Shown piece by piece: positions 1 through 64,000 of a stretch of DNA of 64,000 nt (positions are counted from its first letter, which is position 1; each line of letters begins with the position of its first letter). The position numbers and the translations under genes are program-made. A model generated the notes under the pieces. The model did not search any database. It had not been told where the DNA came from and saw nothing but the letters and a program-made list of their open reading frames with translations. Origin of the DNA: Klebsormidium nitens (taxonomy: Eukaryota; Plantae; Klebsormidiophyceae); NCBI GenBank assembly GCA_000708835.1, contig DF237019.1, positions 1 to 64,000 on the forward strand, written 5' to 3'.

Positions 1-13
1 GGAACCAGGCCGA

Positions 14-307
14 TCATTGAGCGGCCGAAAGCGACGCAGGCCGCACCGTCACAGATCGACACGTGCACCCACCTCCGATCCGAAGCGTCGGCAAACGGCC
101 AGCGGCTACTTCGGCGCCGGACTCGGGCAACGGCGGCTTTACGCGCCCGGGCCAGCTGTGCAACGGGATTACGCGGCGACCGAAATCTAGCCCGATTAAT
201 TTATTGGAGATGAATTTGGCCTGTACCAGGTCACCCTGCATGATCAGTATGACCGGCGTGACGCCCAGCAGGCGCCCGTTCAGTTCCACGGCGTAGGCCG
301 CGTGGCG
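14..307 (-). other. GC-rich open frame fragment running off the window start; possibly a transposase-like remnant, identity unresolved
   Basis: Open frame RHAAYAVELNGRLLGVTPVILIMQGDLVQAKFISNKLIG... begins right after a TAG that is part of the 14-bp palindrome at 308-321. PVILIMQGD only loosely resembles CMC/Plavaka-type transposase segments. Confidence 0.2.
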
Positions 308-690
308 CTACCGTACGGTAGTTTTCGTGAAAACATGGGGCAAATCGCTCCGATCGCACGGCTTCGCGGCGAATTTGCGCCGGATCGCGGAGTTCCCCCG
401 GGCAACGTCAAATTTGGGTTGCCCGGCCAGGTTTTTGAGGCGACTAGGCCCGCTCCCCCGCTATTCCACGGTCTTGTAGGTTTTCTGCAGGTTAGCGAAT
501 GGGTATCTTTTCGGGGCAGAGATTGCAGGAATTGGCCCCATTTCGAAAGCGGCATTTTTGTGCATATATGTGATCGGTTCGGCTGGATTTGCCTCAAAAA
601 TGTGCGGTGCTTTCTTCGGTACGTACTTGCAGCACTGCCATGGTACGACAGTGGATCGCGGTCTGTACCGAAGCTACCCTGTAGATCCAT
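308..690 (+). repeat. GC/CpG-rich non-coding element A, related to the element at 13.55-14.0 kb
   Basis: Starts with perfect palindrome CTACCGTACGGTAG (308-321). Shares TACGGTAG, GATCGCACG (352-360), CGGCCRGGTTTTTGAG and a GTAC cluster (~618-668) with 13558-14000. Confidence 0.35.
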
Positions 691-1439
691 AGGCTATGGG
701 TGCGCCTTTCGCCAAACCCTAATCCTTTCTTGCGGTGCCAGCTAGATTCTAAAGCTAGCTCCTTAATTCGATCACAGTCTTGCAGGGCGGCTATAGCTCC
801 GCTCTGTCCTCAGCCAAATCATGGTGATGCATCATGCAGCCGAAGTCTTCTTTCAATGGCTTCAGCAAGCTCATCAGAGGATAAAAGGGAGTTGTAGTGC
901 GCTATGGTGCGTGGATTTGTAAGCAATTGTCGTGCAATTGTCAAGCCAGCTTAGAGGCAAGCAAGGTGCCTGTCCCATGCCTGTCCGGTTGCCCTGTTTG
1001 CAGCAAGCATATTAAGAGTAGTCTCCAAAGGTCTTCACCTGTTAAATCTGTTTGCCCGGCAGCTGAAATCTTAGAGGCACCGTATTAAAGCCTGTTAGCA
1101 TTTGCACTTAATTACTTGACATAAGTATAGAGAGTAGAGAACACAATGCTGCATTTGAAAGGCAGGGCAGAGCTGAACATGCAGGCTGCAGCTCTCAGCG
1201 ACCACCTGCTTTACTGCAGAAACACTGGTGTCCGCCTTTTGCAGATGCTCAGCTTGCAGCCGTCTGCTGGCAGCCAAACCCCAAGATTACATTGTCTGAC
1301 AGCCCTCCACTGGACACATGCCAGCCCAGCTAGCTGTAGCTGTTCCAAAAGCTTTCTGCAGCTCACGGAAAGCAGAACTTATAACAGAACAAGGTGAAAT
1401 GGCTGAGTAGTGGAAATCAGCTGAGACTTGACAAAGCAA

Positions 1440-3338
1440 GTCTTGGAAGGAGAATCTCTGGCTTGGCGGAGGGAAGCCCTGTGGGGGCCCTGCATTATTG
1501 CCCAGCGCTTCATGGTGAGTTCCTGAGACTCCTTGTTATGGGCTTACATTGACGCAATCAACTTAGCTGGTCAATTGCGGGCAATCAGTGCGGTACAGCG
1601 CAGGCATGGCAGAGAGATTTCAGCAATCTAGACACAGTGTGAGGTATGGAAGGAAACACAATGATGCACCACTCCTGTCTTTGTATCATGGGTTTGTGTC
1701 AATTTCATCTTTCGGAATGATCAGGTCGCAGAGTAAACAGTTCACCTAGTATCTGTGCTTAACTCCTGCGACAGTCCTAGTGTCGTTTCACGTTTATTCC
1801 TTCGACCGAGGCTATTGCCATGCCAGCCCTTAACGTCATCAACCATGAGCGCTCAGTCATAAGCACACGTCATTCAACTTTGAAGGTAGACAGAGCCGTC
1901 CGGTGATTTGTAGCACCGTCAACCAGCTAGCTGCTAGCCGGAGCTGCTAAAGTGTCAACCTTTCGAGATAACTACTAAGCTCTGATGCTTGTAGTCCAAC
2001 ACTTTTTTACCCCTCTCTTGTCAAGCTCGAATGCTATCCAATCTCTATTCCAAACCATCAAGGCTTTGCACAGTAGTGTTCTACCAATTTTTGCAGGAGC
2101 CAAGAAGGACTCTGGCGAGCAAAACCTTTCGCCTCAATCCAACGTCCAGGCCTCCAGAAACGACGCACCGCCAAGACTCACAAGACGCCTGGTGTTCCAC
2201 GGTCTACACAGCGACACAGCGACGCGCCCTTCTGGCAATCTGACACCTTTCATGTACAAATAAGCAGCCCTCAGGTTAGTTATTTGCATTAAATTCCCGA
2301 CAAACTGCTCTGCTTCATACAAACATTCACTTAACATGCAGAAAACAAGTAAAGATCTGTTGTGTTAGCCTGATACTTTGGCAGAGAAAGCATGCACGCT
2401 TTAGACTTACTGCACGTTATCCTGTACGTTTTCTTTGCTATGAGAGCATTTGCTGGCGGCAGCGTAATTCAGTTTTCATGGACGATCGATCTATTCTGTT
2501 GCATATCTCTCACGTTGCGTACTGTGGCCATTGCCTGGCTCTTTCTTGACCGCATACGCATCCTTCCTTTCCGCATTCATGCCATCCTGACCGCGCTTCG
2601 GATTCGCCACCTGTCGAATCCCGTGCCGCATCTAAGATCCGTGGCCCCTAGCTCGTCTTTACTTTAGAAAGCGAGGCGGCCTTCCATTGATCATCTGGTC
2701 TGCGTACGGCGCTGTGTACGCGCTTTGCCTCGTTCACATGGCAGATTCGGCTCCAAAGCGCCGTGAGACAATGATGCAAGATTGATCATGATGTGTGCGT
2801 CCCTGTGCTGCAGAAGACAGGGGTCATTGGCAGCATTGACGTGCACAGGGCAGCGCTAAGCCCGATTGTCCGATCTAGGCCCTAGGTAGGCCTGGCGGCT
2901 TCCAGTCGTACCGCTGTGTCCCATTCAACGATTCCGGCGTCCACCAGCTTCCGTAGAAGTGCCAATAGAGATCGGACGCTTCATAGATAGACGTTGGAAG
3001 CAGCCTGGACATCAGGCAATTCAATAGGGAGGGACGGCCTTGGAAGAACATCGCGCTAGTGATACGTGTCTCATGCCGCGCGATTTGCCTCAGCAGTGAT
3101 TTCAGTGCACAGATAAACCCCGAAGAAGTTCGTGCTCGCCGCAGTCTCGACGAAGGTACGTATGATCAACTCTATCAAGAGATTTATAAAAAAAACCCTT
3201 CAAGGTGTCTGTATGTAGCAATGCTCGGCCCTACATTGGTTTGAGAGCTGGTACGCCAATTACGCGACGCTAAGCAATCATTGCATGACCGGATTGCCTT
3301 CTATCGCCTGATTCTAAAACGATACTTATATTGCTAAA
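1440..3338 (+). other. possible decayed or uncharacterised spliced gene
   Basis: Exon-like pieces with GT/AG edges (LEGESLAWRREALWGPCIIAQRFM|gtgagt ~1440-1515; ...EEVRARRSLDE|gtacgt ~3155; ELVRQLRDAKQSLHDRIAFYRLILKRYLYC* ~3245-3338), but no continuous model could be built. Confidence 0.2.
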
Positions 3339-4469
3339 CTAACTTTCGTCGTAGTTCATGTGGCATGACTGTTGGTGCAAGCAAGTGCACGTCTTGATAA
3401 CGTACCGTAACTAGCTTATAAGCTGCCTGGGCTTCGCCGATCATGTTAACGTGATCGAAGCTTCAAAGCAACAATTCGCGTCATGATATCATAGTATCAC
3501 TTTGATGACTTCGCTAACATGCATGAAGATATCTGAATAGGTGACGCCATGCTACGGTAGACAATTACAGTGCAGACCATGCATGATGCATGGCATCGTT
3601 GTACATGGATAGACTTGCATTATGAAAAAACGTACAACGGGACGGTATTGATGTGGATACGCACCTCGACAAGGCAACATGGAATCTACTAGATCCGATC
3701 GCCAATTGCAGATTAATGAGATTCATACACCTTTTCGGACCTTGAGTTGGACAGGAGTAACTGAGCAATCCACTCGTGTCAAGCTTTGACATCAAGTCCG
3801 CCTAGCTTTCTTTGGGGGATTGCTGGTGTTTGGAACGCTTTCCTCCAATCCCTTCTTCTTATTTGTTTGGGGCTGAGCGAGTTTTTCGATGTACTTCCAA
3901 GGTTGACCAGGATCAACTCCGGTTGCAACCATACTTGCCTCAACCGCTTCGATCGCTGCTGCTTCACCTACGTTACCCTTGCGATGACGTCCTCTATAAT
4001 CAGGCAAAGTTTACGAAATTTTGAAAAGTATCTAATTTCTTTTTCCCTACCTTTTCTCCAAGCACAACCATACAACTCCTCCATCTCCCTCAAGGGAAGC
4101 GGCCAACCTGGCTGGCCATGTGCCCACTCCTGCCAGTACTCAGCTACACACCTGTAGTTTCTCCCCATCGTGTAGTTCGAAGCCCATGAAGGAAGGACGT
4201 CCGGACGCAATTCTACACCAGCGGCCCCTCTTCCCGGTAAGCCGCTGTCCGCGGCCCCTCGGTCTGGCGCGGTGCCAACCGAGGCCCCCTGTCCTGTTGC
4301 GCAGCCGTCTGTAGCTCCCCCGTGCGACCATTCGCGACTCGGACTGTCCATGGCCTCCGTGTCCGATGCACGGTGGTTTGCAGCTCGGTCCGCATCTCCC
4401 CTTCTTGATGCACCGATGTCCGATGAACCCCCTCCCAGTACGCCGTCGTCTACGGCGTCTCCCTCCACT

Positions 4470-4830
4470 GCGCGGCTGTCCGCAGCTCCTCCTGCAGATG
4501 TGCGGCCGTTCGCGGCAATCGCATCCGGCGCGTCGCTGTCCGCACCTCCCCCTTCCGGTGCGGGCCTGTCCGCGGACGCCCACGCCGGCGCGCTGCTGTC
4601 CGCAGCTCCTCCATCTCGTCCGTGGCTGTCCGAGGAAGCCCCCGTCGGCGCGTAGCTCTCCGCAGCTCCCCCGTCCGGTGCGCGGCTGTCCGCAGCACCT
4701 CCGTCCGGTGTGCCGCTGTCCGCTGACGGGCCCCCGCCGGTGCGCGGCTGTCCGCAGCACCCCCGTCCGGTGCGCCACGGTTCGCGGACGTCCCAGCCGG
4801 TGCGGGGCTGTCCGCAGCACCCCCGTTAGG
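4470..4830 (-). repeat. 30-bp coding minisatellite (~12 units; GGAADSRAPD-like decapeptide) inside the Crypton ORF
   Basis: Plus-strand core CTGTCCGC recurs at 30-bp steps from ~4476 to ~4810. One step is 32 bp (a frameshift). Confidence 0.85.
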
Positions 4831-7800
4831 TGGGGAGCCGTCCACTGGCGCTCGCCCCGGGGCACGCGGCCGCTTGTGCGGCTGCCCTTAACGCAGCCTC
4901 CGTTGCTGCTGCAACAGTTGAGCTCGGGGTCCGCGCGAAAAAGCTCGAAGGATTCCTTCGGACAGCGGACTGGCTCCGGTCCGTAACAGTAGAGGCCTCC
5001 CGCTGCGCAGACCAGGACGGACTCACATTCCTCCCCCACTGCTGGCCGGTGGTAACTCCTTCAAGCAGTGTTTTCAGCCCCGACACCTCTTGCGTCAGAT
5101 CCGCAATATGCTTGAGGCCCAGACGTTCCTTCTCCTTGCAATCCCGCACGTCGCGTTGGATGGCAGCCAGGAGCGCTTGATGATCTCGGAGGAGGGAGAT
5201 CACCTGTATACGATAAGCAATAATTAAGCGGAAAGCAAGTGCCCTTGAAGGACACCTCAATCATCGTTTTTGCGCAACACGGAATGCAGCCTGTCGGTAC
5301 CGACAAGGATTGGTGGACAGGATGGTGAGCCTCCCGCGCTCGGTAGCCTGGTTTGGAGTTGTTGCTACCTAGAACGAGCAGACAATCAACTCCAAAATCC
5401 CTGCCGGACGAGCCCTTCGTCGGGATACATCGACTTGCTTCACAAAAGCTGTGAAGCCATATGAGAGATCTTCCGTGCAGAACTCGAGGCAAAAATGAAA
5501 GTAAGCAGGCGATCCCGCTGCCAATTCTTGGGCGACCTGGATGCCTCACTTTTTTCCAAACATTCAAACGAACAAATCCTGAGATCCGTAAGAGCGTGAA
5601 TTACCTCCGGAGGCAAATTGACGAGCTGGGGAGGGGCTTCCGGTGCGGGGCATCATGGCACCAACCGGCAGCTGATTGAGGTAAGAGGTGCGGAAGTGGT
5701 CGTAAATCCACCGTCCAAGCCGGGCGCTCTCCCCTTCTTTCCCACTGCACAAACGAAAGCCGCTTCTTGCAGTTGGTGACATTTTTCTCTTGATGCAAAC
5801 AATGCAGCCGAGCCTCATTGCTGTAAGACATCGGAGCAACTCCCTTTGCCTGTTCACGAGCTGCCAATACCCGGATGCCAGACAACGGAAGTGCTGGTGA
5901 TGAGCTATCGAGTGGTCAGAACCTTGAGAAGATGCATTCGAGCCAGCTTATGTACTGGTGAACAGCTAACATACTTGCAATGGTCGGATGAAGCTGTTCA
6001 CTACCCGAAGGAGATAAGATTAGGCCAGGCTGCTTACCCGTTATCTTCGGCGTGCCTGACGGACGACCCACGTGGTGCGTGCGTGATCTTGCTGCTGACC
6101 ACGTGCTCATGTTGAAACATGGCTTTGAAGTGCTTGAGCTGGGTCGTACTCCATCTTCTCAAAGATGTCGTCGTTCTCGTAAAATGGTGGAAACTTGTTG
6201 TACCTGAAGTAAAAACACACCCTTATCATAGAATGCTGGGGGTTAGAATGATTTAAGCCTTTCATCAGAAAAACGTATGCTGCCTCACGTTAAGAGAAGT
6301 CACGTTGAAAGCTGTAATTGAGGCAAGAAACGAGCGCAATCCAAGTCTGCTGGATAGGTCTGTACATGAAACGGGTCTAGCAGGCAATGACAGCACCAGC
6401 CTTGCTTCGACTTCCTGGCGGTCTTTCGTAGAAAACCCTGAGTTTGGGTCCATTCAAAAGCAAGTCGGTTCGATATCGCTTTTACATCAGCGAACAGCGC
6501 CAAACGCAAATAACAGCTTACCAAGCCGCCCTCGAGCTGAAGTCCGGATAACAGCCAGGCTCTGGAAATAGAATATGGAACGTTTGGAAGAGTTGGAACG
6601 CCAAAGCGCCAACGGCGCACTCCTCCACGTTCTTGTGGCGAAAACCCCCAAAGTACTCGAGCCGCCCGTTCTGAGAAAGTAATAAGAGTTTAGTGGTTGC
6701 ATCACCCGGATTTGTTCGCATTGACAACCGGGATTAGAAGCGTGACAGCTCAGTTGGCTTCGCTTCTTGTGAAAGACCGAGGGAGAACTCCTCAATTGGA
6801 AAGTTACTGTAAACGTGACAGGTCCTAAGTTGGAACCCTTTCATGATCAAGTGCCTCGAAAAGAAAGCAGGCGCTTCGCAAACCTCCAAATACGATTCTC
6901 TCTCAAGTGACGCTGCCTCAAGCGGAGCTTAAGATTCAACTCGTGCTTTGTAACACCGGAAAGATTCTCAAAAGCTTCTGAGTCCAATATAGGAACGAAG
7001 CTGTTGTCGCTCGCACCTTGTTGGTTTCGCCGCAGTAGCTGACCCCGCCCACAAAAAGAGGAACGTCTGGTCCAACGTTCGCAAACTTCTTGCTGTACAA
7101 GTCTGGGAGGTCGATGCTGCGCCCGTCATCGCCGCGAAGGACAAATTGGTGCGAAGCGAGGAACATGCCCCTGCGGATGAGGAGAATGCTCCAGATGTGA
7201 CTTGCATCCGAGGTTAGAAAAGGGAACAACCTGCTTAACGGAACATGACTAGAACGGAACCGGTAGGGGGGAATTGGTTCGACGCAGATGCTTTTCGAGC
7301 TTATCAGCAGACTTTCGTGGACGCCCGGGCGGACCTGGATGCCCTCAAGAGCGGAAGCAAGGGCTTTCCGGTCGTAAGAGCGGACCGAGCGGAATTCAGC
7401 TAAAAAAGCCGGTCTTTGGTGCGTTAGGCGGCTGAAAGTCTGGCGGGAGGCGTCACCTCGACCTTTCAGGAGTGTTTATTACGTAGAAGCAATGAGGACG
7501 GTCAATAATTTTCTAGAGCATCACCGAAGGCAGGCGGTGTGCTTCCACGCGCCCTCAGCGCTCGACACTACAATCTGCCGCACGAAGTGACGGCAACCGC
7601 TTCAAAAAGGAGACTCCAAAGAGGGGGCGGAACCCGAGCTAGCCTGTGGGTGGGGTGCCCAATCAAATGCACAAGCTTCGTGCCTCGCCATACGTAGCTT
7701 CTAAAGGCCTGATGATTGTTCAAAAGCTTTGACTCGAGTACTGCAATGCTTCTGGCGTGCATGTGCTCCCACCTCATTGTCGTATGCTGATGTGCCGATC

Positions 7801-9475
7801 GCACTTCATCGCCTTCGTTGAAAACGGTGTTAGGACAAGCTGCATACAGCCAGGCCTGACACAGCCGCAACTTCTCCTCCGCCGTGTAGCCATCCGACTC
7901 GGTCCCAGCTTGACGATCGGCGCAAGTGCTGCACACAAACGTTTTGGTGCTTGACAATATCATAGCCGCTTTGAACCCAAACTACATTAGGATTCGCTGC
8001 CTACGAACAATGTATACTCCAGGGGACTTCGTTCTTTTTGGAAAATTGTATGAATGCAGCGCCAGGAGTTGTTCGAAGCCCAAAGCTCTGAAGTTGTTGA
8101 TTCTTTTATTCTGACTATGAGTCCGCTGGTCCAAATGACGTCACCGGCCCGTAAACAAGGAGTCAAAAAAGCAGCTCGGGACCAGAGGAAGGATCGTGGA
8201 CCCGTAAGCATACGCTTTGCACAGTGAACGCATGCGTTTTGGCAGGCCTACTGATAGATCTGACATACCCGGCTTTGAGATTAACAGCTCTCACCAGCCT
8301 GACGCCGATGCTTAGGCACGCTGAAACAGCATAAAAGGAAACATCCAAAGAGACGGCAGAGGGCAGAATTGGAACACGCGTCAGAGCATAGGATTGTCTC
8401 AGATGAGAATGCACTTACCGAATCTTCTTCCGCCCTGTATTCAGTTGGGCAGCCTTCAGGAGCTGTTGCATGGTGGGAATTGCACGGACGTCGCACGACT
8501 GCTCGTAGATGCCATCGAGATTGTCTTGGACGAGCGCAAAGAATTGCATGCCTTTGACGAAGTTGTTGACAACTCCGAAAGACTGCGAAAACGAATGGGA
8601 GTTCGAAGGTCATTGTTGAGGTGTGAGGCTTTTCAGATCTTCGAGCACTGCAATGTCACCGATCAACGGAGTCCCCTCACTGAAAGTCGATGGAGAATTC
8701 TCAAAGGCACAAAATGGAGACGAACACTTTGATTGTGGATCATCATTTCATGATTTGCAATAGCCAATAGACGAGGACCTGTCGAACTCTCCCTGGAAGT
8801 GACATCTCGAAGCAATTTCTGTTTCGGGTACAGGTTGGCAGGTGCAAGCAGGCTCTAAGTGAGCTCTACATATGTGGAAGCAGACCTGATCGAGTCTCGG
8901 TACAAGGCATAGACATGGCCCAGAAACCTGACCGGTGCGCTGGGGCGCGAAACGTGTTTCTCTCCTCCGTTTGAAACATATTCAACAAAAATTATGCCCA
9001 TCTCTGGCGGCCCACTTAAAGTTTAAGCTTACCATGTCCTGGTTGTTGAGTTGGCCAAGGAGATTGACCGCGAGACCAATTCTGTGGGTGGCGATGCGCG
9101 GGCCGCATGCCCAATCCGGTAGAGCCTCTTGGCGCAGCAAACCTTGAACGTAGAAATTTCTTGGGGGAGCCCACGCACCATCCGTGGTGCCGTGACCGTT
9201 TGTTTTGCAGAAGTTCTGGACAAGGGAAGCGAACTTGAATGAGATTCTTCCTTGTCACTGAGTATATGACTGGTAAGTAGGAGTGATTCCTGGAACTACG
9301 ATGTAAAGCCCACCCTTTCAGCTTACGTCAATAATTTTGAGTCGCCCAAGGCAATGTTCTCAATCAGTAAGAACTTGAGACGGAATCCTCTGAAATCTTA
9401 TTTGCACTGAACGTTTCTTGAGGCAGTTAGGAGAAAGGATAAGCTTTACTATAAGTGATACTCTGTGAGGGCCTT

Positions 9476-9990
9476 GATCGCTGCGGGGTTGGACGTCCCG
9501 CACGCAAGGTGACGTCAGCAACAATTGAATGACATGCAGTATCTGGCCAGACAATATTCCTAATTCGACTTCAAGACGGACTTCTAATATTCTTGGGCGC
9601 TGCAGACCTGTAGGATACGAGAAAGATGTTGCATTTGCTGCAAGCAATTGCCGCAAGGGGCCTAGACTGTCCTGGCTCGGGGGTCGCGTACATGCGCTGA
9701 CGTCAGCAACACCTGAACGGATTGCGCTCCATGGCAAGATACCTTCAAGTCGAAGCATATTTTAAGACGGAACTATGGAATCGTTGGGCGCTTCGAGGCT
9801 GTGAGATTCGAGGAAGATATCGCATTTGCTGTAGCGACTTTCCATGAGAGGTCGGACCGCTGCGGGCTGGGAGAAGTCACTTGCCGCAAGATGACGTCAG
9901 CAATACATGGGAGAGTTCATCGTCTGGCCAGACATGAATTCGTCTTACGAAAGACTTTAGATGGATATTCGAAATTGCAGGTTTGAGTCG
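9476..9990. repeat. three degenerate ~190-bp tandem repeats, each with TGACGTCAGCAA
   Basis: TGACGTCAGCAA at ~9510, ~9698 and ~9892, with further shared blocks (GCTGCGGG, TCTGGCCAGACA, GCATTTGCTG, TTGGGCGCT). Confidence 0.65.
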
Positions 9991-10810
9991 CGCCCCCGCT
10001 CCCTGATTGCAATTGAACACATGACGAAGCGCTAAACTTATGTTTCGCCAAAGAGCTTCATAGGCCCAGGTGGTCGGGTTTTGCACTCACCTTGTACGTC
10101 CTTAGTGCCCAAATGTAGTCTTTGTAACTCTTGGGCTTCAGCTCGTCGACCTTCATGATTGCTGCCGTCCAGTTGGCCTGCGCTTGCTGGTCCTCATGGC
10201 TCATGTGCCCGGGCACCCCAGTTCCGCTCGGAGAGTCCGCAGCATCAACGGATCCAGGTGCCGCTTCCCCAGGAGTCTGCTCGCTTCCATTCCCCTGGCC
10301 TGAGGTCTCCGGCTACACCGTGCAATACCGTCGAGCACGCTAGTGCCCGCTCTCCGCCCCCCTCGCCGACTTCTTCCGGCCCCCGCGCTCCCTCCCCGAC
10401 CGGTTGACCCTTCTCACCGGAGCCCCGGTTGCTCCCCCGCTCCCTTGGTTCCGCTTCCGTTTCCGCCGCGGGGCCTCAGGCTGAGGTGAGCACTTGAAAC
10501 CCCTCACCGTCATCCCCCCCAACAGAAGCGGCAGTCCTTCGGCCACGTAAACCGATGGGCACGTCCTCTCTTTCCTCGGGCTCCTCCTCATGGAAGCTAA
10601 AGCACGGCGGAGGCGAAGATGGGCCCGGATTTGTTTCGATGCCGCTTCGGACGAGCCGCTTCGGACGAGCAGAATCTCTGAAAGAAGAGTAGACCGTCAG
10701 AAAACGTAGACCTCTGCTGACCCACTGCAATACGTTTGCGGGAAGGTACCTAAATGTATTAGGAGGGCTGTCAAACGGTCTAGCTTGCTTTTCTGAACAT
10801 ATCATCTGAC

Positions 10811-11939
10811 CTCCTTGCACATGGAAGGGTGGCATGACTTGCTCGGTTTATCAGGAGTGATAGCCGCAGAGCAAGCCGGCCGGCCAAAACTTGAGAACCA
10901 GAAACGTGTGAACGTTTCATGCTTCGCTCATATTGAAGCGTGAAAACTAAGAAAGCGGAACAAGGTGGTAAAACGCAAGAAGCCCTAATCGAAGCAGCTT
11001 AGCTCAGTGCACCAGGCTTCTCAGCATGGGGGTGCCTACCGCAAGATCACTGACCTTCCTCTCTGGACGGCCAAATTCTGAATGTCCATAAGGACGACGA
11101 ACTTCTGAATATAATAGTGTGGCTAACTTTTTCATGCAGTGCTCTTTTTGCTTGCGAGTCTGGACAATGAAGGCTGGCGGATTAGCAAGTAGAGGTTGGC
11201 TGATTGAAGCGAGTGAACAAACGTACCGATGATTGCTCGGCTGAGCACGTGCCGTGTCCCCAGGTTGAGCTCCTGGTGGAACTTCTCTAGCAGCCCTGGT
11301 TCATTCTCCAACCAGTAGCGAGTGCTACCAATCGAGCAAGTCCAACCTACGAACCAAACATTGAAAGGTAAGTACAAGGGAAGCCTAACTTCAGAGGGAC
11401 TTGAAGTCAATCTTGGACTGTCCTAAAAGCATCATCCTCTCTATGATCACCTGTAGCTGCAATGCCCCTAAAAGAAGTGCGCTTATCATAGTCAATGAGC
11501 CCACGAAAACCAGCGACGCATCAAGGCAGTATTTCAAGAGCTTCGGATAAGCAGCTCATCATGAAAGCAAACCCCCTCTTTCCTGCACCCTCTACTCAAG
11601 TTTTCAAAAGGACATGAGACGCAACTTCACAGTATCATCGAAATAGACAACCAGCATCATCTTCCTGCAAGAGCATAGAGCATGCGGTTGGACCAACGCC
11701 AGTCTTGTCATTGAACGACTTTGTAAGCTGCTCATCTGATTCATAGCAAACCAGGCGTAATCAGTGAATGTATCTAGAAAGCTTACACAGTAGCTGCCGA
11801 GCACTTGCAAGTGCCTTCTCCAACATGTCTGCACACCACTTCTCTTGCAACTCATGGAGCCCCTTTAGGCATTGCGCAACCTCGGCTTGAGACTTGGCCT
11901 CGTTGTCAATTTGACGTTGCTTCCTTGCATCAATCCACT
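10811..11939 (-). CDS. hypothetical multi-exon ORF upstream of the 2A-like motif (may extend to ~13.2 kb); partly coiled-coil-like
   Basis: Exons 11939-11787 (EWIDARKQRQIDNEAKSQAEVAQCLKGLHELQEKWCADMLEKALASARQLL), 11735-11652, 11346-11227 and 10946-10811 all have AG/GT edges, matching phases and no stops, and join in frame to the exon starting at 10677. Confidence 0.5.
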
Positions 11940-13557
11940 CTGCAGAATGAAGGGAGAGTTACGAAAACCTAGATAGGCGAACGACAGGGTTCGGGAACTG
12001 AAAAGATGGGGTCAGCACTTGCTGCATCACCAGAAGCCACTTGGAAACATAGAACAACCGGTCGACGTAAAAACTGATGCCATGCTCAAATCTGAACTGT
12101 GAGCTGGAGAGTCTTCCGAAGGGTCCCTTGCAAATGGCTCCCTCGGCGTGTCAATCTTTGCCCGCCCACTGTTGAAAGAGCTTCGATAAAGGTAGTGAGA
12201 TCTATGCTGATTTCCAACTCCATGTACATGCCAGTCCGGCTGAATTCTAATATGAGCAATTCCTTCTCAATTTCTAGAAACAGTGTTCCAGATTGCGCAG
12301 CACCCTGTACGACAAAGCCTTCACCTTGGCGTTGAGGATCAATGCGGAAGTATCCAGCAGCAGTGCTGCGAGTGGTAGCTGAAATGTGCGCCTCACAGCG
12401 GTACTCCAAGCCTCCACCGTGCTTGCCCCCGCGCCTTCCGTGTGATGCATGAGCGCCGCAGCACTCGCAACGAAGTTGAAAAACATCTGTGGGTGGTCAA
12501 AAAACCCTCTCAAGCTGGATTTGAAACATGAAAAAGCATTCGGCGTGATCTAGCTGCAACCTTGCAACGCCCATGTGCGTAATGCCGAATAGCCCAGGCG
12601 GTGCAGCAGAATCTTCAGAGGCATGCAGTATCACAAAGCAGGAGCAATCACCTTCGCAATCTCAATAGCACAACCTTGCAAGCCTACCGAGAATGGCGTT
12701 TGAAGCCCTACCGTCTAGCTGCTCTACAAGGATGTCTTCCACACAGTCAGACAGATGCATCATTTGGCTGCAGGGTGCGGGAGATACTGTGGCTTTGGAA
12801 GGACCTTGTTCATGTGTTGAACCTGCAATGTGGCTGTGAGGATTCTGCAGCCTTGTGCTCTGGTTCAAATAGTTGCTTCTGTGCGTTGAAACAGGGGTTG
12901 GGATCATCCTGGCCCTAAAAGAGAAAGGTGAAATGGAGATGGGCCTTTTCAAGTGGCTGGGCCCAGCCTGGAGCCTTTTACTGCAGCCACTGGCAGCCTG
13001 AGGTAGAGCCATCAGCATAGCTTACACAGTACCAGCAGTGCTGCAGCATGGAAAGTATTAAAACTGGGTTGGGAGTTTCATCAGAGCCTTGAAAGCATCA
13101 CTCCCTGCATCAATCTCTCCAGTAGGTTCTTGCCGCTTCTGCCTCCTTCTCAAAAGGAAGGACGTTCGCCTCTTCAGTTTACTGGCCAGCTAAGCCTTCC
13201 GAGCGTTTGAATTCTAAGAAGAGCGCCCCACTGAGGTGGGAACCCTGATCAGTGGTCACAGACCTTGAAGCAAGGCAACCGTCTTTTCTTAATCAACTGG
13301 TGAATCTATGTACTACCTATGTAGCCTGTAAAGCAACATTTTGACATCCGGTTTGAATTTTGAATTCAAGCGAGCTGCAGGTTTTGTCATTGATATCAAC
13401 GGTTTGCTGTCCAAAAACGCGTGCACGATCGTCGACGACTGCGTACAGCGGCGCAATGGCATTTCACCGTACGCAAGGCAGTCTAACCGGTACGTAACAA
13501 TGCGCTTCAAAGCATACCACAGGCTTTACAGTACATGGGACTACTTTCCAGTGTCTT

Positions 13558-14000
13558 GATCGCACGATCGCATGGGTATCGCCCGGTGTGAAACCGGGGA
13601 GCGCGTGCGATTCCCAAGACTGTCGCCACGTAAGGGGCGACTTATACGGTAGTAAAAATGTCACCGAAGTGTACCGTGGTCCGACGGTACCTACTACGGT
13701 ACTAGGTACGACCGTACCCAGTACCGTACTTCCGCTGTACGCGTTGTACGGCAGCGTCGCGAGCGGCCGACAATACCGCGATCGTACGCGCACAAAAATG
13801 ACGTTCAATCGGAGTCCCGGCCGCCCGCGCCGCAGCGCGCGGCTGTCGGACCGGCCGGGTTTTGAGACACGCGGCCGCGGGCTGTCCAAGTTCCCCCCGA
13901 CCGGGCGGCCGCGCGCGAATGATCACCCGCAACGCAGCCGCCTGATCGTCAGAAGGGCGAAGCGGCGGCCTCGCGGCCGGGCAGTCAAACCGCGGCACGA
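13558..14000 (+). repeat. GC/CpG-rich non-coding element B with dense GTAC cluster and hairpins
   Basis: Ten GTAC between 13671 and 13787. Hairpins CCCGGT..ACCGGG and GTCGCC..GGCGAC, then TACGGTAG (13645-13652). Shares motifs with 308-690. Confidence 0.5.
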
Positions 14001-15826
14001 ACTTTGAAGTTTGCACTAGCTGTTTGCAGTAGGTAGAGTACTACAAAGCAGCACAAGCTAGATTCACAAACTAGGTACTGAATATTCCGTTGAAGTAACT
14101 TCGAGCTCCCGGAGATTCCCTTCGAGATGCCTGCCGTCCGCACGTGGGCTGCTTTGATTGGCTATTCCAGATTCGCACTGCATTTCAGCAGTCGTCCACC
14201 GGTAGTATGCTTGCAAAAGGAGATTCCAACAAAATCCAGATGACAAGTATGCATGTGCTGCTTCAGTAGCAGCAAGCGCTGATCTAGCAATCGCTTGGCT
14301 CTTGCTCTGCTCGGCTAACTTCTGCTAAGAAGAACGGTACGGTGAAGTGCTACTTCAAAGAGAATGTCGGAGGGGTTCATTGCCGGGGCCATGAGTAGTA
14401 GTTTGAGGCGGATTCACACCTCCGTGAGACAGCTTCTGATCTGGGCGCCCACGATATTGAGCGGCTGCAGTGCGCTGATTGCCACTGGCTCATGACCGGT
14501 ACCTGTGCACCTGTGTGTCTAGACTCTAGCGTACTACTGCATTTTAGAGTCACTCGGCACCTCTTGACATAGTGATGGCCTGTTCAAGACGCAGCGACGT
14601 GACGTGAGAGACAGAACCCAACGGGTGGAAAAGCTGAAGGCAGCTCGTTCTTGGCGCCACGGATTGTAAGGACGTCTCGCTTGCGGAGCTAGTTGATCTT
14701 CAGTGCTTTAGGAAGCGTGCAGACGACAACTGCTCCGATTAGGTGAGAGGTAATCGGCTCAATTCAACTTTCTGCGACTGACAACTTTCAAAATCGCAGG
14801 CGGCAGCTCCCTGTGAAGTTTTTCAGGCCGACGCTGATTGCGCATTGCTTATTGAACGCCAGTGCCAGCAGGGCTTTTGATTAGGACCGTTGTTGCTGCG
14901 GAAGAAACGTTGTCTGCATGCAGTGTATGGGTCACCGAGCTTCATTGATTTGGCGGAGAACTTAAATGGGTATGTTCAGAATCTACATCATATTAGCGTG
15001 GTTTCCAGTTTCCGGGAAGCTCTTACAGGAGATGTGTGCAGGGAATGCACAGTAAAGTTTCTGTGTGACAGTATTATGGAAGGTTGCATCCCACTGAAAA
15101 TCTCATCCCTGGACTCATTGTGAACCAAAATCTGAAACTGCAAAGTGAGATGATCACAAGTCACTTTGCCAGCTTCATTGGTCAGAATTTTGACAATGCA
15201 ACTCAAATCCACTCTAGAGCTCGTCCCTGAGTAGTCCCAAGCTTGTGTTGTGTTTCAAACCTGCTACATTGAATCCAGCCAATTCGGAACAGAGTATCAA
15301 TGCACACAACAACTTATGTATTTCGAATTTTCTTCAGATTGGCGTCTGTTGACTAAGCGAGCGCCCAAAAGCAGAACAGCTGGCTCTCAACAACTTCTGT
15401 ACAGTTTCACGTGCTAATTGAACTTTTCCTACGAATCGTTCATTGAACAAAGCTTCCTACTTTAGATGATGGAATTACAATACAACTGAGACTTAACCAT
15501 TCTGAATCTACCAGAGATGGACTTTCCTCAGGTAACGCTCCTTGCTTGACAGAGCGTCTCCTCCGCAATCACCGCCCTTTAACACAGGGTCTTTTGGCGA
15601 TTAACCACATTCGGTTACGGGCTGGTTCGAAGCTGGTTAAGTGTCCTATGACCAGACTCAAGCAGTATTAACCACGTTTTAAACATGACTATCACGCGGT
15701 TATTGGTCAAAGAGCCGGACTGGAGTTTGGTTGTCGAACTTGATTAGCAGCCAAACCTTCCAGTGATTTGATTTGTTTAAAAGGAAGAGTTGAACACTAA
15801 AGACGGACCTTTTGCAGGCAGTAGCT

Positions 15827-18800
15827 ATGGCTCGCGCGGCGCTCTTTGCTGCAGTCCTATTGGTCGCATTGACCGCCGCGGCGGAGGCTCAAGTCCTGAG
15901 CAATGCAATCGCGGTGAGATTTGCACTCCCATCTCCCCTGCAAAGAAAGCCTCAGTTGATAGTACCGTTTCGTCATTTGCAACCCCCTCTCCTGTCCCCT
16001 TAGACCTTACGCCTCTATTCTTTCCGGACTCGAAGCTTGCGTCCAAGGAAGCGTCTCTCACTCTCATCATGAACGTGGTCTGTAATTCTGTTTCACGACC
16101 TTTGATAATGTGCAGACCCCCGTAACCGTTCCTTTCGACACGACCCTCCGCCCCGCTGCCGACTTTGCCAACCTGACGGACCCTGCTTGGACTCCCCCAG
16201 GCTATGACCAGGGAAACAATGCCAGTCAGGTAAACCAAGATTAAACCGCCAACTTCTCTGCGTGTTTTTCACTCAGAGCCGTTTTTTATTGGAGCGTCGT
16301 TTTTGGATCGAAGATGATCGCAAGTAGCAAGATAAGCTCTCTGAATCGTCGTGATCCTTGCCAGCTTTCCCTGAGAGTCGCTGCCTTGGCCCGTGCGAAC
16401 AAACTCCTGGAGGCAGAGACGGAGACGAGGAAAGGGAGGTACTGAGGGGACACTGACGAAGTAACGAAAATCAGGTCGTTCCAAGGCAGGTTAAAACCGG
16501 GTCCCGTAAGTAAATACTCGAGTACGTGCACACAGAGGCCCGAAGTGAAACCGCTGTAAGCACCTCAGTTACACTATGCGCGCTCTTCTCTGCAGGTCCA
16601 CCTGTCGCTCGCGAGCCCCAACGGCGTGGCTGTTCACTGGGCGACTGGAGCTTACAAGGTGAGGCCACGTGGCAAGATGCTACTCTACCACGTCATGTCT
16701 TTAGCGACAGATTGTTTACAGAATCCCCAGTGACCTGCAATGTCAGAAACTTGTTAGCTCACAGGATCCCCGGACTTGCTGTCTGACATTTATCTGAATC
16801 CCTTCTCAAAACGACTGGTGGTTTTAAACCTTGCGTCATCTACGCTAGCTGAGCATAAACTACGATGCCCGTCCTTCTCGTCTCGCTTCTGGCTGGCTGC
16901 TGTTGTGACGAGCTCCGTTCGAGGCGAAGGCCGAGTGTTTGACAGACGTTCGACTCGGTAAGAGAGATATAGAATCTTTGCCACGATAGGAACCTGCTTT
17001 CTCGTCTCGACGAACTAAAGATCACGGTTTCAGGGCTCTTACTTTCGAGCTCCTCTTGGCTTTCGGTTTCACTAATTCTCTGTTACTGAACATCGATCAT
17101 GTGGGGCCTCAGTAAAATCTTCGTTAAGTTCTTTACGAACAGACAACCTATTGAACCCTTCTCTTATCACTTTTTCTCAGACCGGCACCGGAGCTCTCAC
17201 CCGCAACAACCCCAACTCCGTTCCGTCCGTCGTCCGCTACGGAACCTCCGCCGGAGACCTGACGAACTACATCAGCGGCGCGGCGGAGGTTTACGACCAG
17301 ATCTACAACACGACGGTTCCGGCGACCGGCGGGTCGACGTCGCTGAACTACACGTCGCCCATTCTGCACAGCGCGTTCATCACCGGGCTGAGACCGAACA
17401 CGACCTACTTTTACCAAGTGGGCGACAACACGACATTCAGCCAGACGTACAACTTTACGGTCGTGAACCCCGCAGGTACGTGCGACGCAATGTTTACAGG
17501 ACTCTTTGATATCTGCGTTCTCAGACGTAAACTTTTTCTTTGGATGATCTCAAAGGCTGAAGTCTGCGGATAGACGATCCGTTAAGCGCTTGTATCATCA
17601 GATTTAAAGGTTTCGGTTCCGGGCGCAGCCGACATTTCAGCAAAGAAGAAGGAAGGTGGATCTCATAAGCAACCCGGTTAAGTACCATTCACCCCCTTCC
17701 GAACCGCAAAAAGCTTTCCTCTCTTGCTCAGAGTTCCGGCACCGGGAACCTAGAGCGAATACGCAGACGCCGAGTCCGTTCGGCATCTCAGTTCAGACAT
17801 AAACTCCCAAGCGACGCTTTCTTTATGTGGGATTGTAACTTCAGGGAGACGTCTGAATACCCATCGCACAGAGGGCTTTCCTCAGAAAACTCGCTCTTAA
17901 CGTACAGGGTTCGGAAATGTGTCCAAAAAGAATCAACTTGCTGTTCTTTTGATGCAGGTCAGACGTATCCGCAGCGCATTCTGGCGATCGCGGACTGGGG
18001 CATGAGCAGCAACGCGACGAGCACGCTGCAGCACATCCTGCAGTCGTCCATCGGCAACGTAAACCCGCCCGTCATCTTCTACATTGTGAGGTTTCTCCTG
18101 TTATGATAACCTAGCAGGCGGGGCACCTACTTGTGTGTGAACAAGCTCTAAATAAACGCTGCAAGTGTCGTAGCGGTAGCGGGGTCTGCCCGCTTTAACC
18201 TTCTCGCGCCTTCAGAATGTCCCTTGGCTTCCTTATCGTTTTCTCGAATTTGTCAGTACGAGTAACGGCATGATGAGACACCTTTGTTCGTCTCCGGCGT
18301 CTAACATCCAAATTTAAAGGACTGCAGTCCAAACCGTTCTCATTCGCAAGATCAACCTTCTACTAATTCGCCAGAATGAGTAGAAGAGCACACTCGCACC
18401 AGACTTCTTTACCTTCCCCTTCACCAGTTCGTGCACCGCTGACGTCACGGAACGTCCTCGTCCCCGCAGGCTGATTACGTGTACGCTGACACGTGGTACA
18501 CGAACGGCACCGTGTCCAAGCCCAACACCGGCTTCGAGGGCCTTACGTCCGGCACGTGGCAGCCAGTCTGGGACGCTTTCCTCCGCTTCGTGGAGCCACT
18601 CGTTTCACGGGTGAGCTTCTTCTTCTTCTTCTTCTTGGTTGGGCTTTTCTGAAAACAATCTTGAATGATCTCATGGCATTTCCACGCATGAGTGTCTGTA
18701 AAGAGCATCCTGGCGTTGTGACGTCCGCAGAGAATTTGATTTCATTTCACACGCGCACCCACATCGCACGAAATGATTTGCAGAAATAAAGCGCGAACCG

Positions 18801-21800
18801 CGTTGTCATCAGCGGTTCGCACATTATTCCCGAAAAGGGTAAATCTGCGTTCTCCTTGAGAAGAGAAACAAACGCTCTTGGGACTGTGTGAAACAGGAGA
18901 AGATTGAACGTGCTTCTCACCAAAGGACGTCAAGAAGTTCCTTTTCCTTCACAGAGTAAGGAAACGAACAGAATAATCTGACCTCGACAGGAGAACAGTT
19001 TGGAACTTCTACCTTTCGCCCAAGAAGGAGGAACTTTGAAGCGTCTCGCTTTTCTTGTACTGAATATATTCTCTAAGATATTCTATGGAGAAAATGGCAT
19101 GACCTCACCTTTCGCAGGTGCCTTGGGTGGGGGGAACTGGTAACCACGAGATCGAGATGCAGAGTGACGGCCAGAACACCATCTTCAAAGCCGTGCAAGC
19201 GCGCTGGAAGGCAAGTTCCGTCCGTTTTGACCAGCTCCGTCCGTTCGCCGGAACGGAAACCAAAGCAAAAGCAGCTCCTTCCCTCTGCTTTGACATTTTC
19301 CAGCGGCGCTGCATCCTGTTTAGAAGATGATGCTCTAAAGGCTCCATCTCGGTCAACGGCGCTTCCTTTCTTCTGCGCCTCTCCTCCTTTTCTTCTGAGC
19401 CACCGCATACGGCGAGACGGAAGTGCGCGGCCTGGTTACTCGAGCTCGATCTCTTGTCCTCCTCTAACCCCACCCGTAACGCGCTTTTCGGTCTTACCGA
19501 GAGCCCTTTCGTGCGAAATTCTACCGCCCTCTGTTGGCAGGTCTTTTTAGCCCTGCTAGCTGATACCGGATTCGTCCATAAATAGAACCCAATCGGTTAA
19601 GCTCCCAATCAGCCTAAACGACTTGTTTGAATCTACTTTGCAGTACCCTGCCGCGGCCAGCAGCGATAACAGCTTCTATCAGTCCGTCCAAGTCTGCCCC
19701 GGTTCATTCTCAGTCTATATTCGTCAACCTATCACTAACCTCTTCCTGAACCTCTGTTCAACCCTGTTTTACAGTACCCGGCCGCCGCCAGCAGCGGCAA
19801 CTTCTTCTACTACTCCGTGAACGTCGGCCCGGTTCACGGGATCTTCATTTCCCCTTACGTCGACTACACCCCCGGTTCCGACCAGTGGCAGTGGCTCGCT
19901 GAAGACCTGCGCAGCGTTAACCGGTCCGTAACCCCCTGGGTTATCGTGAACATCCATAACCCGTGGGTTACCACCGACACCAGCTACAAGGAGTTCGAGC
20001 AGATGCGCGCGAGCATGGAGCCGCTGACGTACCGCTGGGGTGTGGACATCTTCTACTATGGTGGGTTTTACCGTTCTAACCATACTCGTTTGACCCCGGT
20101 TTGGGCTCGGGTGGTTAAGAGCTGACCGTAGATTCGCTTGCTAGGGACTTGTTCTTTGGTACGTTCGTCTCTCTGCGCGGTTTTGTGTCAATCTGTTCAC
20201 TTGGACATTCATCTCTGAAATAGAGCGGAGGTGTTACTTCTTGGTTGGAACTTACTGTTGCTGAGTACATTGCCTGGGAGTCGCTAGCTGCGATCCTCTG
20301 ACTGGAAAGAGACCTCTCGACATGGTCAAACCTCTTCTCGAAACTTGGTTTCCTAAAGAGTGGTCACAATCTCAACTGCACTGCTTACTTCGTGTAGGTC
20401 ACGTGCACTCTTACGAGCGCACATACCCTGTTTACGACTACGTGGTACGTCGTAAATGCTCGTCCTGTCTTCTCTGTCCTTCTCATGCGTTACTCTCGAC
20501 GATCCCAATCCCAATCCCATTCTGCATTCCGTGTTTCTCCTGCATTTGATCCCAGCCAGCTCCGCTTCGTGATGCCTCAAATCTGGGTGCCGCCTTCTCA
20601 TTCAACCTTGACTTGATTCCGCAAGCTTTGCGTACACTGCCACGTGTCCGAATGGCGCCCCTGAATCACTGAAACGAACCGCCCTGCGAAAACGGGTGTG
20701 GTTCTGGGAACCCTGAACCTCACAATACTTGCACGTCATGTCTTTTTCTCCTTGAGCCTCAGATGCCTTGAAGCCCTGAATTTCGATCCTCCTTTCCTTT
20801 ACTAGTACTCATGAGCTTCTGCACAACTTTCGTCTGTCGTCTGTCGATTTGATACAGGGCGTATCTTCACGTTTCTCGCATGCTGTGTTTCTTTTTCCTC
20901 TAACCCTCAGAACTTCGAACTTTAAGCCCGAATCCGAAAAAGCCTCCTTCTCGTCTGCCAGATCGACCCCTGCGGTGCCGTCCACATCACCATCGGCGAT
21001 GCCGGAAACGCGGAAGGCCTCTCCGGACTGGCCTCGGACAAACTTCAGCACAGTGAGTCCGGAATGTCCGAATTGCAGCAATCGGGTGGTACTCAAATGA
21101 TTGATGGAGGCCGCTCGAAGCGTCGCATTAAATTCAGTCCTATCAGGCCCTATTCTTTTGCCAGATAGGTACTCCTTTAATCAGAACCCTGAGTAACTTT
21201 CTGCGGACACGTGGGTCACGTGAGCTTTGCCTGGTGGCGGCCAATAATCCTGGGCGGTCGACCGGGTGGGTTGTCAACCTCTCCGGCTTTCCGAGCCGAG
21301 ACAAGTCTCCAAAGATACTGTTACCAGATTCTTTTGATAGCAAACCATCAGGCAAACGAGTACGAAAACCTTATTGAAGATGCAATTGCCGCCAGCAGCC
21401 CATTCCGCGCAGTTACCTTGTCCCGCTTCGCTGTTTCCAAAATCTCCAATCCTTGAATCTGCAGAGTACGAGGACCTTAACAACGGCTGCCCGGTTGTCG
21501 CCAACAGCAGCGTCCGCCCCGGTTACCTCGTCCCGGTTGACCCGACGATCAACGACCCGTGGTCGTTTTTCAAGCGCGCGCTGACGTACAATGCTGACGG
21601 CAACAGCTCTTCCCCGGGGGGTACCCCCGGGTACTGCGACAAGGCGCAGCCCGCGTGGAGCGCTTACCGGGAGAGCAGCTTCGGGCACGGGACATTGGAC
21701 ATCGTGAACGGGACATATGCCCGCTGGTGAGCTTGGAACTCTTCGTAAGTGTGACCAGGTTTGAATGCTGATCAATCAAAGTCAAAAAGAAGAAACTTCT

Positions 21801-23080
21801 CGGTGTAGTTATTTCTCAGCTGAATTCGGCACAAGGGTGCGGGAACGGGACGCTGGACGTCGTGAACGCGACACATGCGCTGGTGAGTAACAAGCTTCTC
21901 GCATCTGCGCCCCGAAGGCTGACTAGCTAGTGGAAGTCGAAAATTAGACAACTCCTGGTGTAGTCACAGCTGAGTTCGACCTCAGCCTTTTGGCGGCACA
22001 GGATGCTGGACTTTGTGAATACGATATATGCCCGCTGGTGAGCTGTCGGAAAGCTTCGCACAATTCTTACCCGGACGATGCAGGGCCGGGATGAAGCAAG
22101 GGAACGGAGCGAGATTAGACGGTGGGCAACCTGGACATATCGGATGTTGGTCTAGGTAAAGCAATCAAAAATCGGCTTATAGATGGAGTTTAGTTGCTCG
22201 AGGGGCTTCCTTCCGAGACTTGGGCGACGAAGGCAAACTGGTGGGACTAGAACCGTTCAAACTTGGGAATAGGGAGGCTGTTTCGCCAATCGCCCGCGTT
22301 TCCCTGAACTTCTTCCTTTTGGTTTGTGTTGGTGAAGGACAAGTCGAAGAGTTTTGAACGGAAGCCTTGAGCTGAAAGGCTATGCGGACGCCTACTAGGA
22401 CAATTCGCCGGTCCCACCTTCGGCTTCCCCCATCGATTCTTGCTTCCTGAGTGCAGCTTCCTTTGATCTTTCCTTCTCATAGGGCGAAAGCAAGACACTC
22501 CAAGTCGATTTCGTTTGGAGAGTCAACACTGGTAGGGTGCGCTAATTCCGTCAGCGTTGGCAGGAGGAACACAGCAACAAAGCTAGTAACCCCCATCCAA
22601 CTTCGCTTCGCTGGCGGCAGCTTCGCTTTTTAAACACAACCGTCCCTTAAACCCCTCACTCCTCATATCTAAACCGCTTTAAATCTAACCCGCTTTTCAC
22701 AGGCAGTGGCACCGCAACCAGGACTCCAACGCGGTCGCTACCGACGACGTGTGGATCGTCCGCGACACCGCTAACTGCCCTAACAAGCTGGGCAAATGGC
22801 CCTTCGTCACCGCGGGGCTTACCACGGGGCCCGCCCCAACCCCCGCGCCCACGACCGCGCCCGCGGCCGCGACGCCCGCGCCCGCCGCGCCCCCGCCCGC
22901 CAATGCCACGTCAGCAGCTCCGGCTGCTAACGCGACTGCGCCCGCGACCGCGCCTGTGCCCGCGCCCGCCGCGAGCGCCACGTCACCGGCGCCGGCGGCT
23001 GGTGCGCCCGCCACGTCAGCAAGTTCGGCGCCGGCCCCGCGGGCAGCGCGCCCGCTCCTGCGCCCGTGCCGTCGGCGTAG
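15827..23080 (+). CDS. secreted purple acid phosphatase, PAP15/PAP23 (phytase-like) type, with FN3-like N-domain and Ala/Pro/Thr-rich C-terminal tail; 12 exons
   Basis: Exons 15827-15913, 16116-16229, 16596-16658, 17181-17475, 17958-18085, 18470-18610, 19118-19210, 19775-20060, 20398-20444, 20962-21052, 21465-21726, 22703-23080; phases are consistent. Signal peptide MARAALFAAVLLVALTAAAEA. Metal motifs DWG, ADYVY, GNHE, VNIH, GHVH, plus CGAVHITIGDAGNAEG and SAYRESSFGHG. The stop at 23080 needs a 1-nt correction near 23035. Confidence 0.93.
18616..18636 (+). repeat. (CTT)7 microsatellite at the start of a PAP intron
   Basis: Seven perfect CTT units directly after the donor GTGAG. Confidence 0.9.
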
Positions 23081-24885
23081 AGCGCCACGTGGCAGCATGT
23101 CCGCTGTTTCACCTACGTGGTCTGAGATCATGATCAGGAGAAGAGTTTTTGTGAGCTGCCTTGATATTTATGACGGAAGTCTGGTGACTCCGACGCTTTT
23201 GACGAAGGTGACGAAAACAAATGACCAACACGGGAGTTAACGACTTGGACTGAGCAGGGGAAGGGCGGTTGAAAAGTGCTTCATAAGCAGGAGAAAGCTT
23301 CTTGAGACTATTTTGTCAGAAAAGCGTCAGGTGTGTGTGCGTCTTGAGCATTTTTGTAGGCTTACTGAGTAACCGAGGATATACAAACTGTTTGCAATAA
23401 CTGGGAGTCAACCTTCCGCAAACGGTACCTTGAGCTGTCATGCGATGCGCGACACTCATAATCGCACTCATTACACTTTGCCGGCCACTGAGTTGGGTCC
23501 TAGAGATGGCATGGATGGATGCATCCAAGCTCTCTGATCAGTCGCACGTTCGAAGGACATTTCTCTTAAAGCCCGTGCGTATCAAAGACATGGGGCGATC
23601 CGCGGGCAGGCTGCTTTTGGAGACTAATTACGAGTCTAAATTTGTGTGACTGCATGATCATCCAAGGGTGGTTGCAATATACGTCATCAGCGCTTACTCG
23701 GCTTTCATCGGACTCACTCCTACCAGAGTTACCAGTAGTCTGCGCTCACGGTCTCGCGGCCGCACCCCGTACAAATGCTTTGACCTTCGACAGATTCGAC
23801 GATTCTATCCTTGGCTAAACCCCCGAGTTGGCGGCACGTACAAGAAATGAATTGAATCATATGAATGCAGCACAACCAGCTCATGCTTAATGATGAAAGT
23901 TAGCTGCCCAGTCCTCAAAATGACGCTTTAGCGGTGCAAACACAAGTACTTGGGAAAGCAGCGACCGTCCCACCATGTAAGTACGTGGCCAACCTGGCCC
24001 AAGCTCAACGAACTGACATCTACTATCTCTAGATACTAAGCCTGTCAAAGGTTGTGTTTGGTGAAATGGTCGAATCACTCTGATCAAGGCTGGGACAATG
24101 ATGTCTATGGCATATGTCTGTAAGTTACGTACATCAGTGAAGTGAGATTGAAATTTGATCGCAAAAGACATATGCATGCCGCAAACTTCGAGAAGCACAC
24201 CGTCTGCGGCCAAACATATTGCGCATATACATGTCTGCTCGGTATGTGTGTGGAATGATTGGTATAAATGCAGGTGCACCTGCGCATGCATCACGGATGC
24301 TTCTCATTCTGATCGTCGGTGTTGCCAGTTGGTGTTCAATCACGTCGCGCAATCATTGAATGCTTTCGGCATCAGTGAGCGCGTTTAAGAGCTGAGATTG
24401 TTCGGGTTTGTTGGATACGTGACGGTTCAACTTGGGTCCGGTCGACCGCGTCACAAACATGCGAACGCCAGACCCAGATTTTTTCACCTCGCTATCACCT
24501 GTAAGTTAAAGAGCCTTGTATAATCTCCACTTAATGGACTCAAGTCCTAGCTAAAAGTCGTGTGGTGATCTCGTTTGCGCGCAGAATTGTTATTTACAAG
24601 CTTATCCTAAACAGGCATGTTACTCAGGCGGTCGACTAGTAGAAGCAACTCAACAAACCTGACTCTAGCTGTTCAAAACCACTGAGAGCTTGCTAGCTGT
24701 GTACCTACACTGTTCAATCCATCCACCCTCGATGCGTTCTCATTTGCATCAAAACGTCCGTCGAATCCTCGCACCCATTTTCAGCTGGCTGTCTGTCCTG
24801 ACAGTGACTCGTCTGATTCCCTACGACTTTCATACCATAGCGTATGCACGCCGCGAGATGCCAAGATAGCTCATCCCCCTAGCTC

Positions 24886-27800
24886 TTAATAGAGCACGTC
24901 CGCCTTCGCCACGTCCTCGTCAAACTGCCGCCGGTTGCGCCACATAAGTATACTCTGCAGCATGCCCCACGCCGCCATAGCCAATGCGACTAGCAGCAAT
25001 ACGCGCTCGTCGGCTCTCACGACTTGCAGCAAACTCGGGAGAAAACCCGACGCCCCCACGCCGAGCGAATATATCGCCTGTACAAACCCAAAATATTCCG
25101 CCTTGCTGCTCCCCGACAACACGTACGTATTGTATATGCTGACGTAATACGCGCTGACGGTCATCGTGCTGATGACGACGGCCGACGTCACGGCGGACAG
25201 GGGCAGGAACTGGAGGAGCGTTCCGCCCATGAAGAGGGCGGAAGCGAGCGGGTAAACGGAACCGTAGTAGACGGCCGGATGGAGGTGCATTATCCCCAGG
25301 AAATAAGCGGCCCCCCCGATTAGGTACATGATCTGGAGTATGACTGTCTGAACTAGAATGAAGTCGACGGTCCCGTGGCATAACCCGTGGTCGGTTTGCA
25401 CCAGGGTCGCCCGCGTGAGAGCAACCGGGCCGTCGAACATATACTGCAAGCAAACAAGGAAAAAGGTGAGAAAGCCATCGAATAAAATCCATGTAAGTGC
25501 CCGGTTGAGGCAGCCGGCATCAGAAACTTACTGCAAAATCAGTACGAGGGAGATGAGGATAGGGACCGGGCATCAGAATGGTCAATGCCCTACGCCTTTC
25601 TGTCTTCCTCCTGTCAGGTCGAGCAAAATTAAATGCTCAGTGCACGAAACTAAGATTCCGAGGAAGAGGAGAACGTGACTATCTCAAAATCGGGTGATCT
25701 TTCTACAGGGGTTGCGCCTCAAGTCAAGCAGCTACTGTTCCCTGCCAGTTCGTACTCCGGGCCAAACAACTCCGTTACAATGTTTGGGACCCAAGGCTCG
25801 TCTCAGAACCAAAACGATTTCACAAATTGCAAAGAACAACACAGGAGAAACTGTCTTAATATTTTGCGCCTCACCTCAAAGCAGCTACTGACCATGCTCA
25901 GCATGACGCAGTTCGTCAGTATACTCGAGGAGAAGAAGTAGCTCAGCCGCGTGCTGAGCCACCCCCAAACCTCCTTTAACCCGTGCCTAACCCCTCTGAA
26001 ACCCCCCTTAACCGGCTGCATAACCGGCAGGTTTAGCTCCCCGTCCTCCTGGGTGGTGTGAATGAGCCGGCCGTGGGACACCCACAGCGAGACGGCCAGT
26101 GTGAATACGGTCCCGCTGATGAAGAGAACCGCCGAGTAGAGGATCCACGTCACCAGTCCGTAGTTTCCGAACCAGACGCCCGCGATAAGCGCAGCAACTA
26201 GAACGGCGATCTCGTAGGTTTCGGTGGCGAGGTCGCCGAGCGTGCCGATGCGGTTGAGGACTTGTTCGTGGACCAGGATGTTGCTGCCGAACATGCGCTG
26301 GACGTACGTTTTGATGGCCTGCAAACAGGGTTAAGAAGGTGGTTAAGCATTTGGCCAACGTAGAAATCTTTAGAGCGATCACAATGTGTGAGGACCTGTT
26401 CGTGGATCAGAATAATGCTGCCGAACATGCGCTGAACGTACGTCTTGATGGCCTGCGAAAGCGGGTTAAGAGGGTGCTTAAGGGAGCTGGTCATAGGGAA
26501 ACGTTGAAAAAGATCCATATCGCGTGAGGACTTGTTCGTGGACCAGGATGCCGAACATGCGCTGGACGTGAATTTCAATGGTCTGCAAGAGCGGGTTAAA
26601 AGGGTGGTTAAGACTTGGGTTATAGGATACTGGGAACATTCATACTGCGTGAGGACTTCTTCGTGGACCAGAATGTTGCTACAAACATGCTTTGGACGTA
26701 TGTTTCGATGGCCTGCGCAAGCGGGTTAAAGAAGCGGTTCGAGACAGCGGTGAATGCTCTAGTGAGAGTTACACGGAAGAAGTTTTCAACGCTGTTTGAA
26801 CACTCTCCGCTTTGCACCTCACGGGAAGAAGAAAGACAACTCCGATTGTAGATTTCGGTTTCAAAGTGTTGCACGATGAAGGATTCATCGGGAATTGGGG
26901 TTTGAGGCAATACAACTTCTGGAACAGGTGAAATGGAAAAGGAACGTTAACGAAAGAGTAAGGGGTCCGCTACAACTGGATCAAGACCCTCGCGCACGAC
27001 CAGGGACCTCAGTTTTCGTGGCTAAAAGAACGGCGCTTCATAGCCTTCGTCAATACTCTCCCCTTTCGACGGCTGAAGATCGACATTCTTCTTCCCTTCC
27101 AGCCGGCGCTGCTCATCTGCATGTGCCGCATGCACTCGACCAGGTACAGCCACACGGGCGGGCCGCTATCCAGTCAACGGTCGCGATCTAATAAAGGGCA
27201 AGATCAACGGCCGAAAACGCACCTTCCAGCCGGCGCTGCTCATTTGCATGTGCAGCATGCACTTGACCAGGAACAGCCAGACGAGCGGGCCCTCACGAGA
27301 GTCCGAACAAACGGCTGTAACGGGATCGATCGGCGCTATCAGCTAACTTGTCCAATGATGCGGATGGCCGCTCGTTTTGAAAAGGAAGAAACGACTTGAA
27401 AAGGGAGACTATTTATTCAAATTACAAGGAGACCCACCTTCCAGCCGGCGCTGCTCATCTGCATATGCAGCATGCACCTGAGCAGGTGCAGCCACACGAG
27501 CGGGCCGCTATCCAGTCAACGGTCCTGATCTGATCAAGGGCGAGATCAACGGCCGAAAACGCACCTTCCAGCCCGCGCTGCTCATCTGCATGTGCAGCAT
27601 GCACTTGAGCAGGTACAGCCAGACGAGCGGGCCCTTCGGCACCGGCAGCAGGATCATGGCGGCGTAGATGCACGCAAGCGCGCCGGAGCAGAAGACGAGC
27701 AGCGAGACGATGTGGCGGTGCGCGAGGTCGGACCAGACGCCCGTCAGGGGGGACCACCCGAGGTAGGCCAGCGTGTAGCACAGGTACAGCACGCCGAAAT

Positions 27801-29611
27801 ACGCCTGGAAGTCGCACCCGAACCTGGGGAGGGGGGGAAGAAAGACGGTTATGATTTCATTCTAGGTACAGGTAGAGGAGAAGTAGGCCTGGAATCGCAG
27901 CGGATCCTGCCGGGGGGAAAGGGGGAAGTAGATTACTTTTTGTTCAGTGACGTTCTTTGGTAAGTACAGGCAGAGGACGACAAAGTAAGCCTGAGAGGAG
28001 CAGCCGAACCTGCTAGGGGGGAGGGGGAAACATGTTTTGTCCTACGTTTTGAAGTGATATTTTGGTGACCTTAGAGCAAGACCAAGGAAACTGCCACCTG
28101 CAGCTCAAAGACATTTACATGCAAGACGAGCAGGTGGGTCACTGACAGCTGTCCTAAGGTGACAGCTGTGCATCAGAATGCTGATGCGCGTGCTGTTGAA
28201 GGGCGTATTGCCAAGAAAGTAAGAGGGAATCATAGGGAAGAAAGTCTCTGACTCCACAAAACTGCAAACACATCAATGTGTTACCTGAGCTCCTTAACCT
28301 GGTCAAAGATAGGTCAGTCACTTGCGCAGCCGAAGGTCGTAAGTATGCGCGATCCTTAAGATACTTGAGCTGCGTAAGTGCATTCGAGTTGTGGCATCAG
28401 GAGAGGTTGGTACTAAGACCTCCTGACTGTCTTTTCGTACATTCGTACATTCAGGAGACTGGCGTTTGGGGATAGAGGGTGGTCCTAGAATAGAGACAAC
28501 ACACTCCAAAAGCTTCTCAATGAATAGAAGAATTAGAAGCATGTGGGTTAACAGAACCGGTTGGGTTTCTTGAATGGTAATCGTGGTGTCAAGCACATCT
28601 AACTGTGATCGGACAAGAACTTCTGAGGAGCAGAGCTCAGTCACAGGTGAGAGGCGGCGGCAGTCCAGCTGGTTGAAGTGCCCCAGGTTCTTTTAATGTG
28701 GCTAACAAGGCCCGGTTAAGAGCGAACTCAGCTTGCCAGCTGCCTACAAGAGCCAGCATTCTCGCAACGCAACTCCAGTGAAGGCAAAAGGAACTGGGTG
28801 TCGTTGATTTCTAGAAACTCAATGTGAGGAGGAGGTCCAGGCTATTCAAAAAGATCCAGGACTCAGCTCTTCTGATTCTAAAGCATCCAATACTTGGAAA
28901 CGGGATGCATCCAATGTCCACCCTCAGACCTAGGGGCAACAATGGGCTAATGGGCTATTACAACCATCAGCTCAGCCCCTAAGCAGAACTCATGCAATGC
29001 TGACTCACTATGCTGACTCGGTTGGACATAGTTTCTCCAAGCAGCTGAAGATGAAGCACGCCCTGACATCAAGTCGGACACAGCTGCCTACAAGAGCCTA
29101 CAAGGGGCTCTGACTTCTGCCTCTCGGCGACCATACCTGACAACCAACACAAGGTGAACCCAATTGCTTCATAGAAAAAACATCACAACAAGTTTGTGCA
29201 TAGCAACCCAGAAAACATCGACAACTGGAAATCACGATTCCAGGTTGATACTAGACACAATGCTGACAGGTGTCAACCTCACAATCTCATAATGATGCAC
29301 CACACAATGCTGACAGGTGTCGAAGCGAGCCCCATTGGCCAGTGCCCCCACCTGTTGATCAGCAGCATATATGTAAAGTACTTATCCACGTCCAATAGGA
29401 TATCCGCCATCCCCATGATGGTAGACAGCCTCCAGTAGTGCCGCATGCTCAGGTCTTCCACCTTCAGAAACCCAGGGCACTCCCTCCCCCCGAGCAGGGA
29501 GTCCTTTGCAGACTCGTCCGCCATCTGAGCCTTCCCCCCAATCTCAGCCTCGCCGCCTGACTCTGCGTCAGCCTCCTTGCTTGATGAATCGTCTCCCTCA
29601 GGGACAGCCAT
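24886..29611 (-). CDS. multi-pass membrane protein, MFS-like transporter; 4 exons, 523 aa
   Basis: Exons 29611-29301, 27823-27565, 26318-25875 and 25443-24886 total 1572 nt, in frame to TAA. Many hydrophobic segments; WSPLTGVWSDLAHRH resembles the MFS motif-A region. Substrate unknown. Confidence 0.75.
26330..26760 (-). repeat. three decayed copies of the acceptor plus 5' edge of MFS exon 3
   Basis: GCCGAACATGCG anchor at 26286 (exon), 26420, 26550 and ~26680; period ~130 bp. Confidence 0.9.
27090..27560 (-). repeat. three decayed copies of the 3' edge plus donor of MFS exon 2
   Basis: CCTTCCAGCCGGCGCTGCTCATYTGCAT recurs at ~27096, ~27224 and ~27437 versus the exon edge at 27565. Confidence 0.9.
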
Positions 29612-30541
29612 TTTGATTTGAATCGGACCCTGAGCAAGATTGCTCAACTCCCCAGAGAAAATTGGCGGGGCCAGGGTTTGCTTTTGGGGTTCCTTAAAGA
29701 CCCGGAAGCTTCCTGCTAGGGTTTCTCGCGTTCCTTCCGCCTCAGAATGCCCTGCTGCTGACCACCCATGGAGCAAACCCTAATTTTGACTCGAACCCTA
29801 ATTTTGTAAGGATGCGCTTAGCGCGGAAGGTCAGAAAGGATCACTTTGCTAAGGCCTGGGTTGTGCTTTTTTGGCTTTGGCGAGAGCTTGTGAGTGAAGC
29901 AAATGTGCTGCAGCATTCAACGCACCACCGCCCGGAAGAGAGGAAGCAACCCTTCACAATTCTCATGCAATCTCTCATGATGAACATTCAGGACTTCAGC
30001 CTCAGGACTTCGAATAGGACGAAGCAGAATCTGCATCTGCGCATGCAGTGCCTAGCCGCTGGTATCGTGCCGGATGTATCGGACGGCTGAGAAGTCGTCC
30101 TTATGTAGCCATCGGACGAACAGCTGTGAAGGAGTAACGTATCTCAATCTCGTCCAAATTCCACTGGGCAAACATCATAAAGCAGTCCAAAAGTCCGAGT
30201 GGCACGTGGGAATAGTGTCGAACGCTCATTGGTCAGGTTGGGATCCCCTTTTCCGCTCACCCTGGGCCTGAGTCCAAGACCGGAGTCCCAGCAAACCAGC
30301 TGAGCTTGCTTCATATGCGCTGGTTCCGCTTCTGAGAAAGGCCATGCGCTGGTTCCACTCACCATGGCGGGCTGCGGCGTCCCTCTCAACAAAACCAGCT
30401 CAATAGGTGTTATTACTCATTTCCCCTCAAAGCACCCAAGCTCATTTGGCTGCAATAGTGCTTCTGTCGGAGTAATTCAACTGCATTCAGTTGCTTCGGC
30501 CCGTTGCAACGCTGTCGCATTGAGAGATCCTGAAAGGAGCC

Positions 30542-33500
30542 ATGGCGACGTCATGCTCTCTGCTGTCGCTGACATCAGCAGGCGCGCTCGCACCAGCTGC
30601 ATTCTGCCAAGGGGTCCGTCTCCGCCCCCGCGCCGGCAGACAATGCACCCCCCCTCACGCAAACCGCCTGCACAGCAGCGGCAGCAGCTTCTGTGCAGCC
30701 TTCTCGCTCCCCCTCAGCAGGCGTGATGACGTCACGGTGATGTCAGCGACGGCGGACGGCGCCGCACCTCAGCCGAGGAAGGGTGCCAAGGGCCACATTG
30801 ATGAGACGCTCCTTACTCCCCGCTTCTACACCACCAACTTCGACGAGATGGAGCGGCTGTTCAACGAGGAGCTCAACCCGCATCTGAAGCAGGAAGAGTT
30901 TGTGGCAATGCTGCAGGTGGGAGGCTTTGACCATCCGCACCTTTTTCTTCTGCTTAGGGGGGTTGGGGCAAGGGGGTCGTTGTTGTGTTTGCAGGGACCA
31001 TCCTTTTCAGTGTCCTGTGCCCTATTCCGACTTTGCCCTGAAGGGGAACCCTGCAACTGTGCTAGGCGGGGGCGTTGTTGTTCTGTCTCCTTTCTGCGAT
31101 CCCGTTGGGGTGGTCAATTCCTTTTGTGGGGCTGCATTCTGACTCTACAAACCTCCTCTGCTGCCAAACACATTGCTCGCAGCATTCTCCGGTAGCGGCA
31201 ACCAATTGCCAGCCCTCTAGAAGCTAATTTGATGATGTAGGTAGGGCGTCGAAGTCTCCTTGCATTGCGTCGCCTGCCCGACGAACTTTTTCGATTGCAT
31301 CTGCTCGTTTCCAGATGGGGATTCCACTGACCGGCACAGGGAACAGCGCCTCCGGATTCAGTTCCTTTCTTGTCTGTCTTTCAGTTGACTGCCTATCTGA
31401 CACTTAGGGAAAGCAGAGCTCCTAGGCTTCTTCGAACAAGGGCTTTGTAACCAGTGATATTGTTTACCTGAGGACGAACCACAACCAGCGGCACAAAGTG
31501 CCGAGTCTGACATGTGAAGAATCCAAAGGAGGGCATGATAAGCTATTCAAACTTAAACCAAGAATGCAAACCACCGTTCAAATATCAATTCTCTCTAGCC
31601 AGATTACGGAGACCAGCTACAAGCAAATTCACTCAGTCTTAACCCCAAAAAATAAACCCGATCTTCTCTCACCCCCAGGAGATGGCGGCCGACTACAACC
31701 AGCGTCACTTTGTGCGCGGCGCCGAGTTCCGGTCTGCCGCCGAAAAGCTCCAGGGAGCGACGCGCAAATTCTTCGTCGAGTTCCTCGAGCGCAGCTGCAC
31801 GGCTGAGTTCTCGGGCTTCCTGCTCTTCAAGGAATTGGGGCGGAGGCTAAAGGTAAGGTTCTGATTTCTGCTACCAATTCCTAGCCTTTCGTCCCGCTTG
31901 TCTGTGAAATGGAGTAGGTTGTTTTCGAGTTCTTTTGCTGGGTTTCTTGAGGGCAGCTGCAATGCTGATTTCTCGGGAATTCTTACTATTGGAAGAAGTG
32001 GGCGCACGCACAAGGACCGTTTTCGGGGAGAGTCGAAAGGCTATCTAATGGACGCCGTTTGGTATGCAGTCTGTGTCATCCCATTGTCTGGCAAAGTCAG
32101 CTCTTTCGTACTTCCAACAATTGCAACCCTCCCAGTCCCGGAAGCTGAGTCTATTTCCACCCCAGCGAGGCTCGCATTCTGCGGATTCTCAGCATCGACA
32201 AATCTGTCTCTCGTTGCAGAAAACCAATCCGGTGATTGCTGAGATCTTCACCCTGATGTCCCGGGACGAGGCTCGGCATGCCGGGTAGGCTTCCCCCTCC
32301 CGCCGCCTCTGAGAGAACAAGGCAAAAGCGGTATGCAGAACTTGGCCTCGTAGGATCACCGTTTATCACCGACTTTGTGTATCCTCCTTATGCCGTTTCT
32401 TCTGTGTGATGGAAACATCACTGGCTTCCTGAAAAGGGGCACAGGGGAGACCTACGTAAGAACAGGCCCCGGAAGTGACGTTAGCCACCGCATCACAGAG
32501 CATCCGCGCATAGTATCACCACTTTATCCGGCTTCGACGTTCATATGGCTTACACCAGAGATTCCAAGTACGTCCTAGAGCCTCTCAAAAACGAGTTCGG
32601 GGTTCCAAACCAAAGCGTCAGTCTCCGCATTCCGATGCTGCTTTTTAGCAACGCCCTCATCGAAATTTGTGTTGCTAGACCTAGGCCTTGGCTGACCAAG
32701 AACCGCAGCTACCCATTTGCAAATCTCCTCATTTGACCTCGAAGGTTCAACATAAACCGTTCTTCTCCCCAGCTCCCCGTGCAGCGTTTGAACAAGGCCC
32801 TCACAGACTTTCCATTTTTTCCTCGAATGTGCTCCCTCACCGAGAGCCGCAAGTATAGGCTTTACAGATTCCCTTTTTGACAAAGTTGGGGGTCTGACTG
32901 ATCCAGGCCGTTCTTCTTCCCAACTGCGATGCAGCTTCTTAAACAAGGCCCTCACCGACTTTGGTCTCGCTCGACCTGGGCTCTCTCACAGGAACCGCAA
33001 GTACACGTTTTTCAAACCAATCAAAACATTCCGAAGTGAACAACGTCCCTCCGAGGATCACATTCAACGCGGCTTTCCTTCTACCGTTCGTAGATTCCTA
33101 AACAAGGCCCTGACCGACTTTGACCCTTCGCTCGACCTCGGCTTCCTAACCAAGAACCGCAAGTACTTGTCCTTTAAACCAGTCACGATAGTACGATTAA
33201 AGATTGTTCCTGCGAGGGTTACAACTTAACCCACTACTTTCCCCCGTCTCCAGATTTCTAAACAAGGCCCTGACAGACTTTGACCTCTCGCTCGACCTGG
33301 GCTTTCTCTGTAAGAACGGCAAGTAAACACTCTTCTAACCAGTCACAATACTGCGAGTAAAGATTGTTCCTGCGGGGGTTACATCTTAACCCAGTACTTT
33401 CCCCAATTTCAGATTCCTGAACAAGGCCCTCACCGACTTCGACCTGGGCTTCCTCACCATGCAAGAACCGCAAGTACACGTTCTTCAAGGTAGTCACAAC

Positions 33501-35705
33501 ATATTGTGAGAAAGACAACGTTTCCCGAGGGTCACATTTAAACCCGATATCGTCCCCCCTAATCAGATTCCTAAACAAGGCCCTCACCAACTTTAACCTC
33601 TCGCTCGACCTCGTTTTCCTCACCAAAATCCGCAAGTACGCGTTCTTCAAAACCGTTCATAACGATTTGGGGGGTCTAAACCAGACCTATCTTCACATGC
33701 AGATTTTTAAACAAGGCCCTCACCGACTTTGACCTCTCGCTCGACCTGGGTTTTCTCACCAAAAACCGCAAGTATACGTTCTTCAAGCCCAAGTACATTT
33801 TGTACGCGACTTACCTCTCCGAGAAGATCGGCTACTGGCGCTACATCACGATCTACCGGTTTCTCAAGGACCACCCCGACCGCGTGCTGTACCCCATTTT
33901 TGGAAAGTTTGAGGCCTGGTGTCAGGACGAGAACCGGCACGGGGACTTTCTGGCGGCGGTGCTGAAGAGCACGCCGCAAGATTTGAAGGACTGGCGGGCC
34001 AAGCTGTGGTCGCGATTCTTCTGTCTTACGGTAAGGAAAAAGAGGAGAAAAAAGGACGCAAGTCTCGACGAAATAAGCCGTTCTTGACGTCAAGCTCGGG
34101 GGCCGGGTTGGGTTTGCTTGGGCGTTGAGTTGGGTTTCTTTGGAGTTAGAACGTTGGGATGTCCAATACATTCGACCCTGTTGTGGTAGAGCTTAGCAGC
34201 AACAGAATCAAAGATTTCCTCGGAGCGGGATTCCGATGCTTGGGCTTTACAGGTTCTAGAACTTTAGGGTGTCAGGACTTCGATGAAGCACGAGAAGCTG
34301 TTGAGGGTCTGGAAACTCCCAAATTAGTGGAGAAGTTTTGAGAACTGGTATAAAGCCGCCGACTTTCAGACTCTGCAAGGTTTCGAATGGCCGGATCTTT
34401 TAAAAAGCCGGAACGCTGAGAACTGCTTAGGACTCGCGATGAGTCAGATGCTGACCGTCTTTGCGCTATGCTGGGATTTGGACTGAGCGGAGAGTTCCTC
34501 ACGCTGAGATTAAATATTCCCATAGGTTTTGCAACCTTGAAAACTTGTGAGCAAAAATTGTGAGATTTGAGGATCGGGCACATCCGCCCTCGACAGCAGC
34601 CTCTACTAGGATCTGATTGCTGGGGCGCAGTATCCACTTTTTTTCCTAGGGAAACGACCAAAATTGGGAGCGGTGGGCCGACGCAATAGGTCCGAGAAAC
34701 AGAAAACTTAGACACGCACGTGTATAAGTTGTGTCTTTTCAATGGAGAAGCTTTATCCATGTTTCTAGGACCTTGGTGGTTTGGCTGACGGCGCGCTTGA
34801 TCAACGCAGGTGTACGTAACCATGTATCTAAACGACGTTTCGAGGACGACGTTCTACGAGTCAATCGGGTTGAACACGAAGCAGTATGACATGCACGTCA
34901 TCATCGAGGTAAACACGCAAGCCAAAACCTTGATCGACTACTGTTCGTTTTGTTTCCTCAAAGATATTTCGTCGAGTTCTGTTCCTGTTATCGGATCACG
35001 CTGTCTCAGCATCCGATTGTTTTGCTGCCTCGACTTAGTACTATATGAGAAGTTGTTCGAGCACTCCTGTGGTTTTCGATTGTTGGCCGCCAAGGAGGGC
35101 TGCCACTAGTCATTCGCCACGTGGCGCAAGCCCAGTCAGGCTTAGAGTTCAAGATCAATTACCGTTCTAGAAGTTTCTCCGGAAGAGGAGCGCGGGCAAA
35201 GTAGATAAGGCGTGCAAGCCCGAAGACGTATCCAAAGACATGCAGATACAAGAAAACGTCCAGCGGTTTCAAGCGCTTTTGCTGAGAAGGCCTGCTTTTC
35301 TGCCTCTTCTCGAACTCCTCCCTTGTGCCAGAAACAACAGAAAAAAGCTCGAAAATTCGAGCCTGTTCCTCAAAGGCTCTAGTTGTTTGCGTTCCCCTCT
35401 GCTCACCGTGAAGCATTCTTGCATCCCCACCTTATCCGCAGACCAACAAAACAGCGGCCCGCCTCTTCCCCGCCGTATTGGACGTGGAGAATCCAAAATT
35501 CCAAGCTGGGCTCGATAGGTTATGCGACCTCAATACGCGATTGAAGGCCGCCCAGAAAAGCGGCGACCCGAAGTGGCTGCGGAACCTGAAACTCGTTCCG
35601 GTGGTCGCCGGAATCGCAGCGGAAATCCTGGGCCTGTACATGATGCCAGCTGTCGAGGCTGGGTCGACCGATATTGCACCGTTCGAGCCTCAGCTTATGT
35701 ACTAG
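30542..35705 (+). CDS. CHL27: magnesium-protoporphyrin IX monomethyl ester oxidative cyclase, chloroplast; 6 exons, 434 aa
   Basis: Exons 30542-30916, 31679-31852, 32220-32284, 33703-34030, 34810-34908 and 35442-35705 total 1305 nt. Transit-peptide-like N-terminus; [35 protein letters not shown], diiron motifs DEARH and DENRH, and [14 protein letters not shown] are diagnostic of AcsF/CRD1/CHL27. Confidence 0.97.
32630..33700 (+). repeat. array of 7 decayed copies of the acceptor plus 5' part of CHL27 exon 4
   Basis: AACAAGGCCCT anchor at 32791, 32942, 33101, 33261, 33420, 33574 and the exon at 33710, plus a very degenerate copy at ~32647. Period 136-160 bp. Confidence 0.95.
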
Positions 35706-37129
35706 GCGGAGGCAGTTCAAATTGAGCCATTGATTCTATATGCCTTCGCCACGTGTTTTTGCTTGATCTTGCGAGTAGAGCAACCAGTGGCTGACGTTTC
35801 CGTCAGGCAGGCCAACTGCAAAGGTGCAGAAGCAACCATCGCACTAGGTGATAACAAAACATTGATTCCTTGTTGAAGCAATGAAGGGCGGGCTTCACTT
35901 TAATGTTGCTGATCGTTATAGTTCTTCTTTGAACAATACCATATGATCATAGCTCTTGAACGATAAGTTTGAGTCCACCAAACATACTCAAATTTGAGAA
36001 GATGCGCGCATATAAGCGAGATCGTCAAAGTCGTCATTCCAGTCGTACGTCCGTTGTCACTGCTGCCGGCAGGGTCAAAACTCTTTGAGAGTCCGACTAA
36101 GTTATGAAAATTTGTAAGCCCAGTGCCATCGCGGACTTGCACAGCCCAAGCACGTTGACTGTTGCGATGCGGTCCGACGCTTCCCGTGAGTCATGCTTTG
36201 AGCTATAGTACATGACGGTCCGAGTCAGTAAGTACATGTTGGATACGCAGTATACTATCTGTCAATATTGCACTGAAGCCTAAGTGTCCGGACGTACCTT
36301 CATGCACTTGCTTGTCCAGGATCGATCAAGGACTTGACGATCGAGTCGCTGGCACATTTAGTAACCAGTGAATCTAGAATATATTAGGGTCCATTGTGCG
36401 GCATACGCGGCCCTTACAAATCATGCATTGAATGAATTTGCATTCAATAAATCAAAGAATCGACCGTCTCATACTTAAAGCATCAGTGGACAAATGTCTG
36501 CGATATCTTGCCAGCCACTGAGTACGTTGGGCGATCCGACTACAGCCCAATGAGGCACCGCAGTGCATGATCGAGATAATTGAAGACCTGGACTCGCGGT
36601 GATACAGCGCAATGATCCAATGATCATAATCCGAAAGCTACTTCATGAGTATTGAACTTTTGTTGCTATTAGTGTGAAGCCACTTCGCATACGGTATAGC
36701 GGAATGGTATTTGACCTTCGATTCTTTATCCACTATCTGTACGCGACTGGTCCTTTACATCTAAACAAGTAACAACTATCCAGTTACAACAAGCGTCAAA
36801 TTATATAAGCAATCAACGAATCATATACGATATAACCAATTGCACGAATGTAAGCTATGCGGCGGTGCTATTCTGTGAGCTAAAGTGTCTTAGGGCAATA
36901 TCACCGTAACTTGACCAGGCTACGTCAGCAAGTCAAATCAATAAGCAACTTTTTTCAATTAGGTGATGGCTGTATGCCATTCAATAAGTGACGTATCGCG
37001 TCTTTGCCTACTTAATACCTTGCCTTTCGCAGCAATGGCCTAATCCAACTCGTCTATACATGAAGACTTACCTACTGACGTATATACGCCATTTAAAACG
37101 TGGGTACTTCGCCAAGCCCCACGCGTATC

Positions 37130-40100
37130 CTAGTACTTCTTCCCAATGGCCGACTTGTACCCATGGAAACCGTGGAACCCATGGAAATGGAACCCAAACA
37201 TGTGGGCTTTGGGCAAGTGGTAACGGTGGTGAATCATCGTCTTGGAGTGCTTGAGCTTGTCTCCGTCCGCAACTCGGCTCAGGAGCTTCGGACCCGCCGC
37301 CTTGAGGATCATCGCACCGAGGGGGGCGGTGAGGATGACGGAAAGCATGCTCACCGCAAATACCTGCAGGAAAGTTAGGAAAAATCATGCTGAAAAGTTA
37401 AGAAGCTGGAAAGTAGACATGAAGTTCGCTCATGAAATTAACAGGTAAAGTTGTGATTTTCGTAGTGGGCTGACACGAGTTCAAGAGAATTGGCTCCGCC
37501 GCCTTGAGGATCGTCGCGCCGAGGGGGGCGGTGAGAACGACGGACAACATGCTCACCGCGAATACCTGTCCGTCCAGAAACAAGAAGGCGTGTCAGCTCT
37601 CTGAATCTAAGATTTAGAGCTGTAGGGTTTGATCTTCGAACACTCGACTCAGGAGCTTCGGTCCCGCCGCCTTCAGGCTCATTGGGCGGTGAGGAGAGCA
37701 TGCTCACCGCAAGGACCTGAACACGAGAAGGCGTGCGAGCACTCTGTCGACATTCCCTTTCGAGGTTTTCGGGCTTTTTGGTTCTTCATTCGGATATTCA
37801 AATGGGAAGCTTTGGCCCCGCCGTCTTAAGGATCATCGCACCGAGGGGGGCGGTGAGGATGACGGAAAGCATCCTCACCCGGAAACCTGGAAACGAGAAG
37901 GCGTATTTTACATTCGAAGTTTTACGATCGCGATCGATCTTGTAGTTTCACAATGGGCGGACATGGGTTCAGAGATTTGAGCCCACAGCTTTGAGAAACA
38001 GACTCGTCTCAGCGCCGGTGGAAGTAAACGGAGAGCATGCTCACGTACACCGTTATTTTCTGGCCGAGCTGAGCGCCGGGGGCGCGAGCGCCGCTTGCAC
38101 CGTCGCCTTGGGGAGCCACGCTTGCGCTATTTTCCGTTCTCGAACACATCAGAAACCACAATTTTACATGGCAAAGACTCACGATCTCTACCATAGCTTA
38201 CCGTCTCCGCATATCCTATCTCCTCCGGGCCCTTGTCCTTTCTGGCCTAACTGAGCGCCTGGGGCGCGAGCGCTGCGAGCGCTGCCTGCACCGTCGCCTT
38301 GGGGAGCCACGTAAGTGTTTCTCCTTTCACCGTGCCGAAAGCGAAAAACATAACCTTGGGAACAACCGACAAGAATTGCCCATAGCTTACCGTCTCCGCA
38401 TAGCCTATCTTCTCCTCGGCCTTGTCCTTTTTGGCCAAGCTGAGCGCCCGTGGCGCATGCGCCGCCTGCACCGTCGCCTTGGGGAGCCATGTCACCACTG
38501 TTTCGTTCTCGATCTAGTTTGAAAAGAGAAAAGGTTTTCGTGGCGCAGACCCATAGCTTACCGTCTCCGCATAGCCTATCTTCTTTTCGTCCTTGGCCTT
38601 TTCTGCCGAGCTAAGCGCCTGTGGTGCGAGCGCCGCCTGAACCGTCGCTTTCGGAAGCCACGCCAGCGCGAGAAACAGCCGCTCGCCCATGTTGAGCATC
38701 GTTCCAGACGCGCCGAGAACGGTCGCGCCGATGCGCGCGAAACACGCGATCGGGATAATGATGACGCCTTTCCAGAGGAAGGAGCCCTTGAAATAGGAGA
38801 TGTCGATCTGGGTGCCGATGACGCCGAAGAGGAGGGGTTGCACGAAGAGCGACCAGAGGTAGAGCAGGTACAGCCGGGGCTGCTTGGTTAGGGCGCGGCC
38901 TGGGTTAAGGAGAGGGTTAACGATTCAGTCAGGGCTTGCGTAGGCAAGCAGTTTTGGATTTGGGTAGAGTCTTAGAATTGGGTCAACAACGGAATCAAGA
39001 GCAACCTGGGTCGAATGAAGACTCGCGGCCAGTTGTAGAGCAGGTCAGCCGGGGCTGCTTGGTCAGGGCGCGGCCTGGGTTAAGGAGAGGGTTAACAAGT
39101 AAGTGTAGGAAGGCGGTTGAAGCAGATGGAAGATAAATTTCAAGAATTGAGTGAAGACATTCTCAAGAGCAAAGGCTGAACGAAAGGCGACCAAAGGTAG
39201 AGCAGATACCGCCGGGGCTGCTTGATGAGTTAAGGAGGGGGTAAACAGCAAAGTCAAGGGTTGTCTGGGCGGCCGCTTTGGGGATGATTTGAATCTACGA
39301 GTTGCGTAAACCACTTTCTCAACAGCAAGGGTCCAATTAGAGTGACCAGAGGTACAACCGGGGCTGCTTGTCAGGGCGCGGCCTCGGTTAAGGACAGGGT
39401 TAACGACGAAGTCAAGGATCGTGTAGTCAAACTAGGAAAAGAATGCCAAAAAAAGATAAGGATGAGGATAAGCAAAAGCAAAAGCAGGTAGTTTAGCAGA
39501 AACCCGCCCCGAACGTGGCCAGACAGCTGCCCGAAAACCGCGAGCGCCCGGGCTTTCGTTGACTCTCCTCCAGCGCTCGTCAGGTCGGTCCACACGCTAG
39601 TCCAAATTCCTACCCAAACCCAAACCCAACCCAATTCAAACCCAATAGCGTATCCTCTGAAATGAGATACAAACCAAAGGGAGGGCTCGGCGGGATCCTC
39701 CCTGAAAAAAGACAGCTCAGTAAAATTCTGCTTGCGCAAACCCATCTAAACGGCGAGGGAAAATTGTGAAGAGCGAATGGGGTTTCGGGGTTAGCGCAAA
39801 CCCAACCCAACCTTGCACGGCGACCGTCCCGAGCACCACGATCGCGAGCGCCCCGGCGCCGCTGTCTTTTCTCGATTACCAACTAAGATTGCCTGCGAAT
39901 TCAAACCCTTCATAACGACAGCTGACCAAAAAGGAAAAGGGTTAGCGCAAACCCACCCCAACCCTGCGCGGCGACCGTCCCAAGAACGACGATGGCTAGC
40001 GCCCCGGCCCCGCTGTACTTCTCGCGGGCGCCGATCAGTACCGTCCAAAGACCAAACCCGAGGATGTAAAGCGTGCGCAAAATCGCCCTTTGTGTGTCCC

Positions 40101-43100
40101 CCGATTGGGGGAGCGCCTTGAGGGACTGCCCCGACGCGACGTGCTTCCGGAGGCTCTCGAACTAGAGGGAAGGAGAAAAGCGGAAAGGGTTTGGGTCGGT
40201 TTGTGGGACTGGCCCGACGCAACGAAACTTCGGAGGGCTCGAACTAGGGGGAGGGAGACAAATTGAACTAGGTTAGCGTCTTGCTTGCACAATCGAGGGC
40301 TGGCCCGACTCGAAGTGCTTCCAGAGGCTCTCGAACTAGTGGGAGGGAGAAAGGCTAGTGGCGTAAGTAACTTGTGCGTGGGCATAGAAATGAGCCGTTC
40401 CCAGATTACGCGGGAGGGGAAAGCAGAAGATAGCACGCGACTGCTTCTGCGTCGACTTCAAGGAACTGACTCGGCGCGATGTGCTTCCAAAGCTCTCGAA
40501 CTAGTGGGAGGGGAAGAAAAGCTAAGAAGAAGTTCGCGTCAAACTGAGGGGCTGATTCGAAGCGACGGGCTTCCAGAGGCTCTCGGACTAGGGAACGGAA
40601 AAGAAGTGGGAAAACTCTGCGGCGGCTTGTGAAACTGGCCCGCGGCGACATGCTTTTGGAGGTTCGCAAAGTAGGGGAGGGAGAAAAGAATTGAGCAAGT
40701 TTGGGTGCTGAACTAGGGGGAGGGGGAAATAATGTGTAGCATGCATTACGATGTGCGACAACTTGAAAAGTCATCCCGGAATCGAGGCAGACGAAGAAAG
40801 CATGTGTCTGGTTACAGATCCACTTGGAGGGACTGCCCGACGCAACGTGCTTCCAAAGTAGAGGGAGGGAAATCAAGAACAGCGTGAGTTAGGTTTTTGC
40901 AGTTAAGGAAATGGCTTTGTTTTCGGTCCTGACGCGAACACCACGTCGAAGTATGCTGATTGACTCCGAACCTCAGAGGCGTCAACGCCATAGGAGCGAA
41001 ACTCAAAAAGCTACTCCAAAGAACCTTGAACTACGTGGAAAATGGCGCGCGCACCTTGGATTCGTGCTTGGTGACAGCTGGCGTCTCCTCGTCGGTCTCC
41101 TCTGCCCCCGGGTCTTGCAGGTACAGTGTAGACGCGCTCATCTCGTTATCGCTGTCGTTCGAAACTGGCAGAATGCGATATTCGGAAGCGTTCAGTTTTC
41201 GACAGTTCGTAGGTTCGTCTTCTTTGTTTAGGATCGAAATGGGCTTTGTATCGGGGGCGTTCAGTGTCTGACACTTTGTGGGTTCGTTCCGAGATGTTAG
41301 GATGTTAGGATTGCACTTCGTCTCGCTCTTCCCGGGTAGATTTTTGCCGTTTAACGAAGCACCGCAAGCAACGCCGCAAAGCGCGTTTTGAGACGTTGGA
41401 TGGCGAGAAACTCAATCCTGAATCCCTTGGGCGATTGGAGCCTGCATTTGACTGACTTCATCCCGTCGCGAAACGGGAGTGTCGCAAAACGAAGTAAACG
41501 GTGAGCCGTCGTTATGGGCAGTGGTGACGGAACGGGGTTCAAAACTTCCAAAAATGCACAAATTGATGGATCTCTGGTGACCCTATACCAGTTTTTTTAA
41601 AAAGGCCAATCCCACACAGAAACATAGATCAATAGCCTGGAGCATTTCACCGTTTGGAACGCTTAGACTGAAGAAGCTGCCGGCCTTATTCCCCAGGAGC
41701 AAAGCGAATCCCCTGAGACCGATGAAAATACATAACAAACCTTCATCCTCTCGGAGCTTCCTACCGGGGGAAGAGAGGATCTTAAGAAAGGTTACCCCAG
41801 AGTACCGGGACTTACCCGCGGCCTGATTCCGGGCAGTAGCAGCACTCCCCCGAGGCCGATCACAACACCGGGGACGATCCCCCATCTTTCTTGGGACATT
41901 CGATCGTGGTGAAAAAGGGTTCAGCGAAGGGTTTGCAGAGGGTTTAAACAGGGGACCCGGGACTCAAGGGCGGCCCTAGCCCGAGGCAGCAGCAGCACTC
42001 CCCGAAAGGCGATCACGACACCGAAGGAAATCCCCATCTTCTTGGGGCATTCTCCCTTGTTAATACAGGGTTACAACAGGGTTTGAACAGGGTAAAGAAA
42101 GGGTTTAAGCATGGTTCGAAAAGGGTCGAATAAAATATTATCGAGGGGAACAGGAACTTACTCTCGGCCTTATCCCGGGGCAGCAGCAGCACTCCCCCGA
42201 GGCCAATCACAACACCGAAGACGATACCCAACGCGATCTCGATGGGTGCGCGGAAGATGGACAGCACGATGGACTGGTTCTCGAACACGACGCCTTGGAA
42301 AACTGCGTTGCCTGCACAAGAAACAACAAAGCATTTGAGGCTGGATTCAGAAAATTTAATTGCCTTGAAAATCTCAGCGTTTTTAGGTTATTGTCATGCT
42401 ATGGTTCCCCAAGTCAACAAAGGGATAGTATCAGAACGTTGTTAGGAACTGGCACGGTGCTCTGATCCAACCACGACCCCCTGAAAGATCAAGGTGCCTG
42501 CACACAATCTCCCAGAATCTTTAAGAAACCTCGTCAGTTTTGTGCGTTTCGAGGACTCCTTTCCTGAAGCAACTCGAGTACAAAAAGCCCCAAAGGCTGG
42601 ACGGCAGCGGTCTGCGCCTAGCGGCTTCTTAAGAACACTTGCGTTGGAGAAAAGAGTCCCCTACGTAAACGGCTATGCGACCTTTGCTTTTATGCTCGTC
42701 TCGTTAAAGCTTTTAAAAGGAAGCCTGATCTGCAATCCGTGGGCTCTATACGTTTCCTCGGATCACGTGGGCGAAATAGGTACAGGATTCGTCAACAATA
42801 TGAGTCTCAGGACTGCAAAGGCCAACAGTTCGTAGTACTACAACGGCTAGTGCTTCACAAGGTCGTTTGCTTCCTTTCTGGTTTTCGCCATCCTCCGCCC
42901 ACATACCCAAGACGGGTTGAGCAAATGACCATTCAGCGCTGTTGCACGCCTCTCTTGCAATGATTACGTTGCAGCGCTGCGTCTAGAAGGTCGTCAACAA
43001 ATCTGATTTGCTGACCAGAAAGAATACACAGCAACTTCCGCTGACGTACCTACGACGGCCAGGCAATCGTCGATAGCAGCCACCGCGAGAACCAGCGAAG

Positions 43101-46100
43101 GGATCCCCTTCTCGACGCCGTAGCCCTCGTCCTGCATACGAGAAAATTTGCCTCATTTTAGCACCAGCCATAACTGGGATGCGGACGGAATCCAGACATG
43201 TGCAGACAGTGAAGAAAGGGCGTAGCTCGAAGTCCGGATTCGGCTCCTCAATCACTTTAGAACGCGACTCTCGTGCCTGGAACACCAGGGGCATCAGAGG
43301 TCTCTAGAGGCAGTCCACGTGTAGCTTCAACGAGGCGGGCGTCACATTGGTTGCTGTCACCCCCGCAACCACTTACTCGATTCTTTTTGCCGAAGAGCAG
43401 AACGGAACACCTTCGGACACTAGGATCTAAAAACTTGAAAGTTGTCCTTTTTGGACCGCTGAACGGGCGGGACGAAGAATGCGGAACCATGCCCACAAAA
43501 TGATACTGATTATGGACCCCCTGGTCCTCGTTTTAAAATCAGAGAGCATCCCAACGCAAGAGCAAAATTTCTTTGAACCCGAAACCCTGAGGTACTTTTA
43601 ATGTAGTGCCAAGAGGACGGGGACGACAATTGCCGGCGCAACGCCCGCAACAATAATACCGATCATGGACACCTAAGTCAAAGGACTGGAGAGCAACTCG
43701 TCGCAAACAAACAGAGCTTCAAAAGCTTCAACTCCCGTGAAATTGAAAGCAAATCACAAACTTACCTGAAGGCGCTAGAAGGGCGGAAACAACAATCGCT
43801 GGCGCCACGCCCGCAGTAATGAATCCGGTCATGAAGCCCTACGTCCACGGGATTGAGAGTATCCCGACGCAACACCAAAACCCCAAAAAAAACCCAAAAC
43901 TCTAAAAGCTTCAAACGCTGAAATGCTGCAATTCCTTACCCGGAGCGACAGCAACGCCGGAACAACAATCGCCGGGCCACGCCCGCTGTAATAAAGCTCG
44001 TCATGAAGCCCCAAGTCCACGGATTGGAAAGTATCCCGACGTAAGAGCAAAACCCTAAGAACGGCAAATCCTGAAGTGCTGTGAATCCTTACCTGGAGTG
44101 CAGGGACGACAATCGCCGGCGCCAGGCCCGCAGTAATGTATTCCGTCATGAAACGAAACGGAACGGAACGCATCTCGACATAAGGAAAACCCGTTGAGCA
44201 TCTAAAGCAAAGCCCGAAACTTCAGCTCCCTAGAACCTAAGCTCCCTACCTGGAGCGCAAGCAACGCCGGAACAACAATCGCCGGCGCCACGCCCGCCGT
44301 AATAAATCCCGCCATGAAGCCCCAAGTCCACGGTATGGAAAGCATCCCAACGCAAGGGCAAATCCGACGATTCTAAAACCCTAAAACCCCACAACCCTAC
44401 ACCCCGAAACACCGAAGACTGCCATACCTGAAGTGCTAGCAGGGCGGGAACAACAATCGCCGGCGCCACGCCCGCCGTAATAAATCCCGCCATGAAGCCC
44501 CAGGTCCACGGAATGGAAAGCATCCCAACGCAAAGCGCCGCGATTACGGCCGCTTCCACGACGGTCGGAATGATAGCACTCGCGGAGCAGAGCCAAACTA
44601 GGCGCGAGAGGAGTTTGACGTCGAGCGCAACCCCCGCCCGCAGCAGGATGGTGCACAGCCCGAACTCGCGGATGAACTTGGACACCTCCGGCTCGATCAC
44701 GCGGCCGGCCTTGACGCCTGCAGGGTTTAGGGTTTAAGGGGTTTGGGATTCGTGTACAGGGCTAACGAGGATTTGACGTGACGTGCGCAAGAGCGGAGCG
44801 GAAAGACGTACAGCCCGATAAACTTGGACATTTCGCGCTCCATCACGCGGCCGGCCTCGACACTGTCAGAATTAGGGTTCTTTGAGTTTGGGGTTTTGAG
44901 GTTGGGTTTCGTAGTACTGCCAACGAGGCCCGTGAAGGGGTTGACGTCGAGCGCACAAGAGCGGGGCGGGATGACAACCAGATTGAAACGATCCAGAGTA
45001 CCAGTCGGAAATTTTGGGTTGGACCACGCAGGTCGGCCCTGACACCTGTGGGGGTAACGGAGAACTATTGCTCAGATATCGGGGCCACCATGAGTGCAAA
45101 GTGATAATGTTAGCAGGTTCCGTAAGGGCAATGGTGGGAATGTGATTGAAGTTTCCAGCTGGCCTCTAGTAAGGCTAAAGAGTCGAGGAGTTTGCCCTGG
45201 TTTGAACGGTGAGCAGATTCCCCAGGCTTCACGGTTGGAGGTGAAGTTGGAGCCTTGAAATTCAGAGCGCGCAGGAACCGTTCATCTGGCGTGTGATCGT
45301 GCGACTGTGAAAGCCTGCGACCATCGGTGGCCCGCAGTAAGAACGGCCGGAAAGCGGATGGAGAACTTTGCAGAAAAAGAAGACAATCTGTGGTCAAAGA
45401 CAGGATGCACGCCTGCAAGATAAAAAGCACGCCTAGTTGATACGCAAATGCACCTTGAAGTTTCGGCAGAACAATGCACACTCTGCCGCTAAGCCAAATA
45501 CGAGTAAGTCCACAATCGTGTCTCGCAGTGCACTGTTGCTTAAACGACCCGGTATGCATGTATAAGCAAACCAGCCCCTCGCATAGCATCCAGCAGGCCA
45601 ACGGGTTTCAACGCTTCGGCCTCCAAACGAACCCCCGTTTCTAAACATAACGAAAAACTTTGGTTGACGGAAAACTAGATCAACTCGGGTGATCAGTCCC
45701 CCTACCCCTCCCAGTAAGGAGAAAGTATCTTCAACCAAGCCGGGTTAAAATACCGCTTATCTGTCCTTCTGCCAAGCGAAGCTGGTCAAAAGCTGGTTGG
45801 TTGCCCTTTAACCTGGTTTGGTCAAGAGCATAGTTTCTATGTGACCCACCCGGTATGTACCGGCAGATGAACCCCGCGACCAGCATTCCGCAGAGCGGAT
45901 GCGTGCCCACACGCGAGGCGAGCTCCCCCAGAATCATGGAAAGGAGGTAGACAATCATGAGTGCGAAGATCGTGCCGTAAAACCCGGCGGTTTCGCCGAT
46001 GGCGAGCCACAGGTTCACCGTGATGAGCGTAAATAGGACGCCCAACGTCAGCAGCGCCTGCAGAATATTGGGTTTGGAGTTAGTAGGTTTTGCGCAGGAT

Positions 46101-49100
46101 TTTTGGCCGGGACAAGGGGGAGGCGCTAATAGAGAAGTTGGAGTCAAGCTTGAGTCATCCGTTCACCTGACGGACTAACGGTTTGAGAACCGAATCGTCG
46201 GTGAAAATTGCCCAGTAAAACAAGTGAACATTGCGCCAAGCTTAATGTCAGTCGACATTAAAATCGGAATAACGCTTTCAGATCGTTATCGAGGCACATT
46301 TTGAATGTTGTTCTCAGTACGTCACGGAACGTAACATGGATTCCCGTACGAGAACCAGGTTTGACGTAAAGTGCAAGACTTGGAAAGATCGAGAAAGTTG
46401 TTTCGACTCAATATTTCTTTTGGGGGGGTGCCTGCAGCGGGGGCTTTCTTCCCCCATCAAACAGGTCCCAGCACCCCCTTGACGCCTGTAAAGCAGCAAC
46501 ATGAAAGCATAGAGGACCCAGATTGACTAAGATTTCAAACGGGAGATGACAAAACTCGTTCAAAGATCGTGGGACCTTCGCTGTAATGCAAAGGATACGA
46601 CTTTGAGACGAGCAGAAAGTGGAAGACGGCTGTACAAACTTCGGAAGATCGAGAGGAACGAAAACGAAACTGGAGACGCAAGGTGGTAAATGAAGAATCC
46701 GAAGTTGGCGGTCGGTCCTATCGAGTAGTTTCGCTCCTGGCGACTTTTCCGATTTGCACATGCTTAGGAGGTGTTGATTGAGAAGCCGCATGACATGAGG
46801 GCTGTTTGCGTGCTTGGTCGTTTGTCGGATCGGGGACTTTCTTCAGAGGGAACCAGGAATGGCTACTGAGTCTGGTAACTCATATCGGGTGAGAGAGCGA
46901 GGTTAGCCAGATATTTCACAAGGAAACGTCCAGTCGGCCAAGTCCGTTGGCGTGGGAGGTGAGAGGAGCGAAAGAGTCCGTCAGTGATGAAAGACCACCG
47001 CGAGAACGACTCATTGCAGTTCGGTCAAACCTGGCCGCCTGACCCAAGTCCGATCCAAACCAATCGGAGAACTTTGCTCGATGCGCAGAAGTTGGGCCGT
47101 TCGATGACCCAGAGGCTAGTCATCGAACGGTCCAAGTTCTGCGCATCGGGCAAAACGTTTTCGCGACCGATTCCAGTCAAACTTGGTCAGGCGGCCAGGT
47201 TTGACCGATCTGCAGCCGGCGAGGCGAAACAAGAGGACCGATAGAGTAAAGAAAACAAATGGTTTAGGGACTAACCTCGATTTGAACCGCCAGGGGGCTT
47301 CGGGGCGTCATGAACCAGTTCCACACTTTGTGGAAGACCGCACCCGGGGTTGCTATCGCCCACTTGTCTTCCATAGGAACAGCCTGTAAAGAAACGAGGT
47401 GCTTCTGTTTGTCTCTACTCTGATCGAAATGATTTGGTGTCCTTGCGAAGAGAGGGCTGAAGACCTTGCTCTCGAAGACAGGCCCAGACTAAGTTTAGAA
47501 GAAAGAAAGAGCACGGAAAGCTACTGTTGCAAACCTACAAAACATGATTACCCTAAAACTTAGAACTTAAAAATCTTGACATCTCAACTCTCAGTGCAGG
47601 CCCGCTTTCTTGCGACCCGCCAATCAATGGTGACACTCGAGTACTCGGGTAGCTCTTTGTAACAAGTCACCAAGGGCAAGTGCGCAGAGCTATTTGCCAG
47701 AGGAGCAAATGTTTGAGCGAAGATGTCTTTAAGTGTCCACAAGCATCCGACGAGGGATCCATTGGTTCGATTGCGGAGGTCCCCAATCAACCACCTAAGT
47801 AACTACTTTATTAAACACTTACATCGGGATTCCCTGGATGCCAGTTGCCGCCATGAGTAAAACAAAGCGGTCGTAGGGCCACCTTTGGCAATGACGCTAT
47901 GCCTGAAAGCTTATCGGACAAGAGCTTACCTTGACCGTTTCCTCAGACTCCTCGACTTCTTTCCCAACGACGATCCTGCACCGGAGTAAGAGAGGCACGA
48001 GTTCTTGTAAGTCAGGATTACAACGGTTTGCAATCCGATTAGGATCACTTTGACACTGTTTGCAGGACCCAGTTCAGGCAAGCGAGTGGAAAGAAGGTAC
48101 CGCAGGTGCAAACTGGCTATGACCAGACTAAAGGATACTGCCAAGACTTTGCGCAACGAAAGAGCCTGACTTCGGCAAGACGCCCCGGCCAAGTCGCAGA
48201 ACCTCTTGAGAGGTCACAACGGGGTTAGAGACCTGCTTCGAGACCTGGTTAAGGACATGGCTGGAGATCTGATCGTGCGCGGCGGTTTCATAAGCTGGGG
48301 CTACAAAATTGTAGCAGTGTATGGCAAAGTCGCCGAGAGAATGCGAATAACGTCTCTGTCACAGATGCTACTGAACGCCGCGGTCCCAAGCGGGACGACG
48401 GATACCGAGTCACAGCTTCCTAAATGTTCTCTTTTTTGGAACAAGAGATTGGCCTTTGGAAGAGCCATGCTTCCCGGCAGATCGATGGAAAGAGAGTCGC
48501 ACCTTTCTGGACCAACCGGGTTTGAAAATGAGAGAAAGGCCTTCTAATTGAGGCGCGCTCCCAAGGAGAAGCGGGTGGCCTCTAGAAAGGGCCGGTCATA
48601 TCGAACTCAAGAAAGAATACAAGCCAAAATAAAGAGTGAAATTTTCGCACTGCGCGGTAGGGTTACTTTGTAGGTTAGGGTGGATAGGGGTGCGGAGCAG
48701 TTACTTGTTTAGGTTAGGATAAATCAAAGATGATTACTATCTTGGCTTATCGTCATCTCTTCCTACGTTCTGTGCCCGTCATCGGTTTGGAGGTTACTCT
48801 AAAATGCAAATTTTGTCGATCCAGCAACACCTGCCATTTGTCTGCATGACTACGAAGAACGTTGCAAATGCAAGAAAAGAACCAAGAAGACGGCTCACTG
48901 TTCAAGGGCGACTGCGCTCTCCTCGGGCGTCGTCTCGGCCGGAGGGGCTGGGACTTCGGACTCGGGCGAACCTGCGAGCAGACCCAAACTCTCGTTTTTC
49001 TTCGTAAAATGAAAGATGCCGACGTGGTTTGGTGCTAGCTTCGGCCCTAGCAAACAGAGTGGAAGGCGCTCTGTGGGCGGTGGATCACCGGGGAGACTGG

Positions 49101-49663
49101 CACAACCAGACATCCACTCTTTTATTTGTGCTTTTTTTAATGCTGAAACCGGGATAATCGGTTGCAAAGGTCTTCAATCTGTGGTGTTGCAGCCTAGGGG
49201 TGTGTCCTGGTTCGCTTCTTCATATCTGTATTGGAATCTGTACAAGGGAGATAATGTGGGACGCAGCTTGAGTCACGGTTGAGGGGACCCAAATTCGAAA
49301 AGGGCTAATCCGCCTTTCTGAAGCCCGCTCCTCTGTTCAGCCCGCCATCGTGACCTTCTCACATCTTTCACTTGCGCTCTAGTTGGAGTACCAACTTGAC
49401 ATAAGGATACTTAAGCAGCATGGTGACTCCAGTCGATCAGCTCTTGACATACTAGCTGTCTTCGATGGGGCTCTTGCTCTTGGGCTCAATGCATCATAAG
49501 AAAAGCAATCAGAACCCAGACACCTTCTTAATAAAAGCGATGTCACAGACTTAATGGTCCAGACACAAACGCAGAAAACATGTAAAGCAAACGACTCACC
49601 AACTGAGCCATTCTCGAGTTTCGTGAAATCCGTCTCAGGGGGCGGGGGCGCAGGGCTCGCCAT
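37130..49663 (-). CDS. Na+(K+)/H+ antiporter of the NHA/SLC9B (CPA2) type; ~12 exons
   Basis: Exons approx. 49663-49594, 48978-48900, 47975-47930, 47384-47276, 46057-45850, 44717-44428, 43134-43053, 42310-42163, 41140-41054, 40161-39955, 38899-38562, 37363-37130. Motifs ILLRAG, GVAPAIVVP, GYGVEKGIP..AAIDDCLA (DD motif), PLLFGVIG and ERLFLALAWLPKATVQAA. Confidence 0.9.
37400..38500 (-). repeat. last NHA intron, made mostly of donor-side (3) and acceptor-side (4) boundary copies
   Basis: GCTTACCGTCTCCGCA at 38556 (exon), 38385 and 38196. GCATGCTCACC-like anchors at 37345 (exon), ~37546, 37698, 37869 and 38035. Confidence 0.9.
38950..39420 (-). repeat. three acceptor-side copies of NHA exon 38899-38562
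   Basis: GGGGCTGCTTG and CAGGGCGCGGCC..GGTTAAGGA blocks recur at ~39055, ~39215 and ~39362. Confidence 0.85.
40200..40880 (-). repeat. about six acceptor-side copies of NHA exon 40161-39955
   Basis: GCTTCC..AGGCTCTCGAACTAG.GG recurs at ~40241, 40333, 40498, 40586, 40668 and 40858; spacings ~82-92 bp or roughly double. Confidence 0.85.
43600..44400 (-). repeat. five donor-side copies of NHA exon 44717-44428
   Basis: CAACAATCGCCGGCGCCACGCCCGC-like anchor at 44451 (exon), 44273, 44107, 43973, 43790 and 43624. Confidence 0.9.
47015..47214. mobile_element. 200-bp intronic element with ~35-bp terminal inverted repeats (MITE-like / hairpin)
   Basis: Left arm TGCAGTTCGGTCAAACCTGGCCGCCTGACCCAAGT (47015-47049) matches the reverse complement of 47181-47214 with 1 mismatch and 1 indel. 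No clear TSD. Confidence 0.6.
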
Positions 49664-52634
49664 TCCTTGAGGGCTGTATCTTCGTCCTGGGTTGTCTAAC
49701 CCCGCTGAATTTGGCTAACCACCCTGGGTTAAGCAAATTGTGCAAGGCTGCACCTGATGGGTAGAGAAAGAGGCACTTGAATGCAGGCCAGATTGATTTC
49801 CGTGTCCCACAGAAACGGCATTGTATTGACACAGAAGCGCCTTGTCAGGGAAGGGTTTGCCTGGGTCAATGAGAGGATCCTTTGCATCAATTCAGGCAAG
49901 GTTTCGTCGCCACCAAAGGCACATGGTATCAATGAGGGGGGTTGCAAGTTGTAGCTGGTTCAGTCCAATTTTGCAACCTTGGATTGCCACAAAGCCTTGG
50001 TAAACAGCCAAAGTACTCAAACAGAGTTATCCTGCGCAATCATCTGCAACATCTTTGAGTTTCTAAAGCCAGTGGTTAGCGCCCCTCTACGAATAATTGC
50101 CTGAACAAGCAAGCTCTGATATAGGTCACACAATAAGCTGCTAGACGTAGAGGCAGTCGGAAGAGCTACGTAGAGGGAAAACCAACAAGACAAGGTCTAT
50201 CACCCCCCGCACTCAACGAGAACGGCACTTCGAGCAACTCGCGACGCGTCACAAAACTGAGCACAATGTAGCACGACCCCACAAGTTGTGTTGGAACAAA
50301 CTTTTCACATTGACTGACAACAGGACACATGTTCTGGGTAGCGCCTCTTTGGAGTGAGCTCACTGCATCTCCGCTGATCAAAATCTAAGAGACGGGGATA
50401 AGATGAACTCCTCAACCAGCTTGAAAGCTCCCCACAACCAGCTTGAAAGCTCCCCATTGCTTATGCCCCACTCACAACAAGAGAATTGGCCTCGCTAATT
50501 AGTGTCAGAAACCAGGCAGCGAGAATGAGTGCTGATGAGTCACACCAGGGCAGTCTTAAGCTCTTGCTCTTTCTCAAAAGTTCCACAGATTCCACTCCAA
50601 TACATTCCGCATCTGCCTTGGTCCATACGGACAATCACTCGGTATTCTACCTCCCAGGGAATTGAGCGACCAGTTTCATTGGCTAAGTAGACAACTTTGG
50701 GCAGACTCAGAAGTCCCCCAGCTGCAGTCCATTCCAGCAGACTTATGACTGGGTTAAGCATAGCGGGGTGAGCCCAGATCAAGCAATTGCCTATCGTCTA
50801 ACCAAGGGGCTAAACCCAAGCTGACTCAACTGCACTTTTCGAACCCTCAGCACATCTTTGCAAGCTTCAAGCCCTTTGCTCTTCTTAAGGTGCAGGCCAG
50901 TGACAAATCGGAGTGAGGCGCTTTTCCCCGCCTTTGATTAGCTGGATTCGGGTGTTGCCCTTCTCAAAAAGCTCGGTTCTCAGAATGCAGTGCCTCACTT
51001 TCGTCTTCCAGATCATTCTCCACATACCAAGCCCCAACAGAGAATACAAATGCCCACACTTTTTGGTAACGAAAAGCTGCCATCTATTGCGGCACTGCAA
51101 TCACATGCCTTATTGCTGCCTGATGCATGGCTGCATCGCTTTGTCACCTTGGACTCCTTTAGTTTGTCATGGCCTGACAATGTCAATCTTTGCACTCCAA
51201 CTCTGTACAGATAGAAAAGATACGTCCCTAAGGCAAATCAACGAGGAGAAAGCTCAGAGAAGAGGAAGAATTTGCCAAGCTCAGGTTGAGAAGAGCACTC
51301 ACCCGCAGCTCAAAACTAGATCACTGGACTCTCCGATGCCGCGCTCCCAATGCCGCGCTTCCAAAAAGCCGCCAACTGCCCGAACTCAGCTTCCGCCCCC
51401 TCAGACGATTATTGATTCATCCGCTGATCAAACGTCGTCTTCTTTTCTCCGAGAAGACTCGGTTCACTGCCTCTTTCTTTGAAGCCGAGCACTCTGTTTC
51501 TGCTGATAACAAAAATTTGGGGTGCTTCTGTGTCACTGATTGGACCACACATGCAGTGCTCAGCACGGAACAGAAGCCTTTAAAAGGCAACTCGTTGAAT
51601 CAAAAACGCACCGAGATTCTGAGGACTTGGAAAAATCCAAGCAAGAGTATCACTGCCAGGCTCCAGCAAGAATCAATCAAAGACACTCAAAACGACATTT
51701 CGACATCCGCCTGTGTGCTCACACACTGACAGAATCTCTGCAAACTTTCCCAAGCTAGAATTACTCGTCTAAACCCACAACCGGGGCAGTATCAAGCAAG
51801 TAAATGCCACGCTGTCGCCCTAAAATCAGCTCGTCAAGGGTTTTTGATATCCCGGGTACAGTCTGATTCGGGTAGGCATACTGTTATTAGTTGCCCGCCC
51901 CGCAAGCTACCTAGGTATGTCAAAGACGGGCCGCGTACTGTTTGGGTACACCTTCCAATGATCTTTCTGTGTGTGTGCAATACCGGTATACAAAAAAAAG
52001 CTGTAAAAATCAACCCGGTTCCTCCTTTCAGCATCCGGATTCCGGAACGAGCCCGATCGCCGCATATCTTCTTGGTCGTACGAAACTCCCTTCTTATTGG
52101 CCGAAAGCGACTCGACCTGACAAAAGTATCAGCCCCACAACCATGTGCGTCACGTGGACACCCTGTCCTGAATGATTGAGCTAGGGTGCAACTCGTTGAA
52201 CGGCGGCGGCTGTCCGAGTCCCGACACGTCCGTAAATGCAAAGGATCCCTCGATCCCTGACACACAACGTGCTCCATGCTCTGAATCGAGTCTGCAGATG
52301 ATCAGTAGTAGGAATAAACATCGGACAGCTGCAATGATACTCTACCAAATCCTGGGAGTTTCACTTGGCAATGCTATGGACACTTCTCTTATAGCCCGTT
52401 CATATCAAAAGGTGATCAAAAGCATGGGCCGGTGTGCAGCTATTGCAGATACTTATGGATCAGTTGAACCGCCATTCATCACAGTATGGTCGCGGGGAAT
52501 GCGAAAATAAGCGAGGGCCCCAGCAGCCTGGTTTCGCCAGCAGGAACTGAGTTCATTGTTGAAAAGTGTACGCAGGGAAATAGATTTAGACCCTTGCTTT
52601 ATCAGGGCCGATGCCTGCATGAGACTGAGCGTGC

Positions 52635-55600
52635 TTATAGGACGAATTTGGAGAAGTCCGCTTTGTGCAACAAGTCGCCGACGGTTTTTTGGACGTCCTG
52701 CAATAGGATCAGACAACAATGCGTCAGTACGAGCAAGCTTCGCCAAGAAAAGTGAACCGGTTTGGCAAAGAACAAAGTTATTTTGTACGAGGCCGCAAGA
52801 GTTGCTATTGCGACCCAGATTCAAAAAACCCTGAGCGCCAACGACACAACGAACGACAACGCCACCATCCGATAGCGGACGGATCAATCTACACAGCGCA
52901 ACCTGGATGACCAACCGACAAACAAAAGTCACAGGTGCCCAGCTGACTTCCTAATTCCCGCTTCAAACCTCTGTGCTGGACAGCGGTTATCGCGCATGCC
53001 ACCTCTTAACCGCGATCTTTTGAAACCGTGACTTTTTCAGATTGAAATGTCGATCTCGTAGACACTGTCAATCCACGAATCTGTTTTATCTAATTTACTA
53101 TCTGACCTCCGAGTGAGCAGCGCCGAGAAGTGGAGGCTGCTAGGCTGCTCGTCTGCCTATCTGCTAACAAAAAGGGTTAGCTGACCTCTCTCGTGATGAC
53201 CCACTCTTGACCCGCCCTGTCGGGTGCGTTGAAGCTAATGTCTTCCACTACTCGTTCGATGATCTGTGAAAGGAAGAAGCGAACGGGTTATGAAACTCGT
53301 CTGGTGTGGCGATAACCTGTGTTGCTCCCAAATTTACCACAGGTCAGGGGTTGTAGGGTTTGACAATCCAGAAGAGCACTCGGAAAATTCCTGATGAAGA
53401 CTCGTCGATCCGAGCCTCTGGAACGAGGGTAAAAAGCACGCTCGGGGATACCTGCACAACTGCTTCAGCTTTCGTCCGCCGTACAAATTCTCGACTTCTT
53501 TGTGAAAAAGCGAGGACCATCGGCCCGGGGGTACCCAAATCAGAAAAGAAGCGCACAAAGGCGGGAGCTAAAGGGGAGTATTACGATACGCATTTAAAAG
53601 AAGTGGCCCAACGGCTTAGCCGAAGGGCATCCGACGACCCACCACCAAAAACTCGCATCTATGTCATCACACAGCGTCAGAAGTGCGAGCCTAGACCTGA
53701 ATCTCCAAGGTTCTCCCCTTCTCATTCAGGTCACTGGGGCTTATGTCGCACGGAGAACCATCAGACCGGGGGCTTCAAGCATCCAGGCTTTCGAGCCTTT
53801 TCGATTCTCAAATGCCAAACAGCACTTTGAATTTTCAATTGCTCAACCGATTTAACCAAAATCATCATCAGAGCGAGCCGATCAATGGCTTGAAACTCTG
53901 ACGCCCGTCGAAAAGAGGAGCTTGACGTAATCCTGTACATGCAACGGCTGCAGAAATGAAGTCGGTATGACTCGAGGGACACATCGTAACCAGAAACGCA
54001 ATTACCTTTACGGGTAGAAAGAAGTAACAAGGCACTTTAAGAGAGGATGACAGAGAGACGGGAAAGATTGACAAGGCCAAGAAGTGCAAGAAACAAAAGA
54101 AGGGCGTAGTAATAATGCAGAAAGAGCAGAAAAACGCAGAAAAGAAACGCTATACGACTGGGCTCGGATTTGCAATCGCCGGCTGCCAACATTGGTGAGC
54201 AGGAAAGCCAGCACACTGCAATAGACGCAATCTCGTCGAAGGCTTGCCCGCAAGGAGAAAAGCGCCCCATAAGCCACAGGTTAAAAGCCCTAGGTGTGAT
54301 GTCGGACTTACTGTGTGCAGCGGCCGCGCGTCGAAATTGTCGAGCGAGCGGTTAACCTCCGTTGCGACAGTCGCAATCTCGTTGATGGCGTCTTGCTCAA
54401 ACCTCGAGATACAGACCTCGAAACTCAAACCCCAGATCCCAAACCTCAAATCCCAAACCCCAGAACCCAAAAACCGGACCCCGAACCCCGGGTCCCAAGT
54501 TTCACATGCCCTGATGTCCTATACAACGGCGCGCGTGCTGCTGTCGCTAAAGGCGCCGCCGTCGCCGCCAAACGATAGGTAGCGTCCATTGGGGTCGCGC
54601 CGTAGCGTGCTGCCTGCGCCGCCGGCAAGGACGTAGCACATCGAGAACTGGTCATGCACCAGCGGGTTGCTCATCAACTCACCGTGTGCAGCCGCCGCGC
54701 GCCAATGTTGTCGAGCGATTTGTTGACCTCCGCCGCGACGGTCGCGATCTCGTCGATGGCGTCCTCCGAAAACGTCAGCGTGATGTCTTCCGTGGCCATG
54801 AGCATTTGCTGCTGCTTCACCATGTTCGCTTCTGGTTCCGTCAGGATGCGGTACAGGTCCTACGGAAACGGAATCGAAATACTATCAGTTACAGGAGCGC
54901 CAGCGTGATGTCTTCCGTGGCCATGAGCATCTGCTGCTGCTTCACCATGTTCGCTTCCGGTTCCGTCAGGATGCGGTACAGGTCCTGCGGAAACGGATCA
55001 GAACCGGTGTTTACATCGTGAGCGTGATGTCATCTGCTGCTGCTGCTTCACCATGTTCGCTTGCGGTTCCGTCAGGATGCGGTACAGGTCCTGGCGAAAC
55101 GGGACGGAGTAACATTCACTCTTGAAAATTCAAAACAACAAAAACTCCAAAACCCAAACCCGTGCTGCTGCTTCCTAAACTCGCTCGGACAGCGCGTTAC
55201 CAAGTTTCTGAAAAAGGGTCAACACCCATTAAGCAGTCGGCCCTAGAATCCAAACCTTCAATCACCAACATAACCGAGTACTCTGGAACCCTAAAATTCA
55301 AAATCCTAAACCTCAGGACTCACATCTCGCGTGAGACCCTTGAGCTCGACTCGGATTGGTAGCCTGCCTTGTAGCTCCGCCAGCATGTCGCTCGGCTTGC
55401 ACGAGTGGAACGCGCCGCTACACACAAACAGAATGTGGTCCGTGCTCACGTTCCCGTACTTGGTCGCCACCACGCTGCGAGAAATTGAGAAAGGTTCAGT
55501 TCTACGAATAACATGCTATATGTATGACATATCAACCTTGGGGACTGGTGGGCTTGGCCTGTGAATCAAGGTGGGTTTCGATGCAGAGTGCGTGGAAAAA

Positions 55601-58600
55601 GATTCTCAGTCTGTCTTTGCCTGGTCAAATGACCGGAGTCGATAGAAGAGAGGGGAGAATGTCGATCAGATATAAAAGGTTAGTGTGGCTAGCAGATAAG
55701 TACGGGCAGAGATGGTGGGCTTCTATTGAACTTTGGACCTTTTACTTGGTCGCCGGGAGACTCCGCAAGAAAAAGGCAAAGAGAGGGGACGGTATCTATA
55801 GGCTACAGACAAGTATGGGCTCTTGGGCTTGTATTGAGAATCACACGAATTGCCTTGTCTCCAGGAGACTTCGCTTGGAACAGGCATGACGAGGGGAGGT
55901 ATCCACAGGCTACGAAAAGTGCAATCTGATTACATGGAAGACAACGTCCCTGCTCCTTTGTCATCTGCAGTAAAAGAAGGGAGAGACGCTGAGTCTTCCC
56001 ACCAGATCAAACCCATCTATCCCACGTACGGGTGGGCTCCCCTCTTCGCTGCATGTGTTCGAAGACGGAGAAGCTCCGCCCTTCACATGCCCTCAATGAT
56101 GGGCAGCTACTCTCGGTTGGAAATAGGTGGACTTCAACGAAGCCCCCCCAAAGAAGCATAACGCTCAAGAAAGATCTTGATGAGCCAAGACTATGATAAG
56201 CTCCAATAAACACAAGAAATCCTAACCCAAAAGGATACCTGCTCCGCACCCATTCCCACCCTAACCACCAAAGTAACCATACCCGTCCCAGTGCGGGTAC
56301 CTTATTACTATCTCGGCTTATTGTCATTATCTTTGAGTTCAATCAAAGAAGCTCCCCCTCTCACCTGCCCTCGATAATTGGCAACAAGTCCCGTTGCACC
56401 CCCTCCGAACTCGCATCCGCCCCGTATCTCGTGTCACTGCTGATCACGATCTTGTCGATCTCGTCAATGAACACGATGCCGTCCGCCTCCGCGGATTGGA
56501 CCGCGTCCTTCGTGATCTGGTCCGAATTTAGGTGCTTCTCTAGTTCCACCTCCTGGAGGGCGGTCCGCGCGTCGGCCACCGTCATGCGCTGCTTCTCCTT
56601 GTTCGACTTGAACATCTTGTCCACCTGTAGATGTATTTAACATTTATTTTTTTAAAACATAAAATTACATGTGTTCGTCCTTACCCATCCGCAGGTGATT
56701 TGCTTTGGTCCGGGCGTCCGCCACCGTCATGCGCTGCTTCTCCTTGTTCGACTTGAACATCTTGTCCACCTGTAAATGCGATAGGCAAAGGTATAATTAT
56801 CTCGTCATTTTTATTTACAAGCAAACATTTCTTTGAGTCTGACGGTCCTCGCGTCGGCCACCGTCATGCGCTACTTCTCCTGTTCGAATTGAACGTCGTG
56901 TAAATCTGTAGATGAACTGACATTGATTTTTGGGAATCGTAGTAATTAACAATAGTTGCTTCTTACACCATCCTCCCGTGCTTTGCTTTGTCCAATGATC
57001 CGCGCATCAGTCATCGTGATGCGCTGCTTCTCCTTGTTCAATTTAAACAGCGTGTTCCACCTAAACATGAGCATTGGAAATGACGTGGTTTTGATATAAG
57101 CCGGGGTCACCTACTTTTCTTACAATTTTCTGCACACTGTGCCAGATTTGCACTATTCGACGCGGCTTCTCAGTAGTGTACTCTTCATCAGAGGAGGAAA
57201 GAAGAAGTAAAAGAAGGAAAAAAGAGCATACAGAAGCCTGGAAAGTTGGAAGTAACCTACGGCTCACAGCTCAAACTGGCGCAGTAAGAAGAACGTCGTC
57301 CTTCTAATCATATAATCGATCAAGAGATTTCTTAAACAAGGCTCAACTTGTAAGATGCTTGCAATCTCGTTCTCTCGCACTCAAACTTTTCTCCTTTGCA
57401 ATTGAACCCGCTCCAAAAGCACCTCAAATTTCACCTACAAAATATTAGCGGGATACCCAATACATACAATTCAAGACTCAAAACTACCAGCAGCCTTGTA
57501 GCTTCAAGAGGCCCCGCTCAAATCAAATCATCCTTGCTCACCCTGACTATTAAATCGTGCAGCATGATTGGCTGGAGGCCCCCGGCCCCAGCATTGTCCA
57601 GAGCCATCCGCATCCCCCCTGCGGGAAGGTTGATGTCCACGGTCTTGTTTTCCATCTTCCCTGCCCGCAACAAGGCCCGTATCCTGCAGAACAAAACGCC
57701 GTTGCTTCGTCGTAATGGAAGTTCTTAGTTCAAGGTTCTCGGTAGGAACGCTTCCGAAAGCAACCCGTAGTAATCCGCCTCAAAGACCGATGTATATGGA
57801 GGATAGCAGCGAATGGCTGCGCGGAGGTCAGGATATTTGTCGCGGACAATCCAAGAGAACAAGCTCTGAGGGAGAGGGCATGTGGAGCGGTCGAGGTGTC
57901 CTTACAAGCAGCTCTAAAAATCAGAAGCGACCATTCCGACCGGCTCGCTAGAGGTAGAGGAGAGAAGGGTCTGAGAATCTGCTATTGTACGGCAATCTCG
58001 ATATTTTTCGTGAGAGAAATTGCTCAGAAATTGCTCGCAACCTCAGCCTTCATTGCCGCCACGACTGAGTTCCTGAACAGTCTCGGGACCCGAACACCCT
58101 GAAGTTATGTGATACATTTTCTTCAATACATGGTGCGAAATCATCTCCCTGACGTTCGAGTGTAACAGCGAAGATGCGCAGCGCCAGGGGTACTACGACA
58201 TGCCGAAGACGCAGTAATCTGAAAACGCATCGAACTTACGTGTCCCGCGTTCGCCGATCGTCTGCCGCGTCCCCGACCTTCTCGCCCACTAACAGGTCAA
58301 GCAGCTTCTCCTCCACGCCCGCCTCTACCTCCGACAGAATCCGTTGCCGTACCTGGCACACCCAAAACGGAACGGAACTGAAATTGGCGCTTCTTCAGAT
58401 AGGAAATACAGGTTCTGAACCTTCATGAGTTCATGCAACCGCTTCCGAGCATGATTGATTCGCTCTTTGTTGCATTCCAAGGGTTTTCCCACCTCGGACA
58501 ACTTCCGTTGGCGTTTCTAGCACCCCCAAACGGAACCGAACTTGCTTGGACGCTCCTTCAAACTTAGCAGTTATTTGACTGTAAGTGTTCCAGGGTCTTC

Positions 58601-61600
58601 CGCATTTCCAGCTTCCAGTGGTACACAACAAGCATGACCCTCTCTGGCACCCGCTTCAAGACCTCGTAGCTTCTTATACGGTACTGCAAAGGCGCGCTTT
58701 TCCCCTGTGAAAAGGCAATGCGATATCGTGAACTGCTTGAACGCTTTTCTCTCAGTCCCAAATACCTGTTCATGAAGTGAGCGGCGAGGAGCGACCGGAG
58801 ATCTGGTCCCGGATGACTCGACGGTAGGAAAACTGTGGAGACCTCTGGTCATGCCTTTGTAATCACGAAGCCTCAATTGGATGGTGCAATAAGTTGGAAC
58901 GAACCTTTTGCTTCTGCAGCGTGATTGCCGCCTCTACCAAGTCCCGGATGATCTGATCGACGTCCCGCCCATGGAAACCAACCTCCGTGAACTTCGTCGC
59001 CTCTACCTGTAGAAGAAAGAGGGCAAGACCAACATTAGCCCCGTAGCCATTGGCACATTTACTACCAACGAGCTGCTTGCGTGAGGAATTGCCGGTGGGT
59101 TTGAATGATGCTCAGGCCGTTGCTCTCGAATAACCTCACAATATAGTCCTTATTTGCCAGCTGGCGAGTCTATCCTTCTGCCACCAATACTTTCGGAGGC
59201 TGCACCAAAGGCATGCCTTTTAACGGCTACAAGCAACGAGACCGTTCTTCGAAGCCCGGGAGGAGGTCAACACAAAGACTTGCGCGTCTTGAAACTGGCT
59301 ACCCACCTCGTATCCCCCGGTCCATTCAATTTATGCGGTGCAAAAGGCCCACAGATCTGAACAGCAGGATCCGCCTGTGCGTTCACCTCCTCAACAACAA
59401 GCGCATGCGCCACCCCGCTTCTCCAACTTTTCGAACCCGAAATCCTTGACGAACTGTGTCCAAGTTCCTACAGATGTCTTAGACGCAAATGCTCCAACGC
59501 TTGATGGATTACAATTCCCATGGGAATTTGCACACACGCACGGAATCACCTTGACAAACGGCGCATCCGCCAGCTTGGCCAGCCGCTGCGCGATCCCCTC
59601 CTCAATCTTCCCCATTCCAGATACTGATGTAGTTTCAATCCGAGTCCAAATTCCTACAGTACTTCGTCAGAATTCACAAACTCGAAACCTCGTCCTATTC
59701 AGACCGCATGCGCAGACCCACCTTCACAAACGGCGCGTCCGCCAGTTTTGCCAGCCGCCGCGCGATCTCCGTCTTCCCGCACCCCGTCGGCCCGATCATG
59801 AGAATGTTCTTCGGCACAATCTCCTCCTTCATGGGGCTCGGGATCTTGTGCCGCCGCCACCGGTTCCGAAGCGCCACCGCGACCGCCCGCTTCGCGTCCG
59901 CTTGCCCCACGATGAAACGGTCTAGCGCATCGACCACTTGGCGGGGGGTCATGTCCGTGCCCAAGCTTTCGTCTGCATCAGGGGGGGAAGACAGAACATG
60001 AAAATTGCGCAGGTGCTGTTTGTTTTAGCCTTAAGAGATTCGAGAAAGCTCGAAATTCTGAGAACTCTACCGTACTTTGTTCAACTTGGTCTAGAGGATT
60101 TGCAGTGGTACTAAAAACCGCCCAGTTTGCGTTCGCTTGCCCCACGATGAAACAATCGAGCGCGTCGACCACCTGGCGGGGGGGTCATATCCGTTCCCAA
60201 GCTTTTGTCTGCACAAGGGGGTTGGAGAGGTACTGAAAGCGACTTGGTAGTTCACACTTGGTAACAAGGATTCAGAACTGACTGCATAATTCCTTGTGGG
60301 CCGCCTGCTCGATGCGGTCCCGCGTTTCAAGCACCTAGCGGGGTGTCATGTCCGTGCCCTAACCTCTCGCCTGCACAAGGGGGGTCGGGCAAAGCTTGAT
60401 CGGTTCTGCAGCTGTGAGCCTGGTTTCAAGGACTTAACCAATATTCGATGTTGCCTCGTGTGTCGACCAGCCAACAGGGCATCCTATGCCAGAGACGTCA
60501 GTATCCAGAATAAACCTCACCATCTGTAGAACCGCACACGAAGTGTGTACATAGACTTTTCAAATGACACGAGAGTTTACCACTGTGACTGTCTACTTCA
60601 AAAGCTGGGTTCATGAGCGAACAGTATGCTTCAGCAGCCAATCTTTGCACCTTTGCTTTCCATCTCCCCCATGTTTCCTTTTTCGTCCCTCCTTGACAAG
60701 CTGTCGTCCTTTTGCACTCCTTCTCCCTTCCTTGGGTTCACTTCCTCTTCCTTAAGCCAAGCCAACCAACTTTTCGTACCTTCCTCTCCTCTGTTCCTCT
60801 CTCTTTCTTCCTAGACCATGGTGACAGCATTGACGCACCTGAGGTAGAGGCTTCTGCAATTATTGGAGCTGGGGGAGCGGATGAGGTGACTGCGACAGCG
60901 GAGGCCTCACCTCCTCCGGACACCCTGCGTGCGAGCAAGGATGACAAACATAATCAGGCGCAAAAACTCATGTATTTCGTAGTTGAACCTTTTGCTCAAA
61001 ACAGGTGTTCTTTGCGGGGTAATCTGCTACCTTGGAACTCCGCAGACTTTCAAGCATACTCTTGTAATTGCTTCTCACACAGATCTTGCACTATGGAACA
61101 ACTCGAAAGATCTGCCTCACTTTGCGGTGCAATCTTGCTCCTCATGTTACTTGGCGCGGATTTGGCTCGCACACAAACCCAGAACTTCTTGCGCAATGGA
61201 CTCAGAACCAGACAAACCAGTCACAGTACTACCGTGACTGACTCCAGCTTTCAGCGCTTTCAAATCACTGTTGATTCTTCACTGTTGATTCTTAATGGAA
61301 AGTGATTTAATTTCAGACCGCTATCAAGGTGAAACATATGACTCAAAGTAAAGTCATGACCTTCCAAACACCCACCACTTTGTCGGTTTCCACACTGGCT
61401 GTCTCAATAGATTGATGTTTGGTGGTGCTCCACACAAGAATATGTCAGATTAGAAAACTAAGGATTACAGCATTCGCATCAAGCGATCAGAGTCTTCTAA
61501 TCAGAGAATCTGCCAATCACGAATCGTCAACCACCAACACAACCAGATATCCACCTACCCATCCTGGGAGCAAGATGTTGTAAAGAATCCCCGCTCGCAA

Positions 61601-61947
61601 GCGACCGCCCCAACAGGATATATCCGCAGCAGGCTCGAAACCCTATGCCCCGCCAGCTTGTGAAATACTAGACCTCTGGGTAGGAGCTCTGTCCGGAACA
61701 CCGCAGGAGATGTTGCGACCGACTTTGCACTTGGACGTTCTGAGGCAGGGGCTTCTCTCGACCATAGGTGTCCTTCAGAATACGACGTCGACACTTCAGG
61801 CTGGCAGCAAGATGAGGAAGGACCCTCCTTGCTACCAGCAAATGCTGATGCTGCTGTGGTACGATTGATCCCTATGACCGCATCACGACACGACGACCAT
61901 TTCAGCATGGAGGCCGCCTTAGGGCGTACTGCCGCCATCGCACCCAT
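52635..61947 (-). CDS. hslU: ATP-dependent protease ATPase subunit HslU (ClpY), probably mitochondrial; ~11 exons
   Basis: [31 protein letters not shown] (Walker A), [21 protein letters not shown] (Walker B), [52 protein letters not shown], and terminal exon [20 protein letters not shown] (52697-52635). N-terminal Ser/Arg/Ala-rich extension in exons 61947-61559 and ~60925-60840. Confidence 0.93.
54160..55100 (-). repeat. boundary copies around HslU exon 54859-54683 (2 acceptor-side, 2 donor-side)
   Basis: GGTACAGGTCC at 54850 (exon), 54975 and 55081. Donor-side copies at ~54305-54420 ([30 protein letters not shown]|gtaagt) and ~54170-54250. Confidence 0.9.
56690..57065 (-). repeat. three acceptor-side copies of the HslU exon starting [16 protein letters not shown]
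   Basis: GCGCTRCTTCTCC anchor at 56586 (exon), 56731, 56868 and 57021; period 137-153 bp. Confidence 0.9.
59390..60380 (-). repeat. boundary copies around HslU exon 59972-59722 (donor-side ~59395-59610; acceptor-side ~60110-60215 and ~60290-60375)
   Basis: Copies translate as [15 protein letters not shown]|gtgatt and [20 protein letters not shown]. Confidence 0.85.
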
Positions 61948-62676
61948 TTACGTAGCCACCCTCCTTCAAGCACACAACATTGGCCTGCTGACACAGGAAA
62001 TCAAAGGTGGTGCGCGCAAGAGCCAGCGCCAGCAAGCCCTAAATAACCCTGAAAACTTTAAGTTTAAAAGCGATCAGCCACTTTGGCCTGCTTCTAGCAG
62101 GGAAGTTTTCACATGTCTCTAGTTTCGCAATGAACGCAACCTTTCCAGTAAAATGCCAATGACAACTCGTCGTGACACGTGCGAGTCGCGCAACCGTGGC
62201 TCAGCCTGGCTCAGCCATATGATAGCCGTTCGATTTGCAGATTCCCGCCAAATTTGCGTGCTAGATGTTCAAGAAATCAAAATTAAAAGGCAGCAAGTTG
62301 CAACTGAGCTGAGCTGCTGAGCTGAGCTGCTGCAGTGCTGGTCTTCAACATCAAAAGCTGGCAAGGAGAGGGTGAGCCTGAGGAAGGAGCCTTCTAGAGG
62401 CGATTGTGCAGATTGATGTTCGAGGCTGGTGACGAGCAGCAACAATGATGGCCTTTATGCAGAAATTGTTGAGTTGCTGTCCGCTTGATTCATGACAATT
62501 CGAACGCCCCGTATCATATTTGCTATGCTTGTACTATGTCCCTGTCGTTGTTGCGCCAGCGACACCTAGCAAAAGAGCTGCCGGATAGATGCCGATCGAC
62601 ACAACTGTAGAGCGTACTTGGCAGGTGTTAAGCTGTAATGCTACCTGTGTAAGTCACATAGCAGCACTTCGCTGCA

Positions 62677-62949
62677 ATGGCACCCTTGAGGGAGCGCGTG
62701 CTGCAATTCCTCCATGCAACGGTTGAGGAAGGTCAGAAGTCAGCGGGCCAGCTGCTGAGAGAGGTCCAGATGACTTTTGACAATCTGAGTGGTGCACAGT
62801 GGCAGCTTGTTAGAGAGATTGTGTCGCAGTTTCCCACTAGAAATGTGCCAGGAGCGGGGGCCGAAAGGGAGCGTGAGCATGAGGATGAAGGAGATGATGG
62901 CTTGGATACAGCGCTGGGAGAAACGGTGTGTGAAGCTGCTGGAGTTTGA
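62677..62949 (+). CDS. possible exon of an uncharacterised gene continuing toward the window end
   Basis: Protein-like ORF MAPLRERVLQFLHATVEEG...EREREHEDEGDDGLD, divergent from HslU. No family recognised. Confidence 0.25.
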   Translation: MAPLRERVLQFLHATVEEGQKSAGQLLREVQMTFDNLSGAQWQLVREIVSQFPTRNVPGAGAEREREHEDEGDDGLDTALGETVCEAAGV

Positions 62950-64000
62950 AGTAAACAAAGATGTTCTCTGCCTTTGGACCTGGCAAGGCTATCCACTTTG
63001 TTGCAGACTAACAAAGATGCACTCATTCTCAAATGCAAGCGATTCCAGGCTAACAGTGAATACATGGCAGTTCAAAATGAAGGTAGCCGCCGAGAATGAT
63101 GCACGTACTTATTTGAGCCATCTGCATCCTGTACTAGTGGTCATGGCATCCATGCAGCATTGACTTTGAAGATTCCTTATTTCAGTTCCATTTTATAGGT
63201 GGCACTTGTGGTTGTGCTCAGAGGCGTATTACAGGGTTCCCTTACTCTGAAGTGTAGTATGCAGCACGCATCCAGATACATATGCAGGTTTGGGTCCACT
63301 CGTCAGGCATTGCGCTAGCTTACACTCAGAATCTGTTCGAACCAACGTCAATTGAACTAAGCAGCGATCTCACCAGTTTTGCCAGCGGAGTATCTGCATG
63401 ACAAGTCTCATCTTAAATCTACTTCATTGACGCCTGACTTGGTCTTTGCAGTTCTGCTCCTACAATCCTGGTCTTGTTGGGGTTGGCAACCCTCATCCAG
63501 GTATGCAGTTGTGGACCTTAAGCTTTGGAATGTTGACAAAAGCTTGGTTGGCTGGACCTAGGGGGAACACTCCGCTTCGAATCCTGCAGATCTTTTCACA
63601 CAGGTTCAGCCAACATTGCTTGCACATGAAGACCAGTTCAGATCATTGGAAACTTTTGGTGACCCTGTGTATTCTGTTCTGGTTCCACTTCACTCATACT
63701 TGTCTGATTCCTGTTCTAGTGTGATTCACTGTTTGCACCTCTTTGCAAGTTTTGTTGACTTCATCATATCTGGAATTGTGTCGATTGTAAGCATGCCAGA
63801 GTCAATCCTTCTTATCCATGTAAAACGCTCTCGTTTGACCTTTAACCCTTTGCCAATCCTCACGTCTCTTCCAAGGATGAAAATGTTTACCCGCTTACGC
63901 CCAGTCTCTGTGCTTTTGCAGCCTTTGTTGACATCTGCGCTACTCTCGCGTCCATCCCTCAGCCTGCCTGCACATACAAAGCAGGGCTGCCTACAGAGGT

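Follow-up and report, generated by a model that had tools for sequence, protein, structure and literature searches.

Whether a DNA transposon can use a 2A (StopGo) peptide to obtain two proteins from one message is the question raised by a 64,000-nucleotide stretch of Klebsormidium nitens DNA (positions 1 to 64,000 of contig DF237019.1, assembly GCA_000708835.1; the whole stretch is called the window here). An earlier note on this sequence had reported 2A-like codons, next to a short tandem duplication, at the N-terminus of a Crypton recombinase reading frame. Taking the window together with its relatives, we put at about 80% the probability that the motif is a genuine 2A/StopGo peptide of a multi-exon CryptonF-like transposon family with the order U-2A-NLS-recombinase-GCR1_C (U being the protein encoded upstream of the motif), of which the window holds a transcribed relic.

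The minus-strand codons from 10655 to 10620 read CTC GTC CGA AGC GGC ATC GAA ACA AAT CCG GGC CCA, that is LVRSGIETNPGP, as the earlier note had it, and the motif is a genuine feature of the sequence. The N-P-G-P residues are encoded by AAT CCG GGC CCA (10631-10620), with the Gly/Pro "skip" point at 10623/10622. In the published expanded 2A core, (D/G/C/N)(V/I)ExNPGP, a G at the D position falls within the definition, and here the residues preceding NPGP are G-I-E-T in the window and G-[IV]-E-x in every copy with DNA sequence. Upstream of the core there is a Leu-rich hydrophobic stretch, ILLV-R-S in the window and [IL]LL[IVL]R[SAG] in the family. The 14-bp tandem duplication (10641-10668) is also exact as described and breaks the frame just before GIETNPGP; with one unit deleted in silico, the frame of the window reads (E)ILLVRSGIETNPGP.

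The locus gives rise to a spliced transcript. Four runs were aligned to positions 6501-12500 of the window, one of DNA and three that behave as RNA, these three being taken as RNA solely from the GT..AG ends of their joints and the lack of these joints in the DNA run. The contigs of the three RNA runs are identical to the window and contain minus-strand joints, all GT..AG and all absent from the DNA run. From 5' to 3', they define an exon ending at 12713 (U1), exons at 12487-12325 (U2), 11939-11785 (U3), 11344-11227 (U4), 10677 to about 10091 (exon 5, the 2A exon), 9215-9033 (exon 6), 8582-8419 (exon 7), 7928-7772 (exon 8), 7169-7017 (exon 9), and 6670-6521 (exon 10), and then an exon from 6200 (exon 11); if contiguous, they extend upstream to about 13466. 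The 2A exon has its acceptor, cag/AG, at 10677 and its donor, AAG/gtgagt, at 10091, and the 2A motif begins 22 nt inside it. The intron that separates it from U4 (10678-11226, GT..AG, phase 1) is removed in all three RNA runs by a joint between 10677 and 11227; the junction 10811/10677 that had been proposed is wrong. RNA contigs cover 10381-10677 with no gaps, and therefore the duplication is present in the mRNA. They have no coverage at 10152-10337, which we read as an assembly break and not as an intron, since the DNA unitigs are broken at the same points.

Two side observations were made in these alignments. In RNA run X5 the intron after exon 9 is kept, with a contig continuous over 6694-7169, while runs X6 and X7 join 7017 to 6670; the signal of X5 at 6694-7016 is intron retention or incomplete processing. 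In the DNA run, another contig shows 12 differences within 8417-8547 and is joined to sequence near 7933 (window 7933-8547); it has the appearance of a diverged paralog of exons 7-8 from the same sample.

The gene downstream of the motif is Crypton-like, as had been claimed. All its parts lie on the minus strand. Exon 9 contains LRGDDGRSIDLPDLY in the box I Arg region; exon 10 gives a weak Pfam match to NDC10_II (E value of 0.04), a domain that one relative, P0007, carries on record; exon 11 (6037-6200) has KITHAPRG in the HxxR region; and exon 12 (5618-5749) has GRW...SYL in the catalytic Tyr region. The strings LRGDDGR, THAPRG, and GRW..SYL are thus visible in the window, where exon 11 is frameshifted near 6144 and exon 12 is truncated, with only its first 43 of 77 residues recognizable. 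The C-terminal piece (3980-4174) matches the GCR1_C DNA-binding domain (PF12550; E value of 3.2e-9, 37.4 bits against a cutoff of 23), found also in P0001, P0002, L005, and L007. The exons of the window are 90 to 94% identical in protein to those of the relatives, and copies of the element occur on at least six different contigs. No reverse transcriptase, DDE transposase, or other enzyme domain was found in the window and relative exons tested. L001 also contains an RVT_1 reverse-transcriptase open reading frame (ORF) (19272-20999), some 8 kb downstream of its Crypton copy, in what is a transposon-rich neighborhood.

The architecture can be assigned to CryptonF because the recombinase is followed by a C-terminal GCR1_C. 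CryptonF elements, with this same succession of tyrosine recombinase and GCR1_C, have been described from fungi and oomycetes, and a C48/Ulp1 peptidase occurs as an extra protein in some Cryptons (Kojima & Jurka 2011, PMC3212892). The element studied here resembles CryptonF in the order of the two domains, and some Cryptons in having an extra protein. It differs from CryptonF in its host, a streptophyte alga, and in a gene with at least 12 introns, and from the Cryptons with C48/Ulp1 in that its extra protein is a CxxC...CxxH/coiled-coil module attached via the 2A and not a separate domain or ORF.

The limits of the element in the window are approximate, with homology ending near 3802 on the 3' side and a block of 116 nt at 13536-13650 (minus strand) on the 5' side. 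This block is about 80% identical to its counterparts in L003 (reverse complement, 3991-4105) and L007 (721-841), gave no match in Rfam, and is a candidate for the 5' end or promoter region of the element, as judged from the alignments. Between recombinase and GCR1_C, the linker of the window copy (4461-4863, in the minus-strand ORF 3971-4825) consists of repeats of about 30 nt encoding variants of (A/P)(P/E)(D/E)GGAADS(R); repeats of the same kind, in different copy numbers, are found in the linkers of P0001 and L007. Elsewhere in the window, from 26255 to 60183, there are many short direct-repeat families (D2-D16) with a spacing of 130 to 340 nt that resemble tandem exon-sized units.

Searches with the GCR1_C piece, exon 12 (representatives), and the 2A exon of L009 led to relatives on contigs of two JGI samples, of several Logan assemblies, and of NCBI GCA_000708835.1. 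The 123-aa stop-to-stop piece containing the motif had no match in a word-index protein search, a result that is uninformative on longer proteins. A metagenome scan with exon 9 of the recombinase as its anchor gave a single irrelevant locus and missed even L001, the collection scanned being evidently devoid of these contigs. L002, L004, L005, L013, and L014, whose contigs end before the 2A region, were left out of the comparison of the motif.

The search for G[IV]ExNPGP in other Crypton copies, suggested in the earlier note, was positive. The motif lies at the start of the same exon in seven relatives, with the consensus [IL]LL[IVL]R[SAG]G[IV]ExNPGP and an intact NPGP in six of them. The exon opens with ILLIRSGIESNPGP in L001, LLLL*SGIESNPGP in L007 (the Arg codon is now TGA), LLLIRAGIEVDPGP in L009 (N is replaced by D, giving DPGP), ILLIRAGIEVNPGP in L010/P0026, LLLIRAGIEMNPGP in L012/P0028, and ILLIRGGVEQNPGP in L011/P0029; in P0027 the gene call begins within the motif (...MNPGP). 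The junction between U4 and the 2A exon is in phase 1 and in frame in the four relatives examined (L009, L010, L011, and L012), and also in the window once the duplication is removed. One continuous ORF runs across the 2A and connects the two protein modules in L009, L010/P0026, L011/P0029, and L012. In L010 there are no stops from U2 through exon 11, within the limits of its contig, and P0026 has an open reading of 311 aa across the whole 2A exon.

Most of these copies are themselves damaged. Among those readable past the 2A exon, L001 has a TAA, L007 the TGA at Arg, L009 the N-to-D change, and L012 a frameshift, and no complete intact element was found (L010 is free of lesions but limited by its contig). 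L009 is stop free in each exon checked (6245-6397, 7734-7901, and 8817-9047) and carries missense changes at the recombinase motifs (LRGDD to FHGDD, HAPRG to HAPHG, and TSYL to TFYL) in addition to NPGP to DPGP, a pattern that reads as decay without stops, of the 2A motif and the enzyme alike. Compared with L001, the window is 73 to 88% identical in DNA over the exons that follow the 2A exon (81 to 88% in most of them) and about 71% identical over the 2A exon, while the introns do not align at all, which indicates that the coding parts were long under constraint.

A member of what appears, from shared sequence, to be the same family has already been scored in a skipping assay. The peptide SRAIIEILLLRSGIEKNPGP of the K. 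nitens protein GAQ92643.1 is listed as "skipping" in HEK293T cells, and was also imaged individually in HEK293T landing-pad cells (Snell & Matreyek, supplement, bioRxiv 10.64898/2026.06.17.732966). In that preprint the protein is a "putative Transcription activator" with the 2A at residues 80-100 and the fold annotation [quoted passage not shown] (bioRxiv 10.64898/2026.06.17.732966). Comparison by eye of short strings in the printed sequence with the spliced translation of the window showed that both have ARQLLCWT, GSTRYWLE, LSRAIIEILL, RSGIE.NPGP, PRKRKRNQ, QANWTAAIMKVDELKPKSYKDYI, and SFGVVNNFVKGMQFFALVQDNLDGI, i.e., GAQ92643.1 shares with the window U3, U4, the 2A, the NLS, the N-terminal region, and recombinase exons. 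The 20-mer of the window differs from the assayed peptide at two of 20 positions (V and T in the window for L and K), and GAQ92643.1, in contrast to the broken copy of the window, is annotated and has an open reading frame.

The alternative that survives best, at something like one chance in ten by our estimate, is that the conserved [IL]LLxRxG[IV]ExNPGP is a linker, an interaction or protease site, or a constraint of the splice acceptor or of an exonic enhancer, with no skipping in the alga. The motif does lie directly at a splice acceptor, and splicing could impose part of the nucleotide constraint. However, the conservation is at the level of amino acids: in pairwise comparisons, the codons of the seven fixed core positions show 54 synonymous and 12 nonsynonymous differences, third positions are free, and all four Pro codons, GGC and GGG, GAA and GAG, and AAT and AAC all occur, which argues against a constraint on the RNA. 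Five residues (T, S, V, M, and Q) occur at the x position of the core, and downstream of NPGP the next 14 residues are hardly alignable among copies. The pattern of conserved and free positions is that which defines 2A peptides and matches their consensus exactly, and a near-identical peptide of the family is the one skipped in human cells. We thus favor a selected StopGo peptide over a motif conserved for other reasons.

The upstream protein also belongs to the element. U1 (12713-13018), which contains the candidate start (ATG 13018), is not conserved in the relatives, while U2 to U4 were detected with tblastn upstream of the 2A exon in L003, L007, L009, L010, L011, and L012. U2 has a CxxC...CxxH that is invariant across copies and may form a zinc ribbon; U3 is charged and helix-like, resembling a coiled coil; and U4 reads ...GSTRYWLENE...LSRAII in the window, its end, ...L(N/K)LG..H.LS.A.. 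across copies, leading into the 2A as the N-terminal half of the 20-aa 2A region. The exons U1-U4 from four loci gave nothing significant in Pfam, and an AlphaFold2 model of the U2 exon alignment (shallow, with six sequences) had a pLDDT of 52 and strands only. Since the protein of U2-U4 is conserved across copies, whereas the introns of the window and L001 cannot be aligned, U is encoded by the element and under constraint.

These same exons bear on a very different reading, in which the element is a promoterless gene trap that has no upstream protein of its own and uses its acceptor and 2A to shed borrowed host exons. It was suggested by the homology between the window and L001, which seemed to start exactly at the acceptor of the 2A exon. 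Nevertheless, the introns within the recombinase gene are likewise unalignable between these two copies, and hence missing intron homology is uninformative on where the element begins. In addition, the 4.7 kb that precede the 2A exon are about 80% identical in L003 and L007, a homology that starts exactly at the 116-nt block, which is common to the window and marks a shared upstream limit. Contradicted by U2-U4 upstream of the 2A exon in six loci, the gene trap was rejected, and we regard it as very improbable.

The copy in the window is broken in several places. The spliced ORF that starts at ATG 13018 runs through U1-U4 (247 codons) and continues in frame across the phase-1 intron into ...LSRAII-E-ILLVRSG, but past the duplication it reads SSEAASKQ... 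in place of IETNPGP and reaches a stop at 10342-10340. The predicted product is therefore U followed by about 112 out-of-frame residues. In the frame of NPGP there is no ATG upstream of the motif in the mRNA, and this frame ends at a TGA (10478-10476) before the basic NLS-like patch PRRKRKR (10451-10471), which is in another frame; the note's continuous "PSSPPP...PRRKRKR" does not hold as one frame. In the relatives, the exon encodes the 2A, the NLS, and the N terminus of the recombinase, with the patch kept as (R/K)KRK(R/Q). Aligned to L001, the 2A exon of the window has differences of +14, +3, -14, -2, -6, and -40 nt, and two frame-0 stops lie inside it, near 10340 and 10315. Because the duplication shifts the frame of the mRNA, no continuous translated ORF joins the two protein modules in the window. 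The motif is out of the translated frame, its codons are untranslated under ordinary scanning, and the locus is a transcribed pseudogene, a relic of the element. The idea that the co-translational release of an NLS-bearing recombinase takes place here is accordingly not supported for the window, where IETNPGP is out of frame, and is supported for the family by the conserved in-frame motif and by the skipping of the near-identical K. nitens peptide in human cells.

It could still be argued that the window copy is rescued, by use of another acceptor, by programmed frameshifting, or by read-through, and yields a released recombinase, since the locus is transcribed and spliced and the indels of the 2A exon add up to -45 nt, a multiple of three that brings frame 0 back at the end of the exon. 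We give this very little credence: 10677 is the only acceptor in the three RNA runs, no AG in the duplicated stretch opens the 2A frame, and the two frame-0 stops within the exon are followed by the frameshifted exon 11 and the truncated exon 12. A simpler version, in which the +14 duplication is offset by the -14 deletion, was dropped because there are more shifts and stops downstream.

The degenerate pattern G-I-E-[ST]-N-P-G-P has one zero-mismatch match in the window and no other even at two mismatches, whereas shuffled sequence would give about 0.02 matches per 64 kb. All the [VIL]ExNPGP found in six frames over 246 kb (the window plus the fetched loci) are in the same Crypton exon, and the few bare NPGP elsewhere in those 246 kb lack the [VIL]Ex context. 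A chance match in GC-rich sequence, of which a 100-Mb genome would be expected to contain some for so short and degenerate a pattern, is contradicted by seven other copies that have the motif where the homologous exon starts, with none in the rest of the 246 kb, and can be set aside as extremely improbable.

The earlier note cites, as a viral 2A peptide with a G at the D position, LIRAGIESNPGP of infectious flacherie virus, and the L(L/I)IRAGIE.(N/D)PGP of L009, L010, and L012 is close to the string cited. Viral class A peptides of this kind are part of RNA-virus polyproteins and have no intron, and the likeness implies no homology past the short motif. According to published surveys, 2A is nearly absent from plant viruses, and two preprints of 2026 say or suggest that, outside RNA viruses, 2A peptides have been described mostly in non-LTR retrotransposons and a few host genes, the only contexts that their main texts discuss. 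The APE-type non-LTR retrotransposons (Odon et al. 2013, PMC3708506; trypanosome Ingi/L1Tc) are likewise mobile elements with an NPGP StopGo N-terminal to the mobility enzyme. However, they have an APE endonuclease and a reverse transcriptase, and their 2A is mostly D(V/I)ExNPGP and located near the N-terminus of the ORF (PMC3708506), while the Klebsormidium element is a tyrosine-recombinase DNA transposon with G for D, in which about 150 to 250 conserved residues of a separate protein precede the 2A and the coding sequence is split by an intron.

No paper linking 2A with Crypton or DNA transposons was found in our literature search. The earlier note knew of no 2A in a tyrosine-recombinase DNA transposon. 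This agrees with the papers searched as far as their main text goes, including that of Snell & Matreyek, which has no mention of recombinases, Cryptons, or GAQ92643.1; it is weakened by the table of this 2026 preprint, which lists the family peptide under "Tyrosine Recombinase Domain Containing Protein" (bioRxiv 10.64898/2026.06.17.732966). There, GAQ92643.1 is not named as a Crypton or a DNA transposon, and the upstream protein, the position of the intron, and the conservation of the motif do not appear. The combination of a DNA transposon, an accessory protein, and an intron-spanning 2A is new as described biology, though partly pre-empted by that table. The same supplement scores as "skipping" a second K. 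nitens protein, GAQ93188.1, in which a CxxC...CxxH stretch and a long helix are followed by ...LLNIGGVEPNPGP (bioRxiv 10.64898/2026.06.17.732966), and which is probably from a sister family with the same accessory-2A layout.

In an intact member, one mRNA with one ORF would encode U, the 2A, the NLS, the tyrosine recombinase, and GCR1_C, in this order. U would comprise a variable N-terminus, the zinc-ribbon-like CxxC...CxxH exon, the coiled-coil exon, and a helical exon. The 2A region, with a G-variant core, G(I/V)ExNPGP, would span the phase-1 intron, its last 14 residues opening the recombinase exon. At this point we infer that the ribosome skips the Gly-Pro bond and lets go U ending in ...NPG, after which translation would resume with a Pro-initiated recombinase carrying the KRKR nuclear signal some 60 to 70 residues in. 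Two separate proteins could in this way be obtained from one promoter and one spliced mRNA. In more general terms, we lean toward the view that Klebsormidium Cryptons are polyprotein DNA transposons, in which a selected, intron-straddling StopGo frees a zinc-ribbon/coiled-coil accessory protein from a nuclear-targeted tyrosine recombinase, and that sister families of this genome use other 2A variants (such as the GGVEPNPGP of GAQ93188.1) to the same end.

The window locus itself is a dead copy and serves mainly as an entry point to the family. If the proposed reading is true, this would be the first DNA transposon described to use ribosome skipping, and a natural Crypton system of two proteins, with the 2A device as a selected part of a tyrosine-recombinase DNA transposon of a streptophyte alga. 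It would show a route by which an intron-rich eukaryotic transposon obtains two proteins from one promoter, and it points to a conserved accessory protein in Cryptons. The family is directly testable, since the peptide of one of its members has already been scored as skipping, and it would supply a native 2A peptide from the plant lineage.
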